A stretch of DNA of 64,000 nucleotides, taken from positions 341,310,001 through 341,374,000 of the forward strand of contig OZ024743.1 in assembly GCA_964016885.1 (NCBI GenBank), written 5' to 3'. The notes under the pieces were generated by a model that ran no database searches, was not told where the DNA came from, and worked only from the letters and a program-made list of their open reading frames with translations. Both the position numbers and the translations under genes were made by a program. Below, piece by piece: positions 1 through 64,000 of this stretch (positions are counted from its first letter, which is position 1; every line of letters begins with the position of its first letter). This stretch comes from Eledone cirrhosa (lineage: Eukaryota).

Positions 1-1642
1 CAGCATCATGCGCTCGGTCCGCCAGGGTTGTCCCATCTCGTCGCTATTGTACGTATTGGCTCTCGAGCCGTTACTACACAAACTGTGGGCGATAAGGAGC
101 GTCCCACGCGAATTAGGATGTGGGAAATGCGAGACGGCTTACGTCGACGACGTCACCTTGGTGGTGTCGAACACCAGACACGTCCAGATGCTCGGCACCG
201 CTCTCAAGGAATACGAAGCGGTGACAGGAGCAAAGATAAACCAGGAAAAGTCGGTGGGCTTGCAGCTCGGCACATGGAGAGGCAAGTCCAGGCCGTCCGA
301 CAGCGTGGTGGGCGTTGGACGGAAGGACCGGTTAAATAGCTCGGGGTCTGATTCGGAACGAACCTCCAGATGGAGAAAAGCTTGAGCGAGGTGACGACCA
401 GAGTGGCCTCCCTCACCCTGAAATGGGTCGAGAGGAAGCTGTCCCTGAAAGGCCGGGCGGAGGTGGCAAATGCGTACATCGCATCCGTCATCTGCTTCCG
501 CCTCACCGTCGTCCCTTGACCCGGCCCAACTCTCACCAAAATGGAGCGCCTCCTCTTCCACTTTTTGTGGGAAGGATGCGTTCCCATGGTCAGACGATCC
601 ATCTTCTGTCAACACCTGTTGCGTGGAGGACTAGGCATGCCATGGCTGATGATGCGCAAACGTGCGCTGAGGCTGCGCCATCTCTGGTGCTTCCTTGATG
701 GTGAACAGGTGTGGTCGCCGTCGCCAGGCACGTTTTCCCACAGCTCGTCTCCCTGACGGAGCTGCAGTCCTGGGTCAGGAAAAGACCGGGGGATAGCGCT
801 TATAAACTGAAATATCTCCAGGCACACACCGCCCTCTGCCAGCTGGTCACCAGTATCGGTGGAACATCCACCTCGGCGTTCTATAGAGGACTAGTGAAGG
901 GGAAGAGCGACGACGTTCTCGGAGAGATCCTGACGTCGAAGAAGATCAGCTGTTTGCTCTCTTCCGGAGAACTTTCAGCCCAGGGTCTATGGATAACTTC
1001 CAAAAATCCCCGGCAGTGCTACCGGGGAGCTTTGCCGGTTCGAGATAAGCTCTACAGGCACGGAAGTGCCGTCAGCCGAGCCTGTGCAAGATGCGCGCAG
1101 AGCGACGAAACCGTCGTGCACGCACTCATTCAGTGCCCGAGCATTGCTGACTTGTGTAGCTATGTCGAACAGTTTCTGTTGCCTGTAGGACTGATCCGGT
1201 TATCGACTGAGTCCATGGTGCAGATGGTCTCACAGTCTTCCTTCGAGGAGGAAGAGCAGGCGGCTTTCATCTGCCTGGTAGCCATGGCGAAAGAGATTGT
1301 GTGGCGGACACGGTTGAAAGGATTAAAGACAGACACTTTCCTCTTCGGCCTATCCCTAATTAACTCTTTCAAGTTTCACTTGAAGAGGAAAATCACGGTG
1401 GAGAGGAAAGTGCTGCCTTCTAGCAAGTTTGTTGAAAGGTGGGTGAATGTAGCAAGAATGGTCCGAGTGAACGGGACCGCTCTGAATATACGCCTGTAGT
1501 TTGATTAATAGACACATTGAGAGAGGGGGCTTGCTCTGATGGTCAGGGTGGCCGCTATCTTTTGTGTAGTTTCGTAACGAGTAACCTCGGAGGTTTCCCC
1601 CCTATTGGTGAATTTTTAATTGTTTCAATTTTCATTTTTATT

Positions 1643-1706
<64 letters not shown>

Positions 1707-1855
1707 GTTTCTATGTCTTTTACTTTTTCTTTTCTTATATAAATAATAAAAATATTTACACGCACAAAATCCACATCGTACCGTCCTGTACCGTCCTGTG
1801 CCGTCTGTTATGTTTTTCTTGATGTCAGCCCGTGTGGCCAATACAGAACTCATTA
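1..1855 (+). mobile_element. 3' part of a degenerate Tx1/L1-clade non-LTR retrotransposon (end of RT, C-terminal Cys/His zinc-finger region, 3' UTR)
   Basis: Frameshifted ORF pieces (SVRQGCPISSLLY, AYVDDVT, CARCAQSDETVVHALIQCP) align by eye with ORF2 of the copy at 25920-27424. The 3' UTR shares ccccctattgg and gtaccgtcctgta and ends aatacagaactcatt. Confidence 0.92.
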
Positions 1856-2040
1856 TTAGTTTTCGATATCAATATACCATTTTGTTGTTACCTGTAATCG
1901 TATAAAAACTGTAATGCAAGAAATATTTATTTTAATGTCTATATTTATATGAAGTCAACTTATAAAATGTTAAAATTTAAATATATTACATTCTTAAATA
2001 TATACCTATACATATATACATATATATCTCAATTTTAACC

Positions 2041-2141
<101 letters not shown>

Positions 2142-2150
2142 ATATATATA

Positions 2151-2344
2151 ACGAAGGAAATGTGGTAAGGAACCAGGTGGACCATAACGCACCAAAGTAC
2201 TCAATACTTGAGGTAGTAGAGTGGGTAATAGGAACCAGTAAGACCCCGACAGCTGAGCTCAAGCCGTTTCGACGGCTAATTCTGGACGAGTCCAGAATTA
2301 GCCGTCGAAACGGCTTGAGCTCAGCTGTCGGGGTCTTACTGGTT

Positions 2345-2349
<5 letters not shown>
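2151..2349. repeat. Dispersed element ending in a perfect 60-bp-arm palindrome (2228-2349); each arm carries the 3' half of a hammerhead motif
   Basis: Arms 2228-2287 and 2290-2349 are exact reverse complements around a 2-nt loop. 2151-2275 recurs almost identically at about 44966-45091. Each arm reads GAAA-cggct-tgagctc-agctg-TC. Confidence 0.85.
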
Positions 2350-2630
<281 letters not shown>

Positions 2631-2812
2631 TATTTGATTATGTAGTTTAGTGCTTCATCACTGTATAGGACTGGTTATTCCGTTTAGTTATCGATGACGT
2701 AATAGTAGGAAAAAAAACGCTTTAAAGGAATATCACGAGTCCGACCTCCTGTTGTTTTAATAATCAAACCTATATAATATATATATATAATATATAGCAT
2801 AATATAATATGG

Positions 2813-2878
<66 letters not shown>

Positions 2879-3286
2879 ATATTTGTATGTGTGTGTGTGT
2901 GTGTGTTTCTGTGTGTACGTGTGTGAGTGTATATGTCTATGCCTGTGTTGTGTTGTCTCTGTGCGTGTCTATATATGCACATATATATTTCCTCAGCAAC
3001 TTTTTCATATGAACGCAGATCATTCATCAATTTAAATACGTTTTACAATATATACTCTGTTTTTCGGCCTGTATCTATATATATAAAATTCTTTGTCTCT
3101 CTGTCTATCCCTCTTTCTCTCTATGTCGGTCTGTATGTATGTCTGTATGTCTGCCTGTCTGCTCCTATGCATTCTCTAACGGCTGGACCAAATCAAATAA
3201 CATTTTACAAGGTATTAGACCCCGGGAGTGTCAACAAGTAATTTTTATTTTCATTTGGATTTAAACAATATAAGATTTTATCTAAA

Positions 3287-3787
3287 ACTAGCAATGGTAC
3301 CCGGCGTTGCACGGGATAAGGTATTGTGAAATATATAACCGCCTTAGCTAAGATTAGTATTGCCACAAATACGGCTGGCAAAGAATTAAGGGTCTGGTGA
3401 TAAGTAAGTAAGCAACACTGTGATTTAAAACGTGAAGAAGTTGTGTGCACTTACCAACTGTTTGGGGAATGAGTGTGTCTTGAGAAAGGGTCGCTGAATA
3501 ACAGGAGGCAGCAGACAGCCAGACATACAGACATATATTATAAGGGCGCGACGTTATATGTATGTATCTATCTAAAACGAGAAAGACTAAGAATTATATA
3601 GAAAGATCGCTAAATCGCCTAATGCGGTCCCTAGGGCATTGAACATTTGAAATTATTTTTGTTCACAACACTCCCTGAAACATAACATGTGTAAAGTTTG
3701 AAAAGAGTCGGTTGTGTGGTTCTCTGGTTTTAGGGTTTCAAACTCACACACACACATACAGACATCCTCAGTGTTATATATATAGAT
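3287..3787 (+). mobile_element. Probable non-autonomous Helitron/Helentron-type (HINE/DINE-like) element
   Basis: Starts actagc...cccggcgttgcacggg (short 5' hairpin), has an internal (CAGA)n-like tract and ends ttatatatatagat. This architecture is typical of such elements; there is no ORF. Confidence 0.5.
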
Positions 3788-4679
3788 CATATTTTTATTG
3801 TCAATCATAGTAAACCATGACGACGACGGCGATGAATTCACCCACTAGGCGTCTATGGCTCTGTAATTACCTTCACAGCTCTGTATATACACACACACAT
3901 CTTAATATATAAGCACACTTGTTCACAGCGTCGTACCTACAAACACACACTCACTCTTTTCCTTACATATACACATACATACCCCTTTACCTTCGTCTGG
4001 ACGTATACAAGCCCACGCACATACATACAGCGCTATATACAAAACGACTTATTTCCCTTTCAGATAGATATGCTCGATTACCACCTTGTCAAAACGTATA
4101 TCATACACATAACGCCAGCATCAACATATTTCCAAGAAATGGCAGCATGAATGGACCTGTTATTTTTCTCTAAAATATTTTTTCCGTTTCCGCTCTGTCC
4201 CCTCAATAGTTCTATTTCTTATTTAATTTCTCATTTTATTTACTGATAAAGGACTAGACACATATTTATTGTGAAAGAGTCATTTCTCAGTCTGGCGCAA
4301 AATCAATTTTTTACATTCACATGACCTTTTCCGACCAATCAAAATTGTTTTGACCACAATCATTTTTGCAGCACGAATTGGCGCAAAAAATAATTTTAAT
4401 AGCGCTGGAGCCATTTTTTTAACATAAAAACAGGTAGAATTCCCAAAACTAATCAGATCAGAGCAAACATCACGGACGCTCTATCTCAAAATTATTTTTG
4501 AAAAGCATTTAGAAATACGCAACCGGTAAAACTTAAAACCAAACTGAATACTAACCAATACTATTACTAATTATCACTTATTCCTAATTAAACTATTTTT
4601 CACTGTGAACAATTTGTCAGCATTTTCTATTCCGTTTACCAATATCTAATAACTTGTGTGTAACACCTCTATTCTTTTA

Positions 4680-4768
<89 letters not shown>

Positions 4769-4784
4769 AGTGTGAGTATACGGG

Positions 4785-4827
<43 letters not shown>

Positions 4828-6419
4828 GTGTGTATATATATATATATGTGTGTGTGTGTGCGTGTGTGTGTGTGTGTTTGTATGCGTATGTACGTTATTT
4901 GTATGTTTATGCGAGTGTTAGTTTATCGGCGAAATATATGCACATCATTGAGAAAATTGCTGCTAATCCATGGCTTCGAAACAAAATTAAAGCCTTTTAT
5001 ACTTATTCCATTCAAACAATGCATCCTTTAATTTGTTACTCATGCCATCCGATGTGCAATGAACTAAAAATGGCTCGTTAATAACCTATTATCAATGTGA
5101 AATTACTGATACCTAGGCCCAACATTAGCATTAAATACAATAGTTGAATCTCGTTTCCTTACAATTACATTTGCAGTGAGGAGGTAAAACAGTAGATGGC
5201 AAATTTTAATGTACTTCTGTCTCTTGTCACTGCAAAATTTATTTTCATTCATTGATAATCTTTCGTTCACTCAAATATAGAAAATATGCCCAGCCTAGTG
5301 TTTAGGGTCTATGATTCACGAAAGCTATGTGTTGGCTCCTATTCTGGGACAGGGCAGTCTATTGTGTTTATGAACAAGATACTTTATTTAACGTGCCATC
5401 GTCCAGTCAGAGGGAAACGCGTATTTCAGTAGCAGTTGGATGTTAACTCTGCTTTGGACTTTTACACTCCTTTACTTAACACCAATAAAACCAAGATAAG
5501 CGTCGGCTTCACAGCTAGACACAGACATCAAATTGTTAAGAACTAATACAGCTTGATAATAATTTTAATATCAATCAAATGAAAATAATCGTTTCAATTA
5601 ATATTCTCTCAAAAATGTTATATCAATATTTATATATTTAAATGCTTAACGACGAAATTCAGTGTAGTGGCTACCGCTAAAATTTCTGACAGAAAATTAA
5701 TCAATTTTCTCGAGAACAAATACGATTACAGGTCATTAAATCTATTGATACTCCACATACGTAAACACTGGATTAATTCTTAACAAATGGTCTTCATCGT
5801 TGTGATTTCTATGTATTATTAACACTTCAAATATATTTTCATTTCTAATGTGAAGACCTATAAGCTGTTTCGAATTGCTGTCGGGGTTTAACATGGGTGA
5901 GTGAGAGAAGAAGTGAAAATTGTTTCTACATCACAGAAGCTAGCTTTCTGTTTTAACTATTTTTATATAACTAGATTGTAAGTAGCATTGTCAACGACAA
6001 ATAGGTTCAGAGAAAAACTAAATAACATTGAAGTTTCGATTCAATTGTTTTTCTTAACAAATATATTATCGGCGCAAGCTTTAAATAATTACTTATTTTA
6101 TATTGCAATATTATTTGATCATGAACATCTGACAATAATGATGATGATGATGATAACAACAATAATAATAATTCATTTTTTCTTGGTCACTGGGTCGAAA
6201 AGCAAGGGACAGTAGGAATGGATAAGAACATTGGTGATTTACATATAATTTCTCGTGCAAAGAAAGAAAACAGGTAACAAAATAACAATGCATTAAACAG
6301 CAGAAATCTCTAATAGGTAGATCATCATGTAGGTGTAGTTTTGAAACCTTACAGATGCGAAACCACCCTAATCGCCAACAGCTTCATATAAAGGTGACCT
6401 CTTCTGTAAACTCTCCAAC

Positions 6420-7654
6420 CTTGGTGCATGCTCTGAGTAGGCCAGGTTCATCCTGACTACATTCACCCACCTATTAACAAATGTATTGGGGGTGGGCAGT
6501 ACTACACTCCCCACTCTAACTTTCCTTTCCTCGTAGGATTTGAAAACGTTGATGAGGCTTGGCCGAACAGGAAAGTGTCTGTCTTCAGTCATTTCAACAG
6601 AGGCGGGGGGGGGGGACTTCGAGGATCATTCGTGGAGAAAGCCCACAAAGAGCCACGGAGGCCCGGACCGACTGCTGTCGTCCAGGTCAATCACATCGGT
6701 GATGCCCTATATATTTGATTGTTTACCATTCTCAATCCTAACCAGTTCTCCTGCCTTATTTGTATGACGCTGAAGATAGTGATCGTCATTATAACGTTAG
6801 CGAAGAGAGGCCGCCATAAGCCAAGCGATCTCTACTGAGACTGGAACCTGGTCCACTCGGATCCGACAAACTCTTGGCCGCAGTAGGTCGACAACATGGG
6901 TGATCACTTGACTATGGAATGGAGTGATCGAGTGTGCTCTGGAGTCTTCGGGGATAGTGAAGAGAAAATCCATGCTGTCATATTCTGTTCCCTGGGCTAT
7001 GTAGTTTTTCTTTGTGCCCAGACGGAGACAATAGCACTTTGGACTTGGGACACGGTCGCCTGTTGCACCCGGATTTGTATTCAATTTTACGGTACGAGAC
7101 CGTACACAGACGACGTCTGTTTTTCAGGACTTCAAGTGGGCGAAGCTGAACCTATGGCTGCTCTTCTTGACAAGAATCTTGGCCTCCCTAATCTCATTGT
7201 CACTAAAATTGATTCTTTCTATATTTTTGGCCACCCGCGTCAAATTTACGGTCGCTTTGGCGGTTCCTACCTGCTTTGAGGGCTCGTCATCTTTGCTGAT
7301 TTTGCTTCTGTTTCTTTTTGTTGTTATTGTTGTTGTTGCCGTTATTACTGCTGCTGTTGCTGTTACAGTTGCAGTTGTTGATGCTGCTGCTGAAAATGGT
7401 GTTGATGCTGTCGGTAATGGTGTAGCATTTGTTATGGTGTTGGTTTTAGAGGGGGTGGTGGGGTTGGTAGTTATGTGTGCAACAAGTTTGTCTTTATCTT
7501 TTGTTTCGTTGGAAAAGAAAATCCGTGCTTGGCTGCTGCTTGTTAAATGTTTAACATAGCTGGTGCTGTCACTGTTGCTGACCGAAACATGGCTATTCGC
7601 TTGATTAAAGAAACTGCTGTTCTGTTTTGCGAACGAAATTTTGGCGTCCGCCAT
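6420..7654 (-). mobile_element. Internally deleted Tx1-type element: 5' half of ORF1 fused to the last ~55 codons of ORF2
   Basis: ORF 7124-7654 (VNLTRVAKNIERINFSDNEIREAKILVKKSSHR) matches ORF1 at 22350-22460 (ISFAGIAKNLETILITNEELEEAKKMVTKTGHR). 6420-6600 matches the ORF2 C-terminus (FVNRWVNVVRM vs FVERWVNVARM). Confidence 0.8.
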
Positions 7655-7709
7655 GTTCGTTTTCGTTATTTTCCATATTTTTGGGGTAATGGTGTGTTGT
7701 GAAAGAAAG

Positions 7710-8320
7710 ACTGCGTGAATACGCGACGCGAGGCGAAGTGACGCGCCGCGACACGACGCCTTCCGTCTTCCGCCTCGAACCCGGCAAACGTTCCTTCATT
7801 CGTCCACGCCTTCCCGCTTCGATCGCGAGAAAGTACGCAACCCGCCGGCGAGGCGGATCCGCCGCCGACCCGTAGGGTTGTGAAACGCCTGCGGGGAATA
7901 CGAACGGCTACGGCGTTTGCAGCGCGGCCAGGGATCCTGTCTATTATATAGGGTAAGCTTGATCGGACGAGCTCGAAGAAAATGATTCCGAAGGAAGCTA
8001 GTGGGGGCGTGTTGTCGTCGCGTCGACCAAGTTACACCACGCCGCCGTTCGGGCGTCGTCATCGGCTGGATTCCCCTGCAGTCACCCGGGTCGGAGGCGG
8101 CCATCTGGGCACGCCTTAACGGCGGAACACGCATCGGAGGCGGAATACGGAGATGGAGGGCGGGCGTTAACGTGCAGGCGGGGCGGACGAGTTCTGGACG
8201 GCATGTCGTTCGAGGCGGAGACATCCGACATCGCATAGGGTAAGCCGGCACGTACCCGTCTTGAAAACGGAATATTCACGACTCGCAACGGGTAGCACCC
8301 GGAATCGTTGCAAATATGGA
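7710..8320. other. GC/CpG-rich, self-complementary segment 5' of the deleted Tx1 copy (structured 5' UTR or diverged rDNA-like fragment)
   Basis: Abrupt GC-rich island with nested inverted repeats (cgtgaata/tattcacg; tccgcctcgaac/gttcgaggcgga). acccgtcttgaaaacgga at about 8254 resembles the 28S motif ACCCGTCTTGAAACACGGA. Confidence 0.5.
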
Positions 8321-9199
8321 AAAAGAACCATCTCACATGGAGCTGAGTTCATTATTTTCAAAACAATAATAACATTTCTGATCGAAAACACTATTTAACG
8401 ATAGAAATAATGACAAATTTCACGAGCTCACAAATCACGTCTTCTGTGTTCAACAACCAATAATAATAATAATAATAATAATAAATTATAATAATAAAAC
8501 CTGGGACACTACGCACGATGTTTCACTCGAAGGTTTGTTTTTCATATTTACATCAACCACGATCGGCCAAAAATAACAGTGATTTCTGTAAGTAACCAGG
8601 CAAGCGTTGAAAGTGTCATATTTTCCAAAAATTTATCTTCTAAATTTCCAGAAAAATTCAAAATAGACAGTTTCAATTTTGAGGAGAAAGCGGAAGTCAG
8701 ATGTCAAATTGTTTACGAGATGCTAGTAGCAACAACAACAGTTTGAAGTTGACCATTTGACAATAGGACACAGCACAGACAAAAATAAATACAACAGCAC
8801 TCCGTTGTTATGGCTACAATGTTTAGACGAGACAAAGGATAACAGCAGCAACAATAACACCTACTACCCCATCACCATTTCCACGACTAATCCATCACTT
8901 CTGTCAACATCACTAACCCTGCAACTACTCCAGCTCCTATAAACGAATGATTAGTTGGCTAACAAATACAACTACAATTCATCAGCCAACATCACTACCA
9001 TGACAAAAGAAAAACTTTAACTACAAAAAACATCAATACCACAGTAGTAGTTCCCAACAATTAGAATTGTAATAAAAGGCGACACCTATAACGGAAGCAA
9101 CATAAGCAGCAACAGTAACATCAACATTCCACAGCACGGGAATTATGTAACCAAGAACAATAATAATAATGGTTTCTGATTTAGGTACAAAGTCAACAA

Positions 9200-9390
9200 T
9201 TTTGGGGGGAGGGGAAAGTCGATTAAATCGACCCCATTGCATTACTGGTACTATATTTTATCAACCTTGTAAGGATGAAAGGCAAAGCTAACCTCGCCAG
9301 GATTTGAACTCAGACAGTAAAGTGGCGTAACTCTATGCCACGAGGCATGGTGTCCGACGCTCTACCGATACTGCCAATCCAGCGTCCTAA
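9200..9390 (-). mobile_element. tRNA-derived SINE (MetaSINE-like central domain)
   Basis: Reverse complement of the A box (tggcagtatcggtag), B box (gagttcaaatcc) and gcctttcatcctt...gataaaat..gtaccagt core shared by more than 10 copies in the window. Confidence 0.85.
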
Positions 9391-9649
9391 TAATAATAAA
9401 AATGATAATGATAATAATAATTATAATTATAGAAACACATTTTAATCGGGCAAGGCAGGTTATATAGAGATGCTATCTCAATGAAAATACTCGTAGGGCG
9501 GAAAACTCACAAATCATTTTCATGGAATCATGCAAAACTATAATTAATTAATTAAAGGCGTGAATGAAACTGGAAACAGTTACGGTGAATTTCTCTTGCC
9601 CGACATGTTTGGAGCACTCTTCAAAAGGATAAGTTATTTTGCTAAAGAC

Positions 9650-11105
9650 GGATGTTACCAAGCAACAGATCACACAAAACATGTGCGTGCAGGTTGACCC
9701 ATGTTGTCGACAGAAGAGTACGCTACTCTCATTGAATGTCATGAAATCAAAATTGGAGGAAAGCCTTGAACTGGGAGATGTACTTTGGACTTTTGGATGA
9801 AAACATACATGTATACGATATCAGAAAGTAAACTAATGTTTCAAGTGGGGCTGATTAGGAAGAATGGTTGGTTAACTGAGGTAGCAATATCTCGGATTAG
9901 TGAACGTTTAAAGGAACCCGCAGATGAGCAACAGAGGGATGTTAGAGTAAAAACCGAAGCCGGTTATACAATTAACGTCAGAGAGAAAAATAGACAACAA
10001 GGACAGGGAAATTATGATGAATCTGTTAGGAATGCTGAAGGAGAAGGATATTGATTGAAAACTAGTACTGCCGAGGATGATTATACAAGAGGAGGAGCCA
10101 ATTGGAAGATGAATCGCTTGCATTACAAAGACGGCTTTTGAATTTGATAAACGTCCTGAAGAAAATTCCCCGAGAGGAGTTGATAGAAATGGGATAAATG
10201 AAATTACCAAAAAGAGATAAATGTCGTCTTACTACATATGCAGACAGGATAAAAAGCAATTGACAAATCTTATTTGAGTTATTGCAATACTTGTTGAGGA
10301 GAAATTGCAACTGACGAAAACAAAACAGAGTAAGGTAAAAGAACCATCGTGGAAACATCGTTGTTATTTGATGAGAAGTTCTACTCGAGCAATGTATTCC
10401 CTAGAAAAACAGAAATTAAAAGGAATATCTTCCAAGATGACTCATTTTCCCGATTACTGTTTCATAGTACATACCTATAGCACTAACATTTAGGAAAGTT
10501 AGAATGGTTTAAGAATGTGGAAGAAAGGAATATTTATAAGAAATTTTCTGTTTACGGATGACCTAAAGCTGTTTAAGAATTCCAAAAACCATATAGATTC
10601 TTTGGTTAAAACAGTCCAGATATGTAGCAGTGACAACAGTATAGAATTTAAGATTAAGAGTGCACTGCCCTCAATATTAAAATAGGGAAGTATGCAGCCT
10701 ATAATAAATTGCGGCTGTCAAGATGGAACTAGAAAAATTTGGATACAAGAACGGGGGTTAGAACTGGATGATATTTTACATTCAGAAATGTAAGACGAGG
10801 TTAGGAAGATATTTTTATAAATAATAAAAATGATTTTAAAATCCAACCTGAATACGTGAAAACTAATGACTGCAATAAATACCTTGTTAGTTGCAGTGAT
10901 TAGATTTACTGCATCCATTCTCAGATGGCCTGAAGAAGAAGTAACAACAAGTGATTGAAAGACAAGAAAATTAATGACATTGTACAGAGCTTCACACCCT
11001 AAAGCAAATATAAAATAGAAAGAATGGTAGTAGTGGTCTCATTAGTGTGGAGCATTGTGTCAGGAGTGAAAGGAAAACGTTGGAAAACTACTTGGAAAAC
11101 AGTGA
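9650..11105 (+). mobile_element. Highly degenerate R4/Dong-like non-LTR retrotransposon fragment
   Basis: Broken frames give FTDDLKLFKNSKNHIDSLVKTVQICSSD (about 10550) and LMTAINTLLVAVIRFTASILRW...KTRKLMTLYRASHPK, motifs typical of R4-clade RT. Confidence 0.65.
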
Positions 11106-11110
11106 CGAGC

Positions 11111-11207
11111 ATTCTTCATCTTCTTCTTCTTCTTCTTCTCCTCCTCCTCCTCCTCCTCCTCCTCCTCCTCCTCCTCCTCCTCCTCCTACTTCTTCTTCTT
11201 CTTCTTT

Positions 11208-11240
<33 letters not shown>

Positions 11241-11860
11241 CTTCTTCTTCTTCTTCTTCTTCTTCTTTCACTTGGGAGACTCATGGGAGCAAATGGATGT
11301 TATCCAACCTTCGTGTTATGTTCAGGGGCTAACCCTGGGTCACCTCTGATGGCATATTTGACTTCTTCATTAAACAAAGGGCTCCTTCTGCCACCCGGCA
11401 CCACAACGGCAGTATTTAACAGCCGAAGTAGAAAATGCCATCTCTTATTTAAACACTCTCTTCGTTTCAATTTACTCACTTTGCTTAGCCAGTTTTCTGA
11501 ATTTGGATGCACTAGACTCGCATACCTGGTCCTGCAGTTCCTTATCGACCGGGACCTCCCTATGTATACTGTAGATGTATACTTGGCCTTGCTGCTTTTG
11601 ATGGGCTTCCTTGGCTTTATGTGGATAACTAGATGGTGATCAGTTGACAGCTCAGCCCTACTCCTAACTCGAACATCTAGCACGGAATCGAAGAGATCAG
11701 TGACAATAACAATATCAATTATTGATCTCTCTCTCTGATTCCCCTTATACTATGTATATTTATGAAGGCGTTGTGCTGGAAGAAGGTGTTCATAATAGAG
11801 GACCCATTAATAGGACAGAAGTATAATAATGTCTAGCTAAACATCATATCTGGTGACCGT
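11111..11860 (-). mobile_element. RTE-clade LINE fragment with (GAA/GAG)n tail
   Basis: The minus frame gives LDVRVRSRAELSTDHHLVI (APE C-terminus). The 3' end cac(t/a)tgggagactcatgggagcaaa is shared with 27760, and the tail is (TTC/CTC)n at 11113-11265. Confidence 0.75.
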
Positions 11861-11889
11861 ATCTCTGTCCGCTAGCAGCTTCACAGTCG

Positions 11890-12520
11890 GATTAAGCAAT
11901 AAATGCCTTCAAGATTTTAATAGAAACAAACACCCTAACCATGGCCTAGTATCTAACTCTACTACCTGAACAATCAACCGACAATTTTACGAACCCTTCA
12001 CATTGAATAGGGACACACCCAACCATTTTGATGGATCATATAATATACAAGCGAATCTAACACAACCTCCCCATATCTCATATACCACCCCAAATACATG
12101 AACAAATGATGACTCTATACATTATGCACGGGTACAGTGCAACTGCAGTCACCCAACAACTCTCCTTTAAATATTAAGTGCATGTATAAAAACATAAATC
12201 ACCAGTGTGTGGTCAAAACCAAATTGCGGACTTATAAGTAAATGGGTGCAACATACAACATTTAAAAAAAAGATGGTATGTACACACGCAGTCATTCAGG
12301 GATCTCGGACTATGTAAGTCAACCGCCCTCGCCAAAAAATCTGGGATTTAAAACAGAATATGGAGTATACACTCTCCTGGTCAGTGTTAAGATTCGCCCA
12401 CCCATGCCAAAATGAAAGACGCACCTGTAATATTTGTATGATGGAAGTACTAGAAATTATGTCTTGTTGAAATCAGTTGAACTCTCGATTTGATAGAATC
12501 ATCAGCTGCTTCGCTAAATA
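11890..12520 (+). mobile_element. Degenerate Penelope-like element, GIY-YIG endonuclease region
   Basis: Translates to TTFKKRWYVHTQSFR and IWDLKQNMEYTLSWSVLRFAHPCQNERRTCNICMMEVLEIM, paralleling the 50181-51362 ORF C-terminus. Confidence 0.75.
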
Positions 12521-13079
12521 TGACACTGATGAGCATAGGATCTGATCCTGTATCACTGTATCCACTCTACTTGTAATACCTACCCCTACTACGTCCTACC
12601 TCCTAGAATCTTTAAATGCCTACATAAGGCATTAAGAATCTTCACTAAATACCACTCTGACTATCATAGGATCTGATGTTGTATTTCTGTATCCACTCTA
12701 CTTATAACACATACCCTTTACAACACCCTACCTTCCACCGACTTGTATCGGTGCCTGCTGGCCCCAAAAGTAAATCCCAATTAGATAAATCTAATACTCT
12801 GCCCACCAAGTTAACTTATTACCTTTCAACAATATCATCATATGTGGTCACTCCGGCCTGGGTTAATCCTTCTTTCTTTCCTTCCCTTCTACTTCCCTCA
12901 TCTCTTTTTTTTCTCATCTTCTTCCCCCTCCTTCCATATTCACAATACATAAATTAAGTAGGTTTTTGACCAGCATTAATCCTTCCTCTTTCTAAATTAC
13001 ATTCACAAATATAACATTTTTCTCATTGGTCATTTAGATTGTGATCTCTCCTCCTACTTACGTATAGTAATTCACCTTG

Positions 13080-13172
<93 letters not shown>

Positions 13173-13216
13173 ATCGGTTACTTTTGCTTATTTTTGCATA
13201 TCATTATTGGCTATAA

Positions 13217-13608
13217 GGGCGGTGAATTGGCAGTATCGGTAGAGGGTCGGACATGCTTTCCAGCATAGTTACTTCCCTTTACGATCTGAGTTCAAATCCG
13301 GCAGAGGTTAACTTGGCCTTTCATCCTTACGGGGTCGATAAAATAAAGTACCAGTAATGTACTGTGTAATTGCTGGCCTTGTGCCTAAAATAAAAACAAT
13401 TATTGGTTATACGCATAGGGTGGTGAATTGGCAGTATCGGTAGAGGGTCGGGCGCCATGCTTTGCATCACAATTACGTCCCTTTACGCACTGAGTTCAAA
13501 TCCCGCCGAGGTTAACTTTGCCGTTCATCCTTATGGGGTCGATAAAATAAAGTACCAGTAATACACTGGTATAATTGCTGGCCTTGTGCCAAAAGTAGAA
13601 ACAATTAT
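13217..13608 (+). mobile_element. Two tandem copies of the tRNA-derived SINE
   Basis: A box, B box, core and the gccttgtgcc..aaacaattatt tail are repeated at 13217-13403 and 13418-13608. Confidence 0.88.
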
Positions 13609-14700
13609 TGGCTATACGCATAGTATACACAAATGTCCATACACTTAATGTTTATGTGTGACAATTGGCTTCGGGGTTCAGTTATGGGCACCACTTTGGA
13701 GAAGGTATTATTGAACTGGCTCTTCGTCGGGCACATGAACAGATATATGACAATAGAAATAATTGTCAGAGAAAATGTTTGCTTCAAACAGCGGGGATAT
13801 CATATTTGAAACATGGGAAGCAAATCTGGCTTGAAATCTGTCTGCAGACTAATTTTTAGAAGTTTTTTTATATATATATATATATATGCACATATATGAT
13901 TTCTAGTCTCATGTCTATGTCGAAATAGTCTCTTTAGTTTATTTTCCCTTGGGACTCTGGCTGGCATTAATTTGTGTATGACTGACCACTACATAGCCAA
14001 AATCAATACATTGGCGTTATATATATATTGAGAATAAATTTAGATCTGTATATATACAGATTGGGTAACCGAGGCATCACCATATTGAGATAGGGTGTGT
14101 GTGCAAAGGAGAGATAGGAAGAGGGAGAGAGAGATATATACATATAGAGAGAGAGAAAGATAGAGAAAGGGAGAGGGAGAAAGAGAGTGTGTGCGTGCGT
14201 GGGCGTGTGAATCTTTGTAGGTATATATGTTTAAATATATCGCAAAAATATGTATACATACACGAGGGACTGTTTGTATTTATTACTGACAACATCTGTT
14301 GACTCCCTGGCCATTGGAGAGCGTGCTTTTCATAGTAAGCATTATATAAGCATATAAATACATATCAAAAGAAGGTAATATGTATGGAAACCTACATACA
14401 TTTTTGTCAGACATTTAAGTAAGTGTAAGAATTCTTAATGTTCAAAACACATTTTAAAGCACACATTGGTATAGGTTTGATTTTAATGCTTGAAATATTG
14501 ATTGGGTCCTTCGATACTGAACCGTCCAATTGTCATGCCATAACATTTCATGAAAGTCGTCTAGTCGTCATTTCGATATTTACAAGCCATAGTATGTTTG
14601 TTTAACCATTTTGTCGCTAATTACACCGTGTAAGATAGTATTGGTTCCCTGGTTCTAAGTCTCATTTCCTGGTTTGTTATATCCCATTATTATACAAAAA

Positions 14701-16378
14701 CACTATTATTTAATCAGAAGTTTGGGTTTGTGATCAGTAGTTTGATATTTCAAAATTTTCATATTTTTCAAGAAAAATCACATTTTTCAAGAAAAATCAC
14801 AATTTATCAGTTCATATAATTAAATCAACAGAGTATATATATTTATTTTATTACACAAGCTTATCAAAATCAAACAAATAAAAACAAATAACACTTATAA
14901 AGCAACTTATACACGTCAGAAATGACTGGATTTTCTGGATTTGCGGTTGTAGCCCAGGTCGTATTCCCGCACTAGCCCCCAGATATAGTCCCCTATCATT
15001 TCTCCATTGTAGTGGCCCTGGTACCTCCGCTCTATCTCTTTCACATCTTGGTGGAATCGTTCGCCTTGTTTTTCTGAGTAGGCGCCCATATTGTCCTTGA
15101 ATTATTCCATGTGAGCGTCCAGCATATGGAGTTTAAGCGACATCCTGCATCCCATGGCGCCAAAAGCCTTTATCAGATCCCGCACCAGTTGCTGGTAGTT
15201 TTCAGCTCTGTAGTTGCCCAGGAATCCCTTAACAACTGCTTTGAAACAGTTCCATGCTGTTCTCTCAATCCTATTGAGCTTATTGGAGAACTCGGTAGAC
15301 TCAAAAACCTTCTTTATCTGAGGTTCAACAAAAATTCCACCTTTGATTTTGGCCTCGGATAACTTGGGGAATAACTCAAGAAGGTACTTAAAGCAGCTGC
15401 TTCTTGGTTGAGAGCCTTTACAAATTGCTTCATCAACACCAACTTAATGTGCAGTGGCGGCATGAGCACAATCCTGAGATCAACCAGTGGCTCCCACACG
15501 ACATTCCGAGTCCCAACTATAAATTCTGTTCGCTGCTCCCAGTTCTTTCTTTTGTAGTGGTCAGAGGTGGCTCTGCAGACACAAAGGCAGAGGAAGCATT
15601 GGAATTTGATAAAGCCTCCTTGGAGTCCAAGCAAGAATGTCACCATCTTGAAGTCTCCAATGATTTCTCAATTGTACTGGTTGTATTGCAGAGCTTCCAA
15701 GAGGACTTTCACACTGTAGTAATCTTCCTTCAGGCAGACTGAATGAGCTAGGGGAAGTGTCGGGAACTCGTTTCCATTGTGGAGCAGGACAGCCTTCAAA
15801 CTTGTGGTGGAGCTGTCTATAAATACCCGCCACTCCTTGGGCACAAACGGAACCCCAGTAATGTCAACCAGTCCAGGCACGTCATGGCAGAATCAGAGGC
15901 CATCCCTAAGAGTGTAAAAGCCTGAGAAAGGTTCGTGTCAACTTCTCTGACTTTTCACCTGCACTTCCTCCTTGACCAAGTTTCACTGCTTCATTCTGGA
16001 GACGAATGCTTAAAACATAACTCACCGTTTATTCAGGGTGCGAAAATCCAGTATCTATGAATCTCTTTAATCCACTTTTTAAAAATGTTATACTTTATTG
16101 CACTTTTATAATTTTCTTTAGGTATTACTCTTTATTTTATAATTTTAATTTTAACCTGAAACATATATAAAAAAATCATTTAACATAAGCAAATTAAACT
16201 TATATACAACGTAAAATCCAGCATACAAATAATTCTAGTGAATAGCTTAGAATTTTTACAAAGCCAAACTTTTAACTGTTTAATAGCACTTTTTTTAAAT
16301 TTATTAGGGACCTAAGCAACACAAAAAAAGTGATTGCAAGCCAGGAACAGAGAGAACAATTATTTTTGTTACACGGTG
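14701..16378 (-). mobile_element. Chapaev3-type (CMC superfamily) DNA transposon with fragmented transposase
   Basis: Minus-strand frames give EWRVFIDSSTTSLKAVLLHNGN, MVTFLLGLQGGFIKFQCFLC and LMPPLHIKLVLMKQFVKAL. Termini are CAC...GTG (cactatt at 14701; gttacacggtg ending 16378). Confidence 0.78.
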
Positions 16379-17004
16379 TTATTTGTCAATTTGCAGGTCT
16401 GCTACCCAGGGACTGGTGTCAGTTAAAATGAAACATCACCAAGCTTATCTTTTGTTCTTGTATGTTAACATATAATTATCTATCAGATAAAATTGTTCTT
16501 TACACTTTATTATTCAATACTTTTAGTTATTTAATGTTTAAACATTCAGAATGGTTTTACGTTCATCATCATCTATTGACTGCATTTAGTAGACGACCAA
16601 AATCCGCTTCATTGCGGAATTTGATCACAGAATGCAAAGTAACAGAGAAAATACTGAAAAGTATCAAGTCCGACGCTTTACCAATTCCGGCAATTATCTG
16701 CCATACACATGCATCTTGTTGAATCGATCCAGAATTTGTAAATGGCATGATTAACCTCGGCAGTATTTAAACACATAGTGACGAGAGACGGTATAAATGC
16801 TACAGGATACAGTTACGAAATGTGGTGAAAATTCCGGTTTCCGATCCTTGTCCTTCTGCCAAAAAGAACATACGCGATAATACCAGGGAAGCAGAAGGAC
16901 GAAGAAAATGTGAAATACGAATTGTAGCGCGAAAGTAAAGTGAGGAAGAGGAAGTAAGGTGAAGGCGTGGTGTGCTAAACCTTTGTATTGTTAGCCAGAT
17001 CGAA

Positions 17005-17225
17005 GGGTGGTGGATTGGCAGTATCGGTGGAAGGTCGGACACCATGCTTTGCAGCATAGAGTTACGGCCCTTTATGATCTGCGATCAAATCCCACCGAGG
17101 TTAACTTTGCCTTTCATCCTTACGGGGTACGATAAAATAAAGCACCAGTCACGCACTGTGGTCGATTTAATCGACTTTCCCCTCCCCCAAAATTGTGACC
17201 ATTGTGCCTAAATAAGAAACCCTTA
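17005..17225 (+). mobile_element. tRNA-derived SINE
   Basis: Same head and core as the other copies, long-tail variant (ggtcgatttaatcgact). Confidence 0.85.
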
Positions 17226-18389
17226 TTAGACAGATCGGTTGACATGGAAGTAGGTGGCGACGGTGAGATCAATTAAATTTTGGAATCAAAACAAAAGTTC
17301 ATGTACAAATTATAATACATACACACATTTTTATACATTGTTCACTTTTCATTCTACACCAACTGATTTAATACAAATCGTGATATGTCAGCGCTCAACT
17401 TGAGGATGCAAATCCCGCTAGGTCGAATTTGCCTTATACATTTTCATGGGTCATGAGATAAAGTACCAGTTAAACACGCAGTTCCTTCAACTTAGTTGTA
17501 GCCCTTTATATGTTTGATTTTTACTTTATATGTATAATAATAATGAAAAAAAATCAATAATAATAAAACGTCTCAGAACTAAACTACAATACTAAAAGTC
17601 ATAGTACTGAAGTAATTTTATCTCAATATCTTCTTTTTCAATTCGTCATTTCTGGCAGTAAATTATTCAATATTTTCCGCTGTCATCATTCAACTGATAA
17701 TTTTCGTTTGTAAACAATGACGAAAATTTCCTTAATTTGAATATTATTTTCAATCGATATCTGCAATACGTGTGTGAAACATTTTTTTTTCCTTTTCAAT
17801 TTTTATTTTTTTGGCTCTTTTACCTGAAGCATGTTATCTTAAGCCACTTAATAACACGGGACAGCACGTTCTTGAAACAATTGATATCTGTTTTAACGAA
17901 TACAATTTTATTTTAGAACAGAACGAAACATTTTATCAAATACAAAAGAATGATCTGGAACAACTGTTGAATTATTAAAAAGAAAATTAAATGTCACTTA
18001 AAATGCTTTTAAGGTGTCTTAACTAAATTTGTGATTTAAATCAGCAAGCTTGGTTTCGATCTTGGCAGCTTTACCATTTCAAATTTCACAAGAGAGAAAC
18101 AAGAACAACACGACGAAAATCAAGATAAACATTTATAATTTGTGGAAATGGAAACATAATGATCTTTAAGGCTTCGTACTCAACTCCCGAAAGATAAACC
18201 GGGAGAAAGACATAGATAAAATGTTGAAAAGGATACGGCTTGAAACATCAATATGGTATTATAAAATACATCAAGTCAAAAATACTAGGCATTATTTCTG
18301 TCTCTTCTCAATTACTTTTATTTATCTCATCTCCACTGGCTCTCCATTCTTATACCCACAGGCTCATGCCCATATACACAACCTTCATG

Positions 18390-18810
18390 GGGATTGGCAG
18401 TATCAGTAGAGGGTCCGACGCCATGCTTTGCAACAAAGGGTTACGGCCCTTTATGGTTTGAGTTCAAATCGCGCCGTGGTTAAACTTTGCCTTTCATATC
18501 TTACGGGGTCGATAAAATAAAGTACCAGTAATGTACTGGGATAATTGCTGGTCTTGTGCCAAAAGTAGAAACAAGTATTTCTTCTATATCTATGGCGCTG
18601 GATTGGCAGTATCGGTAGCGGATCGGACGCCATGTTTTGCAGCATAGAGTTATCGCCCTTTATGATCTTCGTTCGAATGCCTCCGCGGTTAACTTTGCCA
18701 TTCATCCTTACGGGGTCGATAAAATAAAGTACCAATCACGAACTGGGGTCGATTTAATCGACTCCCCCCCCAAAAAAAAATTGCTGGCATTGTACCTATA
18801 TAAGACACCA
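18390..18810 (+). mobile_element. Two tandem tRNA-derived SINE copies (short- and long-tail variants)
   Basis: ggattggcagtatc heads at about 18391 and 18600, each followed by the core. Confidence 0.85.
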
Positions 18811-20531
18811 TTATTTCTTCTATATCTAGCTACATACACATACATACATACATACATATATATACCATGAAGATTATTGTTTATACAACTACATCTAATT
18901 TACTAACTGCGACCCATCACTTTTCCACTGTTTTCCACCACTCTGTTTTCCATCCCTCTTTCTTATTCTCTCTCCCGACTTCCTTACCTTTATCGCCTTC
19001 CCTCTCTACCGTAGTTTATCTGCTGTTTAGGGCCGCCCCCTCTCCTGCTTTTTGTCTCACCCATCATTCCTCCTCTTCTATCTCGTTTTCTGCACCCATC
19101 CCACTCTTAGACAAAAAACAGCTGGGTTTCAAGCTTTAGGCACATCCTGTGTCATGTTATCTCTGTCCGTTCCTCCTTTAATCCTTCGATGGACAATCAC
19201 TTGTCTGACTGCTCTTTTCTTTGTCCGCTTCTCTCTTATTTAATGAATGTTCTCTGAGAGGCTAAGTTCCCTCTTAGGGTTACTACACTGCACACTCAGG
19301 TCTCTTTCTGTCCAGTTTTGCTTAAGTTGAATACCCCAATATTATCTCTATTGACCTGTTTTCTATGCGTCGTAGGTCCTTGTCAATCCCTAATAGTTTG
19401 CTTGCACTTAAATCTCTGTAAGTATTGGTCCTGTTCACATTCTATTCATCTCAACTTAACATACCTAATGCTACATTAACTAATTTAATGAGAAGTTGTT
19501 TCAAAGACTTTGAGGGGAAGAGGAATTGAGGCATGATTTCGCTCCTTCATATCTGCTTAGGCTGCTATATTCGAAGGTGGCTATGTCATTCAATCTGATA
19601 TTTCATGGAGATATTAACAGTAACCAGTAATAAAACTCATTGATGTACATTGCATTTTCTAGTGCTACAGCAGATGTCATCCAAATTTTTGTATTGCCAC
19701 TTTGTTTAACCCATGTCAGCTGTAATCATCCACATAATATAATATATGACTAGGTTATACAATACCTTCTTCCTTTTCGAAGAGATTTGAGGGATATTTG
19801 ACAACTATTTTCTATAAATTGAATCAGAGCATTACTGCTCCTGTCGATGGCTCATAATGTTATTTTTGCTGTTATGAATAATGAATAGTTGCCACCTGAA
19901 GGCTATAACAACCTCAGTTTACAGAAGCAGCCAGTCTGTCGAAAGTGACCGCCTACAAGCTTAAGATATATTAAGAATATGTTTCATATGTATTTACATT
20001 TACATTACTACAGAAAACACATTATATTGATCACCAATTAGACAGAAAAATTAAATCACGCTGAGTCTGGAGCGATAGACTCCGAACTATTCCCAATTAT
20101 TCATTTCCTCACACAGCATGCAAGCCAGTTGATTTATAACGTCACACATTATTATGTTTCCTTTCATTACAAAGCATGCTGTAAAATACGTAAATCGTAT
20201 TATGTATGCTATCAAATCTTAAATCATTCAGAAAGGACCTTTCATTTTCTATTCAATGTTTCAGCAGAGTGAGTTGGAATCGATTCTTTTCGTGCCATTC
20301 ACAAAGACAAAGCTATTATTGTCTCAGTAGTTAGGGTTGACAATCGGATTGGTCAATAAACTTGACACTTTACTGTTGTCAGATACAACAAATATCGCTG
20401 AGCGTTTCCCAGAAAATTCAAATAGCACCAAACAAATATATCTGAACTTATACTGTGATATATAGAATAAATTTTGCTTTTTTTAAATTCTACTCTCTTG
20501 CCTTCAGCTCTCACCCTCCCTCCTCTCCATA

Positions 20532-20676
<145 letters not shown>

Positions 20677-20780
20677 CAGAGAGATGCATATATATATATG
20701 TATGTATGTATATATAGAGAGAGAAAGAAAGAGATAGATACATAGACATACACACACACTCACACATATGTATATATATA

Positions 20781-20842
<62 letters not shown>

Positions 20843-21632
20843 TGCGTACGTGTTTTCTTCTCTCTGTGAGTACAGTAAAGGGAATATAAATAGAACATGT
20901 AGAAAACATTAGTTTTGGTGTTTAATATTTCTGTGGAGCTTATCAAATAACATTTAATAGCTCTTCTTCATATAGTACCAGATGACATTACTGCATCTGT
21001 GCTAGAAACGTTATTAAACTTTGAATATGCTAACTTGATTGTATAGTTTGGTTACCCAAAATTCCTATGCGAAAAAAATGAAATGGATTCCAGTAGCACT
21101 TCTATATTATAGATAATTTATTATGGAATAAATGAAAGAAAATTGTTCAATATACGTAGTTCTTCGTCCAATGTGGTTTTCTATGAAATGGAAGAAATAG
21201 TTTAGATGATGTATTCCGAAATACATGATTAAAGATAAGAAAGCTGGTTAGTCGTGGGCCTCAGCTAGTGGAGCTAAAATCTAGGGCATTCAGGTCGAGT
21301 TAAAGATTGCCATTCTTAAGTTAAAGGCTGTTATTTCTTTTAAGTCGACTGGTTATGCCAATACTTAGAGAAAGATACACTAAATTAATGTTACTCTATC
21401 CATTAGATCCCTCCTATTATTATATCGACAATGAAGGACGGAGTAAAATGCTATGTATTTGAACTCAGAACACAAGGTTCATAACACAATTTCTTAATAT
21501 TATCATAGTATAATAACATATGTTGTATTAATAATTGTAATGAAAATATGGGCGATAACAAACTGGTAATACCGATGTCAACACTTTCTTCAACTTGTGT
21601 GTAGCTCGGGCCATTCTTCTTCTTCTTCTTTT

Positions 21633-21666
<34 letters not shown>

Positions 21667-21893
21667 ATTATTATTATTGAATGCTATGGTTGACGGAGGC
21701 TCGGCTCTGTAAGGTACTGTAAATTTTGAACGCTATAACAATTGTAAATTGTTTAAAACTTAGACCAACTTGTAGACAAAAACACCCTCCTCCTCGTGAG
21801 AGGGGTCTTTCTGCCCGTTATTTGGCCCTTTGGGGTTAAATAACTGCTTATTGGTGTTTTGTACCCAATATTTATTTTTAACAAAAAAACAAC

Positions 21894-23969
21894 ATGGCTA
21901 CGAAAAAGAATTTGCATAGGTCACTCCCACTCATTCCGTCTTCTTTTTCCTCAATCGTCACTACAGCAGAGAGAAGATTGTCTCTCTCCCTCCCTTCTCT
22001 TTCGCAAGCGACGAAAGAAAAGAAAAGTCTCGTGCAAAGCGTGCAAGGTTTCTCCACGACGACGACGACAGCGACGAAACAGGTGTGCGGGAAATACGAA
22101 AACCCAGTTCATTCGTCTGACGTCAGGAATAATAGCAGTAGCAGCCGTAATAACAACAGCAACAGTGACAATGAAAACAACAGTAGCAGCCGCAACAGCA
22201 TCACCAGCAGCATAAACAACAACAGCATTAGCAGCAGCAACACCAACAACAACCACAGCAACAGCGGCGGGGGCAGTAGTCGTAGTACCTGCAGCAACAA
22301 CAAAAGTAACAGCAGCTCTGACGACAACAACAGCAACAGCAGCAAAGAAAAACCAATCTCATTTGCAGGTATTGCGAAAAACTTGGAAACAATCCTCATA
22401 ACAAATGAGGAATTAGAGGAAGCGAAGAAGATGGTGACAAAGACTGGACACCGAGCAATCTGCAAGGCAGCGGAAACATTTTTCGAAACCCAACAGTACG
22501 GTCACGTACCGTACAGTAAGTACAAAATCCCGTAGGGTGGAAAGAGCCACAGAGGCTCAAATACAAAAAGCCTTGGGGTCTGTGTGGCAGCGGAAAACGC
22601 ACATCACCCGAGGAAAAAAAAATATGCCACCGTAGACGTACTTTTTGCCACACCCCAGGAGGCAAAGGCCCAATCCGTAGTGACCCTAAGGAGCGAGGAA
22701 ATGGTGTTGGTGCCCTCCTACTGCGGGCAAAAAATTGTGAGGGTCAAACTGACCCACGTCCCCCCCCCCCCCGGGATGGCCCCTTCTTGGCTGGCCGCGT
22801 CTGTCCTCGTCGGAATCGAGGACAAAACATCTGTACTGCAAGTACAGAAAAAAGTAAGAGAAGATTGGGTCGGCACCTCCATTGAGATGCTAATCCAAAC
22901 CAACCAGGAGTGCATCGAAGCTATCCCGGATGTGATAGACTTCGATAGCGGCACTCAACTTCCCATAAGTGTTGAAGGAAAACGCCCGAAATGCTTTCGC
23001 TGTGGATCGAAGACTCACCTCAGGGCCTTCTGCAACGAGAAGACCCTGAGAAAGGAGAAACCCCCCCTCCTTCCGAAACCGGCTCCACGGCTACCAGCAA
23101 CAGGACAAGCGGCAACCAGGAACGATAGGTCCGTGGCACCCATACCCACGCCACGGAAATCAAAAACAGCAGCAGCAGTGGAAATATTAACAACAACAAC
23201 AGCAATACCAAATGCAGCTGCAACAGAGACTCCAGTGCAAACATCACCAACAACAAGTGAAAGAGTGGAGCTGGTACCCCTCCCCGACCTCACAGAATCA
23301 GACATGGAGTGTGAGGTGGGAGAGAGATGGCAAAAGGTCGTAAGAAGGCACAAACGCAGAAGCAGCACATCGTCGCCTTTGAAAAGGGAGGAAAGAAATG
23401 AGAAAAGGGTAAAGTCTACTGCAAAGAGACCCACAGCAGCAACACCACCAACACCATCACCACCCATACTAGCACCACCATCACCACCGGCGACAACCCC
23501 ACCGCCAACAACACCTTCAACACCACCACCACAAGCACCAACATCGCAAACACAACAACAAAACACATACACCCAGCAACAACGACAAGAAAATAGCAGA
23601 ACCACACCCCACACCCAGAAAAACAAATGCACGGCAATAAATACACACAACAAGAAATTAATGACTTACATAATTGAACACACAGACATTTCACAACACG
23701 ACTACATAATACCAGCACCAATCAAAACGCCAACTAACATAAGACTGCTAAAAATAGCACAGAAACAATACACAAATAGTAAAACGAAATTCCCCAACGC
23801 AGTTGGTGATTTCAGGGACCTAGGAGGAACTATCAATCGAAGAATATATTCAGACATTCTCTTAGAAGAGCCAACGACCAGCCGAAGGGACGATTCAACG
23901 GTCCCTTCACCAGACGATCAAGTGAAAAGGGATGTAAAAACCATCCCTCCTCTACCAAAAGTACGGTAA
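21894..23969 (+). pseudogene. ORF1 (gag-like, CX2CX4HX4C zinc knuckle) disrupted near 22525-22620
   Basis: Contains CFRCGSKTHLRAFC. The TAG at 22533 is best explained by two compensating indels, because the alternative frame RVERATEAQIQKALGSVWQRK matches RVQQATVSQVQSAIVSVWAQRK of the 7.0-kb copy. Confidence 0.75.
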
Positions 23970-24004
23970 ATGGTCTTTCCCATCTTTTCCACTCTATTTT
24001 AAAC

Positions 24005-27000
24005 ATGACCTCACTCAGAACAGGCAGCATGAATGCGCGTGGCTTGGGGTCGTCATGGAAGCAGGGCCACCTGCTCAACGACCTCAGGTCACTAAACATA
24101 GATGTAGTGGCCATCAGCGAGACCAGAATCCCCGAAGCACGGGCCTTCGCACCGATCTTCGGCGGCTACGATGTGTACGCATCTCCCAGCCGTCCTGGAT
24201 CGGGGTGAGGAGTTGCTGTGCTTTTTCGGAGAGGTTTGGATCTCGCCATACGGGCCATCTTCCTGGACCCAGAAGGTAAGCTGGTGGTGCTGGACGTGAC
24301 CAGCGGAGACGGGCAAGCTTTCAGGCTAGTGGCCGTCTATGCCCCGACAGGAGCAGGGCGGCCTGATTTCTTCCGGCGTCTGGAGACCTTTCTTGGAACG
24401 TCCCGCTCTTTAGTGTTAGTGGGCGACTGGTACGGGATCTTAGATGCACGCTGGGACTGTGTGGGATTAGCGGATATGGGTGGAGGGTGCAAGAGCCTCA
24501 CCAACCTGCTCAGGCGTTTTGAACTGTCTGACAGGTACCGATTGGATTTCCCGAATGCGCCAATGTGGACTTGGACAAATCGCATAGGGTCATCCAGATC
24601 ATATCTAGATAGAGTATTTTGTAGGGAAATAGATAGGTCTAGCATAGGCTGTCCACAGTTCAAGATAGTCAGCTACACGGACCACAAATTCGTGATCTGT
24701 GTGCTTGCATTAGATAGGCTTCATAGACGAGGACCCGGCTACTGGAAGCTAAACGCGTCCTTACCAGCGCGCAAGGCCTACAGAGACCGGATTAGCGAAC
24801 TAGTTAAGCGGGCGTTGACGGGGGCCATCGTCAACAACAAGTGGTGGTTTGCTCTGAAAAGAGCGATTAGAATAGAATCCATTAGGTTTAGTAAGGCTTT
24901 AGCAATAGAGAAAAATAGAGCAGAGGGAGAACTAGTTAGAAAATTAGACGAGGCGCTTAGCAAAGGCATTGCGACTTACGTGCTTGCGGCGAAATTGGCC
25001 CTTGACCAATTCTTCAATGCAAAGCACGAATGCTGCGTTGTCAGAGCAAGGGTGCGTGCTCTCAGACACGAGGGGACGAAAGCCGTTCAATGGGCCCGAT
25101 TGGCGGAGGCGCATCGTGGCAACAAAGCCACGATCCGGTCTTTGGTGGACCACGACGGGCGCATGCTACTCGATCCCGGGCAAATGTGTGAAGCTTTTCA
25201 GCGACACTTTGCTCAGCTGTTCGGAGGCAGCGGTGGGCCGGGTCCAGGGATGGACTTTAGTGTCTACCTCGACGGACTGCCGCGGCTCTTGGCCACTGAT
25301 GCGAGGTGTTGCGAAAAGCCGATAACAGCCGCTGAAGTAAGGGAGGCAATGACTGGCTGCACAAGGGGTAAATCGCCTGGTTTGGATGGTCTGCTCTATG
25401 AACTTTACGTACAGATGCCAGACTTGTTCGGAGGCCTCTTGGCGGACGTCTACTGCAACTGGCAACAGAACGGGAAAATTCCCAGTTCTGTGAGCCGAGG
25501 AGCGGTGGCACTGCTGAGAAAGGATCCGAACAAGGGGGATAACATAGATAATTTCCGGCCCATAACTCTGCTAAACACAGAGTTCAAGATTTTGGCCAAG
25601 GTGCTAGCAAAGAGGTTGGCGCTTGTCGTTGGTGGTCTGGTGGGAGAGGCGCAGACATGCGCCATTCCCGACAGATCCATCCACGACAACCTCCACCTCA
25701 TGCGATACATCGTAGAGAGGGTAGCTAAGGAACCTGGCACGGGTGGGTCCTTGATCAATTTAGATCAGTCGAAAGATTTCGATAGGGTCGACCATCGTTA
25801 CCTAGCGGCAGTCCTGAGGGCGGCTGGCTTTGGGCCCGTCTTCAGAGGCTGGATCGCTGCCATGCACAGCGACATCTGCTCTGTGGTGAGAGTGAACGGT
25901 CACCTGTCGGAACCGTTCAACATCATGCGCTCGGTCCGCCAAGGATGTCCCCTCTCGTCCCTCTTGTACGTATTGACTCTCGAGCCATTACTGCACAAAC
26001 TGGAGACGTTGAGGGGGGTCCCGCGCGAATTAGGATGCGGAAGATCCGTGTCAGCATATGCGGACGATGTCACCGTAGTGGTGTCGAACGCCAAACACAT
26101 CGAGGCGATCGGCACTACATTAAGAGAATACGAAGCGGTGACAGGAGCAATGATCAACCAGGAAAAGTCAGTGGGCCTGCAGCTCGGCACCTGGAGAGGC
26201 AGGTCCATGTCGTCCAACAGCGTCGTCGGACGCTGGACGGACGGACCGGTTAAATTGCTAGGGGTCTGGTTCGGTCTGGACCTCCAGACGGACAAAAACT
26301 GGGACGAGGTGACGAGCAGGGTGGCTTCTCTCACCCAGAAATGGGCCCAGAGGAAGCTATCCCTGAAAGGTCGAGCGGAGGTGGCTAACACGTACATCGC
26401 GTCTGTCATCTGCTACCGCCTGACCGTCGTACCTTGTCCTAAGCCTCGCCTGACTGCGCTGGAGCGTTTGCTCTTTCGCTTTTTGTGGAAGGGACGCGCT
26501 CCGATGGTCAGGCGATCCATCTGTTGTCAACACCCGCTACGTGGAGGGCTGGGCGGGCCGTGGCTGATGATGCGCAGGCACGCGCTCAGGCTACGAGATC
26601 TCCACCTCTTCCTCGACAGTGATCAGGTGTGGTCGCCGTTTGCTAGACACGTATTTCCTCAGCTCGTTTCCTTGACGGAGCTGCAGTCCTGGGTCAAGCG
26701 AAGACCGAGAGGGAGCGCCTGGAGACTGGAATGTCTTCAGGCGCTCACAGCCCTCGACCAATCGGGCAATGTGATCGGTCTAAACTCCACCTCGGCGTTC
26801 TATAGAGGATTAGTGAAAGGGAAGAGCGACGACGTACTTGGGGAAACTCTAGGCGTCGACGAAAATCAACTAGCCAATCTCTTCGGAAGAACTTTCGGGC
26901 CTGGGCCTATGGACAACTTCCAGAAATCTCTGGCCTGGCAGTGCTACCGAGGAGCCTTGCCAGTTCGGGATAAACTCTACAGGCATGGAGGTGCCGTCAG

Positions 27001-27424
27001 CCGGGCATGTCCGAGATGCGCACAGGGCGACGAAACCGTCCTGCACGCACTCGTCCAGTGTCCGAAAATTGCTGACTTGTGGGTTTATGTCGAACACCTG
27101 CTATCGCGTTTAGGACGGATCCGGCTATCATCTGAGTCCATCGTGAGGATTGCCCCGCCCTCCTCCTTTAGCCGGGAAGGGCAGGCAGTTTTTATCTGTC
27201 AGGTGGCCATGGCGAAAGAGATAGTATGGTGGACACGTTTGAAAGGGCTGAAGACGAGCACTTACCTCTTCGGTGATGCTGTGATTGACTTTTTCAAATT
27301 TCATTTGAAAAGGAAAATCAGAGTAGAGAGGGAAGTGCTCTCTTCCCAGCATTTTGTTGAAAGATGGGTGAGAGAAGCAAGAATGGCCCGAGTGAATGGG
27401 CCTATTCTGAGTATATATCTGTAA
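24005..27424 (+). CDS. ORF2: APE endonuclease + reverse transcriptase + C-terminal zinc finger, with one in-frame TGA at 24206
   Basis: Motifs MNARGL, VVAISET, VYAP, SYLDR, YTDHK, KSPGLDG, FRPITLLN, VRQGCPLS, YADD and CPRC..ETVLHALVQC. ORFs 24005-24208 and 24218-27424 are in the same frame. Confidence 0.92.
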
Positions 27425-27678
27425 ATTAAAGGTGGAAAACTGGGGAGGGCACTTGCCTTGGTGGTCAGGGTCATTGTGGCTTTTTACTGGGCTTTCTCCA
27501 CAAATGTCCCTCCGAAGTCTCCCCCCTATTGGGGAATTTTTCATTGTTATTTTTTGTTACACCCTCTGTTTTTCTTGTTTTTTTACACGCAGAAATGCCC
27601 ATTTGTACCGTCCTGTATTGTCCTGCACTGTCCTTAATGTCTACTTTATGTAAACCCTTGTGATTAATAAAGAAATCA

Positions 27679-28660
27679 TTCTTCTTCTTCTTCTTCTTCT
27701 TCTTCTTCTTCTTCTTCTTCTTCTTCTTCTTCTTCTTCTTCTTTTTCTTCTTCTTCTTTCACATGGGAGACTCATGGGAGCAAAATCCTCAAGCATGCCT
27801 TCTAACGAGTCCTGTCAAAAGCAATTCTCACGAATTGATCCGGCTGTATCACTAAGTGAGACCACAGAGCTCATGTATGTTATCTGACCATCATGCTCAG
27901 CGCCTACCTGTGGGTTTCCTGTCGGTTGGCTTTTTTCCCGTAAAATATATCCAGCGATTTATTCCTGTGATATTCTAACCACATGTCCGAAATTTCGTCA
28001 CTACGATCTCTCAATTCGGAGGTCTAGCTATTCTACCTGGAGCGACACACTGATCTCCGATCTATGCACTCGATCGAATAACCTTTAGTATAGAGTTTAC
28101 CGGGGAAGCTTAACAAGGAAATCCCTCCATAAATGGAGCAATCTCTCTGGCCTCCCTTTTTCATTATTGGGCTTTTCACTTTCGATTGCCATTGCTCAGG
28201 TGCCTTTGCAAAGATCCAGGCCACCCGGCACACACGCGAGTAAACTAGAAAATATCTTCTCTGTTTTAGGATTTTAACATCTCTGGCCAAATTGGACCTC
28301 CCCTGAGGCTCTTCCATATTTGAGCTCTTTAATAGCTCTTGTGACCTCAGCCTCCGAGAGGTCAGTCATCGCTCTCAGCTAAATCTCTTTTACACCAGAA
28401 GATTTTTTTGTGGTTGGGTTTAGGAGATCAGCAATCAGTATTCTCTCCACCTCGCGAGGATGCACCTCTCTGAAGTGAAGAAATTCCCAGGCATATTCCT
28501 TATAGCAGGTGCGGAAGAGGACTTCTTTTTACGAAATCGGAGTATGGTCTACCAGAAAATTTTATTTGCTGATCTGAAATCGAATTCCAAGTTAGTCATA
28601 AATTCCTCCCAACTATTTAACTCTGGATTCCTTTATTGTCTCTACTCCGACTTTAATTTG
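27679..28660 (-). mobile_element. RTE-clade LINE fragment with (GAA)n tail
   Basis: Minus frame KKGGQRDCSIYGGISLLSFPGKLY. The 3' end matches 11268-11295 and there is similarity to the 59680-61640 element. Confidence 0.75.
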
Positions 28661-29179
28661 CAAAAATATATTCCAGGCATACACATCTGTTTGTGCGTGT
28701 GTGTAAGCGCATTTCTTTACGTTTGTGTGCGTGTGTGAAAGAGGAAGAGAGTGTGTGTATGTGTGTGTGTCTGAGAAAGAGAGTGTGTGTGAGAGAAGGA
28801 GTCTGTGTGAGTGCGTTTTTGTGAATGTGTGCGAGTGAGTAAGTGTATTTATGTATGTATGTTCGTGTTTATTAACAAACACTAAGAAAACTTCTAAGAG
28901 GCGAACATGGTTCGGCGCATTATATTAAGCACTCTGAACCACTAATATTTTCGGACCAGGGAGAGAATTCCGGGATCAAATTCTTGGCTTGATTTCATTT
29001 GTCTTGAAATAACAAACTATTACTACTATTAAACTATTGAACTTTATATGTTTGCAAGTTTCGTGATTTGAAATCTCTGAGGTTTAAGTAGTTATGCCAT
29101 AAACACACTACTGTATTATTATTGTCTGGTATCTTCCATCTATTTTCTCTCTCCTCGTCTTTTTTTACTGTCTATCTCC

Positions 29180-29252
<73 letters not shown>

Positions 29253-29437
29253 AAACACACATAAGAGATTCTGCGTCTGTGTGTTCGTATGCATGTATGT
29301 ATATGCACACACACATACAAACACACACACAAACACATACAATATATATATATATTAAGATAAGCAGAACAAGTAAAATTCAATCAATTTTTCAAAATAC
29401 ATTAAAAAATATAATATAAATATTTACCTCTCCTAGT

Positions 29438-29520
29438 GGCCCTTACTGATCAGTTTCGCTTTGTAAAACCTCATAAATCCGATGGATTTATGATGGAAAA
29501 CCAAAGCTCATCAGAGAAGC
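29438..29520 (-). ncRNA. Type I hammerhead ribozyme motif (canonical core)
   Basis: Minus strand reads ttct CTGATGA gctttg...tcataaatcc-atc-ggatttatga...caaagc GAAA ctgatcag TA aggg. Stem II has a 6-bp base plus a 10-bp distal hairpin, and stem III is palindromic (ACTGATCAGT). Confidence 0.82.
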
Positions 29521-29677
29521 ATTTTCCCTTCCTAGGGCTAAACGTCCCAGGAACGACAAAATATACAACCTCCTGCCAGCTAATAAAGGTCTGAAAGGTC
29601 GTAAAATTGACCCGTATGTAAACTGGACCGAAGTAAAAGCGGGAAAATCAAAGACTTGCTGTCTACAATTACTACTA

Positions 29678-29715
<38 letters not shown>

Positions 29716-31149
29716 TAATTATATACGTATATATATGTATGTATATAAAATGGATACACATGCCTGCACACACACGCGTGCACACAGACACACATGTATA
29801 TATATATATGTGTGTGTGGTGTGTGTGCGTGTGTGACATTGAGTGTTGAACAAGGAAATAATTAGAAGAGAAAAACAGGAAACTAGCTGAATATAAATAC
29901 ATGAACAGTGTAATGTTTTATGTAAATAGCACTAAATCTGATTAATCGTCATGTTTTAAAATGCTTCTTACAATTTCCTGCATAAATTTACATTAAAATC
30001 TAAATTTTGTATTCAGAGAGAAGATATATTTATGTAAATAGGTATCAGTCCATTACACTCGTGGCATTTCTATAGTGGTTTTCCAGTCTGAAACCAGCCC
30101 TCCAAGATAGATTAACAACTTCCTATATGATTTACACATGAGCGTAGGAATTGTAATGTTTACTCAGTGTTTGTAAAAGCGTTTATTCTAATTTTTTTTT
30201 ACAGCTGATTTGAATAAAATATACGCAAATTTGATATAAAATTAGATAGTTTTATTGATGTCATTCAAAATTCATATCAAAATTATTGATTGAACTTCTT
30301 TAAGTGCGCAGCAGGTCAACGTATCCTAGTAGAGAAAAATGTGTCATTTCAATTATCAAGGTCAGAAAAGATTTCCGCTCCGAAGAGGGACTATCTCTCT
30401 ATAAAGCTAAATCGAGCGCCCCAATGATATCCAATTTGATCTGGAACGGCGTGGCTGCTAACTCATGTGAACCTTCTAAAACACTGGCATAAACGTCCTC
30501 CCGTTCGATTGATATGAAACTGTTAAACAATATACTTTAATTCATATCGTAGAGTTACGCTTGCCTTTCATACTTTCATAATTTTGTAACACCATACTAC
30601 AATGGCGTCTATCTAACTGGGCTATTTTATTGTGTATGCGCCAACCGAAAGCCACAACATTCCCCTACTAATCTCATATATTGTATCTCATTTTTTCGTA
30701 CTAATTACGTATATGAGTCTTCCTTTCAAACCGAATCTCACTGGAATTATTTCTTCATCGATGTTTTTCCTACATGTATCGATTTCCAGCTTATCAAGAT
30801 GCACACCAACTGCATCGATCTTACATCGATCTCTTCTGGTAATAGTTCAGTCAAAAACAAACATATATTAAAGTAATTGAAATGTAAAACAAACATATTC
30901 AATATACAAAATCTCACAATGTCATGAAAAACCATCGACATTTAAAAAAATTATTCAGCAGTATCTAATAAATACAAACACACTATTAAAGGGAACAAAA
31001 AGGGAAGAAAAATGTGAATGAGAAGAAGAAAACGAGGATAAATGATTAAGCAACAAAAGAAGGTAATGGTGGAGGGAGAGACGATACAACCCCCATGTGA
31101 GCGGTGCCTCAGCCGTGCTCCACGGACAAAATGGGAAAGCCATTATCGC

Positions 31150-32040
31150 AGAGAATGACCAGAGACACACAGTGCAACAGCCATTCTACGTCAAGGACTT
31201 CCTCCTCAAGTGGGCGGCCGTCTTACCGACTTTACAGAGGAAATCAGCAGTGCGGGGACCAAGATCCTGACGGTCAGTAAGAGGAGGCGGTCGGTCAGGC
31301 TTCGTAATTTGACTATATTTCTCTCCTCTGCATTGCGGAGAGTGGAACCCGCGTTTATGACCGAAGCGACAAGGCTGGAGACGGAGAACAAGTCGCTGCA
31401 CGTCACTGCCTAAATTAGAGATTTACCCCATCTAAAAGTAAGAGGGTTAATCCATCGGGTCACTTGCTATCACCACGGTCGAGGCCAGCGGGCTCCAATT
31501 GCGATGGGAAGCCGATTGCGTCGAGGCACCGTTTGATGATGATGTCGTTCGGAGCGGTGTGATGAGGGAGCCGGCCTGCACTATGGTGACAAGGTAACGG
31601 ATGCAAACGGAACGCGTCAACCACAGTGAGGCGAAAGGTAAGCAGGTATGACAGTGGACGTGCATTTGAGGTCGTACCAGTTACCTTGGACATCTGTACA
31701 CTAGGAGCATCAAGGGCTTCGTCGGTCCAATCAGCTAAAGCTCTCCAGTTCCCGGGATGCGCGTCAGATTCCGACGGCTCGCGCAGGATCTCTTTGATGA
31801 AGGAGCGGCTGGAAGAGATTGAGGAAAAATAGACTGGCAGTGCGAAATCAAGATTGGATCGGATGCTGAAGTCACCGAATCTCACAGTTATTTTCACCTG
31901 TTGCCAACCGGCACTGTCAATGCAAATACTGCAGATCAAGTCAGCAAAGCGTCGGATAGTGGCATCGAGTTGGACGAGTCGACCTCTTAGACGGTGGCAA
32001 GGTGTTTCTCATAGCGGGAACAAAGAAGCAGTTCCTCAGG
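31150..32040 (-). mobile_element. CRE-like non-LTR retrotransposon fragment (zinc knuckle + restriction-like endonuclease)
   Basis: HPLPCHHSAGRLPHHTAPNDIIIKRCLDAIGFPSQLEPAGLDRGDSK*PDG resembles the CRE-clade H-x-x-x-C...RH...LEP.GL.R.DGKRPDG signature. Confidence 0.7.
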
Positions 32041-32069
32041 AGGAGGAAGAGCAGAGTGTGCGTACCACT

Positions 32070-33145
32070 ATTGTGTGTACCGCTAAAGTGTGTACCGCTA
32101 AAGTATGTACCGCTACAGTGTGAACCGCTAAAGTGTGTACCGCCAAAGTATGTACCTTTAAAGTGTGTACCGCCAAAGTATGTACTCCTAAAGTGTGTAC
32201 CACCAAAATATGTACCGCTAAAGTGTGTACCGCCAAAGTATGTACCGCTCGCTAATGTATGTACCGCTAAAGTGTGTACCACCAAAGTATGTACCGCTAA
32301 AGTGTGTACCACCAAAGTATGTACCCCTAAAGTGTGTACCGCCAAAATATGTACCGCTAAAGTGTGTAGCGGTAAAGTGTGTACCGCCAAAGTATGTACC
32401 GCTAAAATATGTACAGCTAAAGTGTGTACCGCCAAAGTATGTATCGCTAACGTGTGTACCGCCAAAGTATGTACCGCTAAAGTATGTACCGCTAAAGTGT
32501 GTACCGCCAGAGTATGTACTGCTAAAGTGTGTAACGCCAAAGTATGTACCGCTAAAGTGTGTACCGCCAAAGTATGTATCGCTAAAGTGTGTACCGCCAA
32601 AGTATGTACCGCTAAAGTGTGGACCGCCAAAGTATTACCGCTAAAGTATGTACCGCTACAGTGTTTACCGCAAAAGTGTGTGCCGCCAAAGTATGTACCG
32701 CTAAAGTCTGTACGGCCAAAGTATGTACCGTTAAAGTGTGTACCGCTAAAGTGTGTACCACCAAAGTATGTACCGCTAAAGTGTGTACCGCCAAAGTATG
32801 TACCGCTAAAGTGTGTACCGTCAAAATATGTACCGCCAAAGTGGGTACCGCCAAAGTATGTACCGCCACAGTATGTACCGCTAAAGTGTGAACCGCCAAA
32901 GTATGTACCGCCAAAGTATGTACCGCCAAAGTGTGTACCGCCAAAGTATGTACCGCCAAAGTATGTACCGCCAAAGTGTGTACCGCCAAAGTATGTACCG
33001 CCAAAGTATGTACCGCCAAAGTGTGTACCGCCAAAGTGTGTAACGCCAAAGTATGTACCGCCAAAGTGTGTACCGCCAAAGTGTGTAACGCCAAAGTATG
33101 TACCGCCAAAGTATGTACGGCTACAGTGTGTACCGCTACAGTCCG
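32070..33145. repeat. 15-bp minisatellite aaagt(g/a)tgtaccgc(c/t), about 70 copies, partly with 30-bp higher-order alternation
   Basis: The tandem periodicity is directly visible. Confidence 0.97.
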
Positions 33146-34678
33146 CTATCGAAATAACGTTTCTTTAATCTTTAGAATTACGTTAAAATAATGTGTTATC
33201 CTTACTATATACATATTGTAATTGTAATAATCTCTCATTTTCGGCGGCGAGCATACTAAATTATATTTATGATACACAGAGATACTGTTAGACAATAAAC
33301 TCAGTAGCTTAATGGAGAGCTTTCGTTTAAATAATTTGTTGTTTTTTTGTTTTTCAATAACGAAAATGAATGAATCTTGCTATTTTGATTTGTTGCATTT
33401 CTTCTTCTCATAGATTGTCTGATAGATTGTCTGAAAACGTTAGATTGTCTGAGATTACTGCGCTACTTATATTAATGGTTTACTTTGTAATTATTTTGGG
33501 GGTCTTTTTTCTTTACATATGTTGCGTGTTGTCTCGGATATCACTCATAGGTTGGTCAAGTATTGTGTGCTGAGTCCCATTCTGTTGTTGATTTGTGGGT
33601 TGAGCCTACTTGTAAGTTGTGTTTACTTCGTCGTCAAGTCACCCATATATCTCTATTTGTGATGCTAGAGCCGTAGAATCCTCCATGCATTAATTCCAAA
33701 TCTTCTTATTAATAACTACTTTGTTTCTTTCGAGGGACTATATTGAAAAGTAAAGCAAATTTGGTCAGTCCATGAGAATATATTCGTCAGCATATGCACT
33801 TTTTTGGCCTATGAATTATCAACTGACCCTCGTACATTCAAATATTTATTGCGGTGATTATGATCGCATAATAGTTGAATATGTTGAACCGAATCAGTGA
33901 ATAGTCTAATTCGTTTTTATTGTTATTGATTGTACATGTATGGAACTATTGATTGTACGTTCATGAAACTAAACCCTCACCACATCTCCCTAACCTTAAA
34001 CGTGGATAACACGCAATTAGAACTCTTTCGGGTCGCTCTAAATGCTAGGCTTCACACTGCTAAAACTTCCACGTTTGAACGCTCATCGTAAACATAGCTT
34101 AAACATAGCTAGAACTATATCTAATAGACTGGATCTTTAATTCAAAATAAAAAAAAATCCTATAGCCAGACCTTCAAAAATTCTGGCCATGTGTAATGTG
34201 GTAAACCCCGCAATAGAGTAATAGTCCCACATCTGGCACGGTGCTGCTGCGACACATACAAACATCTTAAACCGCATCGGAAAACAAAAAGATTCTCTCC
34301 TGAATCACTGTCAGACACGCTACCGACAAATACTCTGGGCAACAAATACTCTGTCTCCTCTCTCTTCCTTTCCTACCGCTTCTACAATAGGCCCCTCTCA
34401 GACATGTCAGTTTCATACATCTCCAAACTCTCATATATTATGTCCTCACTAACGATTACACCAAATAATTTCTTCCAAAATCTCAGTAATCTGGAATTCG
34501 TAACCTACACATAGATTCCATGCAGGAGTCGATATGAAGCAATTTAAGCAGAACATAACCAGCGTCCATCCAATGAGCCTCAGATGGCCTGCAAAGATCA
34601 TGGACACAGCGCCTTCCTCGAGAACTAACAACATAAGTGAAATTGACACGAAAATCAATAACTGAAATGTACACTCTT

Positions 34679-34788
<110 letters not shown>

Positions 34789-35559
34789 TGGGTGAGCGGG
34801 TGTGTTTGTGTGTGTTTAGGTGTGTAAGTGCGATAACGAATTACGTATGCATCCCCACTGCGCTAACATTTGTATTTACATACATACGTACGTACATATA
34901 TATCATCTCTGCCTTTGTTATTTTTTAATGAAGTGACATTTGATGTATGTGCAGGGTAAGAAATTGCTCCACGGAGAGAGAGAGGGGGCGGATGGAGATA
35001 AAGTAGAAATATATAACGATAAAGAGACCATTCGTCATGACAACAAACGCAGCACACCGCTTGAAGAAACGTGAGAAAAAGAAATAGATAACGAGAGAGT
35101 GAGAGAGGGGGGTCAGAGATATAGAGAGAAAGAGAGTCAGAGAGAGAGAGAGAGTGGAAATCAGAAAGAGGGAAAATAATAAATGAATACGAATGTGTAA
35201 TGGAAAAAGGCGTAAAAATGTGATGTCGGGCAAAAAAGGGAGACAAATGATTCTTCCATAAAACTAAAAGTGGGATGGTCGAAACGGTACATATGCACAC
35301 ACGTTTAGATATACATACATACATGTATATATCTCTATGTAGGATAAGAAACTCCTAGAAGAGCTGGACAATAGAAGTTCTTCAGAGAAGAAATCCCGCT
35401 CAAGCAAGTATTTGGGCTCCTAACTCCTTACCCTCTAAGGAGGCCGGGCCGCATTCAGGACATTACATTGGGTGCCCTTCTGCTAACCATTAATCATTTG
35501 GATGTCGGAGACTTGCTGAGTATTTAAACCGTATGGTCATTTTGGTGGCATGATCTAGC

Positions 35560-36470
35560 TAGGAACACTTCTCCGATGCCTCTGCTTACAAAGGTATATT
35601 TTGTAGTCATTGTAGCGGTGAGATGTTAACAGTTTTGCTGGCGCCGCCGCCAACACAACGAGCCACGACTCACCGAAAATTACTTCCTTCCGCTTGCGTT
35701 CAAATACAAACACAATGCCGTTCCGCTGCTTCTGATATTACCTTTAGGGCTTTGGTCCTCATCTTCCCAGGGACTGGAATTTGTTTCAAGAGTTTGTAGG
35801 AAGATTTGCCCACAAAGCCTGTGTCACGAGCCTCCATGGTGAGAACTTTGACTCGGATGTCAGCTTTCTTCAGGCTGTTAGCTAAACTGGCGTATTTTTC
35901 GGTCTTGAGTACGTGAGTTTCTTCTAATCTACTTTCAAATATTTTGAAAAACTGGAATGGTTGTTTTGCCAAATCTGGATGGTCTGCTGTACATTCAGAA
36001 GTCTTGATACATGTGCCCTTTATGGAATAGAGGTTTCTGGCCATGATTTGCTGGGTTTTAATTTTGTTCGTACTTTTCACATGTACAATCTCCTTCGGTA
36101 CTTGATTATGTCTTCATGTGTATCTAACATGCTCTAGTACTATTCTGCATAAGATCAGAATGTGTTACTAAGTCTGTCGACCCTGGCATATTTGGCATTC
36201 GCGGTTATCTTATTTGCACCACTTGACTAAATTCGTATTCGAGCAGGGGAGATCATAGACAGGTGTGAGGAGAAAACTGACTCAGAGAGGCACCAATGCC
36301 ACATGTCTTTCCAACTGAAACACTTCTGGAGTGCACCTTCCGACGTCACTAACTGGTCCAGTGGGCTCTGCTGAACTGCCTTCCGGAGTCTTCAGGAATC
36401 CTCTTCTCCCTTCATCTGCTTGAAAATTAGTCTCTCCTAATCTTACCCGTCTCCCCTAACCTCCGTTTTA
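35560..36470 (-). mobile_element. HERO-like non-LTR retrotransposon 3' fragment (zinc finger + restriction-like endonuclease)
   Basis: Broken frames give FLLTPVYDLPCSNTNLVKWC..CQICQG..HILILC..RYT*RHNQV and KTEKYASL...GFVGKS...ISEAAER. Confidence 0.7.
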
Positions 36471-36511
36471 TTTTGTTACGCCCAGTCCACATGTATGTAT
36501 GTCTGTGTGAT

Positions 36512-36715
36512 TATCTAGATCCCGAGTTAAATAGGGGGGTAATCACAGTTAATAAGGTACTCAAAACATTAGTAGAGTGATAACATCAATAAGTAATATA
36601 GACATGGCTTATACGGGATTAGAACTGTTTCATTTGTATGAAATAATCATCAAAATGCGCATCTCTGATGATTTCATATGAACGAAATAGTTGTAGTCAT
36701 GTAGAAGCCATTTCT
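36512..36715. repeat. Small dispersed element with two divergent degenerate hammerhead-like motifs
   Basis: Plus strand 36665 reads CTGATGA tttcatatgaac GAAA tagttgtagtcatg TA gaagcc. An inverted related copy lies at 36605-36653, and a third related copy at about 38030-38130. Confidence 0.5.
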
Positions 36716-36809
36716 ATATTATATATATTATATATATATATATATTATAAAGAAAACGAAAAATCAGTGATGCATCTGCTACCACTATACACCATAGCTA
36801 CCACTATAC

Positions 36810-36850
<41 letters not shown>

Positions 36851-38607
36851 AAATGAACGAACAAAACACAGGATGCAATTGTACACAGTTATATTGTGGA
36901 AGTGGAGGTGGTGGAGGATATATATGTAGGAATGTATGTGTATGCATTTAGGTGCATATGTGTGCATGTATGTTTGTGTGTGTGTTTGTGAATGTTTGTA
37001 CGTATGAGTGTGTGTGTTTGTGTGCGTGTGTGTGTGTGAGTGCGTGCGCGCGTGTGTGTTTGTGTGTCTGCCTGTCTTTGTAACACATATTGCTAACTGG
37101 AAAATTACATAGCCATATAATGCGATGAAATTGAAAAGTGTGGTAATTTGATTTACAAAGTCTCCACCATTTTGAAACACTAGTTAGTTTAGTTAGCAAA
37201 CACAATATTTTTTCCCATGTAATATTGTTACTATTATTAAATATTTTAATATTCAAACCTGAATGAGAATTGAAGATAATGTATTTTAACCATTAAATAG
37301 TGTTATAAAGAGTGAGACAAACAAGGAAAATACGTACTTCTTTTGAAATCAAAAGTTATTCCAATAATCTGAAATTAGTGAAATATATTTGAAAACAATT
37401 TATTTTGGAAAAGAAAATGTTATAGAGTAAACATGAAAAATGAAATATGTTTAATTCGTTTTAAATCAAAAGGAATTCAAGCTATATATTAGTAAAGAGG
37501 ACTACACAGTGGTGAAACTATTAAAGAGAAAGTTAAAAATAATAAACAGGAAAGAGAAACAGAAAAAGAAGGAGAAAATGTTTAAGTAATTAAAAGGAGA
37601 TAAAGGAGAGGGGGTGTTAAATTCTGCACTATTGGCGGGGTAGTATATCTCAGCGCCGTGGAGAACAATCTACAACAGGCCCTGCATCAACTATTCCGCT
37701 CAGGCGGATTCACTTCTGATTTTACGGAAAATGGCAGCATCATTTGAAATAGAAAAACACAGGAAAAATAAAATAATTAACATCTTCCATTCTATTACAG
37801 GCACGATCATCTCTAAACGCGCGGTCATATTGGCAACATATTTGCATATAACTAAAACAGACCACCGAAAAGACTGTACATTCTACAAAGCACATATACA
37901 GTAGCCCCCACACTAAAACACACACACAAATAACAAATTACACACCTGCACTCACACACAAACATGTATATACATACATACACACACACATATGTATATA
38001 TATATATTTATATATATATATGTGTGTGTGTATCCCGGGTTGAAGTAGGGGTGACTATAGAGAAAAGGGCTTTCCTGGTGGTTTCCTTTGAATGAAATAG
38101 TTCTAGTCCTGTAGCTGCCAGTTCTATATGTGGTTGGTTTTTCATTTTAATTTATCCTTTTAATTACAATGTTTTTACCAAACCTCTCGTAGTTTATATG
38201 TTCTTCATGCTAGTGGTCTTATAGATCCTGTATATGAAAACACACTCTCCTGTGTTTTCCTTTCTATATAGTGTATATATATATATATATATAAAGTTTA
38301 GTAAATCTGAAGAAAACTGGTGACAGAACCAAAGTCAGCACTCGATGCAGAGCAGATTGTATACAATAAGAACAAAGTGGACATGTTACATGGGACATGT
38401 ATTGTTCAATCCTGATTACAAATCCAAGTCTGCCTGATCCTGGATTCAACAAAAAATTACATCAAATCTGTGGTCGATGCCCTCCCGCATTACGAGCCAG
38501 TTGCTTGAGAAAGATTTGTAACTGGGATTCAGCAATACATGTCCTATGTAACATCTCCAATTTGTTCTTCTGATATATACATATATATATACACACACAC
38601 ACACACG

Positions 38608-38688
<81 letters not shown>

Positions 38689-38699
38689 AATAATAATAA

Positions 38700-38843
38700 A
38701 TTAGAAGATTAAAATCCAAAGAGGGCTCGATAAGGATAAATATATATCAAATATATAAGAACCATAGAGCAAAGATTTATTAAAATAACAGATTAAAGTT
38801 TAAGCAGAGAATCGCTGTTTTCACTCTTAACGGTATCTTCTGA
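38700..38843. repeat. Dispersed short repeat family (also about 49750-49800 and 63163-63265)
   Basis: Shared sequence aaaatcc..agagggctcgataagg and tttattaaaataaca.attaaagtttaa. Confidence 0.75.
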
Positions 38844-39079
38844 TATATATATATGTATATATGTCATATTTTCCTGTGTCAGTTTTCTCGTTGCTTTGGT
38901 CCCTGCGGCTGGCTTACTGGTCGCTGTCTTCAATTTGCAAAGCTGTCTAAACGTAATGATATAACTCTAATGTAAAATACCTTATTGAATGCTTAGCCGC
39001 ACATTCCGATTCCATTCGTTAGCTTAGCTGGAGCCAGCGCTTCGATTATGCTGTACTTCCATTTATATATGTATACGGT

Positions 39080-39161
39080 TAAAGCGGTTAAACCAGTGTT
39101 CTAAATAGCTTGCCAAGTCATGACTTGGCAAGCTATTTAGAACACTGGTTTAATCGCTTTA
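39080..39161. repeat. 41-bp-arm palindrome with no loop
   Basis: taaagcggttaaaccagtgttctaaatagcttgccaagtca|tgacttggcaagctatttagaacactggtttaatcgcttta, with one G/T mismatch. Confidence 0.92.
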
Positions 39162-39476
39162 CTTCCCTCCGAAGAAGATATATTATCTCGAAAATTAAGG
39201 ACATTTAAATAAATCTAAGGTAAAAGACTAATTGTCAACAATATCTTTTGCATTTGCATTCTTTATTCTATGCCCATACCTGCATTGTTCCGGCTTTATT
39301 ATACATATACAAACGTTTATACCTCATTACACAATGCTTCAAGTGAACTATAACCTCCTCCATGTATATAAATATATCGAGTGAGTGTAACGTGAAATTA
39401 CTGTAAGTTCACCCAGGTGAGCACTCGATGTTTAAATAGACGTCTGTAGCGAGGTGTATACTTACACAGAGTGTAA

Positions 39477-39777
39477 ATATAATAATACAAGTACGATTTG
39501 TTATGCCTTCATCACGCTTATTGATTGGTGACAAGCGTTTCGCTATTGATCAGCTGAAGGTTCGATCTATATCGATGTAGCCCGACTCTGGAATCAAATG
39601 CTCATTGGACCTCAGTTGTTGCAATGTCATTAAAACAGCAGAGGTCCGACGAGCTTTTTATTCCAGAGTCGGGCCAGATCTATACAGATCGAATCTTCAG
39701 CTGATTAATAGCGAAATGCTTGTCACCAACCAATAAACGTGATGAAGGCATAACAAATCGTCCTTGTATCATTATAT
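39477..39777. repeat. Imperfect inverted repeat, about 140-bp arms
   Basis: The arms pair end to end (e.g. gatttgttatgccttcatcacg / cgtgatgaaggcataacaaatc; gcccgactctggaat / attccagagtcgggc). Confidence 0.92.
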
Positions 39778-39807
39778 ATAAATAGATATATATGCATATA
39801 TATATAT

Positions 39808-39856
<49 letters not shown>

Positions 39857-39887
39857 CATACATACATATATAGATATATATATATAC

Positions 39888-40127
<240 letters not shown>

Positions 40128-40205
40128 TTTATTCCTAATTATTTTATTCCTAATTAAACCATTTTTCAACTGTGAACAATTTGTCAGCATTTTCTATTCC
40201 GTTTA

Positions 40206-40250
<45 letters not shown>

Positions 40251-40334
40251 AAAGTTATATTTAAATTGTTGTGTTACAACTAGTAAATATTTATAACTGA
40301 TATAAAAGCACTCGACAAATATTTGGAGTATATT

Positions 40335-40565
<231 letters not shown>

Positions 40566-40756
40566 GATGCTGAAAAGTGCGTATGTGTGTTTAGAATGAT
40601 TTACAATGCAAGTTAGTTAAATTTCCAAAAGATAACAAGTCAGAAGGGAATTGCGAGAGGAAGAAAAATTGGGAGAAGGAAAAAGGAAAAGAAAAGAAAA
40701 AAGGAAATATGACTGAAAATTACCGTAGCAAGTTTTAGGATTATCTATACATTATT

Positions 40757-40950
40757 AGGGCGGTGAATTGGCAGTATCGGTAGAGAGTCGGACACCATGC
40801 TTTGACGCATAGAGTTACGGCCCTAGCCATTCTGTGTTCAAATCTCGCCGAGGTTAACTTTACCTTTCATCCTTACGGAGTCGATAAAATAAAGTACCAG
40901 TAATGTACTGGGTATTTGCTGGCCTTGTGCCAATAGTAGAAACAATTATT
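40757..40950 (+). mobile_element. tRNA-derived SINE
   Basis: A/B boxes, core and tail as in the other copies. Confidence 0.88.
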
Positions 40951-41424
40951 AAAGAGAGAGATAGGAAGAAAGTGAAAGCGGTGGAACTCTCGGTTTTCAC
41001 TGGAGCACCTCTACGGCCCCGCTCCTGGTTATGGCACTAGGAAAAATGTTATGAGCATTTTATAACTAAGTTAATTTCAGTTGTTCTTTCTATTCTTTTA
41101 TTTTCGTTATCCCACTTTTGCCTTCTCTCCTAATTCCCTTGTGTGTTGTTAGATTGGTAATCCAACCCACTTGCATTGTACGTCTTCACCAATCAGACAT
41201 ACGCACTTTTCAGTTTCCTATTCCACAATGCTCCAAGCAAAGTATCCCACGTTATGCAATCTGTCCAAGTTTTTGACTATCTTCACTAAACGCTTACTTA
41301 CTACGAGACACCGAGGTACGGGAGATATTATCTTTCATAAATAATCTATCAACAAAAACTGTTTATTTACAAAACATATATAATGCACACAAAATATTCT
41401 ATTAACGTACAAACAAAAAATGGC

Positions 41425-41590
41425 TTCTACTTTTGGCAAAGGCCAATTACTGGTACATTATTTTATCGAACCCGGAAGGATGAAAGGCAAAGTTAACCTC
41501 GGCGGGATTTGAACTCAGTCCGTAAAGGGACGTAACTCTATGATGCAAAGCATGGCGTCCCAACCTCTTCCGATACGGCCAATCCACCAA
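41425..41590 (-). mobile_element. tRNA-derived SINE
   Basis: Reverse-complement copy. Confidence 0.85.
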
Positions 41591-42527
41591 ATAAAATAAT
41601 GAACAGCTCTTGTGTGGACTGTAATTGCTTTAGTCAAATTTTACTTTCAATGGCTCGGTCTATCCTGTGTCATGGCAATCAACTAGTATACATTTATACA
41701 GGTTCTACACCGTGTATTGAATCAGAAATCTCGTAGTTGTGAACTTATCTTCTTCGCCAACAGCAATCTAGAATGTTTGTTTTGTTGGGATTTGTTTGAA
41801 TCAGTTATTCCGTAGAAATGCTTCCTCTCATTTATAATAGATTTTATATTACTATAGATTATAAATGTTTTTCCTTATTTTTTCTTTAGCTTACTTCAAA
41901 TAAATTTATGAATCTTTCAGTATGATAATTTAATTTAATTTAATTATTTGCTTGTACATCTTGTTAAATATTTAAAATCTTGATATCGAGTGAATGAAAG
42001 TTATCTCTCGATGTTTTTGATTTTGTTTTATTTCAGAACTCATCTTCTTAATGCACTAGAAAATTAACATCTTTAGGAAGTTTTACTATTTCTATTTTAT
42101 ATTGTAAAAGAAATAATCAATGAATGGAAGATCTCAATATTATTGAAATATTTTTTTTCAAAATATCTCTGCATAATTTTTTCTTCACTAAAATTCTCGC
42201 GGAATTGAATTTCATCAAAGAAATTTACCAATACAAATTAAAATAACAAGCATGAAGTATTTATTTCAATTAATAGAATATTATTGGTGAATATTAGAAA
42301 AATACCAATTAATATCGGAGCTACACTTGTTTAGCAAGTAGTCTGATCTGAGATCGAATGCTGAAACTGAATCAATTACCTCATTGACGTAATTAAAATA
42401 TAAATACACAATAATATTTTCTATTTAATATCATAATAGTATTACATATAATAAAGTGTCAAACAATCTTTGTCAGACAGTTAGGAATTGATTCCTATAT
42501 ATACAAACACACACACACACACACACG

Positions 42528-42624
<97 letters not shown>

Positions 42625-42725
42625 GTATAGGAAGAACAAACGACTAGGCAAACGATTAGAGATTAGATGAGAATAATTTAATTAAAATCGTTCTTTAACA
42701 AGTGTTTCAGTACAGCATCAGTCTA

Positions 42726-42912
42726 CGGCGCTGGATTGGCAGTATCAGTAGAGAGTCGGACGCCATGCTACGGCATTTTATGATCTGAGTTCAAATCCCG
42801 CCGATGTTAACTTTGCCTTTCATTCTACGGATGGCGATAAAATAAAGTACCAGTAATGCACTGAAATAATTGCTGGACTTGTGCCAAAAGTAGAAACAAT
42901 TATTATTATTAT
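42726..42912 (+). mobile_element. tRNA-derived SINE
   Basis: A/B boxes, core and (TTA)n tail. Confidence 0.85.
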
Positions 42913-43779
42913 GCCCAATCGCTAGCATTACGTAAACACTGCACCTCTTCAGAATGATTTCATAGTTCGAGGTGAGGTCGCTACATCTTGCAGTAAGGAT
43001 TTTTCTTACTGTTATCTACTCAGACCAATTGTTCTACACTAATAGAGATGGTGCAAGAAACGGAGGCGTGGGAGGGACAGGAAGAGTAAAGTAAGCACAA
43101 TAATCAAAACAATAAAAAACCAAAATAACTAAAAGGGTGTGTGTTTACTTATACATAAACACACTTGTACACCTAAATATAGGTATATATATATACACAC
43201 ACCCCCACATATACATATTTATATACCTCACGTATACCCATACACGCATACGCACACTCACACGTATTCTTATATATATATACACACGCACACCTATGCA
43301 TACGTAAATACGCTTATACATATATAACACACATACATACGTACATATACTCATCTACATTTATATATATATATATATATGTATGTAAAAGGTAAACAGA
43401 AATAACAACCCAATCCGTACAGTATATGGACGGTATATATTAGGTTAACACTTGATATAGCAGGAAGAGGGTCTTAATGTTTCTGTCGCTAGTCCTTTAT
43501 CAGAAGAAAGAATGAGAAATAAAATAGATTAAGGGGACAGGCGGGATCGGATTGGAAAAAATATATATATATACATTTTGACTGCTTACTTGTCTCTTTT
43601 ATGGGTTATACGTCTGTATATGTATTTGTATAGATGTGTACGGGTGTATGTATGTAGGTATGTACGAGTGTAAAGACATGTATATATGCCCGTATGGACA
43701 CATGTAGTATGTCTGTGTACATATATATAACCTTCATAGGTTTTGGCCCGTATTGGCCCATGCCATGTGTAACTTAATA

Positions 43780-43996
43780 GCCCCACCTGGTGAAGTCTTT
43801 CAAATCAAGATTTGGACACCATGGCCCACTCAAGAAGGGAGTTATTGGTTGCGGAGACATATCTGTGTGTAGGAGGTTTATCCGGGATCGCTTGTAAGAA
43901 TTTGTTCTAAGACCTCCTGAACTTTATGGGGTCCCTTTCTGTTTTAATGTGCTTTTGTGTAATATTAAAGAGAGCGGAGCCAATTGAGGTCCAGGC
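43780..43996 (-). mobile_element. CR1/L2-group LINE ORF2 C-terminal remnant
   Basis: Translates to ALFNITQKHIKTERDPIKFRRS*NKFLQAIPDKPPTHRYVSATNNSLLEW. Confidence 0.6.
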
Positions 43997-44361
43997 ATAC
44001 ATAGAATCACCCCCACCCCCACATATATACACACACATATATATATATATATATAAATATATAATTTCAGCGAGATCGTATTTTGGCGGTAGCCCAAAAG
44101 AAAACGAGACGTAATGTTCGAGATATGCGGCAAGCGTTCAATGGACTAAAAGAAGACCAGAGCAATTAACATACGTTATAGAGGCCAGACAAAATGAAAA
44201 TAGTGGACGTGAAGCCCTCAGCCACTGGAGCCAATAAAACGAAACAAGCTAAACAGCTTAACAAAAGATATATATTGGATTGTAAAGTATGAAATTTGTA
44301 AAAATTTGTTGAAAATAACAAATTTCTATAAATTTCATACTTGACGACCTAATATATATAT

Positions 44362-44853
44362 AAATTCAGTTTAACATTTCATGTATTCACCCATGTAGAG
44401 CGATAAAAATATTTGTTAGTTATTTGCTATAGCAAAGCCGGCATTAATCGCTCGTCTACATAAATCTGACTGGTCTATCTACTGATATGCAAATATTGCT
44501 GATCAATGGGTCTGCTAATATGCAGAACTGAATGATCAGGCTGTCTGCTAATATGCAAATCAGATTGATAAGTCACTGTATATTCTAGAAAATATCATAT
44601 ACTTTCACTAGTTCTGGTAGTTTGGCAGGTGATCAGTATACGGTACTGATGAAGGGTAATAGCCCAGAAACACGAGTGTCTTCCGTTCTGTTTATATGCC
44701 AACAAAACAGCAAGAATGCGGGCTCATTCTACTGACATGACTTAAGAGGCTGTTTGATTATTTCGAACGAATCGAATATTATTATTAATATTCGAAAATC
44801 TCAGATTTACATTTCTTGTAATTAGCCATGTAGAGCGATAAAACTATTTGTTA
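44362..44853 (+). mobile_element. About 435-bp unit with a ~55-bp terminal direct repeat and one hammerhead (retrozyme/pLTR-like monomer)
   Basis: ccatgtagagcgataaaa.tatttgtta occurs at 44391 and 44826, with an HHR at 44640-44686 between them. Confidence 0.65.
44640..44686 (+). ncRNA. Minimal type I hammerhead ribozyme motif
   Basis: acggta CTGATGA a gggt aata gccc a GAAA cac ga gtg TC ttccgt. Confidence 0.75.
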
Positions 44854-44916
44854 TATATATATATATGTATATAACAAAAGACGGCTAACCTCCGGCCTTT
44901 TCGACAGATAGATCCG

Positions 44917-44967
<51 letters not shown>

Positions 44968-45091
44968 CGAAGGAAATGTGGTAAGGAACCAGGTGGACCA
45001 TAACGCACCAAAGTACTCAATACTTGGGGTAGTAGAGTGGGTAATAGGAACCAGTAAGACCCCGACGGCTGAGCTCAAGCCGTTTCGACGG

Positions 45092-45796
45092 ACCATCAAT
45101 AGATATATATTCAAGTGGGCTCCTATAATTCATCAGTGGGTGCCCCAATAATACTAATATTGATAATCTAACCAACATCAGTATTTAGCGATAATCATCA
45201 TCCTCTGTGCCTGAGGTATCTGTCAGGTTGCCAGTCCAGCAGTTTTAAAGAAGTGCTCAAACTGATTCAAAAAATGAGGAAGTAAATTACCGCCAGAAAA
45301 ACAATACATGCGCATGACAATGAATTCTGAAAGCAATTCAGGCCACGTGCTAAGAACTCAACAGAAACGAATATATATATATATTTCGTTTCTGAATTTG
45401 TTTAGCAAGATTCATTATCTGAAAACGTGTGTTGAAACCGATATTGTTATACTTTGGGAGCGTCATGTTGCCAATAAGAAACACACGCACCAGATGCTTT
45501 CACATAAATATTTTTTCAATTTTCAATTGAGTTCTTAGCACGTGGCCTGAATTCCTTTCAGAATTCATTGTCATGCGCATGTATTGTTTTTCTGGCGGTA
45601 ATTTACTTCCTCATTTTTTGAATCAGTTTGAGCACTTCTTTAAAACTGCTGGACTGGCAACCTGACAGATACCTCAGGCACAGAGGATGATGATTATCGC
45701 TAAATACTGATGTTGGTTAGATTATCAATATTAGTATTATTGGGGCACCCACTGATGAATTATAGGAGCCCACTTGAATATATATCTATTGATGGT
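45092..45796. repeat. 270-bp-arm inverted repeat with 165-bp spacer
   Basis: 45092-45361 vs 45527-45796 show one mismatch by eye. The spacer contains a repeat also present at about 62466-62558. Confidence 0.95.
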
Positions 45797-46049
45797 ATAC
45801 AAGCTCCTACATAAATTGGTATAATTTCACCCAAATTGTAGGAATCCTATAATGAAACGAGACGTCCGTCTGGGAAGAGATATATTAGATATGTCTCATA
45901 TGAAATAATACAGCCAATTTTCCACGCAATACTTTTAGTTAGCACCCCGAACGCATAATTGGGAATATAATCACTTATTTCCTAATGTTTGTTGAGTGAG
46001 TTGGAATTTGGCCGGAGTGTCGCTAAAAAGCTTTCTCCGATATTGTATT

Positions 46050-46093
<44 letters not shown>

Positions 46094-49089
46094 CGACTAA
46101 ACACGATGAAGTACAACTATGGTGGCCCCTTGAACTTTCTATTTTCTAACTGAAAATTCATGAACATATTTTCTAAACCAAATTTCACTAATTTATCAAA
46201 TAAAGATGTTTACGCTTTGTTTTTAATTTTATTCATTACTAAACCACAGTAAATTGGTCAACGGGATAAAACGTAAATTTACATTACATGGGGACATGAT
46301 TCAGCTCCATCATTTGCAATGTGGTTTATTCTTACTAAAAAACACGTGGCCCTTCCCCCCTTGATATTCTAATTACTGAATATTTTGCTAAATAGTTAAT
46401 GCGGACCTAACGAGATAGCACTTATGCAGTCGCTTCATCTATTTTATTCTGTTATGCAGTTAAATTCCGTCAATAAAATCATGTAGTCCTAGATTTGCAA
46501 AAACACGGTATAATCATGACAGGAAATCTTTTGATCAAAGATATGTTCAATCAGTTGCTGATCTTTTTTGAAAACAACAGTGGTTAATTAATCTACATGG
46601 GAAAAGATAATCAAACTCCCATTCTTTCTGTGACTAAATCATACAAAAAATATATTTCTTGCTTGAACAGTAAGATACGCAGTTACTAATGATGTTCTAC
46701 TCTAATCGTTAATGTGTCTGATTAATAACAATGCTGCTTCATATCTTAGTTACTATACCATAATAATGTGGTTTCAGTCAACATGGGCTTCATACCCTCA
46801 ATTTAATGGAAGAACTATAAATTATTTAATCCACAATAGTATTTGACTTTGACCGCTATTTAATCAACTCCAGAACGATGAAAAGACAATGGTCGATACT
46901 GGCGGAGATTCAAATGAGAACATAGGGAACCGTAAGGTATTTTGTCCACCGCTCGGGCAATTTTGCCAAGCCATCGCTTTTACGCATAAGATCACTTAAA
47001 GATGTTCGTAGCGATCACTTTCATTATAAAATCTATTCAGATGCTGCAAGGAAAACACATTTACATAGAATCATTTTCATAATCGCCTTAGCGCTATTTC
47101 ATTCTATTAATCAGTCTGGTCATTTGATTAAGACTTGAACGAATCTGGCGCCTCTTGTGCAAGCTGTCGCTGACTGTCTTCACTAGTTCCTGATGTTATT
47201 GTTCATATTTCTCTCATTATTATGGTGATGGTGGGAAGAAAGTATTGCTAGTTGGGGTAGTGGTGGTGGTGGTTAATGGTGGTGGTGGTGTTAATGGAGG
47301 TGGTACTAAGTTCCTGCTGGTGATATCTAGGACTTACTGTGTAGCTACTAGAGTGAAAATATTTGTCAACTAACTTGCCATGGTTTACGTCATGGGAAAT
47401 TGTTTACGCTTGTTAGGTGACGTCAAACAGATTAGGGTATTTTATTTATTTCTTGATTTTTTAAAGTAATTTATATTTCAATCTTGTTAACCCAGAATTA
47501 ACGAAACGAGAAATTAAATTATCGATACTTGACTCCTTTTCCTTGAGTGCTTATAAAGTATATTGATGTCGGTGTTTGTTTTTTTGCTTGCTAATTTTAT
47601 GCTGGTGATGTTGTGCGTGTATGTAATTATGATTCTAACGAGAATGAGATAGACGGCGCCTGTGTTTAGGGTGGCGAACATGCTGATGGCTGTAACAGTA
47701 TGGGTTGTCGATGCGTTAGGAGTCGAAGACGGTGGTCATGGTGACGAATGTTGATAGTGTCTATTCGTGATGGTGATAGTGTTTGTGCTGAATTTATTGA
47801 TGGTGGTGATGACGGTGACCTTGATAGCGGTAATGAAGGAGATGATGTCTATGATAACTGTGAAGTTGCTGGTGGGGCGTTAGTGCCAGCAGTTGTTTAC
47901 GCTTGACACAAAATTGCTTTCAATTAAGATTTGCTTTACATAGTCGGATATTTGAATCACTTTCGGTTTGTTTACTTTTTTGTTTGTTTGTTCTCTCTCT
48001 CCTTTCAGTTTTATCTCTATATCTTGTCCTTTCTCTCAATTTTCTCTCTGTGTACTTATTCCCTATCTCTCTCTCTATCTCTCTTTCTCTCTCTCTCTCT
48101 TTCACTCTCTTTTACGCCTTTTTCTCATTCTCACATCTCTTCTCACCTATTTTAAACATGAAATAAATTCATCAGACAGCTACTTATTTTATATAGGACT
48201 TCATCTAGACTTTGCGCATTTCTCACTTGATGACGTTATTTGATTTCCAAATAAATTTGTCAAGTTAATTAATCCCTACGGCTAAAAAAAAATGAAAATA
48301 AAGAAATTTTCAATTAAATTTCTTCGTTTTTTTTTCAAGTGTTCCTCTTCAGATGCGTTAGATTTTTCTACAGTCTTTTTATGTTTGTGCACACGTTGAA
48401 TTAAGTGTGTATGATACACTTTGTTATGTAATTAGTATTGCTGTCGTTGTTGTTTTGTCCTAGCTAGGTTGCTGATCAAAGATAGTTTCTGTCGTAAACA
48501 TACATTATTCAAACAGTGCATCAGGTAAACATATATAGAAAAGATCTATGGTCAGAGGCAAGTAAGCAGAAATTCCTGTCATTATCTTACTGTCGTGTTA
48601 TTTTTCATTTGGACATGTTCTATCTCTAATGACATTATACAATGTATTCTTCCTTATTCAAGACGTTAGTTGACACTCCGTTATTTGACACCTATTTCTA
48701 GCCGGCCAGGTGACTCGTAAATGTTGCCTCATTGGCTCATATTTTTCTGTAGTGTGTTTGTTGTTGATGATGAAGCTATTGTTTAGCACTAATCAGGTAG
48801 ATACTGATTACGGAGCATTTCAATGTTGAATAGTCCGTTTTTTCCAGATATTGTTAGCTCGGGTTTACATTATTGAATTTGTATAGTGTGATGTGAAAAA
48901 GATTTCTCGATTATTTCTAGCAGATTCTTTTAAAATAATCACAATATTTTTAGAGTATTCACCAATATACTATCCAACGTGTACTTCCCACCTTTTACAG
49001 AGGTAAGGTGTTACTTGATAAAGAACCGGCTGCTATTTCTAGCAAGCGAAGGGCAGCTTATTCTTTGATTCTATATCAGTCGTACTACA

Positions 49090-49650
49090 GTGGATACAGC
49101 ATGGCTAAGATAGGTGTTTCGCAATCATTAGGTCCCATGGGTCGAACAATTGTAACCGTCAGTGCTTCAATTGTCTTTCGGAAACAAGAAATGAAGTGTA
49201 TCGGTTTTATGGAAGAGAAACTTCGTATCGTCTGATGCAATAGTATTACCAGATGGACAAAGGACAAACGGTACATACAACAGAAAATAGGTTAAAATAC
49301 CTAGGCATAGTGAAACCAAATACAATCAAAGGAAAGGGGAGGAAACGGGACATTTGAAAAACATATTTCAGAAGATTGAAGTTGCCCTTAAACATCAAAT
49401 TTAAATGAGAAAGACACCATCATGATGGCAATAAAAAGGTGGTTTGGTTCAATGATAATTTAAGAAGACGAAGTTGTCAAATGCAGCAAAACATGAAAAA
49501 CAATGACGATGAATGGTGTACTTCATCCCAAAAGTGATTTCGATATAAATAGCTCTTAAGAATCAGAGATGGCAGATGATTGTTAGGTTGTGGAAAGTGT
49601 ATAAACTGTGAGGAAGAAAACATTACTTGGTACATAAAGAAAGCTTTAGC
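49090..49650 (+). mobile_element. Degenerate R4/Dong-like LINE fragment
   Basis: Remnant motifs KYLGI and TMTMNGVLHPKSD, paralleling the 10800-11100 fragment. Confidence 0.5.
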
Positions 49651-49723
49651 TTTCTAGCTGATATTCTAAAGACGTGTGCAACTTACTATATATATATATA
49701 TAGCATTTATATGTATCTATATC

Positions 49724-49754
<31 letters not shown>

Positions 49755-49814
49755 TAAAATAACAGATTAAAGTTTAAGCAAAGAATCGCTGCTTTCACCA
49801 TATATATATGTATA

Positions 49815-49862
<48 letters not shown>

Positions 49863-50180
49863 TTAAGTTGTTAAACAATATTCGATGATTATGTCAAATC
49901 CAGATGGATATTACTAGCTACTATTCTTCTATAACACTTAAACTTCTAAATAAGGCCCTCTGATATGCTTATAAGCATACCGATCTAACCACAAATGAAA
50001 TAGATATAATTTTAACAGCTAGAAGAACTCTCATTAACTTCAATAACGAACTTTGGACACGCTCAGATAGAGATAGAAACTTTGATATCACTATGGGGGC
50101 ATCTGATTCCGCGCAAATCACAGATCTTCTGGGAGTTTTCATATTAAACATGATAAATAGGAAACTGCCGGAGATTACCA

Positions 50181-51362
50181 GTGGTTTATGATGAGATTTT
50201 ATTTACGGTGGTCAAACACAATAATATAGAATTAAAAAGAGTTAAGAAAAGTATAATAGAATTCTTTAAAACGTACGACCTCAAATTAGAAGTAGAAAAT
50301 GGTACCAAAATAGTTAATTTCCTTGACGTTACCTTCACCTTAAACACTGGCTTCTATTACCCTTTTCATAAGCCTAATGAACACTTAAGCTATGTTAGTA
50401 ACTATTCAAATCACCCTAGATCTGCAAAAAACGCTATAGTAAATAGTGTGCAAAAACGTATTAATAAAATATCAGCTAATAAAGATATATTTGATAAAAA
50501 TGCGAAATATTACAACAACGCGTTAAAAAGAGCAGGATATATGAATAATATAGAATATGTAGATAATAACAATCCAAGTATTATTCCTAATAATAATAAT
50601 AAAAATTATAACACATATAAGAGTAACTCTAATGACTATAACTCAAACACACATACGCTAAATAAATCGAGAATACGAACTAGATCTAAACCAGTCATAT
50701 GGTTTGCACCCCCAGCTTCGGCCGCACTTAAAACACCAATTGCAAAACTATTCTTTAAAGCTCTTGACACCTCTTTCTCTACTCAACATAAATACCATTC
50801 CATTTTTAATAGACATACCATTAAATTCGCAAATTCTACAACCAGTAACATGGCCCAAATCATCGCCAAATTACACGCCAAAATCCTAAAACCAAACCAA
50901 CATAATGATAATAATAATAGAGTTAACATTAATGATACTAAACCAAATTGTAATTGTAGAAATAAAAGTAATTGCCCTTTGCAAAATAATTGTTTAGATA
51001 GTAATTTGGTTTATAAATGCACCGTAAAAACTGACCATAAGACATACAATTACATTGGATCAACCTCGTCCACATTCAAACTTCGTTTCGCGAACCATAA
51101 ATGCTCATTCTCGAACTCTAAGAAGAAATCATCCACGTCTTTATCACAGCTCACATGGTCTTTAAAAGAGAAGAATCTGGAATACTCCATTCTTTGGACA
51201 AAACTTCGGAACTGTGGAATTTACCGCAACTCTAGTATTTCAAATAACTGCCCGCTCTGTACAATGGAAACCCTGTTTATTATTAATAATTATGAGACCC
51301 TAATTAACAAAAAAAGTGAATTATTCTCTAATTGCCTCCGTAAAGCTCTGTCCACTTTTTGA
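50181..51362 (+). CDS. Penelope-like ORF fragment: RT thumb, Cys-rich linker and GIY-YIG endonuclease
   Basis: Motifs VNFLDVTF, YHKP-like FHKPN, SNHP, VIWFAPP, CNCRNKSNCPLQNNCL..NLVYKC, YIGSTSSTFKLRFANHKCSF and CPLCTME. Confidence 0.92.
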   Translation: MVYDEILFTVVKHNNIELKRVKKSIIEFFKTYDLKLEVENGTKIVNFLDVTFTLNTGFYYPFHKPNEHLSYVSNYSNHPRSAKNAIVNSVQKRINKISANKDIFDKNAKYYNNALKRAGYMNNIEYVDNNNPSIIPNNNNKNYNTYKSNSNDYNSNTHTLNKSRIRTRSKPVIWFAPPASAALKTPIAKLFFKALDTSFSTQHKYHSIFNRHTIKFANSTTSNMAQIIAKLHAKILKPNQHNDNNNRVNINDTKPNCNCRNKSNCPLQNNCLDSNLVYKCTVKTDHKTYNYIGSTSSTFKLRFANHKCSFSNSKKKSSTSLSQLTWSLKEKNLEYSILWTKLRNCGIYRNSSISNNCPLCTMETLFIINNYETLINKKSELFSNCLRKALSTF

Positions 51363-52969
51363 GTCTCACATAAAACGAGAAAGAAAGAACCAATAACAAC
51401 TCGGTTACCAGTAATATATAATCAACAGTAAAAAAACATCAATGGCCTTTAATATTGCTTTATTTTATAAATATGTATAGAAAAAACAACGTTAGAATGA
51501 ATGACAATATTTCAATTAGCATGCCTAAACATTGATACACACAACTTTATTTGTTAACTTTGATAAACACCATCATTTATCTATAATTTAGTACAATACC
51601 TAATCCTTACATATCTATTGAATTTATTTAACTGTGAATTTTTAATACATTTGTAATCTCTTTTAAATTTTAGTTTTAATACCCAATGCAAAAAAATTTT
51701 ACGAAACTTATCTATAACTCCAAATGTTTAATGACTTTTTGATCTATTATTTGTAGTATAATATAGCATATATTTCTTTTAAATATACTTACTGCACTAT
51801 AAAATCTAAATTTGAGACGGATTCAAACTTATATATAAATGTGAACTTTTCACTGTACTTTCGATCTCTTATTTATTTATTTATTTATTTATAATATAAT
51901 GTATTATAATATATATGTAGTTATATATTGTATTTTATATATTTTTAAATATTTTTAAATATACCTACCATACTTCTATATACATAATTCAAATATAAAG
52001 AAAATATCCAAACTAAAAATTATTATAGACATTATTTTGAACTTTATACATGCATTCATTGTTCGTTTTTCTTATATGTATATATATATATATTTAAATG
52101 TGACACGTTGTTAAGATTCTAATGTTATCATTTACCTAATGTATAATACAATAATAATACCTAATATATATCTATATATATACATCACTATATCTAATAA
52201 TATGTTGATGTCTTGCATGAAGAATAATTACTACATTTACACCCAATTATACATATGTATAAAATTTATCCGTAACATATTATTTTATTTTATTTTTATC
52301 TTCGTTGGTATTATTTACCTTAAACATACTGACTCATTAATATATACCTATATACATAATAGTTATTCAAATATTTATAACAATAATTACTTCAAAAGCT
52401 TTACATACCTAATATGTTGGGATATTTGTTAAAGTTTAGATTTAGGTAATTAATCAACAGTATAATATTTTATTCTTTATGTGCCAGCTAAATCCTTTAA
52501 AATGTTATTCTCACAATTCAGAAGTTTAGAAATGATAACACACTTATCGAATTTATATAAATAATATATAAATAAATAGCAAATAATCCTGAAATCTGGA
52601 GTCTTCACATTAATATTATAAATTAAATATTTCCAAATCTAACCGTTTAACTTACGACCCCCCCCCCACACACACACACTTTATCTTTCCTTCCTTATAA
52701 ATCTGTTTCCTGTGGCTATCACTGGCTGTTATGATTCATGTGACGTTTCCCTAGATATATTGTAGTATCATAAAATTTAAAATTTTAGAACACTTTCAGT
52801 ATGCAACGTTTTTTCTTACTCACACATTCTCTAATGAATTCATTACGTTTTCGCACTTTCACACAGATATTATATAAGTACAATTTTCTATCGGGTAATC
52901 ACTACCTTGATTAAATCTTAACCATTTAACATCTCAGGGTAGGTCTATATCATTATATTTCAGGGTATC

Positions 52970-53032
52970 ATTATATTTTGTCTGATGAGGACGTACTGTT
53001 GTACATCCGAAATATGTATAATAAAATATAAT
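52970..53032 (+). ncRNA. Type I hammerhead ribozyme at the 3' end (pLTR) of the Penelope element
   Basis: attatattttgt CTGATGA ggacgtac tgtt gtacatcc GAAA tatgta TA ataaaatataat; 12-bp stem I and 7/8-bp stem II. Confidence 0.82.
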
Positions 53033-53192
53033 TGATCAAAAGAACATCTATTGTATTAATACTTATATTTTAATAAGTTGTAATAAAATGAAAACGAAAT
53101 TTCATTTCTCACTCTTGGTACGGCACTTACTTAAATGTAAGTATGTGTGTATACGTACATACATATATGTATACAGACGTACAGTAGCATGC

Positions 53193-53225
<33 letters not shown>

Positions 53226-53377
53226 CAGGTACACATACATATATGCACGCATCAGCTTAGCGGACGCTTATTATAACGCCGCTTTGTTCGTTTGTAAACA
53301 AACTGAACAGCCTGAATTGTTATGCCGTACGGTGTTAAGACAACCACGTCACCTTTTTGTTCAACACTGACACAGGA

Positions 53378-53420
53378 ACGATGTACTAGTTTCAAGCTTG
53401 TTAGCTATCATCAGCACCGT
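53378..53420 (-). ncRNA. Minimal type I hammerhead ribozyme (array copy 1)
   Basis: Minus strand reads acggtg CTGATGA t agct aaca agct t GAAA ctag TA catcgt. Confidence 0.82.
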
Positions 53421-53834
53421 ATACCCATCTGCCAGATAGTTGAACGTTCGAAATTATATACTTTCCTTATGAAAATTAACGGCTGAGCAGCCTAATTTGC
53501 ATATCGAGTGAGATCGGTCAGGCGTACCGAGAACGATAAGTTGTAATAAAATGAAAATGAAATTTCATTTCTCACTCTTAGTACGGCACTTACTTAAATG
53601 TAAGTATGTGTGTGTACGTAAATACATATATGTATACAGACGTACAATAGCATGCATATATATATATATATATATATACATACAGGTACACATACATATA
53701 TGCACGCATCAGCTTAGCGGACGCTTATTATAACGCCGCTTTGTTCGTTTGTAAACAAACTGAACAGCCTCAATTTTTATGCCGTACGGTGTTAAGGCAA
53801 CCACGTCACCTTTTTGTTCAACACTGACACAGGA

Positions 53835-53877
53835 ACGATGTACTAGTTTCAAGCTTGTTAGCTATCATCAGCACCGT
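53835..53877 (-). ncRNA. Minimal type I hammerhead ribozyme (array copy 2)
   Basis: Identical to copy 1, 457 bp away. Confidence 0.82.
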
Positions 53878-54109
53878 ATACCCATCTGCCAGATAGTTGA
53901 ACGTTCGAAAGTATATACTTTCCTTATGAAAATTAACGGCTGAGCAGCCTAATTTGCATATCGAGTGAGTTCGGTCAGGCGTACCGAGAACGATAAGTTG
54001 TAATAAAATGAAAACGAAATTTCGTTCCTCACTCTTAGTACGGCACTTACTTAAATATAAGTATGTGTGTATACGTACATACATATATGTATACAGACGT
54101 ACAGTAGCA

Positions 54110-54158
<49 letters not shown>

Positions 54159-54392
54159 GCTACTGTACGTCTGTATACATATATGTATGTATGTATACAT
54201 ACATACTTACATTTAAGTAAGTGCCGTACTAAGAGTGAGAAATGAAATTTCGTTTCATCATATTCCAACTTATCGTTTTCGGTGCGCCTGGCCGACTGAA
54301 CTCACTCGATATGCAAATTAGGCTGCTCAGCCGTTAATTTTCATAAGGAAAGTATATACTTTCGAACGTTCAACTATCTGGCAGGCGGGTAT

Positions 54393-54435
54393 ACGGTGCT
54401 GATGATAGCTAACAAGCTTGAAACTAGTACATCGT
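54393..54435 (+). ncRNA. Minimal type I hammerhead ribozyme (array copy 3)
   Basis: acggtgCTGATGAtagctaacaagcttGAAActagTAcatcgt. Confidence 0.82.
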
Positions 54436-54872
54436 TCCTGTGTCAGTGTTGAACACAAAGGTGACGTGGTTGCCTTAACACCGTACGGCATAAAAATTGA
54501 GGCTGTTCAGTTTGTTTACAAACGAACAAAGCGGCGTTATAATAAGCGTCCGCTAAGCTGATGCGTGCATATATGTATGTGTACCTGTATGTATATATAT
54601 ATATTATATATATATAATATATATATATATATATGCATGCTACTGTACGTCTGTATACATATATGTATGTACGTATACACACATACTTACATTTAAGTAA
54701 GTGCCGCCGTACTAAGAGTGAGAAATGAAATTTCGTTTTCATTTTATTACAACTTATCTTCCTCGGTACGCCTGACTGAACTCACTCGATATGCAAATTA
54801 GGCTGCTCAGCCGTTAATTTTCATAAGGAAAGTATATACTTTCGAACGTTCAACTATCTGGCAGATGGGTAT

Positions 54873-54915
54873 ACGGTGCTGATGATAGCTAACATGCTTG
54901 AAACTAGTACATCGT
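54873..54915 (+). ncRNA. Minimal type I hammerhead ribozyme (array copy 4, one stem II substitution)
   Basis: As copy 3 but with aacatgctt; 480 bp downstream. Confidence 0.78.
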
Positions 54916-55705
54916 TCCTGTGTCAGTGTTGATCAAAAAGGTGACGTGGTTGCCTTAACACCGTACGGCATAAAAATTCAGGCTGTTCAGTTTGTTTACA
55001 AACGAACAAAGCGGCGTTATAATAAGCGTCTGCTAAGCTGATGCCTGCATATATGTATGTGTACCTGTATGTATATGTATATGCATGCTACTGTACGTCT
55101 GTATAGATATATGTATGTACGTATACACACATACTTACATATATTTTAATATATATATATATATATATATATTCATGTGTGTTTGGATATATTAGGCCTT
55201 TCCTGTACACTCACCCACGTACTATGTAATAACAGTATCTTCTGTTCTTAGTGCAATTAGATTTTAACCGTAATATATATCATTCTGACGAGAGACAGTA
55301 GCTAAAATTAGTATGTTAAACAGTAGGATATGAGGTAACAAAACTGGTCTACGTCGGAAATTAATGTGTACAAAAAGTTCAAATGTGAATATATTGGTTT
55401 GACCGTGGAAAACAACTGTCTAAATTTGAAGGCACACAATCTTTGGCAATGAGAATGATGCACGACATCGTTGATTAGCAAAATTGGCGCAAATCTGTGG
55501 GATTCACAAGATTGCTTTGCTTTGCAGCCAATTGGTCGCAAACCTATGCCTACTATGCGGTATATTTTGTCAATATCCATTTTAAATAGAATGTGAAGGC
55601 TGGATGTATGTAGATGTCCATTTTACACACGCACACAAACACACACACACACAAATACTCACCCATACACTCAAACACGCACCGAAAAAGATGGAGCAAA
55701 CATAA

Positions 55706-55890
55706 TAATTGTTTCTACTTTTGGCACATGGCCAGTAATTATCTCAGTGTATTACTGGTACTTTATTTTATCGACCCTGTAAGGATGAAAGGCAAAGTGA
55801 ACCTCTGCAGGATTTGAACTCAGAATGGCAAAGGCCGTAACTATGCGTCAAAGCATGGCGTCCGACCCTCTACCGATACTGCCAATCCAA
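55706..55890 (-). mobile_element. tRNA-derived SINE
   Basis: Reverse-complement copy. Confidence 0.85.
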
Positions 55891-55978
55891 TACAAGACAA
55901 AAGAGAAGGCACAGAAGTAGGATATAGTCGTTGATGAAGTCACGGTGTGTGTGTGACGAACTTTGATAATTACGTAAG

Positions 55979-56015
<37 letters not shown>

Positions 56016-56032
56016 CCAGTGTCTGTGTTTGT

Positions 56033-56091
<59 letters not shown>

Positions 56092-56369
56092 CTATTATAT
56101 TTCTGAGTTGATTTTCGTTTACCTTTCGCACGCACGCACACACACACGCACATATATATATATATATGTATGTATATATATATATATATATACTCTTCTA
56201 CGGCCTCGATATGAATACCCCCTCCGCCTCCGTGGTATTTTCTTCGTGGTTATAAGAGGCTTAGCTCTGTTTCTCGACCGTTATATCGCGTGACTATCTC
56301 CCCCTCCGCCTTTTTGGGATTCTTTCTCACGTCGTGTGGACGCGTTCTTGAGACTAGTAAAATGAGGTA

Positions 56370-56457
56370 TCCTCTTGATAAGTCGGCAGACCTCGCAGGG
56401 ACTCTATATCTTTGATATATTGTTTTTGTTTATGCCACGAAACTACGTAGTCGAGGA
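56370..56457 (+). ncRNA. Type I hammerhead with U3-A8 compensatory core and long stem II
   Basis: tcctc TTGATAA gt(c)ggca...tgccac GAAA ctacgtag TC gagga. Confidence 0.75.
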
Positions 56458-56961
56458 ATTTAGGAGCAGTTTAGGTATGATACATTTTATTACTAATTAT
56501 ATCTAAATGTTTCTTCTCTCTTCATAATGTATTTTTAACTCTGATACTGGTTCAGTCTGGTTCAAACTGAATTGGTCTGTCCCAGTCATTCATTGAGCAA
56601 CATCGGTGAAGTTGGCACCCTTAACTCACAGTTGGGTGCGGATGCATTCATGTATATATGTGTGTGTCCGCATGTATCTGTGTGTTCCTAAATATATTAA
56701 TAACTCCCTCTGGTCGAGCAATCTTTGAAGTGTGGGGACAACTGGAAAGCTTCCATTACTCATACTTCACGCCTTCTTCACTACCTCTTCTACGGCCTCG
56801 ATATGAATACCCCCTCCGCCTCCGTGGTATTTTCTTCGTGGTTATAAGAGGCTTAGCTCTGTTTCTCGACCGTTATATCGCGTGACTATCTCCCCCTCCG
56901 CCTTTTTGGGATTCTTTCTCACGTCGTGTGGACGCGTTCTTGAGACTAGTAAAATGAGGTA

Positions 56962-57049
56962 TCCTCTTGATAAGTCGGCAGACCTCGCAGGGACTCTATA
57001 TCTTTGATATATTGTTTTTGTTTATGCCACGAAACTACGTAGTCGAGGA
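56962..57049 (+). ncRNA. Second copy of the U3-A8 hammerhead
   Basis: Identical sequence 592 bp downstream. Confidence 0.75.
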
Positions 57050-57961
57050 ATTTAGGAGCAGTTTAGGTATGATACATTTTATTACTAATTATATCTAAAT
57101 GTTTCTTCTCTCTTCATAATGTATTTTTAACTCTGATACTGGTTCAGTCTGGTTCAAACTGAATTGGTCTGTCCCAGTCATTCATTGAGCAACATCGGTG
57201 AAGTTGGCACCCTTAACTCGCAGTTGGGTGCGGATGCATTCATGTATATATGTGTGTGTCCGCATGTATCTGTGTGTTCCTAAATATATTAATAACTCCC
57301 TCTGGTCGAGCAATCTTTGAAGTGTGGGGACAACTGGAAAGCTTCCATTACTCATACTTCACGCCTTCTTCACTACCTCTTCTACGGCCTCGATATGAAT
57401 ACCCCCTCCGCCTCCGTGGTATTTTCTTCGTGGTTATAAGAGGCTTAGCTCTGTTTCTCGATCCAATTACCATCAAATGTTGTTAAACATTGGGATTGAA
57501 AGTTATACTACTAAGAAAGAAAAAAACACACACGCCTCAGTGGAGTTTCACTATTTATTATTAGTCACGTTAGTTTAGTAACCGGCTGGTAATTTAATTT
57601 TCAAAGGCCTTTTGTAATGTATTATCTGGTTATAAATAATTAGGCACTATGTTTCCCCATTTCGTTTCGATTTTCTTCTAGTTGCACCATTATCTTGAGT
57701 TGTGTATATTTACATTGTTCCTTATTCTCTCTATTCCATTCTAGCCTGTATTCCTTTGATCAAAGCAAGTCCGATTTATATTGTTTTCCATGATAGTTTT
57801 CGATTTCGCCTCGATATTTTGTATACTCTGAACCCTGCCCTTTCTTTGCATGCAGATAATTGCACGCGGGAGCTGTTCCTTCTCGCCCTTACAAGTTTCA
57901 GTATTAGAATATTGATATTTATGTTATCTTATATATATGTATATATACACACACACACACA

Positions 57962-57998
<37 letters not shown>

Positions 57999-58196
57999 TC
58001 ATATGCGTTGTGTGTGTATGTGTGTATGCGTGTCAACGTCCACAATATTTTAGCAGTCACACTATGCTTTCAATCTTGTAAAAGCCACAGATATCAAGTC
58101 ACATATTACGCCAGCTGATTCCAATTGTGCAATCCAAAAGAGATTTTCTTACTTTATCGCATGAAGTGCTTGAAATAAAAGTAAAATATCTCGCAA

Positions 58197-58382
58197 ATAA
58201 TTGTTTCTACTTTTGGCACAAGGCCAGCAATTACCCAGTACATTACTGGTACTTTATTTTATCGAACCCGTAAGGATGAAAGGCAAAGTTAACCTCGGCG
58301 GGATTTGAACACAGACCGTAAAGGGACGTAACTATGCTGGAAAGCATGGCGTCCGACTCTCTACTGATACTGCCAATCCACT
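58197..58382 (-). mobile_element. tRNA-derived SINE
   Basis: Reverse-complement copy. Confidence 0.85.
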
Positions 58383-59671
58383 CGCAAATAATGCTCTGCC
58401 TTCCGCAAAAGAACCATCGATTCATTATATAATATTATCATGAATGCACAAAACACGGAGAATTTTGAAAAAAATAAAACACCGTACATGAACAAAGTTA
58501 CGTGGACATATCAGCATAAAAATCTTTCAAAACATAAACGACGAAAACATGATAAAATGAAGAAAATCTGCTGGTTGAATTATTTAGTAAGCATACGAAA
58601 CGTACCTGCAAATATTTTAAATAACATGCCAAAAGAATCGGAAAAAACACCCGCCAAGCTCATTGAATTGAAAACCATCCTAGGCCCGGGAATAAAAAAA
58701 TACAAAAACATATTTATTTACACATGGCCCACCTTCCACATATTATAAGGTCGTAACTGCAATAATATTACAGAAAATAAATAAAAACCCGGAGAAAAAA
58801 TGTCGATTAACAAGGCAACGAAAACTGCAAAATTTATATGGTTGAAAAAAAATCAAATACTTAATGACAAAGACATGCCCAAATATTTATTGAACAATGA
58901 GGAATGGTGTCTGAACATGGTATGGGTTGACTACTATACGTGAATGTCGGAAATATTAACCATAACTAAAATAATATTAATAATTGGTGAAAACATGTCA
59001 TGAGTAAATAGCGACAAATTACAAAAATACAATCGAAAAACAAAATAAGAATTATAAAAAAACTAACACACATGGCTTAGAAGACGAATATTGTGTCGGA
59101 TCTGCGTCTCTACAATGTTTCTTTGTGTTTTCCTTTATGCATTTCTTATAACCCCTTCATCTAACATGTTAAAGCGGATTGGACTCGGGTGAAAATGCTA
59201 TTGAAGGAAAACCACTTGATGTTCTATTTACAGTTCCAGATGAATATCAATCAGAAACACTGCTAGAGACAGTACAAAGATTTGTTATGAGATTACGGTT
59301 ATATTAATGGGAAGCAATCTTGAAGATAGGAAATATGATTAAGATTTCCAATATCATATTAGTTAAAGCAACAGAAATATATAAAAAGAGAAAATCAAAG
59401 CAGAATACAAAACACTAATGAGAGGAAATATATGGAAGCAATATTATAAACACATTACATCACAGTGATAATATATAGTTATAATATTTTCACTTAACGA
59501 TTCGGCAGAAAAATGACTGTATTTAGCATTCACTTTGAAATCTGTCAGAAATATATTTACTCCGAATAACAATAGAAAACTAATACATGCAGATAAAAAA
59601 CGGCAGCTGAACATCAATTTGTTTTCCTGCTTTATCGAATCAACGCCAGTACAAAAAAAAAAAGACTGAAG

Positions 59672-61640
59672 TCTTCTTCATCTTCGTCACCCACTTACAT
59701 CTGAGAGGGTTATTAGGCCAAAGTCCTCAGACACTTCTTCCAGTGGGTCTTGTCAGAAGCAACCGACTTCAATACATCTGCACCCCCAAGCGAGACCCGC
59801 CAAGCTCATGAACGTTATCCAACCATCTTACTCCGGTCTAACCCTTGGTTTTGCGAGTAAGATCTTTCCTGAGACATTCCAACTACATCCCTAATATCGG
59901 AGCTATGATATCAATTTGGAGAAGTAGCGGCTCTACTTGGAGGGACTCTCTGAACCCAATTTCGGCCGCTTGTGTTTGCGATCGTATTCTTTCGGTCATT
60001 ACCCCAAATTCATGACCATAGATTGGCAAAAATACCGAATTGAAGATAGCGAGAATGGCTTTTTTTATCTACCTTCCTTCTTCTGACTACCGAATGCTGA
60101 AACTGGCGCATTACTGCACCACTTCCTGCAATTCTTGCACTTAATTCAGCCACCATCACTTGTTAATATGACCCTGAGATGCTTGAATTTCGCCACCTGC
60201 TTCAATGGAATTCCATTTCGATATAGAGTGCACTGTGCAGGCTTTCTTCAGAGGACGATTTTTCAGTTTCGCAACACTGTTCATTCCAGTCATGAAGCCC
60301 TCAGCATCAAACCTAACAAGTAAAAGTCAGAGATCACAGTCTGTCGAGTTAAGTAACACCATGTCGTCTGCAAATTCCAGCCGACTGATTTTACACCCAC
60401 CTTTCACGATACCACTTCCAACCCGACTGCGCATGTCAATGCTTTTCTTAAAAAGAATGAACAAGAGAGTTAGCAATACGGTCTCTTCGCAGAGTCTGAC
60501 TCCCACATCGAATAGATTCGATGTAGTACCATTTATACGAATACAAATTCTCGGTCATTCATATAGAGACATCAGGCCAGTAAGAAGCTGCCTTCCACAG
60601 CAGGTTCCACGGGGTTTACAAAACAGGAATACCCTTCTTGGCAAAACTCCCAGGATTTCTCGATGACCTGCCGCAGTGTACATATTTGTTTGCCTGTGTT
60701 GTTCCCGCGGCGAAAACCACACAGTTCACCAGCTAGCTTGGACTCGAAATCTCTATGCATCGTTTTACCAGATACTTAGCATAGACGTTAGCGAGGAGTC
60801 TTAACAAGGAGGGAGATCTCTCTGTAGCTGGAACAATGTCTGATAGCAGGTGCAGAGGAAGACCTCTTATTATGAAGTCTGTAGATGTTCTACCAGAACA
60901 CTCTATTTGTTGATCTGAAGTCGGATTCCAGCTTAACCCTAAAGTACTCCCATGTTGTAACTTTGGACGCCTTTACTGTCTGTCTGCGATTTTCCGTGCT
61001 TCCATTACAGCAAGTGCAAGAAGGGGGACTTATTTCCAAGGTAAACTTTTTAAGCCTTCTTCCTTGCATGCATGGCATATTTACCCCCTTCATTGAACCA
61101 AGGAGTTCTCCTGCCATCTAGCGCCACACTAGGCCCCTTCTGCCTGCAGTATTTAACAGCTAAAGCAGAAACTACTTGGCTGAACATTCTTTTCTCTGTC
61201 TCAACGTCCTCAGTTTTCTCAGGCAGTTCTTTGAATTTTGATGCAATAGTATCTACAAATATATCCCTGACTTTCTTATCCACCAATGCTTCCCACCTTA
61301 TCCTGCAGGTCATCCTCGACTAACCAGTTGTGTAGCTTCCTTGGCTTTAGTAAGTCTCAAGTTGTAGATAACCAGATGGTGATCAGTTGACAGCTCAGCC
61401 CCTCCCTTAATTCGAACACCCAGCACAGAATCAATGAGATCAAAATCAATAACAAAATCAATTATTGATCTCTGTCCCTGAATCTTCTTATACTCTGTCC
61501 CTGAATCTCCTTATACTCTGTATATTTATGGATGTATCTGTGCTGGAAGTAAGTGTTCATAATAGAGTGTCCATTGCTAGATAAAATGTATAATAAGACC
61601 TCTCCATTCTTATTTAGATCGGGGATTGCCGTTCGTTCCA
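59672..61640 (-). mobile_element. Degenerate RTE-clade LINE (APE C-terminus to RT, with deletions)
   Basis: Minus frames give GAELSTDHHLVI (about 61390), CGFRRGNNTGKQICTLRQVIEKSWEF and LEFADDMVLL (about 60365), ending in a short (GAA)n-like tail. Confidence 0.82.
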
Positions 61641-62377
61641 AGCACGCCTTTCCAGTTTCTTTTCAATGTCAAAAATGTCATTCAATTGATCATATTTTCA
61701 ACATTTCACACATCCATCGTTGGTGTTTAACAATTGATCCAGTTTAGCTTGTATGACTCGGGTTGAAACATTTGGTAAATTTAATTTCTTTTGCCATGAA
61801 CGTTTTATTTCTTTAGCGATTTCTTTTATACGTTTTCTCTTTCCTTTGTTGAATGCACCAAAGAACGGAGAGCTACCAGCAATTTATATTTTGAGTGGTA
61901 TCCTGCTTTTGTTTTTCAGTGATTGTTCTTCTGGTGGAACAGTTCCTTGTTTCTTATGTGATTCTTGAAAACGTATGAGATTTTTCATACAGATCTTTTT
62001 TTTTCTTTCCGTGGCGGAAGCAATTTTATGAGACAGTATACTTTAAAATGAATACTTGTAAATCTTTCAGCACATCAACGTCTTTCTTTCTCAATCAGGA
62101 AGCTTGGTTACTTGAAAGAAAGAAAAAGATTTGATCACAAAGAAAAACATTTTTCCTATTTGTCTTATCTATATGACAATCCAATCAGTGTTCACAGTTA
62201 TATAATCCCACAAAATGCACGTCATAAATGTTTAGAAACTTCAGAAGGCTCCAAAAACTTCTAGCACGTCCCAGAAAGTCCTAGAAGGCTACACAAAGTC
62301 AGTGCTACTATATTTAAATACTATTTTATATACGATTATATATATATTAATATGTATATATATAAATATATATATAC

Positions 62378-62454
<77 letters not shown>

Positions 62455-62567
62455 ATATATATATATTTCGTTTCTGAATTTGTTTAGCAAGATTCTTTAT
62501 CTGAAATCGTGTGTTGAAACCGATATTGTTATACTTTGGGAGGGTCATGTTGCCAATAATATATATA

Positions 62568-62605
<38 letters not shown>

Positions 62606-63085
62606 TGACGTAAAATAAGGAAATTATAAAAATTAACTTACTTACTAAAATTTCACTCCAACTAATTAGTTTCTGAAAGGAAAAAAACATGGTTTCCGAA
62701 TGGAGAGCATGGAGAAGCCGTTTCGTCTTCAGGAAGTCTGTTCTCAGCTAATATACCTGGCGATGCGTGGACACGGGGAACTTATACAAAAATAATTCAG
62801 TGGATGGAAAAAAGCAAGCGTGGACTAAATTCCAAGACATTGAAAAAAATCACTGCCTATTTGGTCGGTGGCAAATTCAAAAGAATCAATCACGTGACAT
62901 CGAGGGTAATCAGTGTTGAGTGGGGTGTTAAAAAGACAGTAGCCAAGCTGTTACTATGAACTATAGTAGCAGTTTTGGCAAATGTTTGCTCAACAAAATA
63001 ATTTGGAGATAATTATAAAGAATTAGTATATCTACCAACATATATATACAGATTCATACCTATGCTAGAAAATATATAGGTTGTG

Positions 63086-63139
<54 letters not shown>

Positions 63140-64000
63140 ATAATAATAATAATAGTAAATGTGAAGACTAAAATCCGAAGAGGGCTCGATAAGGTTAATA
63201 TATATGTAAATATCTAAAACCATAGAGCAATTATTTATTAAAATAACATATATTAAAGTTTAATCTGTTATTTTAAAATATATATATATATATGCGTGTG
63301 TGTGTGGGGGGGGGGGTGTATATGTGCGACGCGCGTGTGCTTGTGTGTTAACAATTTCACTACAGCAATCAATGCTAAGTCAATATTAAGAGAATGCATA
63401 TGGGTACTATCTGAAATCACCGATACAGGTAAAAAAATACTACTCTAATGGCTGAGAATCATAAATGTGACAGCAAGATTGTTCTTTACGACACAGGATT
63501 AATAATAATAATTACAAAAAAGCACTTAACACGAACTAAATATAGAATATTGTCAGATTTGTCAGAAAGAATTATCACATTGTCTCGGTAGGGGCCAGCT
63601 ATATCCAGGACACAAAGTTAGAATTTTCATACACTCGAAAGAGTGACAACCAACAGAAAACAGGTGGTATAGATAAATAGCAAAAATATGAGAAAGTATC
63701 TATACTTCGAGATTTGCCAATTCACTCAAACGGAGAGTTAAAGTATAATCAACCGTATACAGCTGCTAGGGGCCCCAATGGAGGGTATTTCATCTTCATT
63801 GAAGTAGGTTCTCGAACAGAATATAAGCCTCTAAAATATATCTGGAAACAGATAGCTAGAACGTGAGAATTAAAACACAAATAATACATATTGTAATAGA
63901 AGGCTTTGTGAATGATTTAAAATACGCATAAACATACAGAAATAAATGCTAAGGATTAGCAGTTATAAACCACATACAATGACAAAAACCCACGCATAAC

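Follow-up and report, generated by a model that had tools for sequence, protein, structure and literature searches.

The region from 49860 to 57461 of the window (the whole 64,000-nucleotide stretch of DNA analysed) most likely consists of three separate insertions at AT-rich microsatellites: a broken Penelope-like element (PLE), an array of 460-bp units and an array of 592-bp units. In what we consider the probable course of events, the 460 array was integrated by PLE enzymes at the tail of the older PLE, and the proximity of the three insertions results from a preference for (TA)n tracts.

In our own motif scan, the window had nine hammerhead ribozyme (HHR) motif matches in 64 kb, compared to 0.3 per shuffled window (30 shuffles), and seven type I motifs lay between 52970 and about 57050. 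The preliminary description had reported seven HHRs of three unrelated families within about 4.1 kb. As motifs these were recovered, and the PLE, 460 and 592 families had no mutual blastn similarity outside microsatellite-like stretches. The reported spacings also hold, with 43 bp from the HHR of the PLE to the 460 array, and then about 1.05 kb to the 592 array. Cuts are predicted after 53020 for the PLE, 54429 for the 460 family and 56452 for the 592 family, and would be dimer-dependent. No hammerhead family was present among the 150 listed of 154 Rfam matches (E ≤ 1), so that the HHR assignments rest on our motif and pairing scans. The Rfam matches listed were driven by microsatellites, nearly all of them to miRNA families and below the gathering score. 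An HHR-like motif at 62732 (folding z 0.56) is insecure and was left out of the count. Exact-pattern scans for the 460 HHR in metagenome contigs and for the 592 HHR in viral contigs gave no match, and neither unit matched any of 80 Hydra loci beyond microsatellite. Apparent divergence is about 9% for the PLE, 1.7% for the 460 array and 0.2% for the 592 array, and the three parts look different in age.

The broken Penelope-like element

By its sequence, the segment 49860-53075 is a Hydra-clade PLE, truncated and broken (the named Hydra references were compared by eye). The coding region (49860-51362, plus strand), delimited by homologs, a profile, and stops and a frameshift, starts inside the reverse transcriptase (RT) at a (TA)n tract (49831-49858). 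It contains part of the RT, the thumb, a CxCX5C linker, a C-terminal GIY-YIG endonuclease and two Asn-rich inserts. Sixteen homologs of 704-724 aa were 31-37% identical to it (best E 2.5e-63), the top one (P0001) being nearly identical, by eye, to the published Hydra-2_Amil protein. A profile built from the sixteen matched the PLE over positions 248-696, in order and in two frames; Pfam gave no match on the PLE frame. In the alignment with the homologs the linker cysteines (C265, C267, C273) are invariant. Around the conserved E and N, the CxxC motif is kept (C365, C368) and the H of CxH is absent from this copy; the region corresponding to the N-terminal RWK/DKT motifs of the homologs was removed by the 5' truncation. 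The RT-GIY-YIG reading frame of the preliminary description is of PLE identity, with RT followed by endonuclease, but is not intact: besides the truncation, its first frame is interrupted by two stops, and a frameshift lies at the YRDD motif. Assignment to the Naiad clade, considered first, was rejected, since in Naiads the endonuclease is N-terminal and canonical HHRs are absent.

A long, AT-rich 3' spacer or UTR (51363-52969, plus strand, 23% GC) follows. The HHRs were said to come directly after the reading frame, but the PLE's own lies about 1.6 kb past the stop. This type I motif (52970-53032, plus strand, core at 52982, stem I of 12 bp, predicted cut after 53020) was found by the motif scan where it had been described. 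A sense HHR was present downstream of the ORF in 46 of the 70 Hydra loci having at least 150 nt downstream; the spacer in these 46 measured 107-1140 nt, compared to about 1.6 kb here. The predicted cut is 55 nt from the end of the target-site duplication (TSD) described below. With the 460 array set aside, (TA)n is found at both PLE ends, and the cut is about 55 nt from the downstream tract, compared to 34-115 nt in the 15 Hydra loci with a downstream (TA)n. In run X1, multi-copy contigs cover the spacer at ORF-like depth, one skipped bin excepted, and among the contig pieces listed none bridges the PLE ORF to the PLE HHR.

The element has in common with the Hydra-clade PLEs presented by Craig et al. 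(2021, PMC8557442) the C-terminal GIY-YIG domain, the CxCX5C linker, the CxxC motif, a canonical HHR near the 3' end and insertion in (TA)n. It differs from them in being truncated and broken, in its Asn-rich inserts, and in its length. Those elements are given as generally shorter than 3 kb, a typical rather than a strict value, whereas this one, though truncated, already measures 3.2 kb owing to its 1.6-kb spacer.

The inverted 460-bp array and its integration

The 460 array, taken until now for a plain tandem of HHR repeats, is in fact head-to-head inverted and joined at (TA)n near 54133. Its left arm (53076-54133, minus strand) holds 2.3 head-to-tail units with HHR cores at 53871 and 53414; the right arm (54134-55139, plus strand) holds 2.1 units with cores at 54399 and 54879. 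A (TA)n tract belonging to the unit itself (54113-54154) forms the joint, on which the inverted stretches 54012-54133 and 54134-54255 meet with 0 nt between them. All four full units have a type I HHR core, and the unit has a longest ATG ORF of 60 aa, a GC content of 37% and no LTR structure.

An analysis of junctions for TSDs had been suggested in the preliminary description. Comparison of the junctions revealed a 12-bp duplication, TATATTTTAATA, which that description had overlooked; the left copy (53064-53075, plus strand) lies at the junction of the PLE tail with (TA)n, and the right copy (55140-55151, plus strand) runs into the (TA)n at 55149-55172. The 12-mer occurs only twice in the 64 kb, both strands considered, and such a duplication was found at 0 of 3000 random positions and at 0 of 355 where a (TA)n begins. 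It encloses the 460 array alone and takes in the last bases of the PLE: the 460 array is a separate insertion, later than the PLE. The array sits at a junction and not inside pure (TA)n, which makes its TSD readable; with PLEs that target microsatellites this is usually not possible. None of the read or contig pieces listed spans either junction of the array.

The 3' end of the left arm, which faces that of the PLE, is 308 nt past the cut and that of the right arm 230 nt, ending about 60 nt shorter, so that the extension is found on one arm only. Both distances exceed the 34-115 nt of the Hydra loci, and the mobiliser may therefore belong to a different PLE clade. The 460 HHR has a U...U base in stem II, as have 26 of the 46 Hydra-locus HHRs and, counted by eye, 14 of 25 published Hydra HHRs. 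For PLE HHRs in general, too, the additional base in stem II has been reported. All four full copies have C at 53256, a position at which T is the base in 7882 of 7980 plus-strand RAD reads and in nearly all of the X1 contig depth; this argues for an origin of both arms from one template lineage.

For Penelope of Adineta vaga (Arkhipova et al. 2013, PMC3846280), pLTRs in head-to-head inversion are documented, with TSDs of 8-10 bp, a tail on one side and palindromic joints, as are a PLE inserted in opposite orientation within another PLE, mobilisation in trans, spacers of 0.9-1.5 kb between ORF and pLTR, and Asn-rich inserts. The locus here resembles these in its inversion, TSD, one-sided extension, secondary insertion at a PLE in opposite orientation, long spacer and Asn-rich inserts, and probably in mobilisation in trans. 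The arms here differ in being multi-unit, ORF-less HHR arrays, with a TSD of 12 bp, an extension of about 60 nt and a joint formed by the unit's own (TA)n. Since the inverted structure, the TSD and the one-sided extension are published marks of PLEs, they point to mobilisation of the 460 unit in trans. The earlier suggestion that the PLE RT mobilises HHR RNAs in trans is retained to this extent; the nearby copy itself, its RT broken, is not supported as the mobiliser.

The following course of events would account for these observations. The PLE would have come first, as a 5'-truncated insertion into (TA)n; its junctions are observed, whereas we infer the order from the TSD and the divergence. 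An active PLE elsewhere, probably of the Hydra clade, would have introduced nicks into the two strands, with a stagger of 12 bp, at the junction of PLE tail and (TA)n; a PLE protein is reported to nick and extend both strands of AT-rich DNA (PMC11167929). cDNA synthesis would have started from each of the nicks, on 460 RNA of a single lineage, multimeric or circular, and continued past two units in either case. The resulting cDNAs may have joined at the self-complementary (TA)n of the unit, self-priming foldback at (TA)n being an equal alternative. This would yield an array of inverted arms placed head to head and framed by a TSD, one of the arms carrying an extension. As for the 592 array, it would probably be a later retrozyme-like insertion, or a recent local duplicate. 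Folded as circles, the units had z values of -7.3 and -6.6, but four of ten control windows, at -4 or lower, were similarly stable, and the folding stability was therefore discounted.

Most likely, then, the 460 unit is a non-LTR retrozyme that some PLE has mobilised in trans; self-cleavage and accumulation as circular RNA, by which retrozymes are also defined, would be predicted for it. With the animal non-LTR retrozymes of Cervera and de la Pena (2020, PMC7229834) and of Li et al. (2026, bioRxiv 10.64898/2026.07.22.740005) it shares a non-coding nature, a tandem arrangement of units a few hundred bp long, a type I HHR in every unit, a palindromic loop 3, GC below 50%, a TSD above 4 bp and a proposed mobilisation by PLEs. 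The idea that PLEs mobilise HHR retrozymes is thus already published, and the 460 unit is a further member with good junction evidence. In the available parts of these two papers the integrating enzyme is argued from co-occurrence and phylogeny, and head-to-head inverted arrays with a one-sided extension are not described. The insertion of a retrozyme bearing the complete set of PLE marks (inversion, TSD and one-sided extension) supports the PLE model, and it gives a prediction that can be checked on other 460 copies. Non-autonomous Chlamys PLEs such as MRC1 (PMC8557442) are likewise ORF-less PLE parasites with multicopy head-to-tail insertions, but their 3' end resembles that of the autonomous partner and they are described as lacking canonical HHRs.

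A more specific proposal, which we put forward tentatively and hold to be doubtful, is that the 460 unit is a very abundant retrozyme parasitising Hydra-clade PLEs, with priming from both strands on one ribozyme RNA and (TA)n selected as the cDNA joint. If true, the locus would provide junction-level evidence for retrozyme integration by PLE enzymes, and a rare readable 12-bp stagger of a (TA)n-targeting GIY-YIG endonuclease.

The 592-bp array and other origins of the arrays

The 592 array (56193-57461, plus strand), defined by motif scan and junctions, comprises 2.14 tandem units with HHR cores at 56375 and 56967, and its 5' end lies at a (TA)n tract (56173-56192). Its copies differ at one of 592 bases. 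No duplication of at least 4 bp was found within 6 bp of its ends; TSDs are optional in the definition of retrozymes. In both units the HHR has a U3-A8 core, stems I and III, and a stem II of 2 bp followed by a bulge. It is the weakest of the motifs, passing the first scan and failing the stricter one (folding z 0.11). The U3-A8 core was found in 3 of the 46 Hydra loci with a downstream sense HHR, and it occurs in Schistosoma PLE HHRs (PMC4209133). The array probably represents a third and younger event, either the insertion of a retrozyme-like unit or the recent local duplication of such an insertion.

Both units might instead be no more than pLTR stumps left by other autonomous PLE families, with the ORF outside the window. 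The HHR variants that they carry are also those of Hydra PLE ends, retrozymes are held to derive from pLTRs (bioRxiv 10.64898/2026.07.22.740005), and solo HHR stumps flanked by (TA)n tracts occur at 29514 of the window and in one Hydra locus (L074). Yet full units stand head to tail, with HHRs 457-592 bp apart and no ORF between them, whereas five Hydra loci with a tandem of their own have a spacing of 2.36-2.85 kb that includes the ORF. The longest ATG ORFs are of 60 and 75 aa, tblastn with 16 Hydra proteins (Hydra-type proteins alone) gave no match in the arrays, and the tandem joints of the 460 unit are present in other copies. This origin appears unlikely. Descent of the units from a pLTR is compatible with three separate insertions.

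It is still less likely that the arrays are satellite-like DNA, produced by local tandem duplication or foldback, or by assembly error, with no reverse transcription on site. The near identity of the 592 copies (1/592), which have no TSD, would fit, as would the (TA)n at the inversion centre, a natural foldback site, and local duplication is plausible for the second 592 copy. Each 460 copy, however, has 3-11 private substitutions over 410 columns, unlike an assembly foldback; both 460 arms are framed by the TSD; and HHR cores are kept in all full units (4/4 for 460, 2/2 for 592).

In target-primed reverse transcription, sequence gained by a template jump comes to lie on the 5' side. A joint insertion of PLE and arrays, or a coupled host-parasite cluster, by the template jumping between ribozyme-cleaved RNAs first suggested would accord with the exact abutment of the 460 array on the PLE end and with the closeness of the three sites, but is highly improbable: the 3' ends of PLE and 460 unit face each other, a strong argument against one template-jumping event, the TSD surrounds the 460 array alone, the apparent ages differ, the junctions all lie away from the HHR cut sites (by 55, 308, 230 and 417 nt), and pairing of stem III loops is best with themselves (-6.8 for 460 and -14.3 for 592, compared to -3.1 kcal/mol), PLE-460 pairing being nil.

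Clustering at (TA)n and abundance of the 460 family

In the DNA as it was before the insertions, all three sites fall within 1.04 kb. In a simulation designed after the data had been seen and based on 4-5 events, such clustering had P = 0.004-0.009 under uniform insertion and P = 0.065-0.14 under (TA)n targeting. The three separate insertions are likely to adjoin because Penelope-type endonucleases favour (TA)n DNA. The favouring of (TA)n tracts proposed in the preliminary description thus accounts for all three positions, and the closeness it had read as a possible autonomous/parasite cluster is what such targeting predicts. A second unrelated HHR was found nearby in 4 of 80 other Hydra loci, across a (TA)n in three of the four. 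As PLE-type ends stacked at (TA)n recur in this way, the cluster itself adds little.

Piles of loose RAD ends (53097/53098, 53318) and RAD read ends (53030/53033, 53477, 53494/53497) were considered as element termini and rejected; all fall on AATT sites, which we take to be cut sites of the library.

Public reads were about 100-fold deeper on the 460 unit than on the PLE ORF, a depth that does not equal copy number, as contig depths were summed and a GCATGC site at 53187 introduces a bias into the RAD run. Run X1 gave 0.18-1.0 million on the 460 unit compared to 0.8-10.8 thousand on the PLE ORF, run X13 gave 6,726 in the last 460 bin compared to 27-119, and run X5 up to 508 compared to 0-24. 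The 460 unit is a multi-copy family, and its head-to-tail joints recur in other copies among the public reads and contigs.

Hammerhead motifs and the Penelope-like element

The whole window, scanned for motif and pairing, gave nine type I hammerhead ribozyme (HHR) candidates, compared with 0.3 per shuffled window. Seven of these lie at 52970-57050: one after a Penelope-like element (PLE), four in a 460-bp family (two on each strand), and two in a 592-bp family. The three families were unrelated by blastn, except for microsatellite-like stretches; scan and blastn together thus bear out the preliminary description, which counted seven HHRs of three unrelated families. Stem III is self-complementary in all seven, as is typical of metazoan HHRs, which are thought to act as dimers (PMC4209133). 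The 592-bp motif is the weakest of the three families: its core is U3-A8, a covariation known from Schistosoma PLE HHRs (PMC4209133), it fails a stricter motif scan, and locally it folds no more stably than shuffled sequence. Hammerhead was absent among the matches listed in an Rfam search of the window.

Elsewhere, the motif scan found a fourth family, a single motif with a long stem II (29345-29680, core 29514, minus strand). It sits on a piece of about 330 bp bounded by two (TA)n tracts, with the predicted cut 99 nt from (TA)n; no Hydra-like ORF was found in this piece, which looks like a PLE 3' stump. A weak HHR-like motif with a palindromic stem III (62571-63133, core 62732, minus strand) lies about 60 nt from (TA)n, and its fold does not beat shuffles.

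The PLE coding region (49860-51362, plus strand) matches 16 proteins of 704 to 724 aa at 31 to 37% identity, in a search limited to proteins 703 to 2005 long; their profile aligns over positions 248-696, split over two frames. Compared by eye only, the best homolog and the published Hydra-2_Amil protein are almost identical. A GIY-YIG domain at the C-terminus, the CxCX5C linker, the 3' HHR and the (TA)n target fit the Hydra clade as PMC8557442 defines it. This copy is cut short at its 5' end, where it begins within the RT at (TA)n; it has two stop codons, shifts frame at the YRDD motif, and is unable to supply RT.

A metagenome scan yielded 399 related stretches, of which the best 80, some redundant, were taken as Hydra loci. 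A sense HHR follows the ORF by 107 to 1140 nt in 46 of the 70 loci with at least 150 nt downstream, and the HHR at 52982 is therefore most likely the PLE's own; (TA)n comes next in 15 of these 46, 34 to 115 nt beyond the predicted cut. The 1.6-kb spacer of our copy exceeds all those in the 46 loci; spacer and ORF match multi-copy contigs at similar depth, with no single piece bridging both.

Two Asn-rich (AAT) inserts relative to the homologs (50560-50640 and 50900-50940) parallel those of rotifer Penelopes (PMC3846280), and their AAT joints vary among reads. Depth climbs over the last 250 bp of the PLE (52812-53057), to 60-356 thousand versus a few thousand in sequencing run X1 and by about 2-6 fold in run X13, which suggests many short 3' stumps of this PLE's family. 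A second, heavily decayed Hydra-like endonuclease fragment (12117-12512, profile E 3e-9) had no detectable HHR after it.

The 460-bp array as a separate insertion

The 460-bp array (53076-55139) is an insertion separate from the PLE. It comprises 2.3 minus-strand and 2.1 plus-strand units, meeting head to head near 54133 at the unit's own (TA)n, and the end of the left arm lies about 60 nt beyond the unit position at which the right arm stops. The 12-mer TATATTTTAATA occurs at 53064-75 and 55140-51 and is absent from the rest of the window; no match of that length arose at 3000 random positions or at 355 positions where (TA)n begins. Since this target-site duplication (TSD) holds the PLE's last bases and continues into (TA)n, the array entered a pre-existing PLE tail/(TA)n junction. 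A base at 53256, missing in 7882 of 7980 plus-strand RAD reads, is common to all four full copies, which argues that both arms came from one template lineage.

The inversion, TSD and one-arm extension resemble Penelope insertions, for which PMC3846280 describes inverted pLTRs, 8-10-bp TSDs, a one-arm tail and palindromic joints, as well as one PLE nested in another, and mobilisation in trans. A PLE protein has been shown to cut and extend both strands of AT-rich DNA, with start sites that lie within the RNA (PMC11167929).

The unit has no ORF above 60 aa, and none of the 16 Hydra proteins resembles it, a comparison covering Hydra-type PLE proteins only. Its HHRs are spaced 457-480 bp apart, compared with 2.36-2.85 kb in five Hydra loci with their own tandems. 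The U...U base of stem II recurs in 26 of 46 Hydra-locus HHRs and, counted by eye, in 14 of 25 published Hydra HHRs; this link is suggestive, though perhaps not specific to the clade. Read depth was compared in four of 15 public runs (X1, X13, X5, X8) over 49860-53535. In X1, X13 and X5, depth over the unit was about 100 times that over the PLE ORF, depths being distinct from copy numbers and the RAD run biased by cut sites; the unit was also found in X8, and its head-to-tail joints occur in other copies. RNA features aside, the unit fits the published definition of non-LTR retrozymes, and we regard it as a new family, well documented here.

Motifs, orientations, TSD, broken PLE frame and shared template variant are direct observations; the PLE integration marks (PMC3846280) and two-strand priming (PMC11167929) come from the literature, and the order of events is inferred. 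The 460-bp array would have gone into the older PLE's tail/(TA)n junction, its RNA mobilised in trans by an active PLE located elsewhere, probably of the Hydra clade, whose (TA)n preference is described in PMC8557442. Two cDNAs may then have been joined at the unit's own (TA)n; self-priming foldback at (TA)n, as PMC3846280 proposes, would be an equal alternative. PLE mobilisation of retrozymes has been proposed (PMC7229834) and argued in bioRxiv 10.64898/2026.07.22.740005. A literature search, with most subscription papers outside its coverage and most matches judged by listing, listed no report of an inverted, TSD-flanked retrozyme insertion of this kind.

Nesting or cluster

The 592-bp array (56193-57461) starts at (TA)n and has 2.14 units; no TSD was found at its ends. 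We read it as most probably either a young retrozyme-like insertion or such an insertion duplicated recently. By rough measures, the apparent ages of the three parts differ: the PLE copy differs at 104 of 1140 bases from eight listed X1 pieces (of 7031), private changes number 3 to 11 per 460-bp copy over 410 columns, and the 592-bp copies differ at one base in 592.

Once insertions are taken out, the three sites span 1044 bp. In a simulation designed after the data were seen, with four to five HHR insertions in the window, this span had P = 0.004-0.009 under uniform placement and P = 0.065-0.14 if insertions choose among 49 (TA)n tracts. A second, unrelated HHR was also present in four of the 80 Hydra loci (best 80 of 399): across (TA)n in L061 (551-760), L074 (1074-1345) and L026 (2272-2567), the last with two 3' ends facing as in the window, and without separating (TA)n in L079 (620-1737). 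We conclude that the region shows PLE-type insertions nested at (TA)n in the ordinary way, together with one new retrozyme family. The possible autonomous/parasite cluster of the preliminary description is not upheld, the span being unremarkable under (TA)n choice and unrelated HHRs also occurring beside Hydra loci; the suggested favouring of (TA)n is retained, as the span fits (TA)n choice. A single template-jumping event for PLE and arrays, between ribozyme-cleaved RNAs, is strongly disfavoured because the PLE and 460-bp array 3' ends face each other, the TSD surrounds that array alone, and none of the junctions coincides with a predicted HHR cut.

Other repeats

A dispersed repeat of about 185 bp (55704-55889, 58196-58380 and some nine more places, 77-91% identity) is presumably SINE-like. 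Neither TSD nor HHR was found at an inverted repeat (45092-45796) with 293-nt arms of 96% identity and a short (TA)n in its spacer; its middle matches 62453-62559 at 97%. A palindrome of about 300 bp (39474-39780, 87%), in which no HHR was found, adjoins (TA)n. The window also holds a minisatellite array (32058-33142, period 15/30 bp) and two older dispersed repeat pairs, 1-1549 with 25918-27471 (78% identity) and 11349-11829 with 61072-61596 (67%).

Follow-up and report, generated by a model that had tools for sequence, protein, structure and literature searches.

A multi-thousand-copy non-LTR retrozyme with a U3-A8 hammerhead in Eledone cirrhosa and its likely mobilisation by a Hydra-like Penelope element

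The stretch of Eledone cirrhosa DNA analysed here (the window; 64,000 nucleotides of contig OZ024743.1, positions 341,310,001–341,374,000) carries a tandem array on the + strand at window positions 56193–57461, and the question that it raises is whether the array is a local duplication or one copy of a mobile family and, in the second case, by what means such a family moves. The array has exact edges and a period of 592, which gives 1269/592 = 2.14 units (56193–56784, 56785–57376 and a partial unit at 57377–57461), and its units differ by a single mismatch (56628 A versus 57220 G). When period, edges and mismatch were recomputed, they agreed exactly with a sequence-only reading of this stretch, which had described 2.14 near-identical 592-bp units with one substitution. 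The same reading had taken the array for a probably recent duplication; instead, it is one insertion of a dispersed genome-wide family. In our view, this family is a non-coding, multi-thousand-copy non-LTR retrozyme, the RNA of which likely cleaves itself through its U3-A8 hammerhead and probably owes its insertion into (TA)n to a Hydra-like Penelope element, and we give this reading as a whole a probability of roughly 0.7.

A search of the 3.0-Gb genome revealed unit matches at 97–99% on many chromosome-scale contigs. The 22-mer spanning the cut site has 7,531 exact genome occurrences (0 for the reversed control), and the complete motif UUGAUAAG...CGAAACUACGUAGUH is present in 7,148 genome copies. 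The array region has about 38% GC, and no stop-to-stop frame of more than 89 aa starts inside the array, the longer frames entering from the flanking microsatellite. This microsatellite, an unstranded (TA)n tract on the 5' flank (56152–56192), is the preferred target of the family. The type I hammerhead is found in at least two consecutive tandem units, the copies are non-coding and dispersed, and the arrays are bounded by (TA)n and show no LTR arrangement. The feature is a non-LTR retrozyme, a known kind of element, with an already published core variant. In the literature, no description of this particular family was found, and the species lists in the supplements of PMC7229834 and of a 2026 preprint could include one.

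Non-LTR retrozymes of animals have been described with units of 150–450 bp, with demonstrated circles and with Penelope-like elements proposed as their mobilisers (Cervera and de la Pena, 2020; PMC7229834). Recently, units of 51–972 bp were given in a preprint that describes the mobilisation mechanism as still to be worked out (Li, Clavereau and Pollet, 2026; bioRxiv 10.64898/2026.07.22.740005). A unit of 592 nt, which had been called long for an animal retrozyme, is long by the first range and lies within the second. The octopus family shares with the retrozymes of these two sources the non-coding, low-GC tandem units with one type I hammerhead each, the thousands of dispersed dimers to multimers, a strongly self-paired monomer and the presence of Penelope-like elements in the genome. 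It differs from them in the U3-A8 core, the 57-nt stem II with a candidate pseudoknot, the two fixed 3' ends into (TA)n, the frequent inversions, and a short end motif common with the candidate partner in place of pseudo-LTR homology; moreover, it is known here from genomic DNA.

Each full unit holds a type I hammerhead for which self-cleavage after C17 is predicted, and the claim of such a ribozyme in a retrozyme-type unit is supported. The order along the unit is UCCUC, UUGAUAA, a 57-nt stem II, GAAA, CUACGUAG, UC, the cut and GAGGA. In the predicted copy 1 (56363–56457, + strand), the 5' strand of stem I, UCCUC (56370–56374), pairs with GAGGA (56453–56457) and is followed by the core U3 U4 G5 A6 U7 A8 A9 (56375–56381, with U3 at 56375 and A8 at 56380). 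Stem II (56382–56438) comprises the pair G10.1-C11.1, a bulge, an internal loop with ACCUCG (56390–56395) and a distal helix, and the last block (56439–56452) is formed by G12 A13 A14, the palindromic stem III ACUACGUAGU (56442–56451) and C17 at 56452. Thus the core boxes of a type I hammerhead (UUGAUAA, GAAA and UC, with a Watson-Crick 3-8 pair) are present, with an open-ended stem I of 5 bp, a G-C closing pair in stem II, and a stem III of 3 bp, or of 10 bp as a dimer. Copy 2 (56955–57049, core at 56967–56973) is identical to copy 1. The layout and the cuts predicted after 56452 and 57044 agree with those proposed earlier, and they would release a 592-nt monomer or circle (56453–57044, + strand; also given as about 591 nt) with an MFE of −177.6 kcal/mol (z −5.3) and a fold that is kept between subfamilies. 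A gcaccc/gggtgc hairpin that had been listed as well is absent from the MFE fold and not retained in the older subfamily; the perfect palindrome of stem III had been overlooked.

A degenerate hammerhead scan of the window gave three matches, the two U3-A8 sites and one canonical site at 52982. Since a loose descriptor already yields a mean of 0.45 matches per window in 40 Markov-resampled 64-kb windows, the motif alone is weak evidence, and the case for the hammerhead rests on conservation. Rfam gives no hammerhead at the array at gathering score, nor at E<=10 among 150 of the 158 matches listed for 52800–57600. As Rfam is silent there, standard searches overlook the U3-A8 motif, which bears out the earlier expectation that searches for CUGAnGA would do so.

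The U3-A8 pair is present in 40 of 40 young units and in 20 of 22 old ones, the remaining two being gaps. It had been said that free variation at positions 3 and 8 would speak against a selected pair, and none is seen: a pattern for the 5' half that allows any base at positions 3, 7 and 8 has 6,090 matches, among which 11 are non-U3 (all keeping A8, none C3-G8) and 15 are non-A8 (all keeping U3). These singletons look like mutations after insertion, and the pattern is biased towards young copies, so that they do not count in support of selection. Among 40 of the 45 matches listed from four sequencing runs of unrecorded kind, no difference was found at core positions 3 or 8. A gapped genome search with a spacer of 35–65 nt found no C3-G8 relative, and no short-stem-II or C3-G8 variant of the U3-A8 hammerhead was found genome-wide. 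Nine short-spacer matches considered as C3-G8 relatives were rejected as family variants or chance by their matched strings (four of the nine were read in context). The argument from the compensatory double change accordingly stands in part: the motif is conserved across subfamilies 25% apart, but the covariation itself is unseen, and because no C3-G8 relative was found, the case for selection is one of invariance and not of a double change within the family.

The U3-A8 core by itself is not new, and its supposed rarity was overstated. It is a natural, though uncommon, variant with earlier in vitro activity (Perreault, 2011; PMC3088659, section 8), and about 1,300 U3-A8 matches are reported from Schistosoma Penelope-like elements (PMC4209133). 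The Schistosoma motifs, in Cercyon elements, show the same compensatory 3-8 change and are likewise animal and Penelope-linked; however, they are described there as heterogeneous and mostly single, whereas those of the present family are full-sized, homogeneous, tandem and fixed across subfamilies 25% apart. In a tobacco-ringspot-type hammerhead, the G3-C8 swap alone rescued activity and U3-A8 did not (PMC9901934), and of nine predicted Xenopus retrozyme dimers eight stayed uncleaved in vitro and one was cleaved (bioRxiv 10.64898/2026.07.22.740005).

What selection has kept was read from two subfamilies, a young one and an older one, by comparing the majority letters of 40 distinct young and 22 old full units over 604 columns, 150 of which differ (25%). 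The two longest difference-free runs of the unit are the two ribozyme halves (56361–56388, 28 nt, and 56434–56457, 24 nt). None of the 35 ribozyme columns differs between the subfamilies (hypergeometric P 3e-5; 3 of 603 circular shifts equal this), these columns being the hammerhead structure, picked after the difference map had been seen. The distal helix of stem II has compensatory changes that retain pairing (G.U to A-U, C-G to U.G and U-A to C-G), whereas 15 of the 22 old units have an A.A mismatch at the basal stem II pair 56388–56433. By these sequence comparisons the ribozyme looks selected. In the fold of the window unit alone, the + strand has 116 pairs with p >0.9, of which 70 are unchanged, 32 changed with pairing kept, 13 broken and one gapped. 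Under the null, the averages are 18.6 pairs kept and 28.2 broken, and none of 5,000 shuffles did as well as the observed counts; on the minus strand, 4 of 36 such pairs are kept through change and 9 broken, in raw counts without a null. Because the fold is conserved on the + strand, the + strand RNA is the selected molecule. In old genomic copies, the ribozyme decays as fast as the rest of the unit (7.6% versus 5.0%); selection acts on the replicating lineage, and single genomic copies decay neutrally. A motif search for a deeper third subfamily recovered three loci, all of the known older one, and a metagenome scan gave one match, which had no stem I and was judged to be chance.

A candidate pseudoknot may add to the ribozyme. 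The strand UGAGGU (56363–56368, + strand), which a single base separates from the 5' side of stem I, could pair over 6 bp with the ACCUCG of the stem II internal loop, with a duplex energy of −6.9 kcal/mol. Five of the six pairs do not vary, and the remaining one reads U-A in the older subfamily and U.G in the young one; the invariance of 11 of the 12 columns is alone not significant (P about 0.16, binomial, 25% background), and no two-sided covariation is found in it between the two subfamilies. The GAGG of the same strand can alternatively pair with CCUC (56371–56374) of stem I, as GAGG-UAU-CCUC. In nested folding in context, this inhibitory hairpin has p 0.96, GAGGA is paired downstream at 0.73 and stem I is near 0, so that the ground state predicted in the nested fold is inactive; ViennaRNA scores nested structures, the pseudoknot being outside its scoring. 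When a two-unit transcript is folded, pairing of the palindromic stem III of one unit with that of the other has a probability of about 0.59. From these models we infer a possible switch, in which pseudoknot and dimer would turn the ribozyme on and the hairpin with the downstream pairing would turn it off. Animal type I hammerheads are known to depend on dimers (PMC4209133, PMC6765202), and pseudoknots are common in hammerheads of all three types, where they are needed for speed (PMC3088659). In the account of PMC3088659, about 40% of representatives, across all three types and including the human C10 ribozyme, are stabilised in this way, and the likeness lies in a helix of 5–6 bp from the stem I side to stem II. 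In contrast to these, the predicted partner strand here sits in an internal loop within a long stem II, and the GAGG that would pair with it may also form an inhibitory hairpin with stem I.

The way in which the units enter the genome was read from the ends of 44 arrays, which comprise the best matches and hand-picked places and are not a random sample. Of 64 3' ends, 60 fall at two sites, 34 at site A (unit positions 334–345) and 26 at site B (503–513), and 52 of these 60 pass directly into TA. The 5' ends are scattered (59 ends at 51 places), and inverted arms occur in 21 of the 44 arrays. The older subfamily uses the same two sites, with 38 of 53 listed ends at two exact positions. In the window, site A lies at 56526–56541 (+ strand; ends at about 56532, followed by TAACTC; copy 2 at 57118–57133) and site B, ATATTAATAACTCC, at 56694–56707 (+ strand; copy 2 at 57286–57299); a third TAACTC of the unit, which no TA run precedes, is unused as a 3' end. 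Ends that seemed to recur at unit positions 542 and 50 proved to be edges of the search window, four such loci continuing past them. In the Penelope architecture, 3' ends are fixed, 5' truncation is variable, 5' arms are inverted and targets are microsatellites (PMC8557442), and the insertion pattern of the retrozyme family matches such Penelope-type mobilisation.

The array in the window departs from this pattern on one side. It has TA on its 5' side, and its 3' end, at unit position 85, is one of the 4 atypical ends among the 64; its 3' flank has no match in any other fetched locus, and a later deletion is possible. A short dispersed repeat with two copies (87–95% alike; 55704–55889 and 58196–58380) flanks the array at a distance, and similar sequence also adjoins other insertions (L013, L006 and L031). 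Elsewhere, the window contains a LINE-type element (22536–27424) with an open frame of 1,071 aa (endonuclease, RVT_1 and zf-RVT) and, upstream of it, a 477-aa frame without Pfam match, another zf-RVT fragment (705–1499) and a 15-bp minisatellite of 72 copies (32058–33142).

Sites A and B lie 80 and 245 nt downstream of the predicted cut, and since the 3' ends are downstream of it, the template must have had an intact junction, as in a religated circle or an uncut multimer. Among 132 segments of 32 arrays, units of the same arm diverge by 0.60%, those of mutually inverted arms by 0.68% and those of different arrays by 1.73%; of the array-private variants, 31 occur in every covering unit, 15 of them across both arms, and 144 do not. 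This homogeneity fits one template read repeatedly, and copying from a multimeric transcript fits it too. A rival account can thus keep the same Penelope-mobilised family and let it move as a linear multimeric read-through transcript, for which the circle is unneeded and the ribozyme is slow or only trims RNA ends. It draws on the start of reverse transcription downstream of the cut site and its passage across, which require an intact junction in the template, on the inactive ground state of the folding model, on the poor in vitro cleavage of Penelope hammerheads (PMC4209133) and on arrays (L139, L044 and L016) that carry variants in only two or three units. However, 5' truncation in each round would shorten the arrays, and yet arrays of at least five units are young and common, and a catalytic motif that is invariant over its whole length implies that cleavage is important; we consider this account unlikely.

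Junction reads cannot show a circle, because the identical junction is present in tandem DNA. Runs X4 and X5, with two other organism codes, each gave a one-unit contig (621 and 620 nt) at a depth of about 8 with 5 differences from the window, for which trace DNA, tandem DNA and a circle cannot be told apart. In run X6 (kind unrecorded), one depth-2 contig at 57157–57222 has nine listed A>G changes, and another contig has three T>C changes at 56831–56839, all absent from the deep run X1. The A>G changes are only a hint of A-to-I hyper-editing of double-stranded transcripts from inverted arrays, at a depth too low to count.

Upstream of the array, and not part of it, the window carries a 5'-truncated Penelope-like element (49864–53072, + strand; ORF remnant 50157–51362) as a candidate mobiliser. 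It has CxCX5C and GIY-YIG motifs, a 3' UTR of about 1.7 kb and, some 55 nt before its end, the canonical hammerhead with its core at 52982, and its family is abundant (59,198 first-look candidates genome-wide). In translations, the protein shows an RT-like region, a C-terminal GIY-YIG, a CxCX5C linker, and CxxC and CxH, with no CCHH; Pfam and PDB gave no match, and the ESM Atlas placed it among RT/GIY-YIG clusters. CxCX5C, CxxC/CxH, no CCHH, (TA)n targeting and a hammerhead are the marks of the Hydra clade (Craig, 2021; PMC8557442, section 11). The retrozyme shares with that clade the (TA)n targeting, the partial tandems and the inverted 5'-truncated arms, and the candidate partner likewise has the hammerhead near its 3' end, CxCX5C and CxxC/CxH and lacks CCHH. 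Unlike the clade, the retrozyme itself encodes no protein, and the partner, which was assigned by motifs and not by a tree, exceeds 3.2 kb (usually <3 kb), has LWK for RWK and shows no DKT in the fragments.

The link between the two is the end sequence. At 10 loci, the Penelope-like element ends into TA in six and runs through ATATTAATAACTCC into the next repeat in four. The 14-mer ATATTAATAACTCC is common to site B and to this 3' boundary, where it is identical, and a match of 14 arises somewhere in one of 300 shuffled units. The end signal is not shared throughout, most old units reading TAGCTC at site A. Taken together, the Hydra-like Penelope element is the likely mobiliser of the retrozyme family, judged by these motifs and ends. 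A neighbouring ribozyme family adjoins the 3' end of the element at 53072. It occupies 53073–55143, with units of 457–480 bp that are unrelated to the 592-bp unit, inverted arms, TA boundaries, a CUGAUGA hammerhead at about 54381–54453 with a weak Rfam HH9 match, and 1,979 first-look candidates genome-wide. Its end, ATACTTACAT, is similar to the second half of the Penelope end, the one other than TAACTC, and contains no TAACTC.

Comparison of the unit with 40 loci of one Penelope-like family revealed no homology of at least 60 nt, the short end motif being all that is common. The unit could instead descend from the pseudo-LTR of some other autonomous Penelope family, not yet found, which would be its true partner, and the 14-mer would then be a clade-wide end signal. 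Such an origin is the model of the 2026 preprint, in which, of 57 Xenopus families, 24 matched a known element, almost always a Penelope-like one (bioRxiv 10.64898/2026.07.22.740005), and U3-A8 cores do occur in schistosome Penelope repeats (PMC4209133); the partner comparison covered one Penelope family. Against this, the genome-wide searches found no short-stem-II or C3-G8 variant of the hammerhead, and the mapped insertions are unit sequence between TA runs (the flanks were not scanned for ORFs), and we regard the derivation as improbable. That a dead or chance look-alike sits in a satellite spreading by DNA-level amplification, for which one could cite the resampled background of 0.45 and the silence of Rfam, is barely credible, because the 28- and 24-nt invariant blocks coincide exactly with the two halves of the ribozyme, only one strand has a conserved fold, and the copies are spread over many chromosome-scale contigs, their 3' ends being fixed and their 5' ends scattered.

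For the retrozyme mobilised by a Hydra-like Penelope element, the following life cycle can be proposed. The tandem array would be transcribed on the + strand, the strand to which structure conservation points, and the hammerheads would cut after C17 to give a monomer of about 591–592 nt, probably helped by the pairing of palindromic stems III between neighbouring units and by the UGAGGU:ACCUCR pseudoknot. Ligation of the monomer may then give a circle, the alternative fold of which would hide stem I and keep the junction intact, as PMC7229834 and the folding suggest. The Penelope endonuclease, the presumed enzyme, would nick (TA)n, and the reverse transcriptase would prime at site A or B and copy across the junction over lengths that vary, in many cases from both strands, which is how the observed end pattern could arise. 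A more specific form of this proposal, which we offer tentatively and consider rather doubtful, is a circular RNA parasite that uses the Hydra-clade Penelope enzyme purely via 3'-end mimicry (a TA primer site, then TARCTC), carries this signal twice per circle, and has a throttled ribozyme, a U3-A8 core in which the GAGG strand alternates between the activating pseudoknot and the inhibitory hairpin, so that multimers are cut but the circle is spared for rolling-circle reverse transcription. If it were true, a cis signal would identify the mobiliser of a retrozyme, in place of co-occurrence or descent from a pseudo-LTR.

What is new here is the mapped priming ends, the end motif common with a Hydra-like Penelope element and the candidate pseudoknot switch. 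A ribozyme family of about 7,000 copies can escape CUGAnGA and Rfam searches, and the U3-A8 family is a natural test of whether such a core needs a strong tertiary contact. A 2007 paper cited in PMC3884650, going by its title, reportedly holds that tolerance depends on surrounding elements. The mobiliser of animal retrozymes has so far been argued from co-occurrence and sequence kinship (PMC7229834; bioRxiv 10.64898/2026.07.22.740005). For the present family, the priming ends have been mapped, the target is known and a candidate enzyme with a common end sequence can be named, so that a reconstitution test is straightforward.
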